Assembly: GCA_964613075.1 (NCBI GenBank)
Contig: CAZTFV010000001.1
Coordinates: forward strand, 23,521 to 63,963
Direction: 5' to 3'
Source of the DNA: an uncultured Gammaproteobacteria bacterium
Lineage (GTDB): Bacteria > Patescibacteriota > Microgenomatia > Levybacterales > UBA12049
DNA: 40,443 nt
Shown: positions 1-40,443 of the stretch, piece after piece
How the letters are laid out: every line of letters starts with the position of its first letter
Position numbering within the stretch: the stretch's first letter is position 1
The notes under the pieces: model-generated
What the model was told of the DNA's origin: nothing
Databases searched by the model: none
What the model saw: only the letters and a program-made list of their open reading frames with translations
Position numbers and translations under genes: made by a program

Positions 1-54
1 TTTAATAATTTTACATTTCAGACATCGTTTTTTAACACTTGCATGCACCTTCAT
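1..54 (-). CDS. rpmJ: 50S ribosomal protein L36, 5' part only (runs off the left window edge)
   Basis: Reverse complement of 1-54 reads ATG AAG GTG CAT GCA AGT GTT AAA AAA CGA TGT CTG AAA TGT AAA ATT ATT AAA = MKVHASVKKRCLKCKIIK. This is the canonical L36 N-terminus with its first CxxC. It lies downstream of infA as expected. It is missing from the ORF track because it is truncated. Confidence 0.6.
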   Translation of the reverse strand, partial: MKVHASVKKRCLKCKIIK

Positions 55-126
55 AAGACGTAAATGGTTGAATAGTTAAATGGTTACATGGTTCTGACAT
101 TTTAACCATTTTAGCCATGTAGCTAT

Positions 127-345
127 TCATCTGTATCTGTATACTATTCTGCCTTTGGTCAAATCATATGGCGTCATCTCAATCCGAACTTTATCTCCGG
201 GAAAAATTTTAATAAAATGCATCCGCATTTTGCCCGAAAGATGACAAAGAACAACCACCCCATCATCTAGTTCTACCCGAAATAATGTGTTGGGGAGTGA
301 TTCTCTTACCACTCCGTCTTTCTCAAATGATCCTTGATGCGCCAT
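127..345 (-). CDS. infA: translation initiation factor IF-1
   Basis: 72 aa with an S1-like fold sequence ([62 protein letters not shown]). Position after map fits. Confidence 0.95.
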
Positions 346-392
346 AAAGAGATCGGATAATTATAGCAAACCAGCCTCGAATACGCAACAAG

Positions 393-1169
393 TTAGGCTG
401 TCAGTATCTCCGGCTCTTTTTCAGTGATTAATACCGTTCGTTCAAAGACGCCCGAAATACTCCCATCCTTTGTCGCAATCGTCCACCCGTCACTCCCTTT
501 ATAAACAACTTCTCTTGATCCCATATTATAAATGACCTCAATCGCAATCGTCATTCCCGGCCGCAGCAGGGGAGTTTTTTCAATCGGATCAAGCAAAAAT
601 CCCGGCACCTCGGGCGCTTCATGTAATTCTCTTCCTACTCCGTGTCCAACAAGACTCCGCACGATCGAGTACCCGCCTGTTTTTTCAACAATATCTTGTA
701 TCGTTTTGGAAATGTGCCCGATTCTGTTCCCCGGCCTTACCTGCTTGATCGCTTCCTCAAGCGCCAGCTTCCCCGTCTCTAAAAATTTTTCCTTTTCTTT
801 GTTGATTGTTGTTTGTTGATTGTTGTTTGTTGAAACCAGAATGGTTTCTGCCATATCGGTATGGAATCCTTTGTAGAAAACCCCGCAATCAATGCCGGCA
901 ACATCGCCTTCCTTATAGGCATAGTGCGTGGGCACACCGTGAACTACCACATCATTTGTTGAGACACAAATCGCATGATGATAGCCTTTCACTTTCTTAA
1001 AGCCGGGCGCTGCGCCTTTTTCCAAAATAAGTTTTTCAGCCAAGCTATCAATCTCAGACTCTGTAACACCAGGTTTAATATGTACAACTACTTCAGAAAG
1101 TACCGCTGCTAAGATCCTCCCACCCTCCCGCATGGCTGCAATCTCATCCGGCTTTTTTATGTCTATCAT
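393..1169 (-). CDS. map: type I methionine aminopeptidase
   Basis: 258 aa with MetAP-I motifs (ICVSTNDVVVHGVP, GDVAGIDCG, VGHGVGRELHEAP, IAIEV). Position between adk and infA fits. Confidence 0.93.
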   Translation of the reverse strand: MIDIKKPDEIAAMREGGRILAAVLSEVVVHIKPGVTESEIDSLAEKLILEKGAAPGFKKVKGYHHAICVSTNDVVVHGVPTHYAYKEGDVAGIDCGVFYKGFHTDMAETILVSTNNNQQTTINKEKEKFLETGKLALEEAIKQVRPGNRIGHISKTIQDIVEKTGGYSIVRSLVGHGVGRELHEAPEVPGFLLDPIEKTPLLRPGMTIAIEVIYNMGSREVVYKGSDGWTIATKDGSISGVFERTVLITEKEPEILTA

Positions 1170-1732
1170 ACGCTTTTTCCTCTCAGTCGCTGATGCAATG
1201 CATCAAGTTTTTTATGCATTGCTTCCAAGTCAGCATTATTCTCAATCAAATAATCAGCAATCGCAATCGGTCCTCCCTTATCTAATTTCTCAATTTCCAT
1301 CACATCCCGCAGCCTTGCCTGCTTGAGAGTAAACGGACGCACCGGCCGATCCGCCAATCGTTTATATCTGAGACTGGGCTCTGCATATACATGAATTAGT
1401 TTCAAACCCGCAAATATACCCTGCAAATACGTATATTCTGCCCACGAATAAAGACCATCAATAGCCAGAATATTCGTATTCCCGATACGTTCCTCTATTT
1501 TTGGCCTTACTTTTATGGCATATGCGGCCATACCCAATTCTTTTCGGATTTTCTCCCGATACATCTGCTCATTTTCTGGCGTAACCGGCAAAGAAAGAGC
1601 TGCTAACCCCTCATCGGTAATATCGCCGAATCTGATAAAAGGAATTCCGATCTTGGATAGATAAGAAGTTGCCTCTGATTTCCCGGCACCCGGCATACCC
1701 ACCAGAGCGAGGATAAGTGTATTATTGGCCAT
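1166..1732 (-). CDS. P-loop nucleotide kinase-like protein (dephospho-CoA-kinase-like / UPF0200-like)
   Basis: 188 aa with a Walker A motif (GMPGAGKS) close to the N-terminus and a small kinase-like length. Its start overlaps adk and its end overlaps the start of map. The exact substrate is not inferable. Confidence 0.6.
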   Translation of the reverse strand: MANNTLILALVGMPGAGKSEATSYLSKIGIPFIRFGDITDEGLAALSLPVTPENEQMYREKIRKELGMAAYAIKVRPKIEERIGNTNILAIDGLYSWAEYTYLQGIFAGLKLIHVYAEPSLRYKRLADRPVRPFTLKQARLRDVMEIEKLDKGGPIAIADYLIENNADLEAMHKKLDALHQRLRGKSV

Positions 1733-2270
1733 TGCCTTTTATTTTACGCATTATTTCTTTATGAATCTCCTCAATGCTTTGCTCGCCGTCAATTTCTATA
1801 AATTTCCCTTTTTTCCGATAATACTCAAGTACCGGCTCTGTAAACTTATGAAAAAGGTTGATTCGTTTTCGGATAGCAGGGAGCGTTTCATCTTCGCGTA
1901 CTTCTCCTCTGCGGCCTGAGATCCTCCACAGCGATTCTTTGTCGCTTATTTTCAAATAGATAACGGCATCAATGCCGTTTTTAAATTTCTCAGCTTGCGT
2001 TACTGTCCGGGGAAATCCATCAAGAATGTACCCATTTTTGTATTCAGGACGGGACAGATATTCACTTACTATCTTTAGTGTTTTTGCATCTGGAATAAGC
2101 AGCCCTGCAGTCATAACGACTTTTATCTGTTGTCCCAATGGAGTATGTTCTTTTGCAATTTTTCGAAAGATATGTCCTGTTGAAAGATACGGTACGCTTA
2201 ATTTCTCTGCTAACAACTGTCCCTGTGTTGATTTTCCAGACCCTTGAATACCGATCAATATGATCTTCAT
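1722..2270 (-). CDS. adk: adenylate kinase (short form)
   Basis: 182 aa, MKIILIGIQGSGKSTQGQLLAEKL...GYILDGFPRT. Conserved position after secY. Confidence 0.92.
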   Translation of the reverse strand: MKIILIGIQGSGKSTQGQLLAEKLSVPYLSTGHIFRKIAKEHTPLGQQIKVVMTAGLLIPDAKTLKIVSEYLSRPEYKNGYILDGFPRTVTQAEKFKNGIDAVIYLKISDKESLWRISGRRGEVREDETLPAIRKRINLFHKFTEPVLEYYRKKGKFIEIDGEQSIEEIHKEIMRKIKGNGQ

Positions 2271-2398
2271 AATAGTTTTTGATGTTAGACGCTAGAAACT
2301 AGATGTTAGAATTTGATGTTAGACATTAGAAGTTTGAAATATCTACCTTCCAACTTCAAGGTCCAGCTTCTAGCTTCTATCGTCTAGCCTCAACTCAC

Positions 2399-3688
2399 CT
2401 ATCTCTTAAGGAATCCTTCGTAATTCCGCATCACCAGCTGTGCCTCAATTGCCTTAAACGTCTCAAGCACAACACTCACCACGATAAGAATACTGGTGCC
2501 GCCAAGAAGAAGCGTCTGTATACCGGTAATTGACTGGACAACTGTCGGCATAACTGCAATGATACCTAAGAATATCGCGCCGACCAAGGTGATACGCGTG
2601 AGAATATAGTTAAGGTATGCGCTTGTGGGACTACCTGGTCTGATACCCGGAATAAATCCGCCGTATTTTTGAATCTCTTCAGCGATTTTCTTCGGATTAA
2701 AAACCACAGCCGTATAGAAAAAGGTAAACCCGACGACCAACAGGAAATAAATAACATTATAAGGAATGTCTGTTGGCTGAAGCCACGTTGTCATAAATTG
2801 ACCAATACTGTTAAGGATAGCATTTTTCGAAACAAGTAAATAATTTCCCAGCAGGGACGGAAGAAGAACCAGTGATACGGCAAAAATGATTGGGATAACA
2901 CCCGCCTGATTAAGCCGAAGCGGTAAATGAGTCGATTGACCACCATACATCTTATTTCCACGCACCCGTTTTGCGTAATAAACAGTAATCTGCCGAACAG
3001 CTTCGTTGACAACAATAATCGCTGCAATAACCAAAATACCCATCGCCATAAATGCCAATAATCCCAATGCACTTTCTGCAGTTACTGTAGAGAGTGTCTG
3101 TCCTGCCACAACCGGCAGCCTTCCGACAATACCAGCAAAAATAAGAACCGAAATCCCATTTCCCACGCCCCGTTCAGTAATAAGCTCCCCAAGCCACACG
3201 AGAAGCATCGTCCCGGTAACCATGACGGCCAAAAAAGAAAGAAGCGATAGGGGATCAAGTATTCCTATAATGCCTTGGCTGCGAAGAAGTGCATACATAC
3301 CAATCGCCTGAAGAAACGCAAGCGGCACTGTCAGGATCCTTGTGTACTGGTTAATTTTCTTGCGTCCCTGCTCTCCCTCTTTTTGCATTTCTTCAAGTTT
3401 CGGAAAAACCATGGTCAAAAGTTGCAAAATAATTGAGGCATTAATATAAGGATTAAGACCAAGCGCCATAATGGAAAAATTTGCCAATGTCCCACCTGAA
3501 AAGATATCCAAGAGGCCAAGGAATTGATTCTGAGAAAAAAGGTTTTTTAATTGATTTACATTTACACCGGCAACAGGAATATGAGCAAAAATACGAAATA
3601 CCAGGAAAATAGCCAAGGTAAAAAGAATTTTCTTGCGAACCTCAGGGGTCCGGAAACTATTTCTCAAAACGGAAAAAAACTTGTTCAT
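2399..3688 (-). CDS. secY: preprotein translocase subunit SecY
   Basis: 429 aa polytopic membrane protein with SecY-typical segments ([27 protein letters not shown]). Follows rplO. Confidence 0.96.
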
Positions 3689-4137
3689 GGAGTTGAATCG
3701 TATGCAACGCTTCCCCCGGCTTTTTCAATCTTCTTAGCGGCCTGCTTTGATACTGCCAACCTCACCTGAAGCGGTACAGTCAGCTCGCCATCACCGAGGA
3801 TTTTTACACCATACGTTTTCGCATCTTCTTCTGATACAATCCGATGTTTAACAAGCGCTTGGACATCAACAACGCTGTTTTTCGGCAGGAGATTAAGCGC
3901 CTTTACATTAATAATAACAGGTGTTGGCTTAAATACTTTGTTTTTTCCTTTCCCTCTGTGAAACGGGAGGCGTTTTATCAACGGCAAAGCGCCTCCTTCA
4001 AAGGAAAGAGGGATGCTGGAACGCGCCTTTTGTCCTTTTGTACCCCGCCCGGCAGTCTTTCCCCGACCGCTTCCATGTCCTTGCCCGAGTCTTCTTCCTT
4101 GGCGCTTGGTAATTTTTTTCATATGTGCTAAATTCAT
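3685..4137 (-). CDS. rplO: 50S ribosomal protein L15
   Basis: 150 aa with a glycine/arginine-rich N-terminus ([25 protein letters not shown]). Operon position fits. Confidence 0.95.
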
Positions 4138-4140
4138 AAC

Positions 4141-4650
4141 TCAAGCACCCTTCCCTTCCCGCGACTTCTCAGCTTTCTCTCTTGTATAGCGATCCTCAAG
4201 AATCCGAAGCGCCGCAAGCGTTGCCAATACGTTACTGGCCTGATTACTCGTACCCAAAACTTTTGATGATACGTTCGTAATCCCTGCTGCTGACACAACG
4301 CTTCGTACTGCTCCTCCTGCGATAATACCGCTTCCGGGAGGTGCCGGCTTAAGCATAACTCGTGCCGCACCCACCTTGACATCAACCCGGTAGGGAATCG
4401 TACCATTGACAATAGGAGCATGCACCAAATGCTTACGTGCAAGTAAAATCCCTTTCCTGATTGCCGAGGAGACATCAGGCGCTTTCCCCAAACCTACCCC
4501 TACTCGTCCTTTCTTATCACCCACAACCGTCAGAGCGGAAAAGCCGATCTTATTCCCGCCTTTCGTTTTTTTCGAAACTCGATTAATCTTTACCACCTGC
4601 TCTGAAAATTCATCTCGTGGCTTACCAGGATCAAATTGCATTCTTGCCAT
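4141..4650 (-). CDS. rpsE: 30S ribosomal protein S5
   Basis: 169 aa, [34 protein letters not shown]. It directly abuts rplO (3-nt gap), so no L30 gene lies between them. Confidence 0.96.
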
Positions 4651-4652
4651 AC

Positions 4653-5000
4653 TTAGAACTGCAAGCCTCCTTCCCTTGCCCCTTCTGCAACCGCCTTTAC
4701 TCGTCCGCGATATGCATAGCTCCCCTTATCAAATACAACCTGTTTTATTTTCTTACCCTTGGCCATTTTTGCCGCCTGCATACCCACCATCTTTGCTTTT
4801 TCAAGCCGTGTGCTTTTTGACTCTTTTCCCAACTGCTTTTCAGAAACACTCACCAATGTTTTACCATTCGCATCATCAATCACCTGGGCGTACATATACT
4901 GATTTGACCGAAAGACAGAAAGCCTCGGCCTTTCCTTCGTGCCCTGGACTTTCTTTCGTACTCTCGTTTGCCTTCTTACTCTTTTTACTATCCTATTCAT
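4653..5000 (-). CDS. rplR: 50S ribosomal protein L18
   Basis: 115 aa, [20 protein letters not shown]...[26 protein letters not shown]. Confidence 0.95.
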
Positions 5001-5031
5001 AATTTTTAATTTTTCATTTTTAACTTTTAAT

Positions 5032-5583
5032 TTACTTTGTTCCTACTGCTTTCGCCGCTTTACCGGCTTTCCTTCGTATCCATTCTCCCATATATTTTAT
5101 CCCCTTCCCTTTGTACGGTTCAGGTGGCCTGACCGAGCGGATTCGTGCCGCCATATCACCGACCAATGTTTTATCCGCACCCGATACGGTAATCACGTTC
5201 TCCCCGACACTAAATGTAATTCCCTTCGGAGGAGCAATTTTTACCGGATGGGAAAACCCCAAAGACAAAACCAATTCCGACCCTTGAACCTGTGCCCTAT
5301 ACCCGACACCCGAAAGTTCCAATTTTTTCTCAAAACCCGAAGATACACCTTTCACCATATTCGCGATAAACGCGCGAGTGAGGCCTGAAAGCGCAGGCCC
5401 ATTCGGATTATTCGCATCAGTCTGCTTAACAATAAGCTTTCCATCCTGCAGGGCAACAGTAATACCTGCCGGAACAACAAATTTCCCTTCACCTTTCGGC
5501 CCGTTTACCGTAACGACGTTGTTATGTATATTGACAGTAACGCCTTCCTGAATTATTACCGGTAATTTTCCTATCTTAGACAT
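5032..5583 (-). CDS. rplF: 50S ribosomal protein L6
   Basis: 183 aa, [17 protein letters not shown]...[21 protein letters not shown]...[11 protein letters not shown]. Confidence 0.95.
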
Positions 5584-5592
5584 ATACTATAT

Positions 5593-5657
5593 CCTGAGCT
5601 CGCTTGCCCTGCTCGCCCTGAGCTTTGTCGAAGGGAGCTTGCCGAATGGGTCGAAGG
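5593..5657. repeat. composite copy of a dispersed GC-rich hairpin repeat (CCTGAGCT..GTCGAA.GG family)
   Basis: The rpsH-rplF spacer reads cctgagctcgcttgccctgctcgccctgagctttgtcgaagggagcttgccgaatgggtcgaagg. It shares ctcgcttgccctgagcttgtcgaatggg with 11598-11626 and the core with 17442-17459 and 6084-6101. Confidence 0.6.
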
Positions 5658-5658
5658 A

Positions 5659-6048
5659 TCACCAGATACTAAAAAGCAGCTCTCCTCCCACGCCTTTTTT
5701 TGCCGCATCCGATCCTGTCATAATTCCCTGTGACGTTGATACAACTGACAGCACTGCATCTTTATACTTCTCTACTGCCTCATGTGCACTGACGTATACC
5801 CGAAGTGAAGGTTTTGAAACGATTCGCACTCTTGTCAATGCCGGTCTTCGCCTGACATACCGAAGGGTTGTCTTAAGAATTCGCTTGTTATCGACAGTTT
5901 CTTCTTTTAACTCAGCCAAAAAACCTTTCTTCAGCAAAAGCTTACCGATCTCAAAGGTAATATTTGAATATGGCGCAACAACTACCTGTCGTCTGGCCAA
6001 ATATGCATTTTTAATCCGTAAAACAAAATCCGCTACTTGATAATTCAT
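5659..6048 (-). CDS. rpsH: 30S ribosomal protein S8
   Basis: 129 aa, ADFVLRIKNAYLARRQVV...TSQGIMTGSDAAKKGVGGELLFSIW. Confidence 0.95.
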   Translation of the reverse strand: MNYQVADFVLRIKNAYLARRQVVVAPYSNITFEIGKLLLKKGFLAELKEETVDNKRILKTTLRYVRRRPALTRVRIVSKPSLRVYVSAHEAVEKYKDAVLSVVSTSQGIMTGSDAAKKGVGGELLFSIW

Positions 6049-6083
6049 ATAAATAATTTTTCCTTTTTAATAGTGAGCAGTTT

Positions 6084-6101
6084 ACCCCGAGCTCGTCGAG
6101 G
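6084..6101. repeat. short copy of the dispersed GC-rich repeat
   Basis: ccccgagctcgtcgaggg in the rpsN-rpsH spacer matches the pattern CCnGAGCTnGTCGAnGG seen at three other sites. Confidence 0.45.
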
Positions 6102-6105
6102 GAAA

Positions 6106-6291
6106 CTACCAGCTTGACTTCAATACTCCCGGTAACTCGCCTTTTGAAGCTAATTCCCGAAAGCACACTCTGCACAAACCGAAGCGGCGTAAGTACGCGC
6201 GAGATCTACCGCAAATACTGCAGCGATTTACCTGTCGCACCGCAAATTTTTGCTTTTTCTGAAATTTAACAATATCCGATACTTTTGCCAT
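6106..6291 (-). CDS. rpsN: 30S ribosomal protein S14, short zinc-binding (type Z) form
   Basis: 61 aa with CSICGRS...CRVCFRE (two CxxC motifs). Lies between rplE and rpsH. Confidence 0.94.
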
Positions 6292-6318
6292 ATTAGTCGC
6301 TTTGCTCCATATGCGCTT

Positions 6319-6867
6319 TTAACTTTCCACTTTCTGAAATGGCATACCCATTGCCTCAAGAAGCGCCATACCCGTCGCATTATCTTGCCCCGTCGTGACA
6401 AAGATAATTTCCATCCCCTGCATCCGCTCAACACTCGCAGGATCTATCTCAGGAAATACGGCGTATTCGGAAAGTCCAAGTGCATAATTTCCCTGTCCGT
6501 CAAAACTCTTCCTGCTGACTCCATGAAAATCCCGAAGCCTTGGCAGAACTATCTTAACCAGCCTGTCAAAAAACATATACATCCGTTTCCCGCGAAGCGT
6601 CACCACCGCACCGATTTCATCGCCTTCACGAAGTTTAAAACTCGCAATCGACTTTTTTGCCTTTACGATCTTTGGCTTCTGCCCGGTAATAGTAGAAAGT
6701 GCCTTTGCTGCCCGTTCAATATTCTTCTTATCCGCAACCGCGTCTTTCACTCCCATATTGATAACTATCTTTACAAGACGCGGCACAGCCATCAGATTAG
6801 CAACACCCATTTTCTGCTTCAGATCACTCATAATTGTTTGATTAAATCTTTGCTGTAAACCTTCCAT
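6319..6867 (-). CDS. rplE: 50S ribosomal protein L5
   Basis: 182 aa, NLMAVPRLVKIVINMGV...FDGQGNYALGLSEYAVFPEID. Confidence 0.95.
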   Translation of the reverse strand: MEGLQQRFNQTIMSDLKQKMGVANLMAVPRLVKIVINMGVKDAVADKKNIERAAKALSTITGQKPKIVKAKKSIASFKLREGDEIGAVVTLRGKRMYMFFDRLVKIVLPRLRDFHGVSRKSFDGQGNYALGLSEYAVFPEIDPASVERMQGMEIIFVTTGQDNATGMALLEAMGMPFQKVES

Positions 6868-6891
6868 ATTGTTATATTTTTTTTATTCGCA

Positions 6892-7197
6892 TTAAATAGT
6901 TTTTTCGCAATTCTTACAGATGCGAGTTTTTTCTTTCCCCTCAAATGAATAACCGACTCTGGACGGCTTTTTACATTTCGGACATATAAAGGCAACATTC
7001 GCAACCGGTAAGGGCTTTGTTATAGTGATAATCTCCGATTTCTTATTTCGATCTCGTGATTTCAAATGTCTTTTATACTGATTCACCCCTTCAACAACGA
7101 CCCTATCTTCTTTCGTCAAAACCTGAAGGATCTTACCGCTTTTCCCTTTATCTTTTCCTGCTACAACATTTACTGTATCTCCTCTTTTAAGTTTCAT
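6892..7197 (-). CDS. rplX: 50S ribosomal protein L24 (with a C-terminal CxxC...CxxC)
   Basis: 101 aa, KLKRGDTVNVVAGKDKGKSGKI (KOW motif). The C-terminus carries CPKCKK...CKNCEK. Confidence 0.93.
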   Translation of the reverse strand: MKLKRGDTVNVVAGKDKGKSGKILQVLTKEDRVVVEGVNQYKRHLKSRDRNKKSEIITITKPLPVANVAFICPKCKKPSRVGYSFEGKEKTRICKNCEKTI

Positions 7198-7222
7198 AAT
7201 TCTTAATTCCTAATTCTAAATT

Positions 7223-7597
7223 CTATACTACCTCTGTCGCCATACTGGTAATTTTCGCAAATCCCCGATCTCTCACTTCCCGAGCAATCGGTCCGAAAAT
7301 ACGTGTCCCGCGAGGATTTTTATCTTTCGGATTATCAATAAGTACTGCCGCATTATCCGAAAATCTGACATATGATCCATCCGATCTACGCTGCTCTTTT
7401 CTTGTTCGTATAACTACCGCTTTTACAATCTCCGAATCCTTGACTTGACCATTTGGGTTTGCCTGTCGCACGACGCAGTTTAAGATATCTCCAATAAAAC
7501 CAAATTTTCGTTTTGATCCGCCAAGCACATGGATAACCATAAGGGACTTAGCACCGGAATTATCAGCCACGGTAAGTATACTTCTGTGTTGTATCAT
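7223..7597 (-). CDS. rplN: 50S ribosomal protein L14
   Basis: 124 aa, [17 protein letters not shown]...[11 protein letters not shown]. Confidence 0.96.
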
Positions 7598-7601
7598 AGG
7601 G

Positions 7602-7874
7602 TTATTTTTCTCCTTTCGACTGATTTATTACTGCAGAAATAGTAAAGTATTTATCTTTTGCTAATTTTCTTGTCTGACTAATAAGAACAGTGTCGCCAAC
7701 TGCCACATGCTTCCCATGCAGAGCAACTTTGTATTTCTTGCTCCGTCTCGATAGCTTCTTGTAAGTTGGATGAGGTCGTTTCCACACAACCTCAACCACT
7801 ACGGTTTCTTTCATGGCAAGAGATATAACGGTTCCTGTCAACATTCTAGGCATGATCGTTTTCCTTTCTCGCAA
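7602..7874 (-). CDS. rpsQ: 30S ribosomal protein S17
   Basis: 90 aa with the pattern RK..L.G.V.S..M..T.VV.V. The start is uncertain. Starting at 7874 overlaps rpmC by 29 nt, and an alternative ATG at 7853 overlaps it by only 8 nt. Confidence 0.9.
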
Positions 7875-8052
7875 GTGCCGTGAGAATCTGCGCTATTTCA
7901 GTTCGTTTCCTTTTTAAAGAACGCGTATCTGTAAGCTTCATCTGTTCTTTTTCCATGGATAAGGAAAAAAGCGCATCTCTTGCGTCGGTCAAGAGCTTTT
8001 GCAGCTCTTCTTTTGTTTTATTGTGTAACTCTTTTACTTCTTGTATTTTCAT
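7846..8052 (-). CDS. rpmC: 50S ribosomal protein L29
   Basis: 68 aa helical protein (ELHNKTKEELQKLLTDARDALFSL). Lies between rplP and rpsQ. Confidence 0.92.
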   Translation of the reverse strand: MKIQEVKELHNKTKEELQKLLTDARDALFSLSMEKEQMKLTDTRSLKRKRTEIAQILTALARKENDHA

Positions 8053-8057
8053 AAAAG

Positions 8058-8471
8058 TTAATTGTGTGTCCTCTCTATTATCCGTGTCTTTACCGGTAAC
8101 TTATGTGACGCAAGGCGCAGCGCTTCAAACGCTATATCCCTCGTAACACCACCCATTTCAAAAAGTATCCTACCCGGTCTGACAGGTGCGACATACTCAT
8201 GAACGTCGCCTTTTCCTCCGCCCATGCGTACCTCCGGCGGCTTCTTGGTAATCGGTTTGTCAGGAAAAATTCTGATCCAGGTTCTGCCGCCACGCTGCGT
8301 ATAATGCGTAATTGACCGGCGGGCTGCCTCAATTTGCCGGCTCGAAACCCAACCAGTACTCTCAGCCGTCAAGCCATACTCTCCGAAGGAAAGCGCAACG
8401 CCATTTTGTGCATACCCTTTCATTTTTCCCCGCATTTGTTTTCTATACTTTACCCGTCTTGGTACTAACAT
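8058..8471 (-). CDS. rplP: 50S ribosomal protein L16
   Basis: 137 aa, [19 protein letters not shown]... Confidence 0.96.
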
Positions 8472-8501
8472 AAGTTACTTAAGTCACCTAAGGTACCTAG
8501 G

Positions 8502-9152
8502 TTACTTATTCTCTCCCCTATTGATCCAGACCTTAACGCCGATATAACCCTTCTTTGTCATCGCCGGCAGCTGTGCATAGTCTATATGCTCACGAATCGT
8601 CGAGAGAGGGACAGTCCCTTGCTGGATTTTTTCCCGTCTGCCGATATCAGAACCAGCGATTCGACCGGATAATAAAATCCTAACCCCTCTTGCTCCTGCC
8701 CCCATTACCCGTTCTGCATTTTGATTAAGGACGCGTTTATATGGAAGCCGACGCGATATTTGCTCAGCAACATTCCGGGCAACAAGATAGGCACTGAGAT
8801 TGGGTTCTTTTACCGGTTCTATCTGAATATCAATTTTCGGCATTTGCTTATTTCCCAAGCGCTGTTTCTGGAAAAATGACATAATAAATTTCTTCAGCTC
8901 CTCAAGACCTGTCCCCGCACGACCGATTACAATACCCGGCCGTGAAACATAAGCTATAATTTTTACACTATTGATCGATCGCTCAATCTCAACTCGATCC
9001 ACCCCTGCATTCTTCAATCGCTCCATAAGTGCGCGACGCAAGCGATAATCTTCAAGCACGGTATCTTTATATGCCCGCTCATCAAACCACCTACTATTCC
9101 AGTCAAAAACATTTTTGATTCGTACCAAATGTGGATTAACTTTCTGTCCCAT
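8502..9152 (-). CDS. rpsC: 30S ribosomal protein S3
   Basis: 216 aa, MGQKVNPHLVRIKNVFDWNSRWF...GRIAGSDIGRRE. Confidence 0.96.
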   Translation of the reverse strand: MGQKVNPHLVRIKNVFDWNSRWFDERAYKDTVLEDYRLRRALMERLKNAGVDRVEIERSINSVKIIAYVSRPGIVIGRAGTGLEELKKFIMSFFQKQRLGNKQMPKIDIQIEPVKEPNLSAYLVARNVAEQISRRLPYKRVLNQNAERVMGAGARGVRILLSGRIAGSDIGRREKIQQGTVPLSTIREHIDYAQLPAMTKKGYIGVKVWINRGENK

Positions 9153-9199
9153 ACAAATAAAGTCCTAAGTTATAAGTTACAAGTCCTAAGTAAATTGAC

Positions 9200-9565
9200 T
9201 TAGGATTTAGCACTTGTGACTTGTGACTTCCCCTCCTTTTCTTTCAATACTACTCTAATATGGCTACTCCGTTTCTTATATGGATGTATCCTGCCCCGTG
9301 TCGACGGGTGATAACGCTTTAAAAACGGCCCTTCCGTCACTTCAATGCTGCCGATCACAAGACCTGCTTTATCAAGCTTGGCATTATTTACCGCATTCGC
9401 AACTGCGCTCTTAAGTGTTTTTGCCAAAGGCGTCGCTGCTCGTTTCTCAAGCACAAAAAGCGCAGCCAAGGCATCATCAATCGGCATGTGCTTGACCGCC
9501 TCTGCAATCAAGCGTACTTTCCTCGGACTGATTCTGACTGATTTTGCTACTGCTTGTACTTCCAT
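9200..9565 (-). CDS. rplV: 50S ribosomal protein L22
   Basis: 121 aa, VRISPRKVRLIAEAVK...GPFLKRYHPSTRGRIHPYKKRSSHIRVVL. Confidence 0.95.
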   Translation of the reverse strand: MEVQAVAKSVRISPRKVRLIAEAVKHMPIDDALAALFVLEKRAATPLAKTLKSAVANAVNNAKLDKAGLVIGSIEVTEGPFLKRYHPSTRGRIHPYKKRSSHIRVVLKEKEGKSQVTSAKS

Positions 9566-9604
9566 AGTTTAAGTAACTTAAGCTACCTAAGATACCTAGG
9601 TAAC

Positions 9605-9889
9605 CTATGTCTTTGAGATCTCCCTTGCTACCACTCGACCGTGCGCTCTGAATGTGCGTGTCGGTGCAAATTCTCCCAAGCGATGGCCAACCATCGGCTC
9701 CATCACAAAAACATTTATAAATATCCGGCCGTTATGGACTGCGAAGGTATGGCCGACGAACTCAGGCGGAATTTGCGATGCTCTCGCCCAGGTCTTAATC
9801 GGCGTTTTGTCACCGCCAAGCTTTCGCCGCATGACTTTCTGCAATAGTTTTTGATCTATGTATGGACCTTTTTTGCTGCTTCTTGCCAT
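9605..9889 (-). CDS. rpsS: 30S ribosomal protein S19
   Basis: 94 aa, [13 protein letters not shown]......[25 protein letters not shown]. Confidence 0.96.
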
Positions 9890-10632
9890 TATTTACCCTT
9901 TCTCCTCTGTAATATATGTTTATTAGAATATTTTTTTTTCTTACGAGTGTTGCCGACTGCCTTTCGCCCGGCATATGTCTTAGGACTCGGCATGCCGATA
10001 CCGGATCGACCTTCTCCTCCTCCGTGCGGATGAGAGCGGGGGTTTTGCGCAACTCCTCTGACAGTTGGCCGAATTCCCATGTGTCGCTTGCGTCCAGCCT
10101 TACCGATAACTTCATTCTTCCAGTCAATATTGCCAACCTGCCCGACTGTTGCAAATCCTACTGCCGGAACTTTTCGCATTTCTCCGGATGGCATCTTTAG
10201 ATGAACAAATCCTTCCTCCAAAGCGGTAATAATCGCACCCACTCCCGCTCCCCTTGCCAGTTGTCCACCTCTGCCGGGTGTAAGCTCAATATTATGGATA
10301 ACTGTTCCCACAGGTATTTCTGCCATCGGCAGTGCATTGCCCAATCGTATATCCACTCCCGAGCCCGAAACGATCGTATCGTTCAGTCGCAACCCCAGAG
10401 GTGAAAGGATATATCGCTTCTCACCGTCTGTGTATTGTACCAAAGCAATATCGCATGTGCGATTGGGGTCATATTCAATACCGATAACCCGCGCCTGTAT
10501 ATTACGCTTATCCCGCTTAAAATCAACAAGCCGAATAAATCGCTTGTGCTGCCCGCCCTGGTGTCTTACTGTCACCTGGCCAGTTACATTTCTTCCCGAC
10601 TGTTTCTTCTTAATAATTTTCAATCTCTTCAT
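9889..10632 (-). CDS. rplB: 50S ribosomal protein L2
   Basis: 247 aa, [19 protein letters not shown]...[12 protein letters not shown]. Confidence 0.96.
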
Positions 10633-10643
10633 AGGCTTGCCTA

Positions 10644-10931
10644 CTATGCCGCTACTTCAAATAACCCGATCTTCTCACCGGAGAGAAGCCCAACTGTTGC
10701 TTTCTTAAATGGCGAGTTTTTTACTTCTATTCTTTTCTGACCTGTCCGTTTTGTCTTGCCCTTAACGACACTAGTCATGATGCTCACGATATGCACACTG
10801 AATTTTTTCTCAATTGCTTCCTTAATGGCTTGCTTACGGGCAAATCTTGCTACAATAAAGGTGTATTTCCCTTCTCCCGCCTTGTGCATTGATTTCTCCG
10901 TGACAAGCGGTTTTAGCAAAACAGTTTGCAT
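10644..10931 (-). CDS. rplW: 50S ribosomal protein L23
   Basis: 95 aa, LLKPLVTEKS...YTFIVARFARKQAIKEAIEKKF. Confidence 0.93.
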   Translation of the reverse strand: MQTVLLKPLVTEKSMHKAGEGKYTFIVARFARKQAIKEAIEKKFSVHIVSIMTSVVKGKTKRTGQKRIEVKNSPFKKATVGLLSGEKIGLFEVAA

Positions 10932-10932
10932 A

Positions 10933-11664
10933 TCAGGCTTTTTCTCCTTTCAGAAAATGTGTTTTTAACGTATCAACCGACTCCTTCATCATAAGAAGAA
11001 CCTTATTGTTCAGTACCTCATACGTATTCAATCTCGCAGCGGAGGTAAAGGCAACACCTGAAAGATTTCTGACTGATCGGGTCACATTCTCCGAATCATC
11101 ATGTGTTACCAAAAGAACCTTTCGTTTCTTCTCCGAAAGCGCAAGAGTTTCCATAACACTCGCCATATCTTTGGTCTTAGGTGAGACAGAAGTGAGACCG
11201 CAGACGAATTTAATTTTGCCATCGCGCAGCTTCGCTGTTAACGCGGAAAAAAGCGCTAGCTTTCGCATTTTCTTAGACAGGTTCAGAGAATAATCCTGCG
11301 GCTTTGGACCATGCGCTATACCTCCATGGACAAAAATCGGCGCTCGTTGTGCACCATGTCGCGCTCGACCTGTTCCTTTTTGCCGATAGATCTTTCGCGT
11401 TGAACCCGCAACCTCCGCACGCGTTTTTGTTGCTGCAAACCCTCCCCGCTGATTCGCCGAATATACCCGTACAGCCTGCGCCATAAGCTGCGGATTGATA
11501 GACGCAGCGAAAATCTCAGCAGGAAGTGACATCGTCTCAACAACCTTCCCCTTTGTATCAAAAACCTCAGCCCTAATCGCAGCTTTTCCCTTTGATACTC
11601 GCTTGCCCTGAGCTTGTCGAATGGGTGATACTTTTTCTTCTGTTGTTTTTTTACTTCTCGCCAT
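10933..11664 (-). CDS. rplD: 50S ribosomal protein L4 (with an N-terminal extension)
   Basis: L4 core sequence (QRGGFAATKTRAEVAGSTRKIYRQKGTGRARHG). I place the start at the ATG at 11664 (MARSKKTTEEK...), which overlaps rplC by 14 nt. The ORF-track start at 11745 would overlap it by 95 nt. The N-terminal segment SPIRQAQGKRVSKG is encoded by a dispersed repeat copy. Confidence 0.9.
   Translation of the reverse strand: MARSKKTTEEKVSPIRQAQGKRVSKGKAAIRAEVFDTKGKVVETMSLPAEIFAASINPQLMAQAVRVYSANQRGGFAATKTRAEVAGSTRKIYRQKGTGRARHGAQRAPIFVHGGIAHGPKPQDYSLNLSKKMRKLALFSALTAKLRDGKIKFVCGLTSVSPKTKDMASVMETLALSEKKRKVLLVTHDDSENVTRSVRNLSGVAFTSAARLNTYEVLNNKVLLMMKESVDTLKTHFLKGEKA
11598..11626. repeat. dispersed GC-rich repeat copy inside the 5' end of rplD
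   Basis: ctcgcttgccctgagcttgtcgaatggg. The same core is seen at 5593-5657 and 17442-17459. Confidence 0.6.
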
Positions 11665-12472
11665 CTTTCTTCTCCTCCTTTGTTTCTTTTTCCTTTGCCG
11701 CAGTTTCAACAGCTGGCTCCTCAGTTTTTGCGTCCTCTGTCTCAACCTTTACCTCTTCCGCTTCTCCCCCTGATACCTCTGATACATTTGATGCTTCTGA
11801 TACTTTTTCTTTCTGCCCCTCGTCTTTATACACCGGCACAAATTTCTTATCTTCTCCGGTCTTTGTGATAAGAACAATGCTGTTTCGCCCACCCGGCACC
11901 AGTCCCTTTACATACACCTCATCACCGTTTATATCCAAAATAGTAAGATTCTTAACCGTTACCCGATCACTTCCCATTCGCCCCGCCATTCGCTTTCCTT
12001 TGTATACACGCCCCGGTGTCGTGGCCTGACCGATTGATCCCGGCGCACGCTCACGGTCTGATTGGCCATGGGTCCTGGGACCACCTTTAAAGTGGTATCG
12101 CTTCACGCCACCGGCAAATCCTTTTCCTTTTGAGACTCCGGTAACCTGGACAATATCTCCTGCCTTCAGAACATCCGAAGCTTTTACACTGGTTCCGGGC
12201 GTTGGCAATGCTCCCTCATCGGAGAGACGCACTTCACGAAAAAAGGCAGGTACCCGTACTAGTCCTGCCTTTGCAACATGACCTAAAAGCGCTTTTGTTG
12301 CGCGCTTTTGCTGGCCAATGCCAAGTTGTACCGCAATATAGCCGTTTTTATCCATGCCTTTCACCGCAACCACGACAGTACCCGACACGGAAATTTTAGT
12401 AGCCGGCATTCGTGTCCCGTCTATTAAAAAAACTTGCGATTGATCCTGTTTTTTACCAAGTATTGCATTCAT
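11651..12472 (-). CDS. rplC: 50S ribosomal protein L3 (with an acidic/lysine-rich C-terminal tail)
   Basis: 273 aa with an L3 core (GKGFAGGVKRYHFKGGPRTHGQSDRERAPGSIG). It carries a ~55-aa low-complexity E/K/V tail. Confidence 0.94.
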   Translation of the reverse strand: MNAILGKKQDQSQVFLIDGTRMPATKISVSGTVVVAVKGMDKNGYIAVQLGIGQQKRATKALLGHVAKAGLVRVPAFFREVRLSDEGALPTPGTSVKASDVLKAGDIVQVTGVSKGKGFAGGVKRYHFKGGPRTHGQSDRERAPGSIGQATTPGRVYKGKRMAGRMGSDRVTVKNLTILDINGDEVYVKGLVPGGRNSIVLITKTGEDKKFVPVYKDEGQKEKVSEASNVSEVSGGEAEEVKVETEDAKTEEPAVETAAKEKETKEEKKDGEK

Positions 12473-12477
12473 AAATC

Positions 12478-12500
12478 AAAAAAGATAGCCTATGAGGCTA
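12478..12500 (-). terminator. terminator/attenuator-like hairpin plus T-run immediately upstream of the rplC start
   Basis: On the minus strand, TAGCCT-CAT-AGGCTA (12500->12486) is followed by TC and then TTTTTT (12483->12478). The rplC ATG follows 5 nt later at 12472. It lies inside an unusually long 139-nt rpsJ-rplC spacer. Confidence 0.35.
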
Positions 12501-12611
12501 CCTATCACACAAAAACCGGTTTTGCCTTACTTAGGCCAAATTATCTCATGCGTTCGTTTTTCTTAACAGTTATATTGGGCATCAAAGCTTTAGCCCCGAT
12601 GAAAATCGGGA

Positions 12612-12920
12612 TCACATTTTAATCTCAATATCCACTCCTGCCGGCAGCTCTAAATGCGTGAGACTATCAATTGTCTTGTCTGTGGGTGAAACGATATCAA
12701 TCAATCGTTTATGTACTCTGATCTCGAAGTGATCTCTTGCGTCTTTATCGATAAACGGTGATTTGTTAACAACGTATACACTTCGATCAGTCGGAAGCGG
12801 TACCGGGCCGACAATTTTTGCGCCGGTTCTGATTGCCGTATCTAAAATCTGCTGCGCACATGCATCAATAACACGCGAGTCATAACTTTTCAAACGAACC
12901 CGTATTCTTCCTTTCGGCAT
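12612..12920 (-). CDS. rpsJ: 30S ribosomal protein S10
   Basis: IRVRLKSYDSRVIDACAQQILDTAIRTGAKIVGPVPLPT. I chose the ATG at 12920 (MPKGRIRV), not the upstream start in the ORF track. Confidence 0.94.
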   Translation of the reverse strand: MPKGRIRVRLKSYDSRVIDACAQQILDTAIRTGAKIVGPVPLPTDRSVYVVNKSPFIDKDARDHFEIRVHKRLIDIVSPTDKTIDSLTHLELPAGVDIEIKM

Positions 12921-12970
12921 AAAAAAACACCTCAACAGACTGTTAAAGAACTAATCCCGACTAGTCGGGA

Positions 12971-14155
12971 TTATTTCAGAATTTTTGCTATAACACCAGC
13001 TCCGACCGTCTTTCCGCCTTCGCGGATAGCAAATCGAAGTCCTTCTTCAAGCGCAACAGGCACAATTAACGTGACAGTCATCTTGGTATTATCACCTGGC
13101 ATAACCATCTCAACGCCACTTGGAAGCTCAACGTTGCCGGTCACATCAGTAGTTCTGATATAAAATTGTGGTCGATAACCCTTAAAGAACGGCGTATGCC
13201 GTCCGCCTTCTTCTTTTGTCAGAACATACACTTCTGCTTCAAATTGCGTATGGGGGGTGATTGAGCCTGGCTTGGCGATAACCTGACCACGCTCAACATC
13301 ATCTTTCTCAATACCGCGAAGAAGAAGGCCGACATTATCTCCTGCCTGACCTTCATCAAGCTGCTTTTTGAACATCTCAACGCCGGTTACAACTGTTGAT
13401 GTTGTTGTTTTAATACCTACAATTTCAACTGTTTCATTAACTTTGACAACGCCTCGCTCAATTCTACCGGTAACGACTGTTCCACGGCCTTTAATTGAGA
13501 AAACATCCTCAACCGGCATCAAGAATGGTTTATCGAGTGCACGCGTGGGTGTTGGAATATCATTGTCAACTGCGTCCATCAAGGCCATAATCTGTTTTTC
13601 TGCTTCGGCATCGCCTTCAAGCGCTTTTAATGCTGATCCTCGAATAATGGTGACTTTGTCTCCAGGATATTTATATTTTGTCAAAAGTTCGCGGACTTCC
13701 ATTTCGACGAGGTCCAAAAGTTCTTGATCTTGCACCATATCAACCTTATTCAGGAAGACAACGATTGCCGGTACCCCGACTTGGTAGGCAAGGAGGATAT
13801 GCTCTCGAGTTTGTGGCATTGGCCCATCAGGTGCAGAGACAACTAAAATAGCGCCGTCCATCTGAGCGGCACCGGTGATCATGTTTTTGATGTAATCTGC
13901 GTGTCCCGGAGCATCGATATGCGCATAGTGGCGCTTTTCTGTCTCGTATTCAAGGTGGGTAATATTAATAGTAACGCCCCGTGCTTTTTCTTCAGGGGCG
14001 TTGTCAATGTCTTCGTATTTTTTGGCTTGTGCCATTCCCTTTTTGGAAAGGGCTGTCGCGATTGCAGCAGAAAGTGTGGTCTTGCCGTGATCGACATGAC
14101 CGATTGTTCCGATATTGACGTGTGGTTTGGTTCTTTGAAATTTTGTATCTGCCAT
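12971..14155 (-). CDS. tuf: elongation factor Tu
   Basis: [28 protein letters not shown]...DAPGHADY...NKVD. The start is set at the ATG at 14155, because the ORF-track N-terminal 13 aa are not EF-Tu-like. Confidence 0.97.
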
Positions 14156-14487
14156 AGTAAAAATTCCTTCGAGAAAAAATAATCTCATCTGCAAATGAGA
14201 TTGAAATGTATGATACTACATTTTTTATTAGCCGTCAATACCCAAGATAAAATTATGTAAGAAAGAAATAAGAAGAGGGTAATAAAACAATTGTGGAGTT
14301 ATTTTTTAAAAAGGGTACGAGAAGGGGTGGTTGAAAAAAGAAGCGAGGTGACGTAGAGAAAACCCGCATACCCGAAAAGTGTTACACCCTGAAGAATTGT
14401 GGTCAGATTCACTGCCTCACAATTGAGCATAAAAAACAGTATAGCACAGCTGTCAAAAAATAGAAAAAGTTACGGGTTATGAACTAT

Positions 14488-15585
14488 TTAATAGAACGAA
14501 TACGCCCAGGTGCTATATGAGTTAATACCTCGTGTCTTCGAGTATTCCTGCTTCTTCTTTACTGATACAGGGCCTTCAAACCATACGATATGTGGCTTAT
14601 CATCCTTATCCGTATAAGCAATTTTTGTTTCCTCTGACGTTGAGTCTCTCGACACCGAACAGTCTTTATATTGACAATCAGTCAAAAAATCCGCCTGTAT
14701 CTTACTGTAACTAGTCGATTTTCCTGTTCCTACAGTCTTCTGCTTTTCATCAACCGTCCAATCATAGCCGAATAAACCAAAAACAACCGTCAATTTTTCT
14801 GCCGGCACAAAACGCAAATAATCATCAACCATCCTCTTAAAATCATATCCATAGTTCTCCCGCCCATTAAGCGGGAAATTCGGCCCAGGATTACCGCGTG
14901 CTTTATGAAAGTCATACGCCATAATCATCACGCGATCAGTATTTTTCGCAATCGTCTTTACATCAAACGGCCGTATTCGAAAAAACGTATCACCATACAA
15001 AAGAACAGAGAAAGACAGATCGCTGCTTTTGGCTTGCTTATGCATTTCCGCAATAAAGTTATTTATCCGCGTTATTGTTGAGTCAAATGGTAATGCCGAC
15101 AGCTCAAGATCAAGTACAACACCTGAAAAATCATTTTGTTTGGCAGTAGTGATTGTCTGGTTAATTACCTGCTGCGCAAGCTTTGTGTCCTTTAAAATAG
15201 CAAGGTTCGTCGTCGAATCAAGCATTCGAAGCGTCAGAAGCGAATCGGCTCCGTTTGCGACGCGGCTAAATTTGGAGAGATTTATATACCCCGCATCATT
15301 CGTACTTATCCCTTCTTTATCAGGCGTAATACCAAAGTATATAAGCTGGTCAATATTTTCCTCATCAATTGCTCGCTCCGGCAGTGTCCAATAAGGGACA
15401 AAAAGCGATGTTCGCTCTGTTGCGTTTTTTCGAACCGAGAGAGTAGGGGAGAGAGTAGGGGAGAGAGTTGAGTAAACAGGCTGAGCAATATCCTCCTTTA
15501 CTTTATTCTTAACTGAGTTGAAAGCATAGGGGAGTAAAAAAAGAAGAGGGAGCAGTAAACCAATGAGAACTGCTATCTTTTTCAC
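14488..15585 (-). CDS. secreted/membrane-anchored glycoside hydrolase family 18-like protein
   Basis: 365 aa with an N-terminal signal/TM (KKIAVLIGLLLPLLFLL). It has a GH18-like strand pattern (FVPYWTL, LIYFGI, FSGVVLDLELS resembling the DxxDxDxE region, MAYDFH). There is an SPTLSPTLS tandem near the N-terminus. Confidence 0.55.
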   Translation of the reverse strand: MKKIAVLIGLLLPLLFLLPYAFNSVKNKVKEDIAQPVYSTLSPTLSPTLSVRKNATERTSLFVPYWTLPERAIDEENIDQLIYFGITPDKEGISTNDAGYINLSKFSRVANGADSLLTLRMLDSTTNLAILKDTKLAQQVINQTITTAKQNDFSGVVLDLELSALPFDSTITRINNFIAEMHKQAKSSDLSFSVLLYGDTFFRIRPFDVKTIAKNTDRVMIMAYDFHKARGNPGPNFPLNGRENYGYDFKRMVDDYLRFVPAEKLTVVFGLFGYDWTVDEKQKTVGTGKSTSYSKIQADFLTDCQYKDCSVSRDSTSEETKIAYTDKDDKPHIVWFEGPVSVKKKQEYSKTRGINSYSTWAYSFY

Positions 15586-15612
15586 GCGTCACACTATTAT
15601 ACACCCGCTCGT

Positions 15613-17391
15613 CTACCCGAAGGTGAAGGCGTAGACTTCAGTGCCCGGGGTGAGGAATTCAAGCTTTAAAATATGATTCTCAGCCTCCCCTTTCAGATCT
15701 ACTAACTCATAGAGCCTGTCAGAATCAATTGTTACTATGCCATTCACAACGTCTATGCCCGCTTGTTTGCTGCTTATCAATTCCCCATCAAGCGAAACGC
15801 GAACTTGTGCTTTTGCGTTATTTGCGCCAGGTCGCATTACCAAAAACGCTTTTTGTGCGTCAAAATGCTCAACAAGCACTGCCTTGCTGCCTGCCATAGA
15901 ATATTGGTCCGCAATTGTCCATGTCCCACCAAGTGAGAATGTGTTCTGCTGTGGCGAATCAGTTATTGTATATGTATCTGTTCCGTTGCCAAGTCTGCTG
16001 CTTGGATAGAAAAATTCCATCCTTTTTGATCCCAAATATGTCTCGGGTGTATTGCGGGTCTTAGGTGTTTCATCGGGCATGTCGACCATATCCTCTGCCA
16101 CTTGCTGTTGTCCTGCCTCTTTAAGTAGGAGTTGAATCGCTTTTTCCATTTTGTCATACTCGCCTTCGCCAAAATGGACGCGTCGAATAATTCCTTTCGC
16201 ATCTATCAAATACTCAGCCGGCCAGTACTGATTGCTGTATGCATCCCACGTCTTATAATCATTATCCTGAGCGACAGGATAATGGATCTTAAACCGTTTG
16301 ATCGCATCTTCAACATTTGCAGTACTCTTTTCAAATTCAAATTCCGGCGTATGCACACCCACAACGACAAATCCTTGATCCTTGTACTTGTCATACCAGC
16401 TCATAACAAAAGGGAGTGTTCGAATACAGTTAATGCAAGTATATGTCCAGAAATCAATCAATACAACTTTCCCCCGCAGTTCTTGCATAGTCAATGCTTG
16501 TTGTCTAGTCGGCAGGTTTAACCACTTCGAAATCCCTACAAACTCAGGCGCCATTGGTGTATTTTGCGCATTAAACAATGCCTGCTCCTCAGCGCCGCCA
16601 GCCAGGTTGAGCTGGTTTAAATCTATCCCGGATTGCTTGTTATCTTTTAATTTCTTAAGCTCCGCTTTTACTGTATCGTTTTTTTCAAACGAGGTAAGAA
16701 AATTTGAATAAGAGGGGAGAGCATCAAGTATTTTTGCCTGCAACACTTTATCGTAATTGGTAGCTATGGCAAGGGCAGTTAAAAGGAGAACTGCTCCAAA
16801 AATCTGCTGGATTCTCCCTGTATAAGGGGATAAAAATTTCGTTTCACTGACAAATTTTTGCCCACCATAGGAGAAGAGGAAAAGAGGAATACTTACGCCG
16901 ATGAGATAAGCGATAGTGACGAGAATAACATCAAAACTGACCTTCGCTGTCGCCGAAAGTGTCGCTATTGCCGTGAGAATGGGCCCCGCGCACGGCGTCC
17001 AGACAACCCCAAGCGATAAACCAGTCACGAATCCACCGCCAAATCCGCTTCGCTTCGCATTTCCCCCTCCTAATCCCCCTGCAAGTCGGCTGACGAATCC
17101 TTCAAAAATGCGAGAAAGAAAAGGAACAACCATCATAAGCCCCAAAGCCACTAAAATAACAATCGCTAACCATCTCAGGATTTCAGGATTAAATCCAAAC
17201 AAACGCACGAGGTAGGAGATGCTCAGGTTATATGCACCAAAACTGAGGACGATACCAAGCGTTATACCAAGCGACTTAGCCCTTCCTCCACCGACTGAGG
17301 TAGATAAAACAATCGGCAACAGAGGCCAGATACAAGGAGCCAGAATCGTGACGAAACCGGCTAAGAATGCGAAAAGTAGCAAAATTTCCAT
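15613..17391 (-). CDS. DipZ-like fusion protein: CcdA/DsbD transmembrane thiol-disulfide transporter plus thioredoxin-like (TlpA/ResA-type) domain
   Basis: 592 aa. The N-terminal polytopic region has APCIWPLLP and WTPCAGP (CcdA-type cysteines). The middle domain has FWTYTCINCIRTLP (CxxC redoxin). A C-terminal beta-rich domain follows. Confidence 0.8.
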   Translation of the reverse strand: MEILLLFAFLAGFVTILAPCIWPLLPIVLSTSVGGGRAKSLGITLGIVLSFGAYNLSISYLVRLFGFNPEILRWLAIVILVALGLMMVVPFLSRIFEGFVSRLAGGLGGGNAKRSGFGGGFVTGLSLGVVWTPCAGPILTAIATLSATAKVSFDVILVTIAYLIGVSIPLFLFSYGGQKFVSETKFLSPYTGRIQQIFGAVLLLTALAIATNYDKVLQAKILDALPSYSNFLTSFEKNDTVKAELKKLKDNKQSGIDLNQLNLAGGAEEQALFNAQNTPMAPEFVGISKWLNLPTRQQALTMQELRGKVVLIDFWTYTCINCIRTLPFVMSWYDKYKDQGFVVVGVHTPEFEFEKSTANVEDAIKRFKIHYPVAQDNDYKTWDAYSNQYWPAEYLIDAKGIIRRVHFGEGEYDKMEKAIQLLLKEAGQQQVAEDMVDMPDETPKTRNTPETYLGSKRMEFFYPSSRLGNGTDTYTITDSPQQNTFSLGGTWTIADQYSMAGSKAVLVEHFDAQKAFLVMRPGANNAKAQVRVSLDGELISSKQAGIDVVNGIVTIDSDRLYELVDLKGEAENHILKLEFLTPGTEVYAFTFG

Positions 17392-17441
17392 AGATTAAAA
17401 TTCGAAATCCGAATATCGTCCTTCGATATACTCAGGACGAT

Positions 17442-17496
17442 CCTGAGCTTGTCGAATGGATCGAAATTCGAAACCCTTCGACTTCGCTCAGGGTAA
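17442..17496. repeat. inverted pair of the dispersed GC-rich repeat (REP-like hairpin)
   Basis: cctgagcttgtcgaatgg ... cccttcgacttcgctcagg. The two arms are imperfect reverse complements. Lies in the spacer between the thioredoxin gene and the DipZ-like gene. Confidence 0.55.
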
Positions 17497-17581
17497 ACTA
17501 AGTCGAGAACTAACAATGGAACAATTTAATAATGAAACAATTTTCTTCTCGACTCGCTAACGCTCGCTCGAAGAATAAAGA

Positions 17582-18307
17582 CTACAAAACACCATTCACT
17601 GTCTTTACAAGGTCTTCCTTACTCCACTGCTCTGTCTCATTGTATACTGCCTTGCCGTTTATTAAAATAACTTTTGTGTGCTGATTGGGAACAGAGAACG
17701 CTTTCGCTAGTGCCTTTTCATCATCATCAGTATCTGAATCATTCCAGTTTACCCGAAAACCGACAATGTTTGGATTATTCAAACTCTCAAATCCTGCTGC
17801 AATATCAGGCGCTTCCGCTCGGCACACAGGACACCAGTTGGCATAGAAGTTAAGGACAACTACCTTCCCCTCAGATAGTGCTTTGTCATAATCTGCTTTG
17901 CTAAATTCTACATACGGCGTTTTGGATCCGGCAATGACCTTTCCGCTGTATCCTTTCATCATCTCTTTCTCATCCATAATGCTGCCATCTTCCCAGATTG
18001 ACTGACCCTTAGTAAGCGTCACTGTCGTACCGTCAGGCTTAACCACAGTGCCATTTGTCATCACTTTTGTACCGTTCTTAAGGGTCGCGTCTTGAGTCAT
18101 CACCGTGAATTTGCCGTTTTCCTCAACCTGCATCTTCCCATCTTTCATCACATACCCTTTGCCCATCGCCATATGCTCTTCCTCTTTGGTCATCGCAGAT
18201 TTCTCTATATTTGTTGTCTTATTATTTTTATTACCTGCCAACCACACACCGCCAGCAACCAGCAAAACAATTACCACAGCTCCAATTACTAATGCTTTTG
18301 TGTTCAT
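17582..18307 (-). CDS. membrane-anchored thioredoxin-family protein
   Basis: 241 aa with an N-terminal TM (ALVIGAVVIVLLVAGGVWLAG) and a C-terminal thioredoxin fold with NFYANWCPVCRAEAP. Confidence 0.8.
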   Translation of the reverse strand: MNTKALVIGAVVIVLLVAGGVWLAGNKNNKTTNIEKSAMTKEEEHMAMGKGYVMKDGKMQVEENGKFTVMTQDATLKNGTKVMTNGTVVKPDGTTVTLTKGQSIWEDGSIMDEKEMMKGYSGKVIAGSKTPYVEFSKADYDKALSEGKVVVLNFYANWCPVCRAEAPDIAAGFESLNNPNIVGFRVNWNDSDTDDDEKALAKAFSVPNQHTKVILINGKAVYNETEQWSKEDLVKTVNGVL

Positions 18308-18384
18308 ATGTTTTGTTCACCTCCCTTTGTCCTCCGAAGGGACGTACCGTATGGTACATCCCGAAGCCTTGTGCGAAGGAGGAT

Positions 18385-18738
18385 TTAGTATTTTTTCTGT
18401 CCGTATAAAAGGCCAGTTATCTTCCCAAGAATCATGACAATTAAGGCAACAACAAGCCACGTATCGACATTGTGCGCAAAAGCTTGCATGATAATACCGA
18501 CAACTAAAACAGCCGCACCAGCGAGAAACCCAAATCTGGAAGCAAGCATTTTATGTAAGTTCTCACGCTCGTCTTTTACTTTCTCCCGCCAAATAAGGAT
18601 TGTAAAGATCCCAAAAACGACAATAAGTCCCAAAACAATCATCATTAAGAATGGGGGAGACATGAAGAGCCCAAAAGGTTCTAAAAAAAGAAGGAGCAGA
18701 ATAATCAAGAAAATAGAAAAAATCGCCTCTGTCTTCAT
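18385..18738 (-). CDS. small integral membrane protein (four predicted TM segments)
   Basis: 117 aa, hydrophobic throughout. Overlaps the upstream HTH gene by 4 nt, suggesting translational coupling. Confidence 0.65.
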   Translation of the reverse strand: MKTEAIFSIFLIILLLLFLEPFGLFMSPPFLMMIVLGLIVVFGIFTILIWREKVKDERENLHKMLASRFGFLAGAAVLVVGIIMQAFAHNVDTWLVVALIVMILGKITGLLYGQKKY

Positions 18739-18938
18739 ACTATTTGGAAGATTTCTTCAACGGACTTTTTAAAATATTTTGCAATTTTCATTGCCAAGAG
18801 CACTGATGGTGTGTAATTTCCTTTTTCAATGGCAATAATTGTTTGTCGTGCCACGCCAACTGCTTTTGCCAAGTCTTCCTGGGTGATGTCTTTTTCTATA
18901 CGGAGTTTGTAGACGTAATTTTTTACTTGCTCTGCCAT
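18735..18938 (-). CDS. XRE/Cro-family helix-turn-helix transcriptional regulator
   Basis: 67 aa, LRIEKDITQEDLAKAVGVARQTIIAIEKGNYTPSVLLAMKIAKYF is a textbook HTH_3 sequence. Confidence 0.88.
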   Translation of the reverse strand: MAEQVKNYVYKLRIEKDITQEDLAKAVGVARQTIIAIEKGNYTPSVLLAMKIAKYFKKSVEEIFQIV

Positions 18939-19008
18939 ACATATACAAGTACTGTAGGCAATTATACCATAAATGTCAAGTCGACTTTACATTTGAAAGA
19001 AATAAATA

Positions 19009-21117
19009 TTATGCTACGCGGCCGGTGAAGGTGGATTTGGCGAGCATTCCTTCGACAATATTTCGCGGCACTGCATCGTAATGCGAAGGCTCCATGTAGT
19101 ATGACGCTCTTCCCTGTGACATCGAGCGAAGTTGTGTAGCGTATCCTGAAAGTTCTGCAAGCGGAACCATTGCCAAAATGATTGTCGCATTTCCCCGCTC
19201 TTCTGTTCCTAAAATTTGTGCCCTTTTGGCTGAGAGGTCACCTATGATATCCCCCATAAATTCAGACGGCGTTGTTACCTCAACTTTCATGATCGGCTCC
19301 AAAAGTCCCATCTGTGTTTTTCTGGCAGCAGCCTGCAATGCTTGAGAGGCTGCGATCTTAAAGGCGACTTCTGAAGAGTCTACCTCGTGATAGGATCCGT
19401 CGTAACAGGTAACTTTGACATCAATAATCGGATAACCAAGCAATACTCCATTCTCAAGTGTCTCCCACACACCTTTTTCAACTGCCCTGACAAATTCTGC
19501 AGGGATTGCGCCTCCTTTGATTGCATTCACAAATTCATTCCCCTCGCCTCGCGTTTTCGGCTCTACCCTAAGGAAGCAGTGTCCGTACTGACCTCGTCCT
19601 CCTGATTGGCGAATATACTTTCCTTCACCCTCTGATGGAGCTTCAAATGTCTCTTTGTATGCAACCTGCGGCGCACCGACATTGGCAAGAACATTAAACT
19701 CCCGCTTCATCCGATCGACCATAACCTCAAGCTGTAACTCACCAATACCTGAGATAATAGTCTGTCCTGTCTCATGATTTGCCTTAACCCGAAATGTCGG
19801 GTCTTCTTCCATGAGGCGTTTTAACGCATAGCCTAATTTTTCCTGATCTGATTTTGTCTTTGGTTCAATAGCTAGAGAAATAACCGGCTCGGGAAAGGAA
19901 ATCTTTTCAAGGACAATTGGTTTTGACTCATCACAAAGTGTATCACCAGTAACTGTATCTTTTAATCCAACGATTGCGACGATTTCTCCGGCATACGCTT
20001 CTTTAATTTCTTCTCTGTTGTTTGCATGCATCAGAAGGAGGCGGCCTACCCGCTCCTTGACATTTTTGCTGCTGTTGTAAATATAGGTTCCTGAATTAAT
20101 AATGCCTGAGTACACACGAAAATACGTTAATTTTCCTACATGCGGATCATTCTGGATCTTAAATGCCAACCCTGAATACGCCTCTTCTGGAACAAGCTTT
20201 CTCACTTCCTCCTCACCGGTTTTGGGATTGATGCCTTTTACTTCCTTCAGATCAACAGGGGAGGGGAGATAGTCAACCACAGCATCGAGGAGTGGCTGTA
20301 CGCCTTTATTGCGTAAGCTAGTCCCAGCATAAATAGGAACCAATTTGTACGCAATAACCGCTGCGCGAAGTGCTTTTTTCAAGTCTTCAACAGCGATCTC
20401 CTCGCCTGCTAAATATTTTTCCAGGAGCGCATCATCTGTCTCTGCGATCTTCTCGATGAGTTTATGTCTATACTTCTCAACGCTGTCCTTCATCTCGGCC
20501 GGAATCTCGTCAGTTACCTCAAATTTCGCACCCAGCTCATCTGAACCCCAAATAATAGCCTTTCGCGTCAGTAAATCAATATTCCCTTTATACGAGTGCT
20601 CACTCCCGATCGGCAAAACCATAATTGCAGGATTTGCGCCCAAGCGATCCTCAATGCTTTTCACCGTTGCCAGAAAGTCAGCACCAAGCTTATCCATTTT
20701 ATTGATAAAGCAGATACGCGGCACTTTGTATTTATCCGCTTGCCTCCAGACTGTTTCAGATTGTGACTGCACGCCCTCTTCTGCGTCAAGCACGGTAATG
20801 CCTCCATCCAGGACACGAAGTGACCGTTCTACTTCTGCGGTGAAGTCAACGTGGCCTGGGGTATCAATGATATTGATTCTGTAATCTTTCCAAAATGTCG
20901 TTGTGGCCGCGGATACAATGGTAATACCACGCTCTTTTTCCTGCTCCATCCAGTCCATTTGGGTTGTTCCCGCATCAATATCGCCTATTTTGTAGGTTTT
21001 TCCTGTGTAATACAGAATGCGCTCGGTTGTCGTCGTTTTTCCCGCGTCAATATGGGCAATAATGCCGATATTGCGGATTTTATCGAGAGGAACTTGTCGT
21101 GATTTGGTGTCTGCCAT
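19009..21117 (-). CDS. fusA: elongation factor G
   Basis: 702 aa, [26 protein letters not shown]...DTPGHVDF...NKMDK, with full-length EF-G domain order. Confidence 0.97.
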
Positions 21118-21124
21118 AATTGTT

Positions 21125-21148
21125 TAAAAAAACTCCGTCTTTCGGAGT
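21125..21148 (-). terminator. possible intrinsic terminator downstream of the toxin gene, just upstream of the fusA start
   Basis: The minus strand reads ACTCCG-AAAGA-CGGAGT followed by a T-run (the A-run at 21126-21131 on the plus strand). The stem is only 6 bp. Confidence 0.35.
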
Positions 21149-21249
21149 GAAAATCAGTATAGCACATTTCCCGCACGGTTTCTATATAGAAAACGAGCTC
21201 GTAAACTTAAAGTTCATGCTTTTTCTTCTGCGACATAGGATATCAAGAA

Positions 21250-21549
21250 TTACTTTCCTCCATAGAGATTTTCATGTGTCCCAAGCATATGAAAGATAAT
21301 AATTTTTTGCTTCCCTGTATGTTTTTCTTTAAATACTGCCCGCCAATCGTCTGTCACGTCAATACTTCTATATCCTGCAAGTTTTTCTCTCAATTGGTGG
21401 TTTCTAAGCGATGAATGATTGGAGTCTTCGAGAAACATCTCAAGAGTTTGTGCAAAAGCTGTTTTAATTTTTTTGTCTGCTTTTGAATATTGTTCTCTAA
21501 ATCTCGTCCCGTACTTTATCTCCGTTTGCATAGGAAGCGTTTGGGTCAT
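21250..21549 (-). CDS. type II toxin, RelE/ParE superfamily
   Basis: 99 aa. FREQYSKADKKIKTAFAQTLEMFLEDSNHSSLRNHQLREKLAGYRSIDVTDDWRAVFKE...IIIFHMLGTHENLY is the typical RelE/ParE-fold pattern. Lies downstream of, and overlapping, an RHH antitoxin gene. Confidence 0.8.
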   Translation of the reverse strand: MTQTLPMQTEIKYGTRFREQYSKADKKIKTAFAQTLEMFLEDSNHSSLRNHQLREKLAGYRSIDVTDDWRAVFKEKHTGKQKIIIFHMLGTHENLYGGK

Positions 21550-21817
21550 CTAGCCAGGCTATTGCATCTTTTGCATTCGTAAAAGTGGGTGACACTTTCC
21601 CAGCTTTTACATCCTCCTCTGATTTTCTCAGTGATTCAATCATATATTCATTTGGTTCCTCCATTTCAGCACTAAAGGTGATAGTTCTTGTCCTGCTGAA
21701 TTGTTTTAAGAACCCCTTGATGATGACGCTTAAGGGCATACCAAGCGCCTCAGCTGCCTCCTGCGCTTGTTTTTTCTCTTCCGGTTTTACTTTGATGTTT
21801 ATGATTGCTGTATCCAT
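21497..21817 (-). CDS. type II antitoxin, RelB/DinJ (ribbon-helix-helix) family
   Basis: 106 aa. The N-terminus INIKVKPEEKKQAQEAAEALGMPLSVIIKGFLKQF is RHH-like. It is paired with the toxin. Confidence 0.78.
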   Translation of the reverse strand: MDTAIINIKVKPEEKKQAQEAAEALGMPLSVIIKGFLKQFSRTRTITFSAEMEEPNEYMIESLRKSEEDVKAGKVSPTFTNAKDAIAWLDDPNASYANGDKVRDEI

Positions 21818-21829
21818 AGTAATACCTAG

Positions 21830-21858
21830 TATATACCACGTATATCTATCATTGTCAA
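21830..21858 (-). promoter_or_regulatory. sigma70-like promoter with an overlapping palindromic operator for the TA operon
   Basis: The minus strand reads TTGACA (21858->21853), a 17-nt spacer, then TATATA (21835->21830). The palindrome ATATAC-cac-GTATAT overlaps the -10. The antitoxin ATG at 21817 is 13 nt downstream of the -10. Confidence 0.55.
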
Positions 21859-22066
21859 GGTTTTGTAGGGAATAAGTGTACTGCCATAGGAACTCTCGGT
21901 TGTCGCTGTTTTGGGAAATCTCAGTTGACGTAAATATATTCGAACGAAAACTGAAATTTTATGAATTACTATTTCAGAGACAGTTAAATTATCCTTATAA
22001 GGCAGCTAAAACGCTTTAGAGCATGTTTTAATTGTCAAGCTGAATAGCTCTTTCATATAAGTCTAA

Positions 22067-22109
22067 TTGCGACAGTTGAGACTTCTCATTTTGCGACAAT
22101 TGAGATTTC
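22067..22109 (+). promoter_or_regulatory. two direct repeats (TTGCGACArTTGAGAyTTC) with 24-bp period just upstream of the first GC-rich cassette
   Basis: 22067-22085 ttgcgacagttgagacttc and 22091-22109 ttgcgacaattgagatttc are 17/19 identical. A TTGTCA-N17/18-(C)ATATAAG promoter-like string lies at 22032-22062. Confidence 0.4.
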
Positions 22110-22132
22110 CGTTCACACTAGAATCTCCCTAC

Positions 22133-22594
22133 ATGACCGAAGCCGCCAGACCGTTAGACCAGGACCAAGCAAGCCTTGCTGCCTCCTGGGATATGTCCGC
22201 TCTCTCATGGTCGCTGGATGTCGCGGCCGAGGCCCGCATCGACGTCGCCCACGGCGAGGGTGTCGCTTACCGCCTCGGCCCCGGGCCGGGGACGCTCCTC
22301 GAGCTCTTCCCCGCCACGGGAACGGTCCGACTCACCGGGCAAGACGTGCAGCTGACCCTGTTTCGCCAGGACCCGCCCCGGCTCGCGGACGAAGGCCTGG
22401 TCTTCGAGCTTGCCACCGAGCCCCGCCGGCGCTGGCTCTCCGTCTCCCCCACCACCGGCGAGGTCTTGCTCTTCTACGACCCATCGGTCGGAGAAGCCGT
22501 CTGCGCCCCGGAAACGGCCCAGGACGCGTCGGAACCAGCCGAACGCCCCAAACCTCTGCACTGTAAATTTGCAAAATTTTGTTTAAAAATTTAG
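22133..22594 (+). CDS. hypothetical protein, cassette 0 (high-GC codon usage)
   Basis: The ATG at 22133 coincides with the AT-to-GC transition. Third codon positions are almost all G/C (gcc gcc ... gtc gcg gcc gag gcc cgc atc gac). The frame only closes at a TAG inside repeat A (22592-22594). No family recognised. Confidence 0.6.
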   Translation: MTEAARPLDQDQASLAASWDMSALSWSLDVAAEARIDVAHGEGVAYRLGPGPGTLLELFPATGTVRLTGQDVQLTLFRQDPPRLADEGLVFELATEPRRRWLSVSPTTGEVLLFYDPSVGEAVCAPETAQDASEPAERPKPLHCKFAKFCLKI

Positions 22595-22670
22595 CCTCAA
22601 AAAAAGTGAAAAATACTAATTTTTCAAAATTCTGAGGCTAAAAAAGTTCAACTTTTTTTGCAAATTTACA
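22562..22670 (+). repeat. cassette-array repeat copy A (109 bp, diverged, AT-rich interior)
   Basis: TGTAAATTTGCA...TGCAAATTTACA termini plus the inner boxes TTAGCCTCA (22591-22599) and TGAGGCTAA (22633-22641). Confidence 0.85.
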
Positions 22671-22986
22671 AGTTCCATGACGAGTTGCTCAAACGTTCCC
22701 ATTCCTTGCGTCCTCTCACAACTCGTTCCGCGCCAGGGTGGCTGGCCGGGCAGCCAGAGCGCTGGCCGGGGCTTGCGGTCAGTTCGCGAAGCCGACCCGG
22801 ACGAGGGAAGGAACCACAGGGGGCCCGAGCTGTCAAGAGGTATTGACGAATCCTGCAATCACTTGTTGCCAAAAACGCAACTAGATGTTGCAATTTCCGC
22901 AACCGGGTGGTAAGATCGACTTGGGTATGAGGGAGAGGGAAGGAGTAGGCGACATGCCGTTTCGGCACCAGCGATCAGATCCCCGG

Positions 22987-23283
22987 TCAGCGGCCACCGA
23001 GGCCGTGGTGGGGGTTGGTCTGGCCCCAGGTCTGAAACTCGCGCCGGAAGCGCAGGCGCTCTTCAACGGTGGGGTAAATTGGAGCCTGGCGGAACTTGAT
23101 CGACTCGTCGACCTCAAAGCGAGGAAGGGCGATCAAACCGCCATCGACGTTTCGCCCTGCACTCACGACGACCACCTGGTTCCCGGCAATCCTGATACGC
23201 ACGAAAGGCCAGGATAGCATTCTATGCACACCAGAGAACTGGAGGGAAACGGCAACGAGCCCATGAAGAGCGGGTATCGGCAT
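22987..23283 (-). CDS. hypothetical protein, cassette 1 (strand assignment tentative)
   Basis: 98-aa ORF. My hand count over the region shared with the antisense ORF 22885..23217 gives GC1/GC2/GC3 of about 66/47/75% for the minus frame. The plus frame gives 75/47/66%. GC3>GC1>GC2 is expected of a real high-GC gene and favours minus. No good SD is present. The start could instead be the internal MLSWPF. Confidence 0.4.
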   Translation of the reverse strand: MPIPALHGLVAVSLQFSGVHRMLSWPFVRIRIAGNQVVVVSAGRNVDGGLIALPRFEVDESIKFRQAPIYPTVEERLRFRREFQTWGQTNPHHGLGGR

Positions 23284-23383
23284 GCTCCATCACGATGAGA
23301 GAGCGAGGAGACGGATCAGACATGTCCCTTCCAAACGACGACCCGTCGCCTGATCAGCCAATGATGGCGATACGGCTGAGGAT

Positions 23384-23485
23384 TGTAAGTTTGCACGATT
23401 TTCTTTGCACGAATTAGCCTCACATGATCAAACGCTTTGCAAAGTTTGAGGCTGAGATATGCAAAATAGTTCGTGCAAACTTACA
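23384..23485 (+). repeat. cassette-array repeat copy B (102 bp, consensus)
   Basis: tgtaagtttgcacgattttctttgcacgaattagcctcacatgatcaaacgctttgcaaagtttgaggctgagatatgcaaaatagttcgtgcaaacttaca. Confidence 0.95.
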
Positions 23486-23578
23486 ATTCTACACCCTGAC
23501 CCCCTTTCGAGACACCATCTAAGACCGCTGAGCAGCGCCGGCGGGTGGACCTCAGCGCGCGTACCAGGCGTACCCCTT

Positions 23579-23968
23579 CTACCGCGCCCGGCGCGGGGGC
23601 AACGGCCGGCTGCCCGCCTCCGCGCATGGCTCGCGCGGAGCGAGCGCGGGCGCATGAAGGCGATCGACCTCTCTGATCAAGGCACGTAATTGGTCAACGG
23701 TTTCCAATAATCGCAGGCCATCGCTGAAGTTCTCGTCTCCGGCCATCACGTATTCCATCCCTTCTGGAACAGTGCTTTGGAGGTCGACCATATTCTCGTA
23801 CTGCTCTCCAGCTCGTGCCAAAACCCGAACGTCAACACCGCTCATGGCCGCAGCATATCTGAATATAATCGAGTCCTCACCCGTCGATACGAGGATCGTC
23901 ACTGGCCCCTTGGTCGCTTCTTGTTCATTCTCTAGTAGAGACAGGAGCCGGTTCTTTTCGGCGTTCAT
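23579..23968 (-). CDS. hypothetical protein, cassette 2
   Basis: 129 aa. A strong SD, AAGGAGGTGA (23985->23976), lies 7 nt upstream of the ATG at 23968. A TATAAT box and the palindrome GTGTATTATACAC (24032-24044) are upstream. No family recognised. Confidence 0.65.
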   Translation of the reverse strand: MNAEKNRLLSLLENEQEATKGPVTILVSTGEDSIIFRYAAAMSGVDVRVLARAGEQYENMVDLQSTVPEGMEYVMAGDENFSDGLRLLETVDQLRALIREVDRLHAPALAPREPCAEAGSRPLPPRRAR

Positions 23969-24214
23969 CTCTTCCTCACCTCCTTTCCGGGCAGGTCAGG
24001 CGATCGCGTCGGCAACGCACAGATCGTCCGAGTGTATTATACACTTTATGTCAACACGATCGCGGCGCGGCGGCAGGAGTTGCGGCCCCGGAGACGCGGC
24101 GGCGCTCCGTGCAGCCAGGCGGCAGCAAGGCGAGACCATGAGACTCCCTCCCCTTCCCCTCCTGGTGCCGACTGCGCCGACGGGACGGTGCGCCGGGTCG
24201 GCGAGCCGTTTGCG

Positions 24215-24316
24215 TGTAAGTTTGCACGAACTATTTTGCATATCTCAGCCTCAAACTTTGCAAAGCGTTTGATCATGTGAGGCTAATTCGTGCAAAGAAA
24301 ATCGTGCAAACTTACA
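24215..24316 (-). repeat. cassette-array repeat copy C (102 bp, consensus, reverse orientation)
   Basis: By my reading, the reverse complement of 24215-24316 is identical to copies B, D and E. Confidence 0.95.
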
Positions 24317-24653
24317 ACTCTCGGCATCGAACTGGAACAGGAAAGGCCTGACGAATCGGTATCCGTCCATCCTGTCGCTCTCTCTGGGCTTCCAAGAGGC
24401 GAAACAACCAAAAGCTGACAAATCCGGGTCAAGTGCCGGAAGGATACTTGATCCCGTATATTGGCACTTCCCCCGCTGCGTTCCGTGATCCTCCCCTCGA
24501 CCAGCGGCACGGCGGTAGTCGAGCAGCACAACGAGTTGGTCACCGGCCGAGTGATCCGTTCGGGAGGGGGCGGATCGGAACGAGAGCTGGCGACACACTT
24601 CATCTTCACCACAATTTGACAATTTACTCAATTTATGATATACGACATATGAT

Positions 24654-25055
24654 ATGGATATAGAAGCAAAATTTGTTTCAAATAGACTAGATTTCAAATC
24701 ATTTCTCTATCATCACCATGAAGCTATTCCGAGAATCCCTGAACAACCTTCCGCTCACACCGCGCCGGAGGGTGGAGGTCGTGGCGAGGCGCGCTCCCCT
24801 CAGCCGGAGCGAGTAACTGATCCCGTGGCCAATCCGGATCGAGCTCGGCTGGAGGCGTTCCTGACCCCGGGGGTGGTAAGCGGTACTGTTGAGTGGGAAA
24901 CGACAATGGGGAGCTATGAAATTGACTTTGATACTCGAGATGAACCCGGAAACCCATCAAAGTACTTTTATCCGAAAGATCAGATAGTTTTCGATAATAG
25001 TTTATATTCATCTCGCCATCAATCTGATTTATCACAACGTCAACTAGGTGAGTAA
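24654..25055 (+). CDS. hypothetical protein, cassette 3 (weak call)
   Basis: 133-aa ORF downstream of an AT-rich promoter-like stretch (TTGACA in the 24610s, then a 17-nt spacer, then TATACG). The C-terminal half (SYEIDFDTRDEPGNPSKYFYPKDQIVFDNSLY) looks protein-like. The N-terminal half has mixed composition. Confidence 0.3.
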   Translation: MDIEAKFVSNRLDFKSFLYHHHEAIPRIPEQPSAHTAPEGGGRGEARSPQPERVTDPVANPDRARLEAFLTPGVVSGTVEWETTMGSYEIDFDTRDEPGNPSKYFYPKDQIVFDNSLYSSRHQSDLSQRQLGE

Positions 25056-25259
25056 TCCCGCGAGCACCGCGTGTTCCCACCCCGTCATTCGGTTAATCAT
25101 CGGATCCCGATTAGCTCCGGGCTGGTCGTCTAGCACCTGTTTGTGGACGAACTAGCCATTACCCGGCGCAGAAGGGGTCTTGGTTCCCGTAACGGCCCTT
25201 CTCGCTATCATCTTCCCTAAATTCACGCTTATTCGTCAATGTTTGCGGTTCCAAGTAAG

Positions 25260-25361
25260 TGTAAGTTTGCACGATTTTCTTTGCACGAATTAGCCTCACA
25301 TGATCAAACGCTTTGCAAAGTTTGAGGCTGAGATATGCAAAATAGTTCGTGCAAACTTACA
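25260..25361 (+). repeat. cassette-array repeat copy D (102 bp, consensus)
   Basis: Identical to copy B. Confidence 0.95.
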
Positions 25362-25675
25362 CAACGCTAAGGAACAGAACTATCTGCTCTACCTGGCGGG
25401 CCGGCTCCCGCCGCCGCTCTCAAGACTCCAGTTAACCATGGATGAACTGGGGTATGTCTTCGATATGGTTGGCATTCTCATAGATAATTTGCGTTTAAGG
25501 TATAAATCTAAAGATATTTAACGAAACTACAATCAATGAAAAGATTGACAAATTAGTCAACACTGTGCTACCCTCCACGAGGGGTCGGCGTCATTGACCT
25601 GCTGACCAAGCCGTTCCTAATCCAACCGTGTCACGTCAAGGGGGCACCCGCCTGACCAGACCTGGAGGAGACAGG

Positions 25676-26128
25676 ATGGAGCCACAGCAGGAAGGACAGA
25701 CGACCACCAGCACGATGAGGCAACCAGAGACCAGCCCGGACGGCTCCGTTGCCGGTTCGGACCTTACCCGCTTATCCAAACGGCTCAATACTCGCCGCCG
25801 TACGGCGGCGAAGGAGCAGATCGAGGGCGTGTTCACGCAGTATCTGCAGGAGGTGCAGGCGCTGGGCATCGTCTCTGAGATCCTGGTCGGGTCCAAAGCC
25901 CACGCGCCAGGCGCTTACCTCTGGAACGTGTTCGCCGAAGACTTCCGCGTGGAGCAGTGGGCCCGTCCCTCGTTTGCCGAGCTCAACCGGCTCACCTACC
26001 GTCTCGAGCAGGACTTACCCAAGGGCCTCTCGCTTCGCATCGCCCACGTGAACCCTTGCGACCTCGCCCAGGTCCGAGAGCGCTGTGACCAACAGCAGAT
26101 CGAGACCGAGCTCATCCCCCTGCGCTGA
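25676..26128 (+). CDS. hypothetical protein, cassette 4
   Basis: 150 aa from the ATG at 25676, preceded by GGAGGAG with a 5-nt gap. GC3 is high throughout. The palindrome TTGACaaattaGTCAA (25545-25560) lies upstream. The stop is 16 nt before repeat E. No family recognised. Confidence 0.65.
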   Translation: MEPQQEGQTTTSTMRQPETSPDGSVAGSDLTRLSKRLNTRRRTAAKEQIEGVFTQYLQEVQALGIVSEILVGSKAHAPGAYLWNVFAEDFRVEQWARPSFAELNRLTYRLEQDLPKGLSLRIAHVNPCDLAQVRERCDQQQIETELIPLR

Positions 26129-26144
26129 TGATGGACGCCCTCGT

Positions 26145-26246
26145 TGTAAGTTTGCACGATTTTCTTTGCACGAATTAGCCTCACATGATCAAACGCTTTG
26201 CAAAGTTTGAGGCTGAGATATGCAAAATAGTTCGTGCAAACTTACA
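26145..26246 (+). repeat. cassette-array repeat copy E (102 bp, consensus)
   Basis: Identical to copy B. Confidence 0.95.
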
Positions 26247-26650
26247 CAGTCATTGCTCATTATTTTCTCAGATGCTTCCAAGGCCTTGCGTTCTATCTCG
26301 TCATCATCTTCGTCGTCATCATCACCGGCAAATTCTTCGAACGAGAGATCCATCTTCATGTTGTCGGTTTCCCAAGATCTTCCGCTGAAGCTGCGAAGTG
26401 CGCGTGGGGTATCGGAATAGGAAGAGGCCATCTCCGTCATGATCAGAGAAAGCCTCCACGTCATTTGTTCATAGTATCGAGCCGGAGAAAATTCCATGAG
26501 GTTCGAGTAGGCGAGACGATGTCCAAACATCTTTCGTATGTCGTACTCCATCGTTCTTGTTTCTACCCACTCCAAAATCTGATCGTTGGTCAGAGAGTGA
26601 TTGTTGGTCACAAATTCGACCAGATCGTCACATCGGTCCTTGCTCGCCAT
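26189..26650 (-). CDS. hypothetical acidic protein, cassette 5
   Basis: The ATG at 26650 (MASKDRCDDLVEF...) lies 2 nt from repeat F. There is a DDDDEDDDE run near the C-terminus. The frame closes only inside repeat E, adding the tail SLHELFCISQPQTLQSV. No family recognised. Confidence 0.6.
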   Translation of the reverse strand: MASKDRCDDLVEFVTNNHSLTNDQILEWVETRTMEYDIRKMFGHRLAYSNLMEFSPARYYEQMTWRLSLIMTEMASSYSDTPRALRSFSGRSWETDNMKMDLSFEEFAGDDDDEDDDEIERKALEASEKIMSNDCVSLHELFCISQPQTLQSV

Positions 26651-26652
26651 GG

Positions 26653-26764
26653 TGTAAGTTTGCAACGAAATTTTACACCTAAAGTTGCAAGAATTTTACT
26701 GTCTTAGCCTCAAAAGTGTAAAATTCCTGCAAATAAAACAGTAAAATAATCGTGCAAATTTACA
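26653..26764 (-). repeat. cassette-array repeat copy F (112 bp, diverged; orientation tentative)
   Basis: It has the termini TGTAAGTTTGCA...CGTGCAAATTTACA. Its reverse complement begins tgtaaatttgcacgatt, matching 16/17 of the consensus left arm. It carries only one inner box (ttagcctca at 26704-26712). Confidence 0.75.
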
Positions 26765-27035
26765 CTTACACGAGCCAGACGAAGCAGAATGGGGAAAAGG
26801 TTTTAAAACAAGGAGGAAAAACTACAGTATCTTGCACCTGACACGATCGATACCATTCAAGAGACTATCGAAGCCGGTAAAGAACCGAGAAAGACAACTG
26901 AGGTACCAGTATACCAATTTCCTTCTTAGACTACCTCATCTATCACCTATTTTATTGCCTCTCTTTTTTTGACAAAAAGTCCCAAACCTCATAGACTGGA
27001 CTTAGGCCTATCAATTCACATAGGTCTTTATTGCT

Positions 27036-27584
27036 ATGGCAACACACAATGCAATCAATCTCGTACGGGGACAAGACAAAAGATTTTTTGACAAACTTAT
27101 CGGTTGGGCATTCACCGTCGGACGGGTACTTGTCATCTTCACCGAGTCAATCGCCCTGATGGCATTTCTCTATCGCTTCTCATTAGATTACCGGCTCATT
27201 GATCTTCGCGATGAAATAAAAGACAGGCAAACAATCGTCTCGCTCCTCAAAGAAAGTGAAGCCACGTATCGCAACCTGCAAGCTCGTCTTGCCTACGCTT
27301 CACAAATAGAAAAGCAAAAAGAGCAAACGCCAAAAACCCTTGCCGATCTTGTAAAAATGGCAACCGGCAAACTCGTCTTCAATAGTCTGACAGTGAACCA
27401 AAATACCATCCAGATAGATGCCAACGCGCCATCAGTAAGTAGTCTGAGTAGCTTTATCAACCAACTTAAAAAATATCCGACTGTTAAGACAGTCAGTATC
27501 GACAGAATTGAAAATAAAGGCTCAATCGCAACGATTAACATTTCAATCACGGCAACATTGGAAAATGCCGACACTGCCAAATGA
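27036..27584 (+). CDS. pilN: type IV pilus assembly protein PilN-like
   Basis: 182 aa with a short cytoplasmic N-terminus, a single TM (VGRVLVIFTESIALMAFLY), a coiled-coil and a C-terminal alpha/beta domain. It is followed by a PilO-like gene with a 4-nt overlap. Confidence 0.6.
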   Translation: MATHNAINLVRGQDKRFFDKLIGWAFTVGRVLVIFTESIALMAFLYRFSLDYRLIDLRDEIKDRQTIVSLLKESEATYRNLQARLAYASQIEKQKEQTPKTLADLVKMATGKLVFNSLTVNQNTIQIDANAPSVSSLSSFINQLKKYPTVKTVSIDRIENKGSIATINISITATLENADTAK

Positions 27585-28204
27585 AATTTACTACAAACCG
27601 ATTACAAACAATTGCCAAAAAGCGCTACCTGGAATATATCAAATTGTTTCCCGCCGCAGCGCAAACGCGTATCAAAGAGTATACAACGCTTATTCTCACC
27701 TTTGGCGCCATGACACTTTTTGGCATCTTTGCCATAAACCCAACAATAACAACAGTCATAGAACTGCGGAAAAAATTGGATGACGCCAAATTCGTCAACC
27801 AAAAACTAGCGCAAAAAATCGCCAACCTCACAACGCTTGAGGAAAAATACAGCAACCTGGATGATGACCTGACTGTTATCGAAAACGCCATTCCCAGGCA
27901 ACCGGAAGTACCGCTTCTTTTCGGACAAATTCAGGCAATTGCAAAAAAGTCTGGGGTCACAATTGCCTCCCTACAAAGCCTGCAGGTTGAGCAAGCAACG
28001 CAGAAAAAACCACCTCCCAAAGACGCATCATTTACATTCGTCACTGAAATACAGGGAAACTATCAACAAATAAGTAGCTTTCTTAACTTCTTAAGTGACT
28101 TTGAACGAAGCATCATACTTGACTCTGTCTCAATCACAAGAAGCAAAGACCAGGTAAATCAGCTTGTTCTATCAATCAGAGCCAGAGCGCCATTTCGGCA
28201 ATAA
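27581..28204 (+). CDS. pilO: type IV pilus assembly protein PilO-like
   Basis: 207 aa with a single TM, a coiled-coil (LRKKLDDAKFVNQKLAQKIANLTTLEEKY) and a ferredoxin-like C-terminus (FTFVTEIQGNYQQISSFLNFLSDFER). Confidence 0.6.
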   Translation: MKFTTNRLQTIAKKRYLEYIKLFPAAAQTRIKEYTTLILTFGAMTLFGIFAINPTITTVIELRKKLDDAKFVNQKLAQKIANLTTLEEKYSNLDDDLTVIENAIPRQPEVPLLFGQIQAIAKKSGVTIASLQSLQVEQATQKKPPPKDASFTFVTEIQGNYQQISSFLNFLSDFERSIILDSVSITRSKDQVNQLVLSIRARAPFRQ

Positions 28205-28209
28205 CGCAT

Positions 28210-28515
28210 ATGAAACAGAAAGATTTACTGTATCTGGTTATTTCTATATTCGTCCTTACTGTTCTATGGATCGGGTTTAATATTTATGATACTGCTGCAA
28301 CAACGACCGTCAGCGAAGTACTACAAGTACAAATCATCCCGATCTCGCCTGATTTTGATCCTGCAACCATCAGAGATCTGAAAAAGCGGGAAAAAGTCAC
28401 ACCTGTCTATACGACAACGGCAAGAGAGGTAAGTCCAACACCGACAGTGCCAGTCGCGTCGAACGCAGCAGTACCGGCAACACAAAGTACACAGCAAGTA
28501 ACGCCAACACCATGA
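28210..28515 (+). CDS. small membrane-anchored protein with a Thr/Pro-rich tail
   Basis: 101 aa with an N-terminal TM (LLYLVISIFVLTVLWIGF). Overlaps the next gene by 4 nt. Confidence 0.6.
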   Translation: MKQKDLLYLVISIFVLTVLWIGFNIYDTAATTTVSEVLQVQIIPISPDFDPATIRDLKKREKVTPVYTTTAREVSPTPTVPVASNAAVPATQSTQQVTPTP

Positions 28516-29978
28516 AGTACGAAAGAAACAATAATAAAATCTGGGACAGGCGCATTCCAACGTTGCTGGGTCTTCTCCTTTTGCTATTCGGCACTGTTGT
28601 CTCAGCCAGTATCTTGCAGAATAACACCAACCTCTTCGGAAAAGCGGCAACAGGGAAAGAGCCGCAAAATATTCGGATAACCAATATCAGCGATACGTCA
28701 TTTACAGTTACCTACACAACAACTGATTCTGTACCGGGCACTATCTCCTACGGACAAGCTGAGAGCGAAGAAAAGATCGGGCTTGATGACAGGGATCAGG
28801 ATACTGGTACGCCGAAGGGGTATGAAACTCACCACATTACCATAAAAGGGTTAAATCCAGAAACACCGTATGAATTCACTATCGTTTCATCAGACACCAT
28901 CTATCAAAAAAGTAATCAGCCCTTTTCAGTCACAACCGCGCCAGCGCTTGATGAGGGACCATCCGATGAGAAGTCGCTGGCAGGAAAAGTATTACTACCA
29001 GACGGCAATCCCGGATCGGAAATTCTCGTTTATGCCTCAACCGACGATGGGCAAATCCTCTCAACCGCAACAAAGCAGGATGGCTCTTATACTCTGTCCA
29101 TACATACAATGCGCACGAAAGATCTCACTGCGTATGTAGAGTTTACCGACAAAACTATCATCAATTTGCTCTACCGATCATCCCTTGCAGCATCCGAGGT
29201 AGAAACCTTGGTTACGCAAATCAACCCTGTCCCGCAAATCACCCTCTCCAAAAATTATGATTTCACACAGGCAGAAACCCCAACCACAGATAACCAAACT
29301 GCTTCAGAATCTGCCCAAACAGAAAAATTCCCGCTTGATGCGACAGACCTCACAGAACAAACACAAAACAGGGAAGAAGTAAAAGAGAAAGAACCGGCAA
29401 TTCTCACTCCCAAGCAAAATGAAGGGTTTTCCGACCAGCAACCGGAATTTACCGGTACAGCGCTTCCCAATGAGACAATAGAAATAACCATCCAGTCCGA
29501 TCCGATCAAGACAGAGGTAATCGCCGATAAGAATGGTAACTGGAGCTTCCGTCCTGACAAGCCGCTTCCTCCTGGTCAACACACCATTACTATAGTTAGC
29601 AAAGATGCACTCGGCCTAACCAAACGTCTTACCCGTTCCTTTACCGTTTTCGCAGAGGGGAGTCAATTTACAGAGCCCTCGGTCTCGCCGACAAAAAAAC
29701 CCTCTCCCACACCTACTACCAAAGCCTCACCCATCCCGACACTTATTCCTACTGTCTCTTCAACTATTACGCCAACACCGACACGTGCCGTCATAGTTAC
29801 ACCTGTTCCCTCCCGCACAATTACCCAAGCACCGGTTGTCTCAGCACGCCTGACGCCTGTCCCCAGTGTCCCACCAACGGGTAATGAATCACTTATTGTC
29901 TCAGGCATTGCTGCATTGGGTATGACAATAATCGGTCTCTTGCTCTTCTTCCTGACGCGGGGAGGAAAAGCGTTATGA
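28512..29978 (+). CDS. cell-surface protein: FN3-like, carboxypeptidase-regulatory-like and Ig-like domains, P/T linker, sortase-type sorting signal
   Basis: 488 aa with an N-terminal TM/signal. FN3-like segment: PQNIRITNISDTSFTVTYTT...ITIKGLNPETPYEFTI. CarboxypepD_reg-like segment: LAGKVLLPDGNPGSEILVYA...DGSYTL. The C-terminus has VPPTGN, a hydrophobic helix and RGGK. Confidence 0.7.
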   Translation: MKYERNNNKIWDRRIPTLLGLLLLLFGTVVSASILQNNTNLFGKAATGKEPQNIRITNISDTSFTVTYTTTDSVPGTISYGQAESEEKIGLDDRDQDTGTPKGYETHHITIKGLNPETPYEFTIVSSDTIYQKSNQPFSVTTAPALDEGPSDEKSLAGKVLLPDGNPGSEILVYASTDDGQILSTATKQDGSYTLSIHTMRTKDLTAYVEFTDKTIINLLYRSSLAASEVETLVTQINPVPQITLSKNYDFTQAETPTTDNQTASESAQTEKFPLDATDLTEQTQNREEVKEKEPAILTPKQNEGFSDQQPEFTGTALPNETIEITIQSDPIKTEVIADKNGNWSFRPDKPLPPGQHTITIVSKDALGLTKRLTRSFTVFAEGSQFTEPSVSPTKKPSPTPTTKASPIPTLIPTVSSTITPTPTRAVIVTPVPSRTITQAPVVSARLTPVPSVPPTGNESLIVSGIAALGMTIIGLLLFFLTRGGKAL

Positions 29979-31291
29979 CCATAGGCATTATCGGTGCCGG
30001 GTTTACCGGCCTTGCGACGGCCTACCGTCTGTCAAAGAACGGTCACAAGGTTGTTGTTTTTGAAAAAGATTCATTGCCCGGCGGGTTAGCGGTCGGCTAT
30101 AAACCTGCCCGCTATGCAAAGCAAAGCGTTGCAGGCGGGGAAAGGGGCTGGGAATGGACGCTTGAGAAGCATTATCACCACTGGTTTACAAACGACACTG
30201 CTATCCTCAATCTGGCAAATGAAATTAATCACGAAGTCATAATCAAACGACCAAAAACATCGGTGTATGTTGATTCGGGAATCTATCAGTTTGATTCGCC
30301 CAAAGAAGTGTTGCTTTTTCCCAAACTTTCACAGGCAGATCGCTTGCGCATGGCAGCTGTCGTTGGTCTTCTTCGCTACAATCCTTTGTGGAAGCCGCTT
30401 GAGAAAATAAACGCGAGTACATTTTTACCAAAAGCGATGGGGAAGAAGGCGTATGAAATGATTTGGAAACCCTTATTTGTCAATAAATTCGGAAGCTTTG
30501 CAGACGATGTCTCACTTGCTTGGTTTTGGGCGAGAATTACGAAAAGAACCCCCTCACTCGCGTATCCTAAAGGCGGTTTTTTGGATTTTGCCAACCACCT
30601 TGTTACTGCTATTGAACAAAAAGGGGGAAAGGTGTTATTTACTACAGAAGTTCTTACGCTTACTGATGATGAAAAAACAACGCTCATTATTAAAAATGAA
30701 AAAGGAAAGATTGGAAAACAGGTTTTTGATTTTGTTGTTTTTACCCTTCCGACATTTCTTTTTCTGAAAATGGCGCCCCAACTACCTGATGAATACAAGA
30801 AAACATATACGAGACTGAAAGGATTAGGCGCTACCAACCTTATCCTTCGACTAAAAAAACCTTTTTTCAACGATACTACCTACTGGCTGAGCGTCTGTGA
30901 TAGCAAATCCCCTGTTATGGCAATTGTTGAACACACAAATTTTATGGATAAGAAGCATTACAACAATGAACACCTTGTCTATCTTGGAAACTACCTTTCA
31001 CCCGATGATCCTCTGTTTCTCATGAATAAAGAAGAAAAACTCAAGCTCTTTGACCCCTTCCTCAAAAAGATTAACCCTGAATATAAGACACACCTTATTG
31101 ACTACGAGCTTTTTAAAGCGCCATTTGCCCAGCCGATCATTCCAACCAATTACTCAAAAATGATCCCCCCAATGGAAACGCCCCTCAGACATACCTTTCT
31201 TGCCAATATTGAACAAGTGTATCCATGGGATAGGGGTACAAATTATGCGGTGGGACTGGGAGAAAAAGCTGCAAGACTGGTAGAAAATTGA
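29975..31291 (+). CDS. FAD/NAD(P)-dependent oxidoreductase (amine-oxidase/desaturase-like)
   Basis: 438 aa with an N-terminal Rossmann motif (IGIIGAGFTGLATAYRL...VVVFEKDSLPGG). Confidence 0.8.
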   Translation: MTIGIIGAGFTGLATAYRLSKNGHKVVVFEKDSLPGGLAVGYKPARYAKQSVAGGERGWEWTLEKHYHHWFTNDTAILNLANEINHEVIIKRPKTSVYVDSGIYQFDSPKEVLLFPKLSQADRLRMAAVVGLLRYNPLWKPLEKINASTFLPKAMGKKAYEMIWKPLFVNKFGSFADDVSLAWFWARITKRTPSLAYPKGGFLDFANHLVTAIEQKGGKVLFTTEVLTLTDDEKTTLIIKNEKGKIGKQVFDFVVFTLPTFLFLKMAPQLPDEYKKTYTRLKGLGATNLILRLKKPFFNDTTYWLSVCDSKSPVMAIVEHTNFMDKKHYNNEHLVYLGNYLSPDDPLFLMNKEEKLKLFDPFLKKINPEYKTHLIDYELFKAPFAQPIIPTNYSKMIPPMETPLRHTFLANIEQVYPWDRGTNYAVGLGEKAARLVEN

Positions 31292-31303
31292 CCTAGGTAA
31301 CTT

Positions 31304-32365
31304 ATGCCACACAGCATAAACAAAAACCACAAATTCGTTCTACTCTCGTTAATAGCAATTGGAGTTTTTTTCAGGTTCTATAATCTCAACTGGGGCGTAC
31401 CCTTCTACTTCCATCCTGACGAGCGAAATATCGCCTCATCTGTCTCCCAACTGCAATTTCCCGATCAAATGAACCCGCATTTTTTTGCCTACGGCTCACT
31501 CCCCATCTACACAATCTACTTCACTGGCCTCCTCACAAATATTTTCTCAAACTGCGTTCTAGAAACTGCTAACTGCTTGCCCCTCGAAGTCCCGCGAAGC
31601 GGGACGGAGTGGGGTAGCGTATCGCTTGAGCAAGCCATTGTTATTAGCAGGATATTCTCTGCAGTTTTTTCTCTCGCACTTATCCCGTTGTTATTTAGTA
31701 TCGGAAAAAGATTAGGCAACACAATAATCGGATTGGCAAGCGCAACGCTTGCAACGCTGAGTGTCGGCTTAATACAATTTGCCCATTTCGGAACATTTGA
31801 AATGTGGCTTGCCTTTTTCAGCCTGCTCCTGTTTTTCTTGTGTTTAAAAATAAACGAAAATGCAAAGATAAAACTCGTTGTCTATGCTGGCGTGATAATC
31901 GGAGCATTAGTCTCAATAAAAGTCTCGAGTCTTACGCTTGTCCCTCTCCCATTCATTGCACTGCTTTTTCCAAACAAACAGCTACGAAAGTTTGTCTTTC
32001 TCGTGGCAATAGGTGCTGCAACCTACTTCCTTATCTCTCCGTTTGTTCTATTGGATCTTCCTGCGTTTCAGCATAGTATGAACTACGAATCATCAGTCGC
32101 CCTGGGAACATTGCCTGTTTTTTACACCGACGGCTTTTATAACACAACCCCAATACTCTACCAATTCATTCACGTTTATTCTTTTTTAATAAATCCCTTG
32201 CTAACCATTTTATTTGTCCCAGCATTTATGTATCTGCTCATAATCACTTATGGAGCCCTACGGCTAAAGCCGTGGTGCCTTAAATTACCCCCCTTCGCTC
32301 TGCTTTGCAGAGCTTCGGAGGGGTTATCCGCCTATATTTTTTCAAAAGGGCGACATCCACCGTAG
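31304..32365 (+). CDS. GT39/ArnT-like membrane glycosyltransferase, N-terminal fragment of a split gene
   Basis: FRFYNLNWGVPFYFHPDERNIAS...NPHFFAYGSLPIY parallels LRLFNLNWDQGFHMHPDERAIL...NPHFFAYGSLPFY of the full-length paralog 33125..34846. The frame ends at the TAG at 32363-32365 inside a structured insertion. Confidence 0.7.
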   Translation: MPHSINKNHKFVLLSLIAIGVFFRFYNLNWGVPFYFHPDERNIASSVSQLQFPDQMNPHFFAYGSLPIYTIYFTGLLTNIFSNCVLETANCLPLEVPRSGTEWGSVSLEQAIVISRIFSAVFSLALIPLLFSIGKRLGNTIIGLASATLATLSVGLIQFAHFGTFEMWLAFFSLLLFFLCLKINENAKIKLVVYAGVIIGALVSIKVSSLTLVPLPFIALLFPNKQLRKFVFLVAIGAATYFLISPFVLLDLPAFQHSMNYESSVALGTLPVFYTDGFYNTTPILYQFIHVYSFLINPLLTILFVPAFMYLLIITYGALRLKPWCLKLPPFALLCRASEGLSAYIFSKGRHPP

Positions 32366-32422
32366 CAGATTATCGCATTCATCCACGACTAAAGTCGTGG
32401 TTTTCTGCGAAGGCGGATAAGA
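32256..32422. repeat. ~165-bp hairpin-rich insertion interrupting the GT39 paralog
   Basis: Hairpins: acggct-aa-agccgt (32260-32273). GCTCTGC-ttt-GCAGAGC (32297-32313), extended by ccccttcg/cggagggg-type outer pairing. ccacgact-aa-agtcgtgg (32383-32400). The distal inverted repeat ttatccgcc (32324-32332) / ggcggataa (32412-32420). Confidence 0.6.
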
Positions 32423-33141
32423 CAAAACGCCATTCTTACCTGTTACTTGTTACCTGTTACGTGTTACTATTTTTTTCCCAAGCATTTCTCTTCGTCAAAT
32501 GGACCCGATACATCGTTCCGACGCTACCGTTTGTGTATTTGATTCTTGCCCTTAGTATTACAGACATACTACAACTGGTTACTAAAAAGCATCAGATATC
32601 GAGCCTTAAGTATATAGTATTTAGTTTTTTGATCACTATCTCGACTATTTTTGCACTTGCATACGTTATTACTGCATTTGTGCAAACCGATACGCGAATT
32701 GCCGCGTCTCTTTGGGCAAAGCAACATATTCCATCCCAAGCAAAAATCCTGAGTGAATCATATGATTTAGGTATTGTCCCGTTCAATGCAGACTTCCCCA
32801 ATATTTCACTGTTTAATTTTTATGACCTGGACAGTCCAGGTTTGGAGGGAACATATCGGCAGCTTACAGAAGCGCTGAGAACAAATGAGTACATTATTCT
32901 TCCCAGTCAGAGAATCTATCAGATGCGTTTGAGCAATGCGGGAAAGTTCCCATCGGGAAATCGGTTTTACACAATGATTCTTTCCAACCAACTGGGTTTT
33001 ACAAAAATATATGAAACACCGTGTGATATGTTTTGCAGAATAACCTATATGGATAATCCGATATTTTCATATGAGCAAACAGCAAACGTATTCGACAGAC
33101 CGATCGTAATGATCTTCCGGAAAAATGAAAATTTCAAATAA
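32305..33141 (+). CDS. GT39/ArnT-like glycosyltransferase, C-terminal fragment of the split gene (no ATG start; true 5' limit unclear)
   Basis: The reading frame differs from that of 31304..32365. From about 32425 it continues the paralog alignment (FLFVKWTRYIVPTLPFVYLILAL vs FAIGFMRYLLPLYPLLCLFAAV). The only start in the ORF track is a TTG inside the insertion. Confidence 0.55.
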   Translation: MQSFGGVIRLYFFKRATSTVADYRIHPRLKSWFSAKADKTKRHSYLLLVTCYVLLFFSQAFLFVKWTRYIVPTLPFVYLILALSITDILQLVTKKHQISSLKYIVFSFLITISTIFALAYVITAFVQTDTRIAASLWAKQHIPSQAKILSESYDLGIVPFNADFPNISLFNFYDLDSPGLEGTYRQLTEALRTNEYIILPSQRIYQMRLSNAGKFPSGNRFYTMILSNQLGFTKIYETPCDMFCRITYMDNPIFSYEQTANVFDRPIVMIFRKNENFK

Positions 33142-34846
33142 AACAGTACTCTTTGCCATCATCATACTCGCCGCTATCCTACGACTGTTTAACCTCAACT
33201 GGGATCAAGGTTTTCACATGCACCCTGACGAGCGGGCAATCTTGCTATCCGTTGTGCAAATGAAGCTTCCCACCACAATATCGCAATTTCTGACACCCCA
33301 AAGCTCCTGGAATCCACATTTCTTCGCCTATGGCAGTTTGCCCTTCTACATACTACGTATTGCTGGAGATATTGCCGGATTTCTGCTGCATCCATCATTT
33401 GCCGCATATGACAGAATTAATCTCATCGGCAGGATACTATCAGCGTTATTTGACATCGGTACTATTGTATTGATTTTCTTACTCGGTAGAAAACTATTTT
33501 CCGAAACCATCGGGTTGCTGAGCAGCTTTTTCTATACCATAAGCGTTCTTGCCATTCAGCTCTCGCATTTTTACGCTGTTGATACGCTACTGACATTTCT
33601 TCTCACCGCTACATTGTTAATACTTGTTCATTTTTATGAAAAACCCACGGTAGCAAAGGCTATACTAATCGGGATCTTTTTTGCTGCCTCTCTTGCCACC
33701 AAAGTCAGTGCCACGGTTTTGCTTTCCGCAATCGGTATATCCCTCACTGTGGACTTTGCGTTAGTATTTCTCAAGCAACCGCATAAGATACATCATTGGT
33801 ACCCGCATCTCCCGTCATTTGTCAAACATTTGATCGGATATGGATGTATTATTGCGGTAACAACTGTTATCGGCTTCGCCTTTTTTGAACCATATGCATT
33901 CATCGATCGACAAAGCTTCTGGCAGCAAACACTTGAGCAATCCCGGATGACAAAAAGTGCTTTTACATTCCCGTATACTTTGCAATACATCGGGAAAACG
34001 CCGTATCTGTATGAGCTAAAAAACATTTTTTTCTTCGGACTTGGACCCATCCTTGCAACTCTTTCCTTTATCGGTGCGATCTATTTTACGTACCTGGCAA
34101 TAAAAAAAGAGGGGGAAAATCGTTGGGCGCAAGAAACAATTATCGCAACATTCTTCTTTACGTATTTTATCGTTGTAGGCAGTTTTGCCATCGGTTTCAT
34201 GCGCTATCTGCTCCCCCTCTACCCGCTCCTCTGCCTCTTCGCCGCAGTCCTCGTTTATAAACTCTATACAAGAATACACTCTTATAAAAACCGCTTCGCC
34301 TTTTTTATTTTTTATATTTTATTTTCTATATTACTTATGGTCTGGCCTGCATCCTTCATGCGTATTTACACAAAACCAAATACACGCGTTACAGCTTCCT
34401 ATTGGATTTATAACGCAATCCCACCAAATAGCATACTTGGTGTTGAGCACTGGGATGACCAATTACCTATCGGCGGCACAACACAGTATAAAATCGAAAC
34501 CCTTGCGCTTTATGATCAAGACACGCCGGAAAAATGGCAAAAAATAAATGAGCAACTCGCAAGAACCGACTATCTTATTATCGCCTCAAATAGACTTTAC
34601 ACGCCGCTTCAGAAACTTACCGATTGCAGGGTACTCCCAATAGATAGATGCTATACAAAAACAGCGAACTACTATAAAGACTTATTCAGCGGAAGGTTAG
34701 GATATAAAAAAGTTGCCGAGTTCACGTCGTATCCGACATTAGAAATTAGAAATTGGAAATTGGAAATTCAAGACGTTGGAGCGGACGAATCTTTCACCGT
34801 CTACGACCATCCCAAAGTTATTATCTTCAAAAAACAACCCTTATGA
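33125..34846 (+). CDS. GT39/ArnT-like (PMT_2 family) membrane glycosyltransferase
   Basis: 573 aa, polytopic, with a conserved HPDE loop after TM1. Paralogous to the neighbouring genes. Confidence 0.8.
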   Translation: MKISNKTVLFAIIILAAILRLFNLNWDQGFHMHPDERAILLSVVQMKLPTTISQFLTPQSSWNPHFFAYGSLPFYILRIAGDIAGFLLHPSFAAYDRINLIGRILSALFDIGTIVLIFLLGRKLFSETIGLLSSFFYTISVLAIQLSHFYAVDTLLTFLLTATLLILVHFYEKPTVAKAILIGIFFAASLATKVSATVLLSAIGISLTVDFALVFLKQPHKIHHWYPHLPSFVKHLIGYGCIIAVTTVIGFAFFEPYAFIDRQSFWQQTLEQSRMTKSAFTFPYTLQYIGKTPYLYELKNIFFFGLGPILATLSFIGAIYFTYLAIKKEGENRWAQETIIATFFFTYFIVVGSFAIGFMRYLLPLYPLLCLFAAVLVYKLYTRIHSYKNRFAFFIFYILFSILLMVWPASFMRIYTKPNTRVTASYWIYNAIPPNSILGVEHWDDQLPIGGTTQYKIETLALYDQDTPEKWQKINEQLARTDYLIIASNRLYTPLQKLTDCRVLPIDRCYTKTANYYKDLFSGRLGYKKVAEFTSYPTLEIRNWKLEIQDVGADESFTVYDHPKVIIFKKQPL

Positions 34847-36396
34847 GAACTATCATCCTTCTAATATTACTACTGCTTCTCGCTGGATTCCTGCGGTTTT
34901 ACCACCTCGATACAATCCCTCCGGGTCTTCACGGTGATGAAGCAGAATGGGGACTGATAGAACAAAAAATTAACCGCGGTGAGTATGAAAGTTTTTTTTC
35001 ACTGGGAAAGACAGGACAGTTTTTTGATTTTTCTGTTCTGAGTTATTTTGTGCAGGGGCTTTTTTTGCGGGTATTTGGCGATACGATCTTTGCTATCCGC
35101 TCCTCATCAGCATTTGCCGCAACACTCACTGTTATTGCATTTTATTTTCTAGCGTCGCGTTTTTTCAAACACCGACTGACTGTTGTCTTAACAACGCTTG
35201 CCCTAGCAACATCTCATTGGCACATAGCTTACAGTCGCCTTGCGATACTCAATATATGGACGCCACTTTTTCTCGTCGTACTGTTTGCACTATTTCTCAA
35301 AGCACTAGACACAAAAAAAACTATCTACTTTGTCCTTTCCGGTGTTGTGCTTGGTTTATCACTCTACTTTCATCACACTGTCAAAGCGATACCTATTATC
35401 CTTGGTCTGTTCAGTATCTTTTATTGTATAGAGCATCGAAAACAGCACGTAAAACGTCTTTTTGTTCATCTTTCGCTTGTCATCATCATCGCAGTTATTG
35501 TTTTTTCACCCCAAGCATGGTATTACATTACCCATCCTGACACATTTTCTCCAAGATTAAACGAAGTTTCTATTTTCAATCATCTCCCAACCTATTTCGA
35601 CCGCTACGAAGTCTCAAGTATTCCTGAAGTATTGTTCTGGCAATTCATCAATACTATCAAGGTATTTCATTTCGGCGGAGATATCGGCTATCTGTTTTAT
35701 GGCTATCAGGGAGGGCTACTCGCGCCGATTGTTGCTAGCCTTGCGCTTGTCGGATTGCTCATAGCATTTGCTACCTTTAAATCTGATCGGTCACAACTGC
35801 TTATTGTGTGGTTTTTCTCCATCATCATTTTCGGCGGCGTTCTTACTGTCGATCCTCCCTCAAGCCAGCGATTAGTCGGTGTAATTCCCGTTCTTTTCCT
35901 CTTTGCCGGCCTTACTATTGAACGCTTGCTCTCCTACAAGAAGGCAGTTTTCCTTCTTGCAGTTCTTTTTCTGATTAATGCCGTTTGGGATTACCACATT
36001 TATTTCAACAACTACATCCGTTCTCAAGCAGGCTGGGCGCAGCGGGAACCGGCAACGCAGATTGCGTACTATTTACAAGCCTTAGGGCCAGGGTGGAAAG
36101 TTTATATGTTGCGGGAAAATACCTGGCTGTATTTTAAACATGGAACTATACGGTTTATAAATCCACAGCTTGAAGGAATAGATGTAGAAGATTCAAGCAC
36201 GGTGATACCACTTAAAGAAAGTGCTGAGAAAAATATTGTATTTATTATGCCACCTTTTTCGCCATCTCTTAAGAAGCTACAACGAGTATATCCCGACGGC
36301 AAAACGCTTCGTTTTTATAATCCCATCGGCAATACGCCATCGTTCGTAAGTTACGAAATATCGCGGAGATCCTTTTTAAAAAGTGTGCTACAATAA
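34844..36396 (+). CDS. GT39/ArnT-like (PMT_2 family) membrane glycosyltransferase
   Basis: I start at the ATG at 34844 (MRTIILLILLLLLAGFLRFYHLDTIPPGLHGDEAEW), which forms an ATGA overlap with the previous stop. The longer ORF-track start would overlap the previous gene by 94 nt. Confidence 0.8.
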
Positions 36397-36402
36397 GCTT
36401 TT

Positions 36403-37434
36403 ATGAGGGTATTTATAACCGGTGGTGCCGGTTTTTTAGGCGTTCACCTCTGTCGCAGGTTTTTAAAAAACGGTCATCAGGTAACTGTTTTTGATATCGC
36501 CGACTTGGATGCAAAAGACCTTATCGGTCGCGTAAAAATGATAAAGGCAGACATACGGGACAAAAAAGCAATCACGGATGCGATAAAAGGACATGAGTAT
36601 GTCGTCCATGCTGCCGCAGCATTACCGATCCAACGCAGCAAAAAAGCAATCTTCAGCGTCAACATTGACGGAACAAGAAATGTCCTTGATGCGGCACTCA
36701 GGCATAAAGTAAAACGGCTCGTCTTTATCTCCACAACCGCAGTCTATGGTGTCCCCAAATATCTCCCCGAAAAAGAAGACAGCCCGATTGACCCCATCGG
36801 CTACTACGGTCAATCAAAAGTTGCAGCGGAAAACCTCTGCCGAGAGTATAATGCAAAAGGGTTGCAGACAAATATACTGCGTCCCAAATCCTTCCTAGGC
36901 CCTGAGCGCCTGGGTGTGTTTGAAATCTGGTTTGAAGCAATCTATCAGGGACACCGAGTCTTTATCCTCGGCAATGGAAAAAATAAATATCAGTTACTTG
37001 CAGTATCGGATGTGGCATCTGCTGTTGAAAAAGCTCTAACCAGTAAGATACATGGTGAAACCTTCAATATCGGAGCCAAAATATTCCAGACCTGGCGAAA
37101 AGATTTAGAATCAGTTATCAAACATGAAAAATCCTCAGCAAAAGTCACCGGCTTACCGGTACTGCCTGCACAGGTCACACTCATGCTTCTTGAATGGCTG
37201 AATCTCTCCCCACTCTCTGCCTGGCATTACAAAACAATGCCTGTCCCATCCTACGTCTCAATTGAGAAAGCAGAAAAGCTTCTGAAATGGCACCCAACAC
37301 AGTCCAATCAAGAACTACTGCTCGAAAGTTATCTTTGGTATAAAGAAAATAGAAAGAAGGTGCTCAATAAAATCGGCAAAACCCACAGAGTAGGGTGGAA
37401 CTTTAAGATACTAAATCTCATATCTCGACTGTAA
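36403..37434 (+). CDS. NAD-dependent epimerase/dehydratase (SDR family)
   Basis: 343 aa, VFITGGAGFLGVHLCRRF (GxxGxxG) and YGQSKVAAE (YxxxK). Confidence 0.88.
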   Translation: MRVFITGGAGFLGVHLCRRFLKNGHQVTVFDIADLDAKDLIGRVKMIKADIRDKKAITDAIKGHEYVVHAAAALPIQRSKKAIFSVNIDGTRNVLDAALRHKVKRLVFISTTAVYGVPKYLPEKEDSPIDPIGYYGQSKVAAENLCREYNAKGLQTNILRPKSFLGPERLGVFEIWFEAIYQGHRVFILGNGKNKYQLLAVSDVASAVEKALTSKIHGETFNIGAKIFQTWRKDLESVIKHEKSSAKVTGLPVLPAQVTLMLLEWLNLSPLSAWHYKTMPVPSYVSIEKAEKLLKWHPTQSNQELLLESYLWYKENRKKVLNKIGKTHRVGWNFKILNLISRL

Positions 37435-37471
37435 TACTTAATACTAAATACTTAATACTTTATACTCTCTT

Positions 37472-38008
37472 ATGAACATCGCCTTTGATCTTGACAAAAT
37501 ATTTATCAACTACCCACCCTTCATTCCTGAAAGCCTGATCAATAGGTTATACAGGAAAAAAGTCAATGGCACACTCATCTATCGCATCCCCTCCAAGCCA
37601 GAACAGTTGATCCGTAAAGTATCCCATCTCCATTACTTCCGCCCCCCTATCAGAAAAAATATCGATATACTCAAATCCCTGCAGAAAAAAAACAATAAAT
37701 TTTTTCTTATCTCAAGCAGATATAAATTCCTGGAAAAACTTACGGATAGCATAGTAAAGCGAAACGGGCTACAGAGCATATTTGACGGCATGTTCTTTAA
37801 TTTCAAAGACAAACAACCGCATGTCTTCAAAGACGAAATAATTAAAAAGCTAAACATTGATCGCTATGTTGATGATGATCTCTACCTTTTAAAATTTGTT
37901 GCACAAAGCAATCCAAAAACCGTATTTTACTGGCTCAACAAAACTATTCATAAACCGCTAGCGAGGAATCTCTTCGCAATCACCAACATTTCTGAGATAA
38001 TGAAATAA
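37472..38008 (+). CDS. hypothetical protein (possibly HAD-like; N-terminal FDLDK motif)
   Basis: 178-aa ORF with host-like composition, lying in an operon with the glycosylation genes. The functional call is weak. Confidence 0.55.
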   Translation: MNIAFDLDKIFINYPPFIPESLINRLYRKKVNGTLIYRIPSKPEQLIRKVSHLHYFRPPIRKNIDILKSLQKKNNKFFLISSRYKFLEKLTDSIVKRNGLQSIFDGMFFNFKDKQPHVFKDEIIKKLNIDRYVDDDLYLLKFVAQSNPKTVFYWLNKTIHKPLARNLFAITNISEIMK

Positions 38009-38017
38009 TTCCAGACC

Positions 38018-40342
38018 ATGAACGTAAGCGATATTGCCTATATTCTTCAATGGTGGTTGTTTCTCTTAGGTATAGGGTTAATTTTTCTGCCTGTCACGAC
38101 AAAAATATTCCCGTTGTTCTTTGACAAGGGATATAGTCTTGCCAAAATATTTGGCACAGCCGTTATAGCTTATCTTGTGTTCATTCTGGGACTGAGCCAT
38201 ATCTTGCCATTAAGCAGATTAACGGTGTTACTCGTACTCTTCGCTCTGCTGGGGTTGTATTTTTTAAAAAGTTTTATACATCCTAAAAAGACTACAGAAA
38301 GCACGAATACTTTTATTGAGACAATAAAGAGAGCCTGGCCGATCTTTTTTTTCGAAGAACTCCTTTTTCTAGCCGGATTATTTTTTTGGGCACACATCCG
38401 CTCATTTTCACCCGACATCCACGGACTTGAGAAATTCATGGATTACGGATTTATTAACTCAATGCTCCGCGCTGAGTATTTTCCGCCCAAAGATATGTGG
38501 CTAACACCCTATGCGATCAATTACTACTACTTCGGCCACCTGACAGCTGCCGTTCTTACCAAACTGACAAATATTCCCTCAAACATTTCCTACAACCTCA
38601 TGCTGGCAACGGTTTTTTCGTTTTGTTTGACTGCCAGTTTTTCAATTGCTGCAACATTGGCATCGCGCCTTTTCTCCCTCCCGCCCAGACGTAATAATCT
38701 AAAAATAATTATCTCCGGTCTATTGACCGCCTTTCTCGTAACGCTCTCAGGTAATTTACATACTATCTACACGCTCTTCAAACCGTATGAAAATGAACAC
38801 CCAGTTCCTCCTTGGCAACTCGCCTTCTCTCCATTTACTTTTCCCAACGGTTACTGGTACCCAAATGCCACGCGCTTCATCTACAACACAATCCATGAAT
38901 TTCCTATCTATTCCTGGGTCGTGGCAGATCTGCATGGACATGTCTTTGATATACCGTATGTGCTACTCACGATTGCTGTACTCCTGTCTCTATTTCTAAA
39001 ATTCCAAGCACCAAATAACAAATCACAAATAAATACTAATGAACGAAATTCCAAACGTTTTTTAATATTTAAATTTGATTTTTGGAGCTTATTTGGAAAT
39101 TGGCATTTGGCCTCGCCCCGAGGCTCGGCCCGAGGGGAATTTGGTCACTTACTGCTAGTAAGTTTCTTACTAGCAGTCATGTATATGACCAATGCTTGGG
39201 ATGGATTTATCTATTTCCTTCTTACCGGCCTGGTACTTTTTTCAGTAGCACTACTCCATCGAAATACAGAAAAGTCATTTTCCGGACTTCTGCAAGCCTT
39301 ACTTGGGATAATACCCGCAATGCTTGTTGTCGGCGTCGCATTTATTCTTTTTTCACTTCCTTTCTCTTTCAATTTTAAGCCGTTTGTTTCAGGCATCGGC
39401 GTTCTCTGCGCGCCCAAATTCTTAACTTCCATGGAGAAAATAGGGCCGCTGCTTTTTGAAGCCAATCATTGTCAAAAATCACCTCTCTGGCAACTGCTTA
39501 TCCTCTACGGCTTCTTCTATTTCTTCATAGCGTCATTTATGCTATTTATTCTCAGAACCACCAAGCTTCATCGAAGCGATCTGTTTGTCCTTATCCTTAT
39601 CGTACTTGGAACGTTCCTCATTGTTATTCCGGAATTTTTATATGTAAAAGACATTTACCCTGCGCACTATCGAGCCAATACGATGTTCAAGCTCGTGTTC
39701 CAATCTTTCATCATGCTCAGCATTGCATCAGGATACATAATCATCCGATTAATATCAAATATTACATATCAATCCGCCAACTGGCGGACAAAAATATTTA
39801 ATATTTCATCTGTATTTTTACTTTTTACTTTTTTATTTTTACTATTAGTGTTTATCTATCCTCGCCTAGCTATCTCTTCCTACTATGGCGATCTGAAAAC
39901 CTACTACGGTCTTGACGGAACAAAATATCTCAAAACACTCTATCCGGAAGATTACGCTGCGATCAACTGGCTGAACCAAAACATACAGGGTCAACCGGTT
40001 ATTCTGGAAGCGCAAGGGGACTCATACACTGATCATGCCCGCATCTCCAGCAACACCGGCCTTCCGACAGTCCTTGGCTGGACAGTGCATGAATGGTTGT
40101 GGCGCGGGAAGTATGATGGGGGAGTGGACGCACCTGCTCCAAGAATCGGTGAGATTCAAAAAATGTATGAAAGCGATAATCTTAGCGAAACCAAAAAGCT
40201 ACTTGATAAATACGGCGTTGAATATGTCTACATCGGGGGGCTAGAACGACAAAAATATCCAAATATTAACGAAGAAAAATTCAACCAACTAGGAAAAGTT
40301 ATCTACCAAACCGGCGATACAAAAATATACCTACTCAACTAA
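38018..40342 (+). CDS. DUF2298 ('chlor_Arch_YYY') family integral membrane protein
   Basis: 774 aa, polytopic. It carries the family-defining segment FMDYGFINSMLRAEYFPPKDMWLTPYAINYYYFGHL (the YYY motif) and a conserved C-terminal soluble domain (TVLGWTVHEWLWRG). Confidence 0.85.
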   Translation: MNVSDIAYILQWWLFLLGIGLIFLPVTTKIFPLFFDKGYSLAKIFGTAVIAYLVFILGLSHILPLSRLTVLLVLFALLGLYFLKSFIHPKKTTESTNTFIETIKRAWPIFFFEELLFLAGLFFWAHIRSFSPDIHGLEKFMDYGFINSMLRAEYFPPKDMWLTPYAINYYYFGHLTAAVLTKLTNIPSNISYNLMLATVFSFCLTASFSIAATLASRLFSLPPRRNNLKIIISGLLTAFLVTLSGNLHTIYTLFKPYENEHPVPPWQLAFSPFTFPNGYWYPNATRFIYNTIHEFPIYSWVVADLHGHVFDIPYVLLTIAVLLSLFLKFQAPNNKSQINTNERNSKRFLIFKFDFWSLFGNWHLASPRGSARGEFGHLLLVSFLLAVMYMTNAWDGFIYFLLTGLVLFSVALLHRNTEKSFSGLLQALLGIIPAMLVVGVAFILFSLPFSFNFKPFVSGIGVLCAPKFLTSMEKIGPLLFEANHCQKSPLWQLLILYGFFYFFIASFMLFILRTTKLHRSDLFVLILIVLGTFLIVIPEFLYVKDIYPAHYRANTMFKLVFQSFIMLSIASGYIIIRLISNITYQSANWRTKIFNISSVFLLFTFLFLLLVFIYPRLAISSYYGDLKTYYGLDGTKYLKTLYPEDYAAINWLNQNIQGQPVILEAQGDSYTDHARISSNTGLPTVLGWTVHEWLWRGKYDGGVDAPAPRIGEIQKMYESDNLSETKKLLDKYGVEYVYIGGLERQKYPNINEEKFNQLGKVIYQTGDTKIYLLN

Positions 40343-40443
40343 TATTGTTACTGCGGGGCTGTTGGGGCAACGGCGCAATTTACCGTCCTTATCTCACAAT
40401 CCACAAATTCCTGTATCTCAGTATAATTTCCATTCCCCGATCG

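Follow-up and report, generated by a model that had tools for sequence, protein, structure and literature searches.

The repeats that punctuate a GC-rich block in this 40,443-nt stretch of a CPR chromosome (hereafter the window) are, in our assessment, probably non-autonomous palindromic end elements of IS21-family insertion sequences, from a clade circulating among CPR/Patescibacteria and Chloroflexota. Members of the family are physically linked to IS21-family istA/istB at five independent loci, and the initial annotation's suggestion of an undescribed system with no linked enzyme is not supported. The six elements of 102-112 nt that it reported are all present where it placed them, and scanning the 40 kb with the family's covariance model, filters off, returned exactly these six and no further copy: all six fall in 4.7 kb of foreign DNA, and the 36 kb of native DNA are free of them. 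The 12-nt terminus TGTAARTTTGCA matches 12 times in the window, each time within one of the six elements, versus 0.66 matches expected. Copies B (23384-23485, +), C (24215-24316, -), D (25260-25361, +) and E (26145-26246, +) are 102 nt long, and B, D, E and the reverse complement of C are indeed 100% identical across that length, C being 100% complementary to D and E. Copies A (22562-22670, +; 109 nt, termini TGTAAATTTGCA) and F (26653-26764; 112 nt, a single AGCCTCA box) belong to diverged subtypes; A shares 95% identity with the reverse-complemented lone element of locus L001 (1019-1127), and F is 87% identical to positions 2608-2721 of L042. Two copies had been called inverted. This holds for C, the sole clearly inverted copy (90.6 bits on the minus strand, the score that B reaches on the plus strand), but not for F, whose 36.4 versus 34.9 bits on the two strands leave its orientation undecidable; A (80 bits on the plus versus 49 on the minus strand) is oriented as B, D and E. 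Copy B ends in a perfect 15-nt terminal inverted repeat and has TTTGCA(CGA) subsites in each arm, at positions 7 and 21, and a long nested hairpin is predicted for every copy (z = -5.3 to -7.0).

The DNA between the copies is foreign and heterogeneous and comes from GC-rich donors. The block is genuinely GC-rich (50-59% in 1-kb windows versus about 43% in native DNA), its pieces have the sizes first given (429, 713, 729, 943, 783 and 406 bp), and the copies delimit all of them except the first, whose left side carries no element. Segments c1 to c6 have 68, 60, 62, 52, 58 and 48% GC, respectively, versus 43% for native DNA, with a coding signature, and several hold genuine genes; the ORFs are self-contained and foreign, and c2 has two that compete. 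In the foreign segment c1 (22111-22561, +), a 153-aa ORF (22133-22594) runs into copy A, where its stop codon lies, and shows a coding signature (GC1/2/3 of 0.75/0.52/0.80; native genes have a GC3 of about 0.43). Its product is an orphan: a search of 5.8 billion proteins retrieved nothing but its own record, and it had no match in Pfam, PHROG or NCBIfam. The gene of c5 (segment 25362-26144, +, foreign; gene 25676-26128, 150 aa) has TTGACA and a Shine-Dalgarno sequence on its 5' side and a GC3 of 0.81, and its protein is likewise an orphan, the protein search returning only its own record. The foreign segment c3 (23486-24214, -) contains a gene (23579-23968, 129 aa) served by an extended -10 of its own (TGTATAAT) and by a strong Shine-Dalgarno sequence; two proteins, P0124 (38% identity, E = 2.7e-14) and P0125, are distantly homologous to its product, tblastn gave 42% across 90 aa (E = 2.5e-21), and the P0124 contig has 65% GC and no elements. 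Judged from these sequences, the family of the c3 gene belongs natively to a genome with 65% GC. In c2 (22671-23383, foreign, no strand assigned), the competing ORFs lie at 22885-23217 (+), with a promoter-like TTGACG...TAAGAT on its upstream side, and 22987-23283 (-), and family searches matched neither. Segment c4 (24317-25259, +) is a mosaic with an AT-rich promoter-like stretch and a 133-aa ORF (24654-25055) without a family match, and the 153-aa ORF of c6 (segment 26247-26652, -; ORF 26189-26650) begins beside copy F and stops within copy E.

The array is inserted in the CPR core chromosome between a fusA-side toxin-antitoxin pair and pilN. The pair (21250-21817, -) is of the YafQ-like toxin/RelB antitoxin type (Pfam YafQ_toxin 1.3e-07, RelB 3.3e-06); a YafQ-like pair is likewise found after istB in L054. 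On the other side, a start-less open frame (26807-26929, +), ending ...EVPVYQFPS-stop, is probably the 3' remnant of a native gene that formerly lay ahead of pilN; read in this way, it would mark where the inserted DNA ends on the right, and the insertion would have cut that gene short. L001 retains only the last 7 codons of the frame, its homology beginning exactly at 26906, and has an element immediately upstream of pilN whose boundary coincides to the nucleotide with that in the window, while in L010 an array lies immediately upstream of fusA. The outer joins (native-c1-A-c2 and c6-F-native) pass through A and F, both of them diverged and each unique, so the presence of foreign DNA in the CPR chromosome is independent of the identical repeats. 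This bears on the notion, which we regard as very improbable, that identical 102-nt repeats from several genomes led the assembly to thread GC-rich fragments into a CPR contig. Such an artefact would be in keeping with four copies that are 100% identical, one of them flipped, with segments of differing base composition and with the occurrence of the family in GC-rich Chloroflexota, which could co-occur in the sample; yet a wrong path would still need each fragment to be truly element-flanked, comparable arrays with copies 95-97% identical occur in independent assemblies (L010 and L051), and the risk is confined to how c3-c5 are ordered and oriented.

At least 25 distinct members of the family occur in CPR and Chloroflexota genomes and metagenomes, about 8 true members being found in a 596-Gb genome collection searched whole. 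Their consensus is TGTAAGTTTGCA-TTAGCCTCA-TTTTGCAAA-TTGAGGCTAA-TGCAAACTTACA, built as two inverted arms of about 40-55 nt whose tips read 5'-TGTNA...CA-3' with repeated TTTGCA subsites, around an inner pair, TTAGCCTCA/TGAGGCTAA, that is also conserved, and the palindrome TTTGCAAA at the centre. Termini and inner boxes are shared by members in Roizmanbacteria, Gottesmanbacteria, Daviesbacteria, Ktedonobacteraceae, Thermomicrobia and other Chloroflexota MAGs and metagenomes, and the same boxes recur in CPR hosts of 35-45% GC and Chloroflexota of 52-64% GC; what is conserved is their sequence and not just their pairing, with almost no covariation. Solitary copies sit in unrelated contexts in public data, and arrays recur in other CPR genomes (L010, L051, L019 and L021). 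In L051, inter-element segments of 52-59% GC lie beside a decayed istAB and differ from a flank of 35% GC. L015 and L036, whose contexts differ, have in common one element plus 1515 nt (99.9% identity), and this segment begins at the element tip and, in L015, breaks a gene that is intact in L035.

In IS21-family elements IstA is the DDE transposase and IstB an AAA+ helper, and the operons linked to the repeats encode the corresponding domains (rve with Mu-transpos_C_2, and IstB_IS21). Among the ORFs of 20 loci, IstB_IS21 and rve are the only mobile-DNA Pfam families that recur near elements, and four of nine istAB loci picked solely by IstB similarity carry the element, compared with just the roughly 8 true members in the entire 596-Gb collection. 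In L001, the istB gene (Pfam match to IstB, 1.8e-45) stops within the element tip; in L028 the order is IstA C-terminus, IstB, 19 nt, element and unrelated DNA, and this element matches, at 100% identity, two solo copies in L019, a locus from the same metagenome. In L045/L046 the element follows istB after 7 nt, the last of five elements in L051 adjoins the start of the decayed istA, the L059 contig begins within an element 168 nt ahead of istA, and L054 has a partial element at its contig start. Canonical IS21 ends are TIRs of about 54 bp that start TGTTAA/TGTCAA, end in CA and contain two direct repeats, and IstA is able to use two identical ends as well as tandem junctions (PMC10122671). 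The IS21 reading is weakened by several observations: no target-site duplication of 3 bp or more was found at any element, solitary or arrayed; the window lacks istAB, tblastn finding no IstA/IstB relics there; no element lies in the 883 nt upstream of istA in L045; the distant CPR istAB units L047-L050, L053, L055 and L056 have neither an element nor detectable terminal repeats; the element of L001 differs from those of other loci in its orientation relative to istB; and no single contig holds a complete element-istAB-element copy with both flanks.

Some members of IS110 and IS3 target REPs, and the repeats could by analogy be host-type palindromes of the REP/BIME/Correia kind with a structural or regulatory function, perhaps terminators or insulators, which IS21-like elements merely target. 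Three points speak for this reading, which we consider unlikely: the elements lie in AT-rich form between genes, where they provide hairpins and stop codons, the missing duplications fit elements that were not themselves transposed, and insertion sequences targeting REPs are documented (PMC12288879). However, the gaps of -5 to 19 nt from the istB stop and of about 0 nt to the istA start in L051 leave no room for an insertion sequence's own ends of about 50 bp, IS-adjacent and solo copies can be 100% identical, the clustering in the foreign DNA of the window contrasts with the empty native DNA around it, and boxes held constant across hosts of such different composition are unlike lineage-specific REPs.

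The initial annotation had likened the region to an integron cassette array of non-canonical type, with no enzyme for it in the window. The architecture (palindromic sites, gene-sized spacing, self-contained foreign ORFs) and the absence of recombinase, transposase and cas genes in the scanned window ORFs and for the 25 listed families are borne out, while kinship with integrons or CALINs is not: as had been noted of the termini, the attC cores RYYYAAC/GTTRRRY are absent from all six copies. The reading as an integron/CALIN site finds no support, given the missing cores, the sequence-conserved boxes, the mixed orientation and the failure to find a tyrosine recombinase among the window ORFs scanned or the Pfam families listed for 20 other loci. 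A looser version, to which we give little credence, would have folded single-strand sites analogous to attC used by some other recombinase that excises and inserts circles of gene plus site at a chromosomal platform. The strong hairpin potential, one mostly orphan ORF per gene-sized segment, the lack of duplications, the shared site and cargo of L015/L036 with a break exactly at the site edge, and content that varies between related genomes (L010, L001) in a constant chromosomal neighbourhood would all suit it. Against it, box sequences are conserved from phylum to phylum, orientations are mixed (+ + - + + in the window, + - + - in L010), a serine recombinase was seen just once in the 20 loci, and IS21 IstA/IstB is the sole recurrent linked enzyme. 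Integron arrays and CALINs also resemble the window in having sites that are highly similar within one array, but differ in IntI, which was not found in that same set of ORFs and loci, whereas the segments here carry their own promoters and the link is to a DDE transposase.

Returning to the IS21 reading, the elements resemble IS21 and IS5376 in that istA-istB operons directly adjoin them and in their TIR-sized arms, which start TGTNA, end CA and contain repeated subsites. Each end here, in contrast, is a complete palindrome of about 100 nt with tip-like boxes at both extremities, IS5376 has no counterpart of the inner boxes TTAGCCTCA and TTTGCAAA, and foreign genes are enclosed by arrays of solo copies, which lack the 4-8 bp duplications of canonical IS21 transposition (PMC10122671). 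Like prokaryotic MITEs (Correia/CREE, MITEAba12, RUP), they are non-coding, of about 100 nt, bounded by terminal inverted repeats and akin to an autonomous insertion sequence, and they can flank cargo; because no copy has a target-site duplication, a defining MITE feature, the element is not a canonical MITE, and in the window its copies are clustered at one locus, not dispersed. A 2024 review of MITEs nowhere mentions IS21. The array itself, with its identical short units, unrelated cargo, both orientations and no duplications, resembles in form those of IS26/IS6, although its unit is a 100-nt non-coding element and not a complete insertion sequence with a transposase, and its enzyme family is IS21, not IS6. 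In IS26/IS6 translocatable units and pseudo-compound arrays, identical mobile units in both orientations alternate with unrelated cargo, internal copies have no duplications, and the moving unit is the element plus adjacent DNA. We know of no demonstration of a conservative targeted reaction for IS21.

We suggest that the autonomous form would be element-istA-istB-element and that in the window, where no transposase lies among the scanned ORFs and six solo copies bracket six gene-sized foreign pieces, IstA/IstB supplied in trans would act on the element tips. Arrays could then grow unit by unit, each unit comprising one element with its adjacent DNA and being added at, or next to, an element already in place, either through a conservative or one-ended transposase reaction or through homologous recombination between identical copies, and recombination between inverted copies could produce flipped segments such as that marked by copy C. 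Growth of this kind would leave no duplications and keep the copies identical, as with IS26 translocatable units.

Repeat searches, inspection of the raw sequence and MAFFT alignment together place six palindromic elements in the window: copies A (22562-22670, 109 nt, diverged), B (23384-23485, 102 nt), C (24215-24316, 102 nt, inverted), D (25260-25361, 102 nt), E (26145-26246, 102 nt) and F (26653-26764, 112 nt, diverged), at the positions proposed in the initial annotation. The alignment also bears out its claim that B, the reverse complement of C, D and E are the same sequence, identity being complete across 102 nt. Of the two copies it took to be inverted, C is clearly so, while F scores almost equally on either strand; the covariance model orients A as B, D and E. 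Across the 40,443 nt of the window, the 12-nt terminus TGTAARTTTGCA is found 12 times against 0.66 expected, each occurrence being one of the two tips of the six elements, and the family covariance model, applied without filtering, gives six matches in the window, copies A-F, and no others; on both counts the copies are clustered within the window rather than dispersed. All six form a nested hairpin with a stability far above that of shuffled controls (z = -5.3 to -7.0), and their GC content is 21-38%. An Rfam scan of the whole window returned no match, and a tRNA scan of the window found none. The structure is real and recurs at other loci, and from the sequences compared here it is best explained as solo end elements of an IS21 clade of CPR bacteria (Patescibacteria) and Chloroflexota that bracket accreted foreign genes.

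The gene-sized segments between and beside the elements, c1 to c6, have GC contents of 68, 60, 62, 52, 58 and 48%, respectively, and this inequality indicates that the cargo is foreign and was drawn from different sources, not from one island. The block as a whole is GC-rich, as initially described (50-59% per 1-kb window versus ~43% outside), and its proposed division by the copies into six blocks stands, except that the first segment lacks an element on its left side. The ORFs of c1, c3, c5 and c6 carry the codon-position signature of real genes from GC-rich organisms, with GC3 of up to 0.81 versus 0.43 in native genes. The proteins of c1 and c5 are orphans, with no counterpart in a set of 5.8 billion proteins beyond their own records; that of c3 has two distant relatives, one of them on a 65% GC contig without any element. 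Pfam, PHROG and NCBIfam scans of the cargo ORFs gave no match, in agreement with the first impression that they belong to no recognised family, and a PADLOC scan of the same ORFs gave one match, too weak to credit. No cargo homologs were found in the other element-bearing loci. Several segments do possess promoter-like and Shine-Dalgarno signals of their own, as had been suggested. Removing the elements in silico to see if the ORFs rejoin was uninformative, because long open frames arise by chance in GC-rich DNA, and the operon 'partner' of a c3 homolog, considered in order to see whether the cargo is truncated, appears to be a spurious ORF.

The array lies in core chromosome, with the S10/spc ribosomal operon, secY, adk, map, tuf and fusA on one side and pilN, pilO, glycosyltransferases and a DUF2298 protein on the other. 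Among the window ORFs scanned there is no recombinase, transposase or cas gene, which agrees with the initial annotation, and tblastn detected no relics of IstA or IstB, the DDE transposase and AAA+ helper of the IS21 family, in the window. The window fusA is 73% identical in nucleotide sequence to that of a Roizmanbacteria MAG (L010), and the pilN side is syntenic with another public contig, L001 (CAZSQB010000035.1); on these two grounds the source organism would be a Microgenomates-type CPR bacterium, in keeping with the host suspected at the outset. L001 is itself labelled 'uncultured Gammaproteobacteria', and since it shares ~7 kb of synteny with the CPR window at 65-74% nucleotide identity (pilN, pilO and downstream genes), it is probably mis-binned. 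The foreign block is separated from fusA by a YafQ/RelB toxin-antitoxin pair (21250-21817), and a YafQ-like pair also directly follows istB in L054 (3776-4355); such modules may move together with the elements or make them more stable. Directly left of the block, at 21914-21934 and 22068-22110, are two tandem copies of TTGCGACA(G/A)TTGAGA(C/T)TTC, with an inverted partner of 21 nt (86% complementary) 155 nt upstream; these sites overlap the promoter-like TTGCGA...TAGAAT preceding the c1 ORF and look like operators. Farther away, at 12974-21117, a GH18 hydrolase and two thioredoxin/DsbD-type genes separate tuf from fusA, and rpsL/rpsG do not precede fusA; this genome thus has a rearranged str-operon neighbourhood, which is unrelated to the repeat array.

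Searching public genomes and metagenomes for both termini at the correct distance yielded 44 loci, and at least 25 distinct elements also have internal boxes that were not part of the query. The consensus reads TGTAAGTTTGCA - variable - TTAGCCTCA - 10-17 nt - TTTTGCAAA - TTGAGGCTAA - variable - TGCAAACTTACA, in non-coding elements of 90-115 nt with a perfect inverted repeat of 12-15 nt at their tips. The termini and the three internal boxes are conserved in sequence across phyla, the stem pairs are mostly invariant and covariation is very low. CPR hosts include Roizmanbacteria, Gottesmanbacteria and Daviesbacteria (35-45% GC), and Chloroflexota hosts include Ktedonobacteraceae and Thermomicrobia (52-64% GC). 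Copy A is 95% identical to the L001 element, and copy F matches the subtype found in L042. The family was not found in 2.9 million viral contigs, nor in phage and plasmid collections: a match to a Chlorohelix plasmid was spurious, with no complete element, and the single viral match (L060, 4513-4626) is an unrelated 114-nt palindrome that has the same 12-nt tips (TGTAAATTTGCA) without AGCCTCA boxes. The palindrome is carried by a 145-kb viral contig and by related metagenome contigs, where its neighbour genes are conserved (L013, L020, L025, L030, L060). We excluded L002, L003, L011, L012, L013, L020, L025, L029, L030, L038 and L040 from the family, because the 12-nt tips are present and the inner boxes missing. 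L011 (492-650) and L003 (2398-2490) contain runs of the quasi-palindromic 12-mer TGYAARYTTRCA, spaced ~21 nt apart in a Phycisphaerae MAG and arranged as paired 31-nt palindromes in a gammaproteobacterial MAG; the runs resemble iterons, or operators recognised by a dimeric DNA-binding protein, and the motif may predate the IS family. A literature search for the terminal sequences matched only unrelated primers.

The spacing of the elements (two or more less than 4 kb apart) and the presence of one ORF per segment would fit a CALIN, although CALIN cassettes are promoterless and several segments here have promoter-like and Shine-Dalgarno signals. The initial annotation had proposed an integron-like array, while observing that the termini do not match the attC cores RYYYAAC / GTTRRRY. 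That observation holds for all six copies in a pattern search of both strands extended by 10 nt on each side, the only matches to the core pattern being internal ones in copy A. In contrast to attC sites, which are conserved as folded structures, the sequence of the element is itself conserved, and in contrast to integron arrays, which have a single orientation, copy C is inverted and the L010 array alternates (+ - + -). No IntI tyrosine recombinase, which an integron needs and a CALIN does not, was found among the window ORFs scanned or among the families listed for 20 element-bearing loci; each of the two family censuses lists its top 25. Kinship with integrons is thus not upheld, and integron-like spacing is by itself no evidence for an integron; the likeness that remains is functional, captured single genes being arrayed at a chromosomal site. 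REP/BIME-type host palindromes are lineage-specific repeats dispersed between genes, frequently linked to a RAYT (Y1) transposase, whereas this family spans CPR and Chloroflexota, and the families that a neighbourhood census lists include no Y1 transposase.

That Pfam census covered 98 ORFs near elements at 20 non-redundant loci, and among the 25 families listed, IstB_IS21 and rve are the only mobile-DNA families to appear more than once; a resolvase and a Mutator transposase each appear once, and no tyrosine recombinase appears. Clustering the ORFs of all 44 loci for a conserved neighbour returned syntenic families only and no universal partner. The physical link to IS21 genes is close. In L001 the stop codon of an IstB_IS21 gene (E = 1.8e-45) falls within the element tip, and in L028 IstB, overlapped by the C-terminal portion of IstA, is followed by 19 nt, the element and unrelated DNA. 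Nine relatives were then picked with the L028 IstB as query, only by similarity and contig size, and four of the nine contain the element: it stands 7 nt after istB in L045/L046 (IstB 66% identical), L059 (53% identical) begins within one, 168 nt ahead of istA, L054 has a partial element at its start, and L051 (Daviesbacteria) has five, the last adjoining a decayed istA at its start. Four in nine cannot reasonably be put down to chance, because the whole 596-Gb genome collection holds only ~8 true family members. In L028, L045/L046, L051, L059 and L054, though not in the window, istA (DDE, rve) is followed by istB (PF01695) in one operon, and two solo copies in L019, which comes from the L028 metagenome, match the istAB-adjacent element of L028 at 100% identity. 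A serine recombinase (L015, 3511-4116; Resolvase, 5e-50) lies 340 nt from an element, and we rejected it as the responsible enzyme because it occurs in only one of the 20 loci.

Canonical IS21 ends, exemplified by IS5376, are repeats of ~54 bp that start TGTTAA/TGTCAA, end in CA and contain two direct repeats; IstA requires both direct repeats and can act on two identical ends (PMC10122671). The element has arms of 39-55 nt, similar tips (TGTAAG/TGTCAG) and repeated TTTGCA candidate subsites whose spacing and orientation vary between members. From the istB stop to the element there are -5 to 19 nt, and before istA in L051 essentially none; this leaves no room for separate IS ends, and we accordingly take the element to be the end structure. 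The autonomous unit would then be element-istA-istB-element, of which no complete copy with both flanks was recovered. More distant CPR istA-istB units (L053, 304-3315; L055, 84-3596; L049, 209-3399) are immediately preceded, on their own strand, by a ParB_N or DndB-like gene; because an inverted-repeat search around them detected no terminal repeats, they may represent a three-gene, non-canonical or domesticated IS21 derivative. A Fic-MerR fusion gene (L045, 3-878) precedes istA by 5 nt and shares its strand, with no element within 883 nt upstream of istA, and may be passenger cargo of the insertion sequence.

The elements resemble MITEs in being short and non-coding with terminal inverted repeats, and in having autonomous IS relatives with the same ends (the L028 element with its identical L019 solo copies; also L045, L051 and L059). 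A target-site duplication is a defining feature of MITEs, however, and a flanking duplication of at least 3 bp was seen in none of ~60 elements, among them some that stand alone in unique GC-rich DNA, with 2-bp flanking matches at chance frequency. By the same measure the elements depart from IS21, whose insertion gives a 4-8 bp duplication (PMC10122671).

Arrays of the element recur elsewhere. L010 has four ~100-nt copies and a fifth of another subtype, beginning 213 nt upstream of fusA, the same fusA side as the window block, and two or more copies also lie close together in L019, L021, L032, L034, L040 and L044. L051 independently replicates the occurrence of GC-rich cargo within a CPR array: its inter-element segments have 52-59% GC versus 35% in the flank; one of them (676-1104) encodes a fragment matching Replication-relaxation (PF13814), which hints that some of this cargo is plasmid-derived. 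Four identical copies could in principle have misled the assembler in the window, but the outer joins pass through the unique copies A and F, and independent assemblies contain comparable arrays whose copies differ from one another; nothing but the order and orientation of c3-c5 depends on the identical repeats. L001 has a single element directly upstream of pilN, and its homology with the window begins exactly at window position 26906. The DNA from copy F to this position contains an open frame that lacks a start and ends EVPVYQFPS*, of which L001 retains the last seven codons only, and thus a native gene appears to have been cut back to different extents in the two, as happens to neighbour genes beside active transposable elements. 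L015 (4452-6057) and L036 (1493-3098) share a 1,608-nt segment (the element plus 1515 nt) at 99.9% identity in otherwise unrelated contexts of GC-rich genomes; it starts at the element tip, ends 1.5 kb on without an element, and interrupts in L015 a gene that is intact in L035. What moves would thus seem to be a single element together with the DNA beside it, which also fits c1 of the window and is closer to IS26 translocatable units or one-ended transposition than to the cut-and-paste of miniature transposons.

We regard as rather unlikely the broader proposal that IS21-type machinery runs a platform for cassette accretion that is analogous in function to an integron, in which units of a palindromic element and the DNA beside it would be added without duplications at a hot spot near CPR core genes and the cargo would come from GC-rich carriers of the same element, such as Chloroflexota. 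If the reading of the repeats as IS21 end elements is confirmed, an IS21 element could exist as a palindromic end module of ~100 nt, able to spread with no target duplications and to build arrays of foreign genes. Such behaviour is known for IS26 and, with different chemistry, for integrons; to our knowledge it is not known for IS21. CPR bacteria are usually considered streamlined and poor in mobile DNA, and confirmation would mean active uptake of foreign GC-rich genes into their core chromosome. The element family common to CPR and Chloroflexota would then be a marker for tracing gene flow, and, if the accretion reading is true, the arrays would record gene flow between bacteria with reduced genomes and their neighbours or hosts.

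Follow-up and report, generated by a model that had tools for sequence, protein, structure and literature searches.

A 5.9-kb insertion of AT-rich palindromic repeats and GC-rich foreign DNA between two housekeeping genes of a CPR-type bacterium

Introduction

Each published end of an IS21-family insertion sequence contains two direct repeats and terminates in CA, and the transposase IstA is also able to pair left with left or right with right ends; insertion of these elements makes target duplications, measured as 5 bp for IS5376 (PMC10122671). A mobile insertion cassette is defined as cargo that is flanked by such ends and lacks a transposase (PMC3129680). The locus described here, found in a 40,443-nt stretch of DNA (the window), is a 5.9-kb insertion between two housekeeping genes of a small-genome (CPR-type) bacterium and consists of six AT-rich palindromic repeats and GC-rich foreign pieces. 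It resembles IS21-family insertion sequences together with their MITEs, mobile insertion cassettes and transporter ISs in having units placed after istB in related elements, TG...CA termini, repeated subterminal sites and a MITE-like unit size. As in a mobile insertion cassette, the cargo in the window is end-flanked and transposase-free (PMC3129680), and relatives of the locus carry passenger genes, as IS21 derivatives do. Unlike the IS21 family, a whole palindromic unit made of two opposed ends, rather than a simple inverted repeat, is found at the end of the insertion sequence. Unlike the known IS21 derivatives, six units are chained, with one unit common to neighboring cargo segments, and the cargo is compositionally foreign.

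Two other kinds of locus invite comparison. In compound transposons and IS-mediated adjacent rearrangements, such as the IS26 and IS1 arrays of resistance regions, identical IS-derived repeats bracket unrelated DNA of different origin, copies lie in either orientation, and no target duplications are left at the flanks once secondary rearrangement has taken place, all of which is also seen here; however, the repeated element of the window is a 102-nt unit composed only of ends and not a complete insertion sequence, the host has a reduced CPR-type genome and the cargo consists of orphan genes. The genomic islands of Patescibacteria are likewise horizontally acquired DNA in a streamlined CPR genome, recognizable by composition (PMC12455944). 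That survey describes mostly within-phylum transfers and appears to make no mention of transposases or insertion sequences (PMC12455944). Compared with those islands, the island of the window is modular, repeat-delimited and of GC-rich source.

Results

An insertion in the spacer between EF-G and pilN

In a syntenic relative represented by four assemblies (L046-L049), the genes encoding EF-G and PilN are divergent and only 209 nt apart, and the spacer contains neither a toxin-antitoxin (TA) pair nor a unit nor GC-rich DNA. The TA pair and the array of the window are therefore a lineage-specific insertion. The array has the order c0, R0, c1, R1, c2, R2, c3, R3, c4, R4, c5, R5, where c denotes a segment and R a repeat unit, with a single unit between neighboring segments. 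On its left flank is a RelB/YafQ pair and then EF-G. The YafQ/ParE-like toxin gene (21250..21549, minus strand; Pfam YafQ_toxin, E 1.3e-7) is missing in the empty-site relative and belongs to the inserted block; the RelB-like antitoxin gene paired with it is located at 21497..21817 (minus strand; Pfam RelB, E 3.3e-6). A homologous pair adjoins istB in the relative L045, where the counterpart of the antitoxin lies at 3774-4385. Next to the pair is an AT-rich leader (21884..22113, assigned to neither strand), recognized from an inverted repeat, a motif search and reading of the sequence. Two sites of approximately 18 nt, 24 nt apart, are present at each of its ends in inverted orientation, and it looks like a second MITE-like element, unrelated to the units. 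The right end of the leader abuts c0, and the leader was found only in the window and in L034.

On the right of the array is a remnant (26765..26929, plus strand), identified by a match to a gene of L045, that derives from the left part of an IS21-type element carrying passenger genes. Besides unit-flank sequence it contains the final third, at the 3' end, of a YgiT-type zinc-finger (MqsA-like) gene (26821-26929). The encoded peptide aligns with residues 41-72 of the 74-aa counterpart that is intact in L045 (E 2e-7), and the conserved pilN promoter sequence starts at approximately 26905. Two relatives carry istA/istB genes at the same EF-G/pilN locus: the spacer of L045 contains IS21-type material in the order IstA-IstB-YafQ/RelB-pilN, with half a unit at the start of the contig, and that of L001 contains IstB, then a unit, then pilN. 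The best reading is that the spacer is an insertion hot spot. An independent assembly from a different run (L034) covers the host TA genes, the leader, c0 and the start of R0 with 99.9% identity, and an independent contig (L033) begins inside R5; for c2-c4, situated between identical repeats, a single assembly gives the order and orientation.

Six palindromic units of three subtypes

The six units, roughly 102-112 nt in length, all lie within the array region (1.25 chance matches to the terminal 15-mer would be expected), and the other 35 kb of the window, which is AT-richer host DNA, contains no further copy. R0 (22562..22670, plus strand) is a 109-nt palindromic repeat of an AT-rich subtype. 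R1 (23384..23485, plus strand), R2 (24215..24316, minus strand and so inverted), R3 (25260..25361, plus strand) and R4 (26145..26246, plus strand) share one 102-nt sequence without a single difference (100% identity), a sign of recent copying or gene conversion. R5 (26653..26764, plus strand) is 112 nt long and represents a third subtype. Perfect identity of R0 and R5 to R1-R4 is limited to about 12-15 nt. In the opposite orientation, R0 matches the unit adjoining istB in L001 with 95% identity, and R5 resembles a unit of L029, an unrelated contig (87% identity).

Each end of the unit is a 15-nt perfect terminal inverted repeat, TGTAAGTTTGCACGA and TCGTGCAAACTTACA, and in both arms a second TTTGCA site is located 14 nt inward of the terminus. 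In the unit, two TG...CA termini, with a TTTGCA site after each, flank an inner stem of AGCCTCA/TGAGGCT. The predicted single-stranded DNA fold of R1 has a free energy of -24.6 kcal/mol (z -5.3), and the hairpins predicted across the units have z-scores of -5 to -7. A CRISPR array, as judged by repeats of 23-50 nt, spacers of 25-50 nt and cas genes, was rejected: the repeats are 102-112 nt, the "spacers" would be 406-943 nt, and neither cas genes nor an Rfam match was found.

The units are tied to IS21-family elements

A whole unit is found 0, 23 and 8 nt past the istB stop codon in L001, L019 and L036-L038, respectively. The IstB proteins of these elements have a mutual identity of only 42-66%, their closest relatives are from named CPR phyla, and the subtype of the unit varies with the element, with TGTAAA, TGTAAG or TGTCAG termini. 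The contig L038 stops exactly at the outer end of the unit. The IstA protein of L019 scores 174.8 bits against the IS21 family transposase model NCBIfam NF033546, for which the curated cutoff is 160. By these sequence associations the units are tied to insertion sequences that encode IstA (DDE/rve) and IstB (AAA+), and they possess TG...CA terminal inverted repeats with at least two repeated candidate transposase sites per end. This layout fits that of published IS21 ends (PMC10122671), although the TTTGCA spacing in the unit arm is 14 nt, unlike the 23 bp reported for IS5376 (PMC10122671).

Also unlike the IS21 family, a target-site duplication was found neither around R0-R5 nor around the units at the other loci examined, and none appeared when the flank combinations expected after inversion were compared by eye. 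The copies are therefore not simple insertions. Units are found at breakpoints, adjoining a truncated SSB gene in L011, a truncated rve transposase gene in L003 and, in the window, the YgiT-type gene truncated at R5; the ORFs of c0 and c5 run into units. Passenger genes in the relatives include the TA pair of L045 and Fic-MerR in L036. Neither istA/istB nor any other transposase gene is present in the array or in the 40-kb window, and none of the relatives yielded a complete autonomous element bounded by a unit on each side; the left end was deduced from the half unit of L045.

The units have GC contents of 0.38 (R1-R4), 0.21 (R0) and 0.30 (R5), so that the match between repeat and host composition given in the preliminary description of this DNA holds only roughly. 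Elsewhere, single units with a GC content of 0.29-0.35 are found in contigs of 51-63% GC that were binned to Chloroflexota; the units are AT-rich regardless of the host. This, together with their position directly after istB in IS21-family elements, argues for a transposon end with its own composition and not a host-matched recombination site; the earlier suggestion of a host-supplied or host-adapted repeat is not supported.

GC-rich segments of foreign composition

The GC content of the segments is 48-69%, versus 43% for the background (0.432 for the window minus the segments, where 300-nt windows have a standard deviation of 0.04 and a maximum of 0.55). The individual values are 0.69 for c0, 0.595 for c1, 0.62 for c2, 0.52 for the mosaic c3, 0.58 for c4 and 0.48 for c5, and the steps between segments, from 0.69 to 0.48, fall at units. 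GC3 is 0.80, 0.66, 0.65 and 0.81 in the ORFs of c0, c1, c2 and c4, versus 0.39-0.45 in 12 host genes; the ORFs of c3 and c5 have lower values (0.38 and 0.575). In tetranucleotide z-scores the pooled c0-c4 are nearly uncorrelated with the host (r = 0.09), whereas equally large host chunks give 0.49-0.71, and the closest signature to the pooled cassettes is that of a 65% GC contig that encodes the best homologue of the c2 protein (r = 0.51). The cargo is compositionally foreign and probably came from GC-rich lineages.

The contrast between GC-rich cassettes and a low-GC genome that was noted beforehand is thus borne out by segment GC, GC3 and tetranucleotides, and the hand counts behind it were exact (46/60 G+C at 22261-22320, 27/60 at 27061-27120 and 39/102 in the repeat). 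Foreign high-GC cargo, as proposed then, agrees with the composition, the c2 homologue on a 65% GC contig and the lack of the block in the syntenic relative. The strong bias to G/C-ending codons is real for c0, c1, c2 and c4, but at the GC3 values given above "almost exclusively" was an overstatement, and it does not extend to c3 and c5. A switch to high GC exactly at the ATG at 22133 can be placed only within about 20 nt, where G+C rises from 6-9 to 10-15 per 20 nt. The lower GC of c5 had also been noted correctly; as part of c3 is less GC-rich as well, more than one source is plausible.

The segments are 406-943 nt in size and mostly contain a single small orphan gene with its own promoter. 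The ORF of c0 (22133..22561, plus strand, 69% GC), at 22133-22594, has its stop codon inside R0 and so may be truncated at the 3' end; the junction of leader, c0 and R0 was independently assembled in L034. Segment c1 (22671..23383, plus strand, 59.5% GC) contains a promoter-like region with two GTTGC-N7-GCAAC operators, a ribosome-binding site and an 87-aa ORF at 22954-23217, which gave no match in Pfam, PHROG, PADLOC or NCBIfam. A complete 129-aa ORF with a ribosome-binding site is located at 23579-23968 in c2 (23486..24214, minus strand, 62% GC). A search of 1.84 billion representatives with its protein gave two weak homologues, of which the better has 38% identity and is encoded on the 65% GC contig, and its AF2 model (pLDDT 72) gave no fold match. 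The middle of c3 (24317..25259, plus strand, 52% GC) is AT-richer and contains a 133-aa ORF at 24654-25055, whose protein was found again in independent Logan assemblies. A promoter-like TTGACA site, a ribosome-binding site and a complete 150-aa ORF at 25676-26128 are present in c4 (25362..26144, plus strand, 58% GC). The ORF of c5 (26247..26652, minus strand, 48% GC), at 26189-26650, begins 2 nt from R5 and ends at a stop codon within R4, and a promoter-like site in R5 faces it. For five of the cassette ORFs the searches run gave no homologue; the collection of 5.8 billion protein clusters was searched with c0 and c4 only and contained a homologue of neither. It had been speculated beforehand that the cassettes might be a store of genes from a GC-rich partner or its phages. 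The cassettes did not match phage or plasmid records, and the searches run identified no donor, nor any contig carrying a cassette between units.

Discussion

The explanation that we favor, and consider reasonably probable, is that the locus is an array of non-autonomous IS21-family ends (MITE- or mobile insertion cassette-like) with foreign GC-rich DNA between them, situated in the EF-G/pilN hot spot. The unit would consist of one left and one right IS21-like end, placed back to back as in a MITE. Because each unit would have usable ends facing both ways, any two neighboring units bracket a segment, and IstA/IstB acting in trans could move, invert or delete the bracketed segment, as in a mobile insertion cassette or compound transposon. 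The GC-rich segments would have come from GC-rich replicons holding the same unit family, and would later have been reordered, either through transposase-mediated adjacent rearrangements or through recombination of one unit with another. The data show the insertion of the block, the association of the units with IS21-family elements, the foreign composition of the cargo and the AT-richness of the units in any host; the action of IstA on the units, the arrival of the segments already flanked by units and the reaction that built the array are what we infer. The even sizes of the segments and the layout of one gene per segment are more ordered than random transposon damage, which sits uneasily with this explanation.

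Other histories of the locus can be envisaged. A GC-rich island of approximately 4 kb could have been acquired in one transfer, with an R1-type MITE inserting into it four times afterward, and this would accord with units acting as MITE-like IS21 derivatives, with the identity of R1-R4, as expected from a recent burst, and with the high GC common to c0-c4. It is nevertheless unlikely, because all four copies lack a target duplication, no ORF is split by a unit, the GC content shifts segment by segment with the steps at units, R0 and R5 are of other subtypes with relatives in low-GC contigs, and there is no copy in the remaining host DNA, which is arguably more IS21-friendly. RecA-dependent homologous recombination at resident units, with unit-bearing DNA perhaps entering by natural transformation, would dispense with a role for a transposase in this genome. 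The 102-nt identity of R1-R4, the lack of target duplications, the single unit per junction, the lack of istAB in the window and the type IV pilus genes that adjoin the array are all compatible with it, but the perfect identity that R0 and R5 share with the other units is too short for recombination at the array edges, c0 is not bordered by any unit on its left, the inverted R2 is left unexplained, and the proximity of the pilus genes reflects the ancestral spacer; we therefore hold it to be quite improbable. It is very unlikely that the locus is an assembly chimera in which GC-rich pieces of another repeat-bearing organism were joined into a CPR contig. Each of c2, c3 and c4 does lie between identical 102-nt repeats, which short-read assemblers resolve poorly, and related units are present in GC-rich genomes. 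However, c1 is bounded by R0-type and R1-type units and c5 by R1-type and R5-type units, the R0 and R5 types, seen in low-GC relatives, are too unlike the R1 type for mis-joining, and six precise alternations are unlike the outcome of a chimera. For the outer parts, the different-run assembly that joins the TA genes, c0 and the start of R0 makes a chimera, which the preliminary description had named as grounds for abandoning the idea of captured cargo, particularly unlikely.

Integrons and CALINs, the clusters of attC sites without an integrase, offer a further comparison. In them, as in the window, short and mostly one-gene segments lie between near-identical imperfect palindromes of approximately 100 nt that possibly fold as single-stranded DNA, and the array of the window, like a CALIN, has no integrase nearby. 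The units could thus be the recombination sites of an integron-like platform, at which circular one-unit cassettes are inserted and excised by a site-specific recombinase, the IS21 link being secondary. Exactly one unit at each segment junction, segments of 0.4-0.9 kb that mostly hold one small gene, the predicted hairpins, the identity of units within the array, as in chromosomal integrons, and the lack of target duplications would all be expected of such a platform. An integron (IntI tyrosine recombinase and attI beside the array) or CALIN (two or more attC sites) was rejected as a classification, since the flanking ORFs encode no integrase domain (RelB/YafQ and then EF-G follow on the left), and attC sites, which have an R''/L''...L'/R' architecture and a common orientation, were rejected, since the unit ends, TGTAAGT.../...ACTTACA, have neither core and R2 is inverted. 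The absence of any integrase or other recombinase beside the array or in the scanned ORFs, the lack of the cores RYYYAAC and GTTRRRY, and the orientation of R2 also weigh against an integron-like mechanism. The three subtypes, R0, R1-R4 and R5, are represented by whole units, intact at the junctions and without hybrids, which argues for exchange at the ends of units and not inside them. Segments have their own promoters, unlike integron cassettes, and the units are linked to a DDE transposase system rather than a tyrosine recombinase, lying 3' of istB in three elements. We give this mechanism little credence.

Should the favored array of IS21-family ends prove to be one case of something broader, the two-faced end unit might be a general cassette boundary that forms, with IstA/IstB, a transposase-driven gene-capture platform. 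Such a platform would be a functional analogue of the integron, letting episymbiotic CPR bacteria stockpile and express small genes from GC-rich hosts such as Chloroflexota; we regard this as a long shot. If it were true, the shared unit family would point to the host of the episymbiont, and the third gene, of ParB, DndB or Fic type, that is seen with IstA/IstB in CPR relatives would be part of the platform.

Structure and insertion site of the array

We think that the array at 22133–26764, between the EF-G gene and pilN, is a chain of non-autonomous IS21-type end units. Its six segments (c0 to c5) span 22133–26652 and are parted by six palindromic repeat units (R0 to R5), none of which occurs elsewhere in the window. 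In a syntenic relative represented by four assemblies from different samples, EF-G and pilN are divergent neighbors with only 209 nt between them. The relative's EF-G shares a 90% protein cluster with that of the window, the gene order of EF-Tu, GH18, pilN/O and PMT is unchanged, and the EF-G/pilN spacer of the relative is without a toxin-antitoxin pair, unit or GC-rich DNA. Because that spacer is empty, the comparison indicates that positions 21118 to about 26905 of the window are a lineage-specific insertion.

Two further relatives have other contents in this spacer. In contig L045 it holds IstA-IstB-YafQ/RelB-pilN, i.e., an IS21-family transposase and its helper followed by the toxin-antitoxin pair. 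This contig starts with half a unit, then an intact YgiT-type gene, a DUF4258/Phd pair and a conserved non-coding block. In contig L001 the spacer runs from the non-coding block through an istB that lacks its istA partner to an R0-type unit, after which comes pilN. In the window, R5 and the pilN promoter are separated by 165 nt that are a remnant of the L045-type left part, with the unit flank in common. Positions 26821–26929 represent the last third (3′) of a YgiT-type zinc-finger (MqsA-like antitoxin) gene, which is intact and encodes 74 amino acids after the unit in L045 (132–356), and of which L001 keeps the last 7 codons only.

At 3685–4650 of the window the S5 gene abuts L15 across a 3-nt gap, with no L30 between them. 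An S5-L15 arrangement without an intervening L30 is characteristic of CPR bacteria. The closest IstB relatives bear the names Daviesbacteria, Kerfeldbacteria, Vogelbacteria and Patescibacteria. Assignment of the source to the CPR is plausible.

Composition and coding content of the segments

Mean GC is 44.5% for the window and 43.2% outside the array, where 300-nt windows have a GC standard deviation of 0.04 and none exceeds 0.55. The segments have a GC of 0.69 (c0, 22133–22561), 0.595 (c1, 22671–23383), 0.62 (c2, 23486–24214), 0.52 (c3, 24317–25259), 0.58 (c4, 25362–26144) and 0.48 (c5, 26247–26652). The GC3 of their ORFs is 0.80 for c0, 0.66 for c1, 0.65 for c2 and 0.81 for c4, compared with 0.39–0.45 for twelve host genes; the ORFs of c3 (0.38) and c5 (0.575) are set apart from the others. 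Tetranucleotide z-scores of the pooled c0–c4 correlate with those of the host at r 0.09, versus 0.49–0.71 for host pieces of equal size. The preliminary description contained three hand counts of G+C, which were exact on recount, and a switch in GC at 22133, which is sharp to within about 20 nt. It also described the use of G/C-ending codons in the cassettes as almost exclusive; the bias is strong (GC3 0.65–0.81), but that wording was an overstatement. The compositional mismatch is real, and windowed GC, GC3 and tetranucleotide profiles support the reading of the cargo as foreign.

The small genes of c1, c2 and c4 appear complete and have ribosome-binding sites as well as promoter-like sequences; c3 carries a complete ORF with a promoter-like sequence and no obvious ribosome-binding site. 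The promoter-like region of c1 (22843–22920) includes two GTTGC-N7-GCAAC inverted repeats; paired inverted repeats of this kind are a typical repressor-operator layout of mobile elements. None of the six cassette proteins matched Pfam, PHROGs, PADLOC or NCBIfam; a CARF match of c0 was sub-threshold (E 0.0024) and was treated as noise. Among 5.8 billion protein clusters, c0 and c4 retrieved only the query itself. Searches of phage and plasmid collections with the array (blastn) and the concatenated cassette proteins (tblastn) gave no match, and tblastx of the array against all fetched loci gave nothing beyond the units. Exact-protein look-ups of c2, c4 and c5 returned no other contig, from a source that is also without several host genes, so this result is uninformative.

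Two weak relatives of c2 were present among 1.84 billion representatives. The better one is 38% identical and is encoded next to SSB, HU and HTH genes on a contig of 65% GC, whose tetranucleotide signature is the closest to that of the cassettes (r = 0.51). The predicted structure of c2 is a confident small alpha/beta domain (pLDDT 72) with no match below E 0.1 among PDB folds; the single-sequence model of c4 is of low confidence (pLDDT 56), too poor for a fold search. Scanning the window for Rfam families and tRNAs gave no match. Judged by the cassette proteins, their homologs and their composition, the cargo is real coding DNA that probably derives from GC-rich lineages.

The repeat unit as a probable IS21-type end

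Units R1, R2, R3 and R4 are 102 nt long and 100% identical, with R2 inverted, and R0 (109 nt, GC 0.21) and R5 (112 nt, GC 0.30) are whole units of two further subtypes. Each is an imperfect palindrome with perfect termini of 12–15 nt (TGTAAGTTTGCACGA ... TCGTGCAAACTTACA), a second TTTGCA site 14 nt inward in each arm, and an interior composed of an AGCCTCA/TGAGGCT stem and a central TTTGCAAA. The predicted single-strand folds are far more stable than those of shuffles (z −5 to −7). The conserved blocks keep their sequence, which points to candidate protein binding sites.

A whole unit begins 0, 23 and 8 nt past the istB stop codon in three elements whose IstB proteins have a pairwise identity of only 42–66%. 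Different elements carry different unit subtypes, and the end of one contig coincides exactly with the outer terminus of a unit. The IstA of L019, one of the unit-bearing loci, exceeds the curated NCBIfam threshold for the IS21 family transposase. The ends of IS21 contain two direct repeats and a terminal CA, target duplications are 5 bp, and the transposase is able to pair two left or two right ends (PMC10122671). Compared with these published ends, the unit has the look of two IS21-type ends, one left and one right, placed back to back, i.e., a MITE; in this clade it is also the terminus of the autonomous element. Passenger genes are present in the elements (the toxin-antitoxin pair in L045 and Fic-MerR in L036), which makes them transporter ISs as PMC3129680 uses the term. 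IS21-like elements in CPR-type contigs have a third gene directly upstream of istA: Fic+MerR in L036 (3–878), ParB_N in L042 (304–1230) and DndB in L043 (209–1297), the latter two being more distant elements. These three contigs tend to break just upstream of the third gene.

When genome and metagenome collections were scanned for the unit pattern, members of this family turned up in 15 further loci (including L001, L003–L006, L010, L011, L013, L017–L019, L026, L029 and L030), and L036–L038, fetched later through IstB, add a subtype with TGTCAG termini. Weak unit-profile matches in L014, L022 and L031 (E 6.6e-5 to 6e-3) were treated as divergent and left out of the family evidence. Loci that have only the 12-nt termini in common were rejected as family members (L002, L007–L009, L012, L015, L016, L020, L021, L023–L025, L027, L028, and L032, the single match of the first viral-contig scan). 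A second viral-contig scan gave no match, and the unit is absent from the more distant CPR IS21-like elements L039–L044.

Single units are also present in contigs of 51–63% GC, which include bins of Ktedonobacteraceae and Thermomicrobia (Chloroflexota) and a plasmid-like stretch with ArdC. In these contigs the units are equally AT-rich (GC 0.29–0.35), and AT-richness is thus a property of the element and not of the CPR host. The earlier proposal that the host supplies the repeat is not supported; the repeat forms the terminus of an IS21-family element that is promiscuous.

Evolution of the array

The units mark breakpoints rather than clean insertions. No target duplication flanking any unit was found when all units were inspected by eye, including the arrangements expected after inversion; the outer flanks of R1 and R2 agree at 6 of 9 positions, which was put down to chance. 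An SSB gene in L011 is cut at a unit, with its first 39 profile positions gone and the missing half not across the unit, and an rve transposase in L003 ends at a unit. The YgiT-type gene in the window is cut near R5, and the c0 and c5 ORFs find stop codons only inside R0 and R4.

We infer the following steps in the building of the array. Each unit would possess a usable terminus facing each way, so neighboring units would bracket a segment that IstA/IstB acting in trans could move, invert or delete. The GC-rich segments would have originated in replicons hosting the same unit family. Target duplications would subsequently have been lost, and genes truncated, through adjacent deletions or inversions or through recombination of units with one another; these rearrangements would also account for the single unit at each junction and the continued identity of R1–R4. 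No istAB was seen in the window, and neither a donor contig for the cassettes nor a complete element with two end units came to light.

One unlikely alternative is a site-specific platform resembling an integron. The likeness in layout is real: the chain of one unit per junction looks like an integron array. However, no integrase lies near the array, the units have no attC cores, one of them is inverted and each subtype stays whole at the junctions, and the array is not an integron. Other unlikely explanations would have a single island later peppered by a burst of MITEs, or RecA-driven integration at the units. An assembly chimera is a further unlikely alternative. An independent contig from another run (L034) is 99.9% identical over the toxin-antitoxin genes, the leader, c0 and the beginning of R0, a second independent contig (L033) starts inside R5 and continues into pilN at 100%, and the c3 protein is also found in independent assemblies. 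Mis-joins at c1 and c5 are unlikely because each touches a unit subtype strongly unlike the R1 type; the order and orientation of c2–c4, which lie between identical repeats, come from one assembly and are provisional.

Read as a chain of IS21-type end units, the locus belongs with the MITE, the mobile insertion cassette and the compound transposon, from which it differs in its chained layout, two-faced end unit and CPR-type genome. Literature searches on integrons, IS21 or this repeat in Patescibacteria turned up no account of such an array. In one survey, gene transfers of CPR/Patescibacteria came mostly from within the phylum (PMC12455944). The genomes of these bacteria are small. The locus shows a concrete candidate vehicle for cross-phylum transfer, and a hot spot that has filled with GC-rich orphan genes that keep their own promoter-like sequences. 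The end units of this IS21-type family are found in low-GC CPR-type contigs as well as in GC-rich contigs binned as Chloroflexota. Should the sharing of one unit family stem from physical contact, it could help in matching uncultured CPR bacteria to their hosts, and the units would be of high interest if they were truly a dedicated capture platform or a CPR host marker. The array mimics an integron layout without being one, which makes it a useful caution when cassettes or CALINs are called automatically.

Additional features of the units and their surroundings

Each R1-type unit has an outward ATG (MQNSSCKLT...) reading across its terminus, as at 23459–23485, 26220–26246 and 24215–24241 (−). 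A promoter-like site in R5, TTTACA-18-TAAAAT at 26693–26722 (−), faces c5, and ORFs adjoining a unit in L011 and L013 begin inside the unit. The units may therefore provide expression signals to adjoining DNA. The conserved, relatively GC-rich non-coding block upstream of istA (1266–1480 in L045, 1–205 in L001) is retained in L001 despite the istA deletion; it had no match in Rfam and could be a candidate structured RNA or the element's regulatory region.

Directly left of c0, at 21884–22113, is a second MITE-like element, unrelated to the units and seen in the window and its twin contig L034 only. Its ends each have two sites of about 18 nt (GGAAnTCTCAnTTGTCGC) 24 nt apart, in inverted orientation between the ends, the same layout as that of IS21/Mu-type ends.

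Units also occur in pairs: two in tandem 10 nt apart in L031 (300–497), two 920 nt apart around an IS701-like fragment in L013 (1792–2902; recognized by eye, with no Pfam match), and two identical units 1550 nt apart bracketing the truncated SSB gene in L011 (43–1693). Two contigs from one sample, L017 (1288–1475) and L018 (1–188), have in common a unit together with 25 and 62 nt of its flanks. Past this stretch they diverge, one side continuing to an epoxide hydrolase gene and the other to an IS256-family transposase, which makes the surroundings of the unit polymorphic within that GC-rich population.

Follow-up and report, generated by a model that had tools for sequence, protein, structure and literature searches.

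A gene-less 102-nt repeat at junctions of foreign DNA may combine two IS21-family-type ends

Transposition of IS21 makes target duplications of 4–8 bp, and abutted right and left ends, forming a 'reactive junction', are known from IS21 tandems. The ends of IS21 are about 55 bp long; IstA requires two direct repeats at each end, each repeat contains two conserved blocks placed one helical turn apart, and IstA is able to use two like ends (PMC10122671). In IS5376 the ends measured 53–54 bp, with the termini TGTTAA and TGTCAA, GCCG boxes at positions 8 and 30–32, and CCCCA boxes at positions 21–22 and 44–45. An IS21-family element of Priestia had the same layout, with TGTAAT and TGTCAA starts. 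We compared these ends with a short repeat that is clustered in the window, that is, the whole 40,443-nt stretch of DNA that was analysed, which belongs to a CPR-like bacterium with a small genome.

A repeat search and an nhmmer family profile agreed on six copies in the 40 kb. Copy D (25260–25361, plus strand) is the consensus 102-nt element, and copies B (23384–23485, plus strand) and E (26145–26246, plus strand) were identical to it over 102 nt, as was copy C, which is inverted (24215–24316, minus strand). Copy A was a diverged element of 109 nt and 21% GC (22562–22670, plus strand), and copy F was a diverged element of 112 nt (26653–26764). The copies lie 0.4–0.9 kb apart between 22.5 and 26.8 kb and form a 4.2-kb island, in which the DNA between copies peaks at 55–75% GC and the flanks have ~38–47% GC. 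All copies start with TGT and end with ACA, with CA at the 3' tips as in IS21-family ends.

The internal architecture that had been claimed for copy D was recovered in full. Its 14-nt termini pair perfectly, TGTAAGTTTGCACG (25260–25273) being the exact reverse complement of 25348–25361, and the perfect terminal inverted repeats measured 14–15 bp. The inner box TTAGCCTCA (25290–25298) pairs with TGAGGCTGA (25323–25331) at eight of nine positions, and the centre holds the perfect palindrome CTTTGCAAAG (25311–25320). The octamer TTGCACGA occurs at offsets 8 and 22 and is mirrored by TCGTGCAA at offset 88 and ATATGCAA at offset 74. TGCA was found five times, at offsets 9, 23, 55, 77 and 91, against 0.44 occurrences per 102 nt expected from the window average. 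The whole element is non-coding and has no ORF over its 102 nt. Counting interior TGCA only, nine family members held 19, compared with 1.95 ± 1.4 in shuffled sequences (maximum 7 in 1000 shuffles), and chance is excluded as the source of the box pattern. The claim that the diverged copies A and F keep the termini and the inner box around changed interiors was borne out for the divergence of the interiors, but in copy F a single TAGCCTCA remains and the partner TGAGGCT is missing; the inner stems of F are built from sequences other than TAGCCTCA/TGAGGCT. Copy A retains only two TGCA, both terminal.

We searched species-representative genomes and metagenomes with a pattern built from the termini. 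The family recovered consists of AT-rich, near-palindromic elements of about 90–112 nt in CPR-like and Chloroflexota contigs (loci cited below by L numbers). Common to them are TGTAARTTTGCA at the termini, the box TAGCCTCA/TGAGGCTA and TTTGCAAA in the centre. The search pattern predetermined the ends of the family alignment, yet the identity of copies B to E ends exactly there. The inner box and central TTTGCAAA, which lie outside the search pattern, were kept in copies elsewhere, as the original prediction had anticipated. Core family members measured about 91–112 nt, and their GC content was 20–38% regardless of that of the contig (30–63%). Copy A was 95% identical to the element in L001, a syntenic locus where the element follows istB and abuts host DNA on the pilN side. 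Copy F matched the L031 element at 87% identity; that element, too, is placed between AT-rich host DNA and GC-richer DNA. Members were also present in contigs binned as Ktedonobacteraceae and Thermomicrobia, where the neighbouring genes were mobile-element genes (ArdC, a PIN toxin and a truncated rve transposase).

Pattern matches in L002, L003, L009, L017 and L024 were set aside as not belonging to the family, and some matches with GC-rich interiors were judged unrelated. Near-palindromic 12-mers, TGYAARYTTRCA, formed iteron-like arrays with a period of 21–22 bp in unrelated contigs (L008 492–650, L026 1320–1550, L022 3950–4300); these were not counted with the hairpin family. A scan of viral contigs gave one unrelated 114-nt variant, and plasmid BLAST with copy D gave no match. 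The same 12-nt termini were seen around perfect or near-perfect palindromic interiors, with a stem of up to 50 bp, at L011 1034–1153, L025 1107–1210 and L030 1–104, and in L011 and L025 the palindrome runs on into the flanks. These palindromes suggest that such elements have been born repeatedly by fold-back. At L033 300–497, a gap of 10 bp separates two members of the family, and the outer terminus of the first is missing.

Divided at its centre, copy D comprises a left arm (~25260–25310) and a right arm (~25311–25361). Counted from the tip, its arms have the TGT/ACA terminus, TGCA at 9 and 23, and AGCCT at 33; a TGCA at 45 occurs in the right arm only, the nearest one in the left arm being the central TGCA at offset 55. 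Across the family, TGCA was found at position 9, at 20–24 in about half of the arms and at 44–46 in about two thirds, and AGCCT at 32–33 in most; several subtypes lack the second box. The register of the arms is therefore 9 / 20–24 / 32–33 / 44–46, versus 8 / 21–22 / 30–32 / 44–45 in IS5376. Canonical ends repeat box 1 as box 3 and box 2 as box 4, whereas here three TTTGCA-like boxes accompany one AGCCTCA. Because the box sequences show no A-B-A-B repeat, the match is one of register and terminus and not of repeat logic. Of the readings first proposed for the repeat, the best fit is the one in which a protein binds a site made of several half-sites, given the TGCA/AGCCTCA register and the linkage to istA-istB.

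This linkage was seen at L001, L021, L034–36, L037, L040 and L054, where istAB lies beside an element or an end. In L021 the element starts 19 nt after the istB stop, and istA and istB are a typical overlapping pair; in L034–36 an element of the TGTCAG type starts 7 nt after the istB stop; and in L001 the istB stop falls within the first bases of the element. The end motif AAAY(C)TTACA occurred in constant orientation 41–644 nt upstream of six of six istAB operons for which upstream sequence was available, and elsewhere in those ~68 kb, on both strands, only in element copies or ends. A strict hairpin search found nothing in L037 and L043–49, and relaxed inspection found the end motif only. 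The termini vary with the IstAB lineage (TGTAAG, TGTCAG, TGTAAA, TGTAAGATTTCA). The CPR IstA proteins were 33–34% identical to IS5376 IstA over the full length, and the nearest IstB relatives were named Daviesbacteria, Kerfeldbacteria, Vogelbacteria and Patescibacteria. At no locus was a complete istAB unit found with an element copy on both sides, and no canonical inverted repeats were found around seven CPR istAB loci. Since the element termini face the istAB genes, these genes lie outside the ends.

A Daviesbacteria contig, L040, contains five 90-nt elements that alternate with GC-rich segments, the last element ending 40 nt before istA. They read TGTAAGATTTCA...TGAAATCTTACA, have little in common with the core family beyond the termini, and were not detected by the family nhmmer profile. 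On either side of the second element lie two ~90-bp blocks (446–535 and 626–715) that are ~85% identical. Both blocks comprise the start and promoter of a Replic_Relax-like gene, and we take them as two paralogous copies broken at different points by elements.

Other features were observed near the istAB genes. In several CPR loci, a further gene of ParB_N-like, DndB-like or Fic/HTH type stands ahead of istA and reads in its direction (L043 304–1230, L044 209–1297, L048 84–1082, L034 3–878). Canonical IS21 elements have no such gene before istA. A non-coding, GC-richer block was 73% identical between L047 (1266–1479, 5' of istA) and L001 (1–206, 5' of a solo istB). Rfam gave only a weak, manA-like match to it, below threshold, and the block could represent an RNA that accompanies such istAB units.

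The flanks of the window encode EF-G, ribosomal proteins and type IV pilus proteins, and a YafQ/RelB-type toxin-antitoxin pair (21250–21817, minus strand) lies between EF-G and the array, on the left of the island. In all four assemblies of a related organism (L056–59), whose EF-G falls in the same 90% cluster as that of the window, EF-G is 209 bp from pilN and the toxin-antitoxin pair is missing. The adjacency of EF-G and pilN in these relatives indicates that the toxin-antitoxin pair and the array together are an inserted island. To its right, a 141-bp tail (26765–26905) extends from copy F to the onset of homology with L001 host DNA (window position 26906), and pilN and pilO, which serve type IV pilus assembly, lie directly downstream of the island (27036–28204). 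In L047 the order is istA, istB, toxin-antitoxin pair and pilN, with no array; in L001 it is istB, one A-type element and pilN, and the homology of L001 to the window starts at the last base of the element. These two layouts mark the locus as a hot spot for such elements in this lineage. The L047 toxin-antitoxin pair is homologous to that of the window (68% nucleotide identity) and directly follows istB, and the pair seems to travel with these elements.

Two observations concern the island's borders. To the left of the toxin gene, CTCGTAAACTTAAAG (21197–21213) resembles CTCGTAAACCTTACAAG, the element end upstream of istA in L047, and to judge from this likeness it may be a decayed element end at the left border. 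A weak, gapped direct repeat of ~50 nt from the EF-G upstream region (21123–21176 and 26802–26850) had a low alignment score; its two copies flank the whole island, toxin-antitoxin pair and array included. Tblastn with IstA and IstB found neither istA nor istB in the 40-kb window, no recombinase or transposase was found among the scanned window ORFs (about half of the larger ORFs, the rest lying in the ribosomal-protein region), and a tRNA scan of the window found none.

The segments between the copies contain real coding sequence, though not neat cassettes. Segment c0 (22067–22561, plus strand, ~70% GC) encodes the N-terminal ~143 amino acids of a ~268-amino-acid SSB-domain protein, which is cut by copy A and whose C-terminal half is absent from the whole window. 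The best named relative of this protein was in a Thermomicrobiales genome, and no repeat is involved in the left junction of c0 with AT-rich DNA. Just 5' of the c0 ORF, an AT-rich stretch (22067–22109) holds two 19-nt direct repeats, TTGCGACAGTTGAGACTTC and TTGCGACAATTGAGATTTC, 5 nt apart, which look like an operator or a recombinase-binding site. Segment c1 (22671–23383) has ~60% GC and no Pfam match. In c2 (23486–24214, minus strand, ~55–75% GC), the ORF at 23579–23968 showed coding periodicity. Segment c3 (24317–25259, plus strand) is a mosaic of AT-rich and GC-rich DNA with an ORF at 24654–25055; because copy C is inverted, c3 has a left arm on each side. The ORF and both element junctions lie on ~1-kb Logan contigs from three runs (SRR12113383, SRR12113384, SRR12113420), so that three independent assemblies confirm the two left arms. 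Segment c4 (25362–26144, plus strand) has an ORF at 25676–26128 (GC2 0.44, GC3 0.81), for which a word-indexed search of 5.8 billion proteins found no homologue. The ORF of c5 (26247–26652, minus strand) starts at 26650, 2 nt from copy F, and reads without a stop into copy E; thus, it is a gene fragment. A promoter-like site within copy F (TTTACA, 18 nt, TAAAAT; 26722 to 26693, minus strand) points into c5. TTGACA hexamers resembling a −35 element precede the c3 and c4 ORFs and were not called by a consensus promoter scan. Pfam searches of the segment ORFs, including that of c2, returned no matches, and in BLAST and tblastx comparisons of the array with all fetched loci the elements matched and the segments never did.

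The copies mark places where unrelated pieces of foreign DNA, often truncated, meet. No target-site duplication was found at any of 26 copies, nor across pairs of copies within arrays. The one match, 5 nt long, is that GTAAG to the left of D is the reverse complement of CTTAC to the right of F; it more likely reflects a duplicated terminal hexamer, as in L047. The lack of duplications, the truncated and unrelated flanks and the position of istAB outside the ends make simple insertion as a miniature transposon an unlikely route.

On balance, and with modest confidence, we favour the reading that the 102-nt repeat acts as DNA and consists of two complete ~51-bp ends of IS21-family type joined at their inner sides, which would make it a gene-less, non-autonomous fold-back element. 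That each arm corresponds to one IS21-type end is suggested by the box register and by the linkage to istAB. The TGCA boxes, the TAGCCTCA/TGAGGCTA box and the central palindrome would be the sites of a cognate IstA, the palindrome being the point where the innermost boxes of both arms meet. IstA, working with the ATPase IstB and supplied with it in trans, would bind and cut at these ends. Two ends in inverted orientation would yield hairpin potential as a by-product. Because two 51-bp ends without a spacer can hardly synapse as duplex, ends of different copies probably pair. The array could then arise by end-directed recombination or rearrangement, namely replicon fusion, adjacent deletion or inversion, or IS26-like exchange from copy to copy; such events would leave no duplications around single copies. 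Capture of an end-directed, IS26-like or integron-like kind may have built the array. A broader proposal is that fold-back elements and IstA/IstB make up a gene-capture platform of a DDE transposase and an AAA+ ATPase, analogous to integrons and IS26 units; this is speculative, and we consider it unlikely. Each unit would comprise a foreign segment and an element of ~100 bp; joining would take place at element ends and would not duplicate the target. Such a platform would gather DNA of other phyla in small-genome CPR bacteria (here Chloroflexota-like, possibly from a host or neighbour) at a hot spot that adjoins type IV pilus genes.

The alternative that we rank next is an integron-like system, in which a site-specific recombinase encoded elsewhere recombines the element in a folded, single-stranded form, the unit again being a segment plus an element. 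When both strands of copies A, D and F were folded, whether as DNA or RNA, the outcome was a long imperfect hairpin (z-scores −5.3 to −8.5). The internal loops are symmetric (5×5, 6×6), and dyad symmetry is kept across subfamilies that differ in their interiors: with the termini removed, the interiors of most members still folded far better than shuffles despite these differences. Integron-like too are the equal numbers of segments (c0–c5) and elements, six each, and the five elements and five units, including istAB, of L040; the position of elements where unrelated sequences meet, with no target duplications; the segment lengths of 0.4–0.9 kb; the lack of a homologue for c4 in the protein search; and the toxin-antitoxin pair beside the array, as in chromosomal integrons. 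However, RYYYAAC/GTTRRRY cores are absent, the termini being TGTAAGTTTGCA / TGCAAACTTACA. There are no extrahelical bases, and the two strands of D fold alike as single-stranded DNA (−24.6 and −25.2 kcal/mol), so that neither strand is marked. Copy C is inverted, and neither the scanned window ORFs nor the neighbours of copies elsewhere included a tyrosine or serine recombinase, so that the 40 kb yielded no integrase. The segments are fragments whose borders cut genes arbitrarily (c0, c5, L004, L040), several carry promoter-like sequences of their own, and L040-type copies show little pairing beyond their 12-nt termini. We therefore judge an integron-like system to be improbable. The earlier description of the repeat as a recombination site stands in a broad sense, for a site at the level of DNA where unrelated sequences join, and fails as regards likeness to attC.

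The pattern of conserved stems and free loop, on which the attC comparison had been based, is real between subfamilies, but transposase-coevolving ends or a fold-back origin would give it too. Among close relatives, 20 pairs varied, of which none showed compensatory changes, three were half-compatible and 17 were pair-breaking; RNAalifold retained the terminal stem only. Between subfamilies, both-sided changes were found in the terminal helix. Since co-evolving inverted repeats also yield covariation at the termini, these changes lend no positive support to a selected RNA or single-strand fold.

A second alternative inverts the anatomy: the element would be the junction of tandem IS21-like units whose true ends meet at its centre, each unit comprising a right half, cargo and a left half. 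The geometry of istAB agrees with it. In IS5376, 92 bp separate the left terminus from istA and 60 bp separate the istB stop from the right terminus; in L040 the distance from the centre to istA is ~85 bp, and in L021 and L034 a half-element lies 7–19 nt after istB. At the centre of the L013/L021 and L015 subtypes, TTTGCA is followed after 5 nt by TGCAAA. Against this, c1 and c5 would receive mismatched ends, it is the outer termini that show conserved TGT...ACA, and the single central TGCA of D would force the ends to overlap. We rejected it because subtypes are inherited whole (A and L001; F and L031; L013 and L021; the L004–7/L012 group), because the array borders hold whole elements and no halves, and because the centre is invariant within a subtype, unlike a variable junction spacer. 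The chance that it is nonetheless correct is slim.

Poorer still is the proposal that the repeat is an operator or architectural site of a non-transposase protein, a structured RNA or a transcript-end hairpin that regulates or insulates flanking genes. The terminal 12-mer is itself near-palindromic, similar 12-mers form the iteron-like arrays of L008, L026 and L022, promoter-like sites occur in F, and as RNA the hairpin is very stable (−41 to −44 kcal/mol). Yet a structured RNA of ~100 nt, one of the readings first put forward, found no backing: Rfam, run at permissive thresholds on the array and at gathering thresholds on four related loci, returned nothing relevant in either, and compensatory changes were lacking in close relatives, as described above. 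A terminator role was rejected for want of a U-tract; the scan placed no terminator-like site inside any D-type copy, and the sole call touching one spans the left junction of copy C and reflects the near-palindromic terminal 12-mer. Moreover, orientation to genes varies and copies truncate genes, and a regulatory site leaves unexplained why copies lie at borders of foreign DNA and beside istAB. We regard it as very improbable.

Least credible is an assembly artefact, in which GC-rich contigs from other organisms were strung into a CPR contig through a repeat that several members of the community share: four identical copies leave the order and orientation of c2–c4 to the assembler, Logan contigs break within the repeat, L040 contains a run of N and the GC content of segments is far from that of the host, but c0 meets AT-rich, host-like DNA without a repeat, the unique subtypes A and F tie c0/c1 and c5 to the flanks, both flanks are genuine neighbours in relatives, both c3 junctions were reproduced in three runs, and even a chimeric path requires some genome with repeat-flanked segments, so that an artefact is unlikely to account for the essentials.

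If the paired-end reading is true, known complexes of IS21 transposases with DNA explain the inner anatomy of the repeat, and a family of very small IS21-type derivatives exists in CPR bacteria and Chloroflexota. The lack of duplications, the position at junctions of foreign fragments and the placement of istAB outside the ends suggest a reaction not yet described for IS21 enzymes, and a route by which bacteria with reduced genomes acquire DNA from other phyla.

Several known systems share some of these traits. The miniature inverted-repeat elements Correia/NEMIS, RUP and ERIC are likewise ~100 bp, non-coding, AT-rich, multi-copy and prone to form hairpins, with terminal inverted repeats, and like them the present elements would need a transposase in trans. 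Those elements, however, make target duplications, insert into continuous DNA and are dispersed, whereas ours lie clustered between unrelated gene fragments with no duplications. REPINs with their RAYT partners are also ~100-nt hairpin doublets of inverted units. They do not duplicate the target, and the gene that they flank derives from a transposase and is often present in single copy. In contrast to the present elements, REPINs are dispersed and intergenic and do not bracket foreign DNA, and their partner is a Y1 HUH transposase; no Y1 HUH (RAYT) domain was found in the scanned neighbours, where the recurrent partner was the DDE transposase IstA with the AAA+ protein IstB. The attC sites and Vibrio cholerae repeats are imperfect palindromes of ~100 nt, highly similar within an array, and they separate sub-kilobase segments whose products are mostly of unknown function, and a toxin-antitoxin pair lies close by; they differ in having cores, extrahelical bases, strand asymmetry and an integrase, and in carrying cassettes, where our array shows gene fragments and mixed orientation.

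Closer in overall arrangement are IS26 units and pseudo-compound arrays, in which a single shared copy of the element lies between segments without duplications (six copies here, five in L040), the genes are foreign and often truncated, and a DDE transposase is the presumed agent. IS26 is 820 bp long, encodes an IS6-family transposase and is arranged in direct orientation, whereas the present element has 102 bp, no ORF and one inverted copy, and the candidate for its enzyme is of IS21 type, with two proteins that would act in trans. We know of no conservative reaction of IstA. With IS21-family ends the likeness extends to TGT...ACA termini, a length of ~50–55 bp, several short boxes at ~8–9/21–24/30–33/44–46 separated by AT-rich spacers, and the adjoining istA-istB genes, their IstA related to that of IS5376. 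The differences are that two ends are here fused back to back, that the 4–8 bp duplication is missing, that istAB lies outside the ends with one copy nearby instead of one end on each side, and that the box sequences differ and form no A-B-A-B direct repeat. Identity with an attC site, a classical miniature inverted-repeat element, a REPIN or a known RNA was rejected in each case; the element functions most like a pair of IS21-family ends, minus the target duplication and the layout of genes inside the ends.
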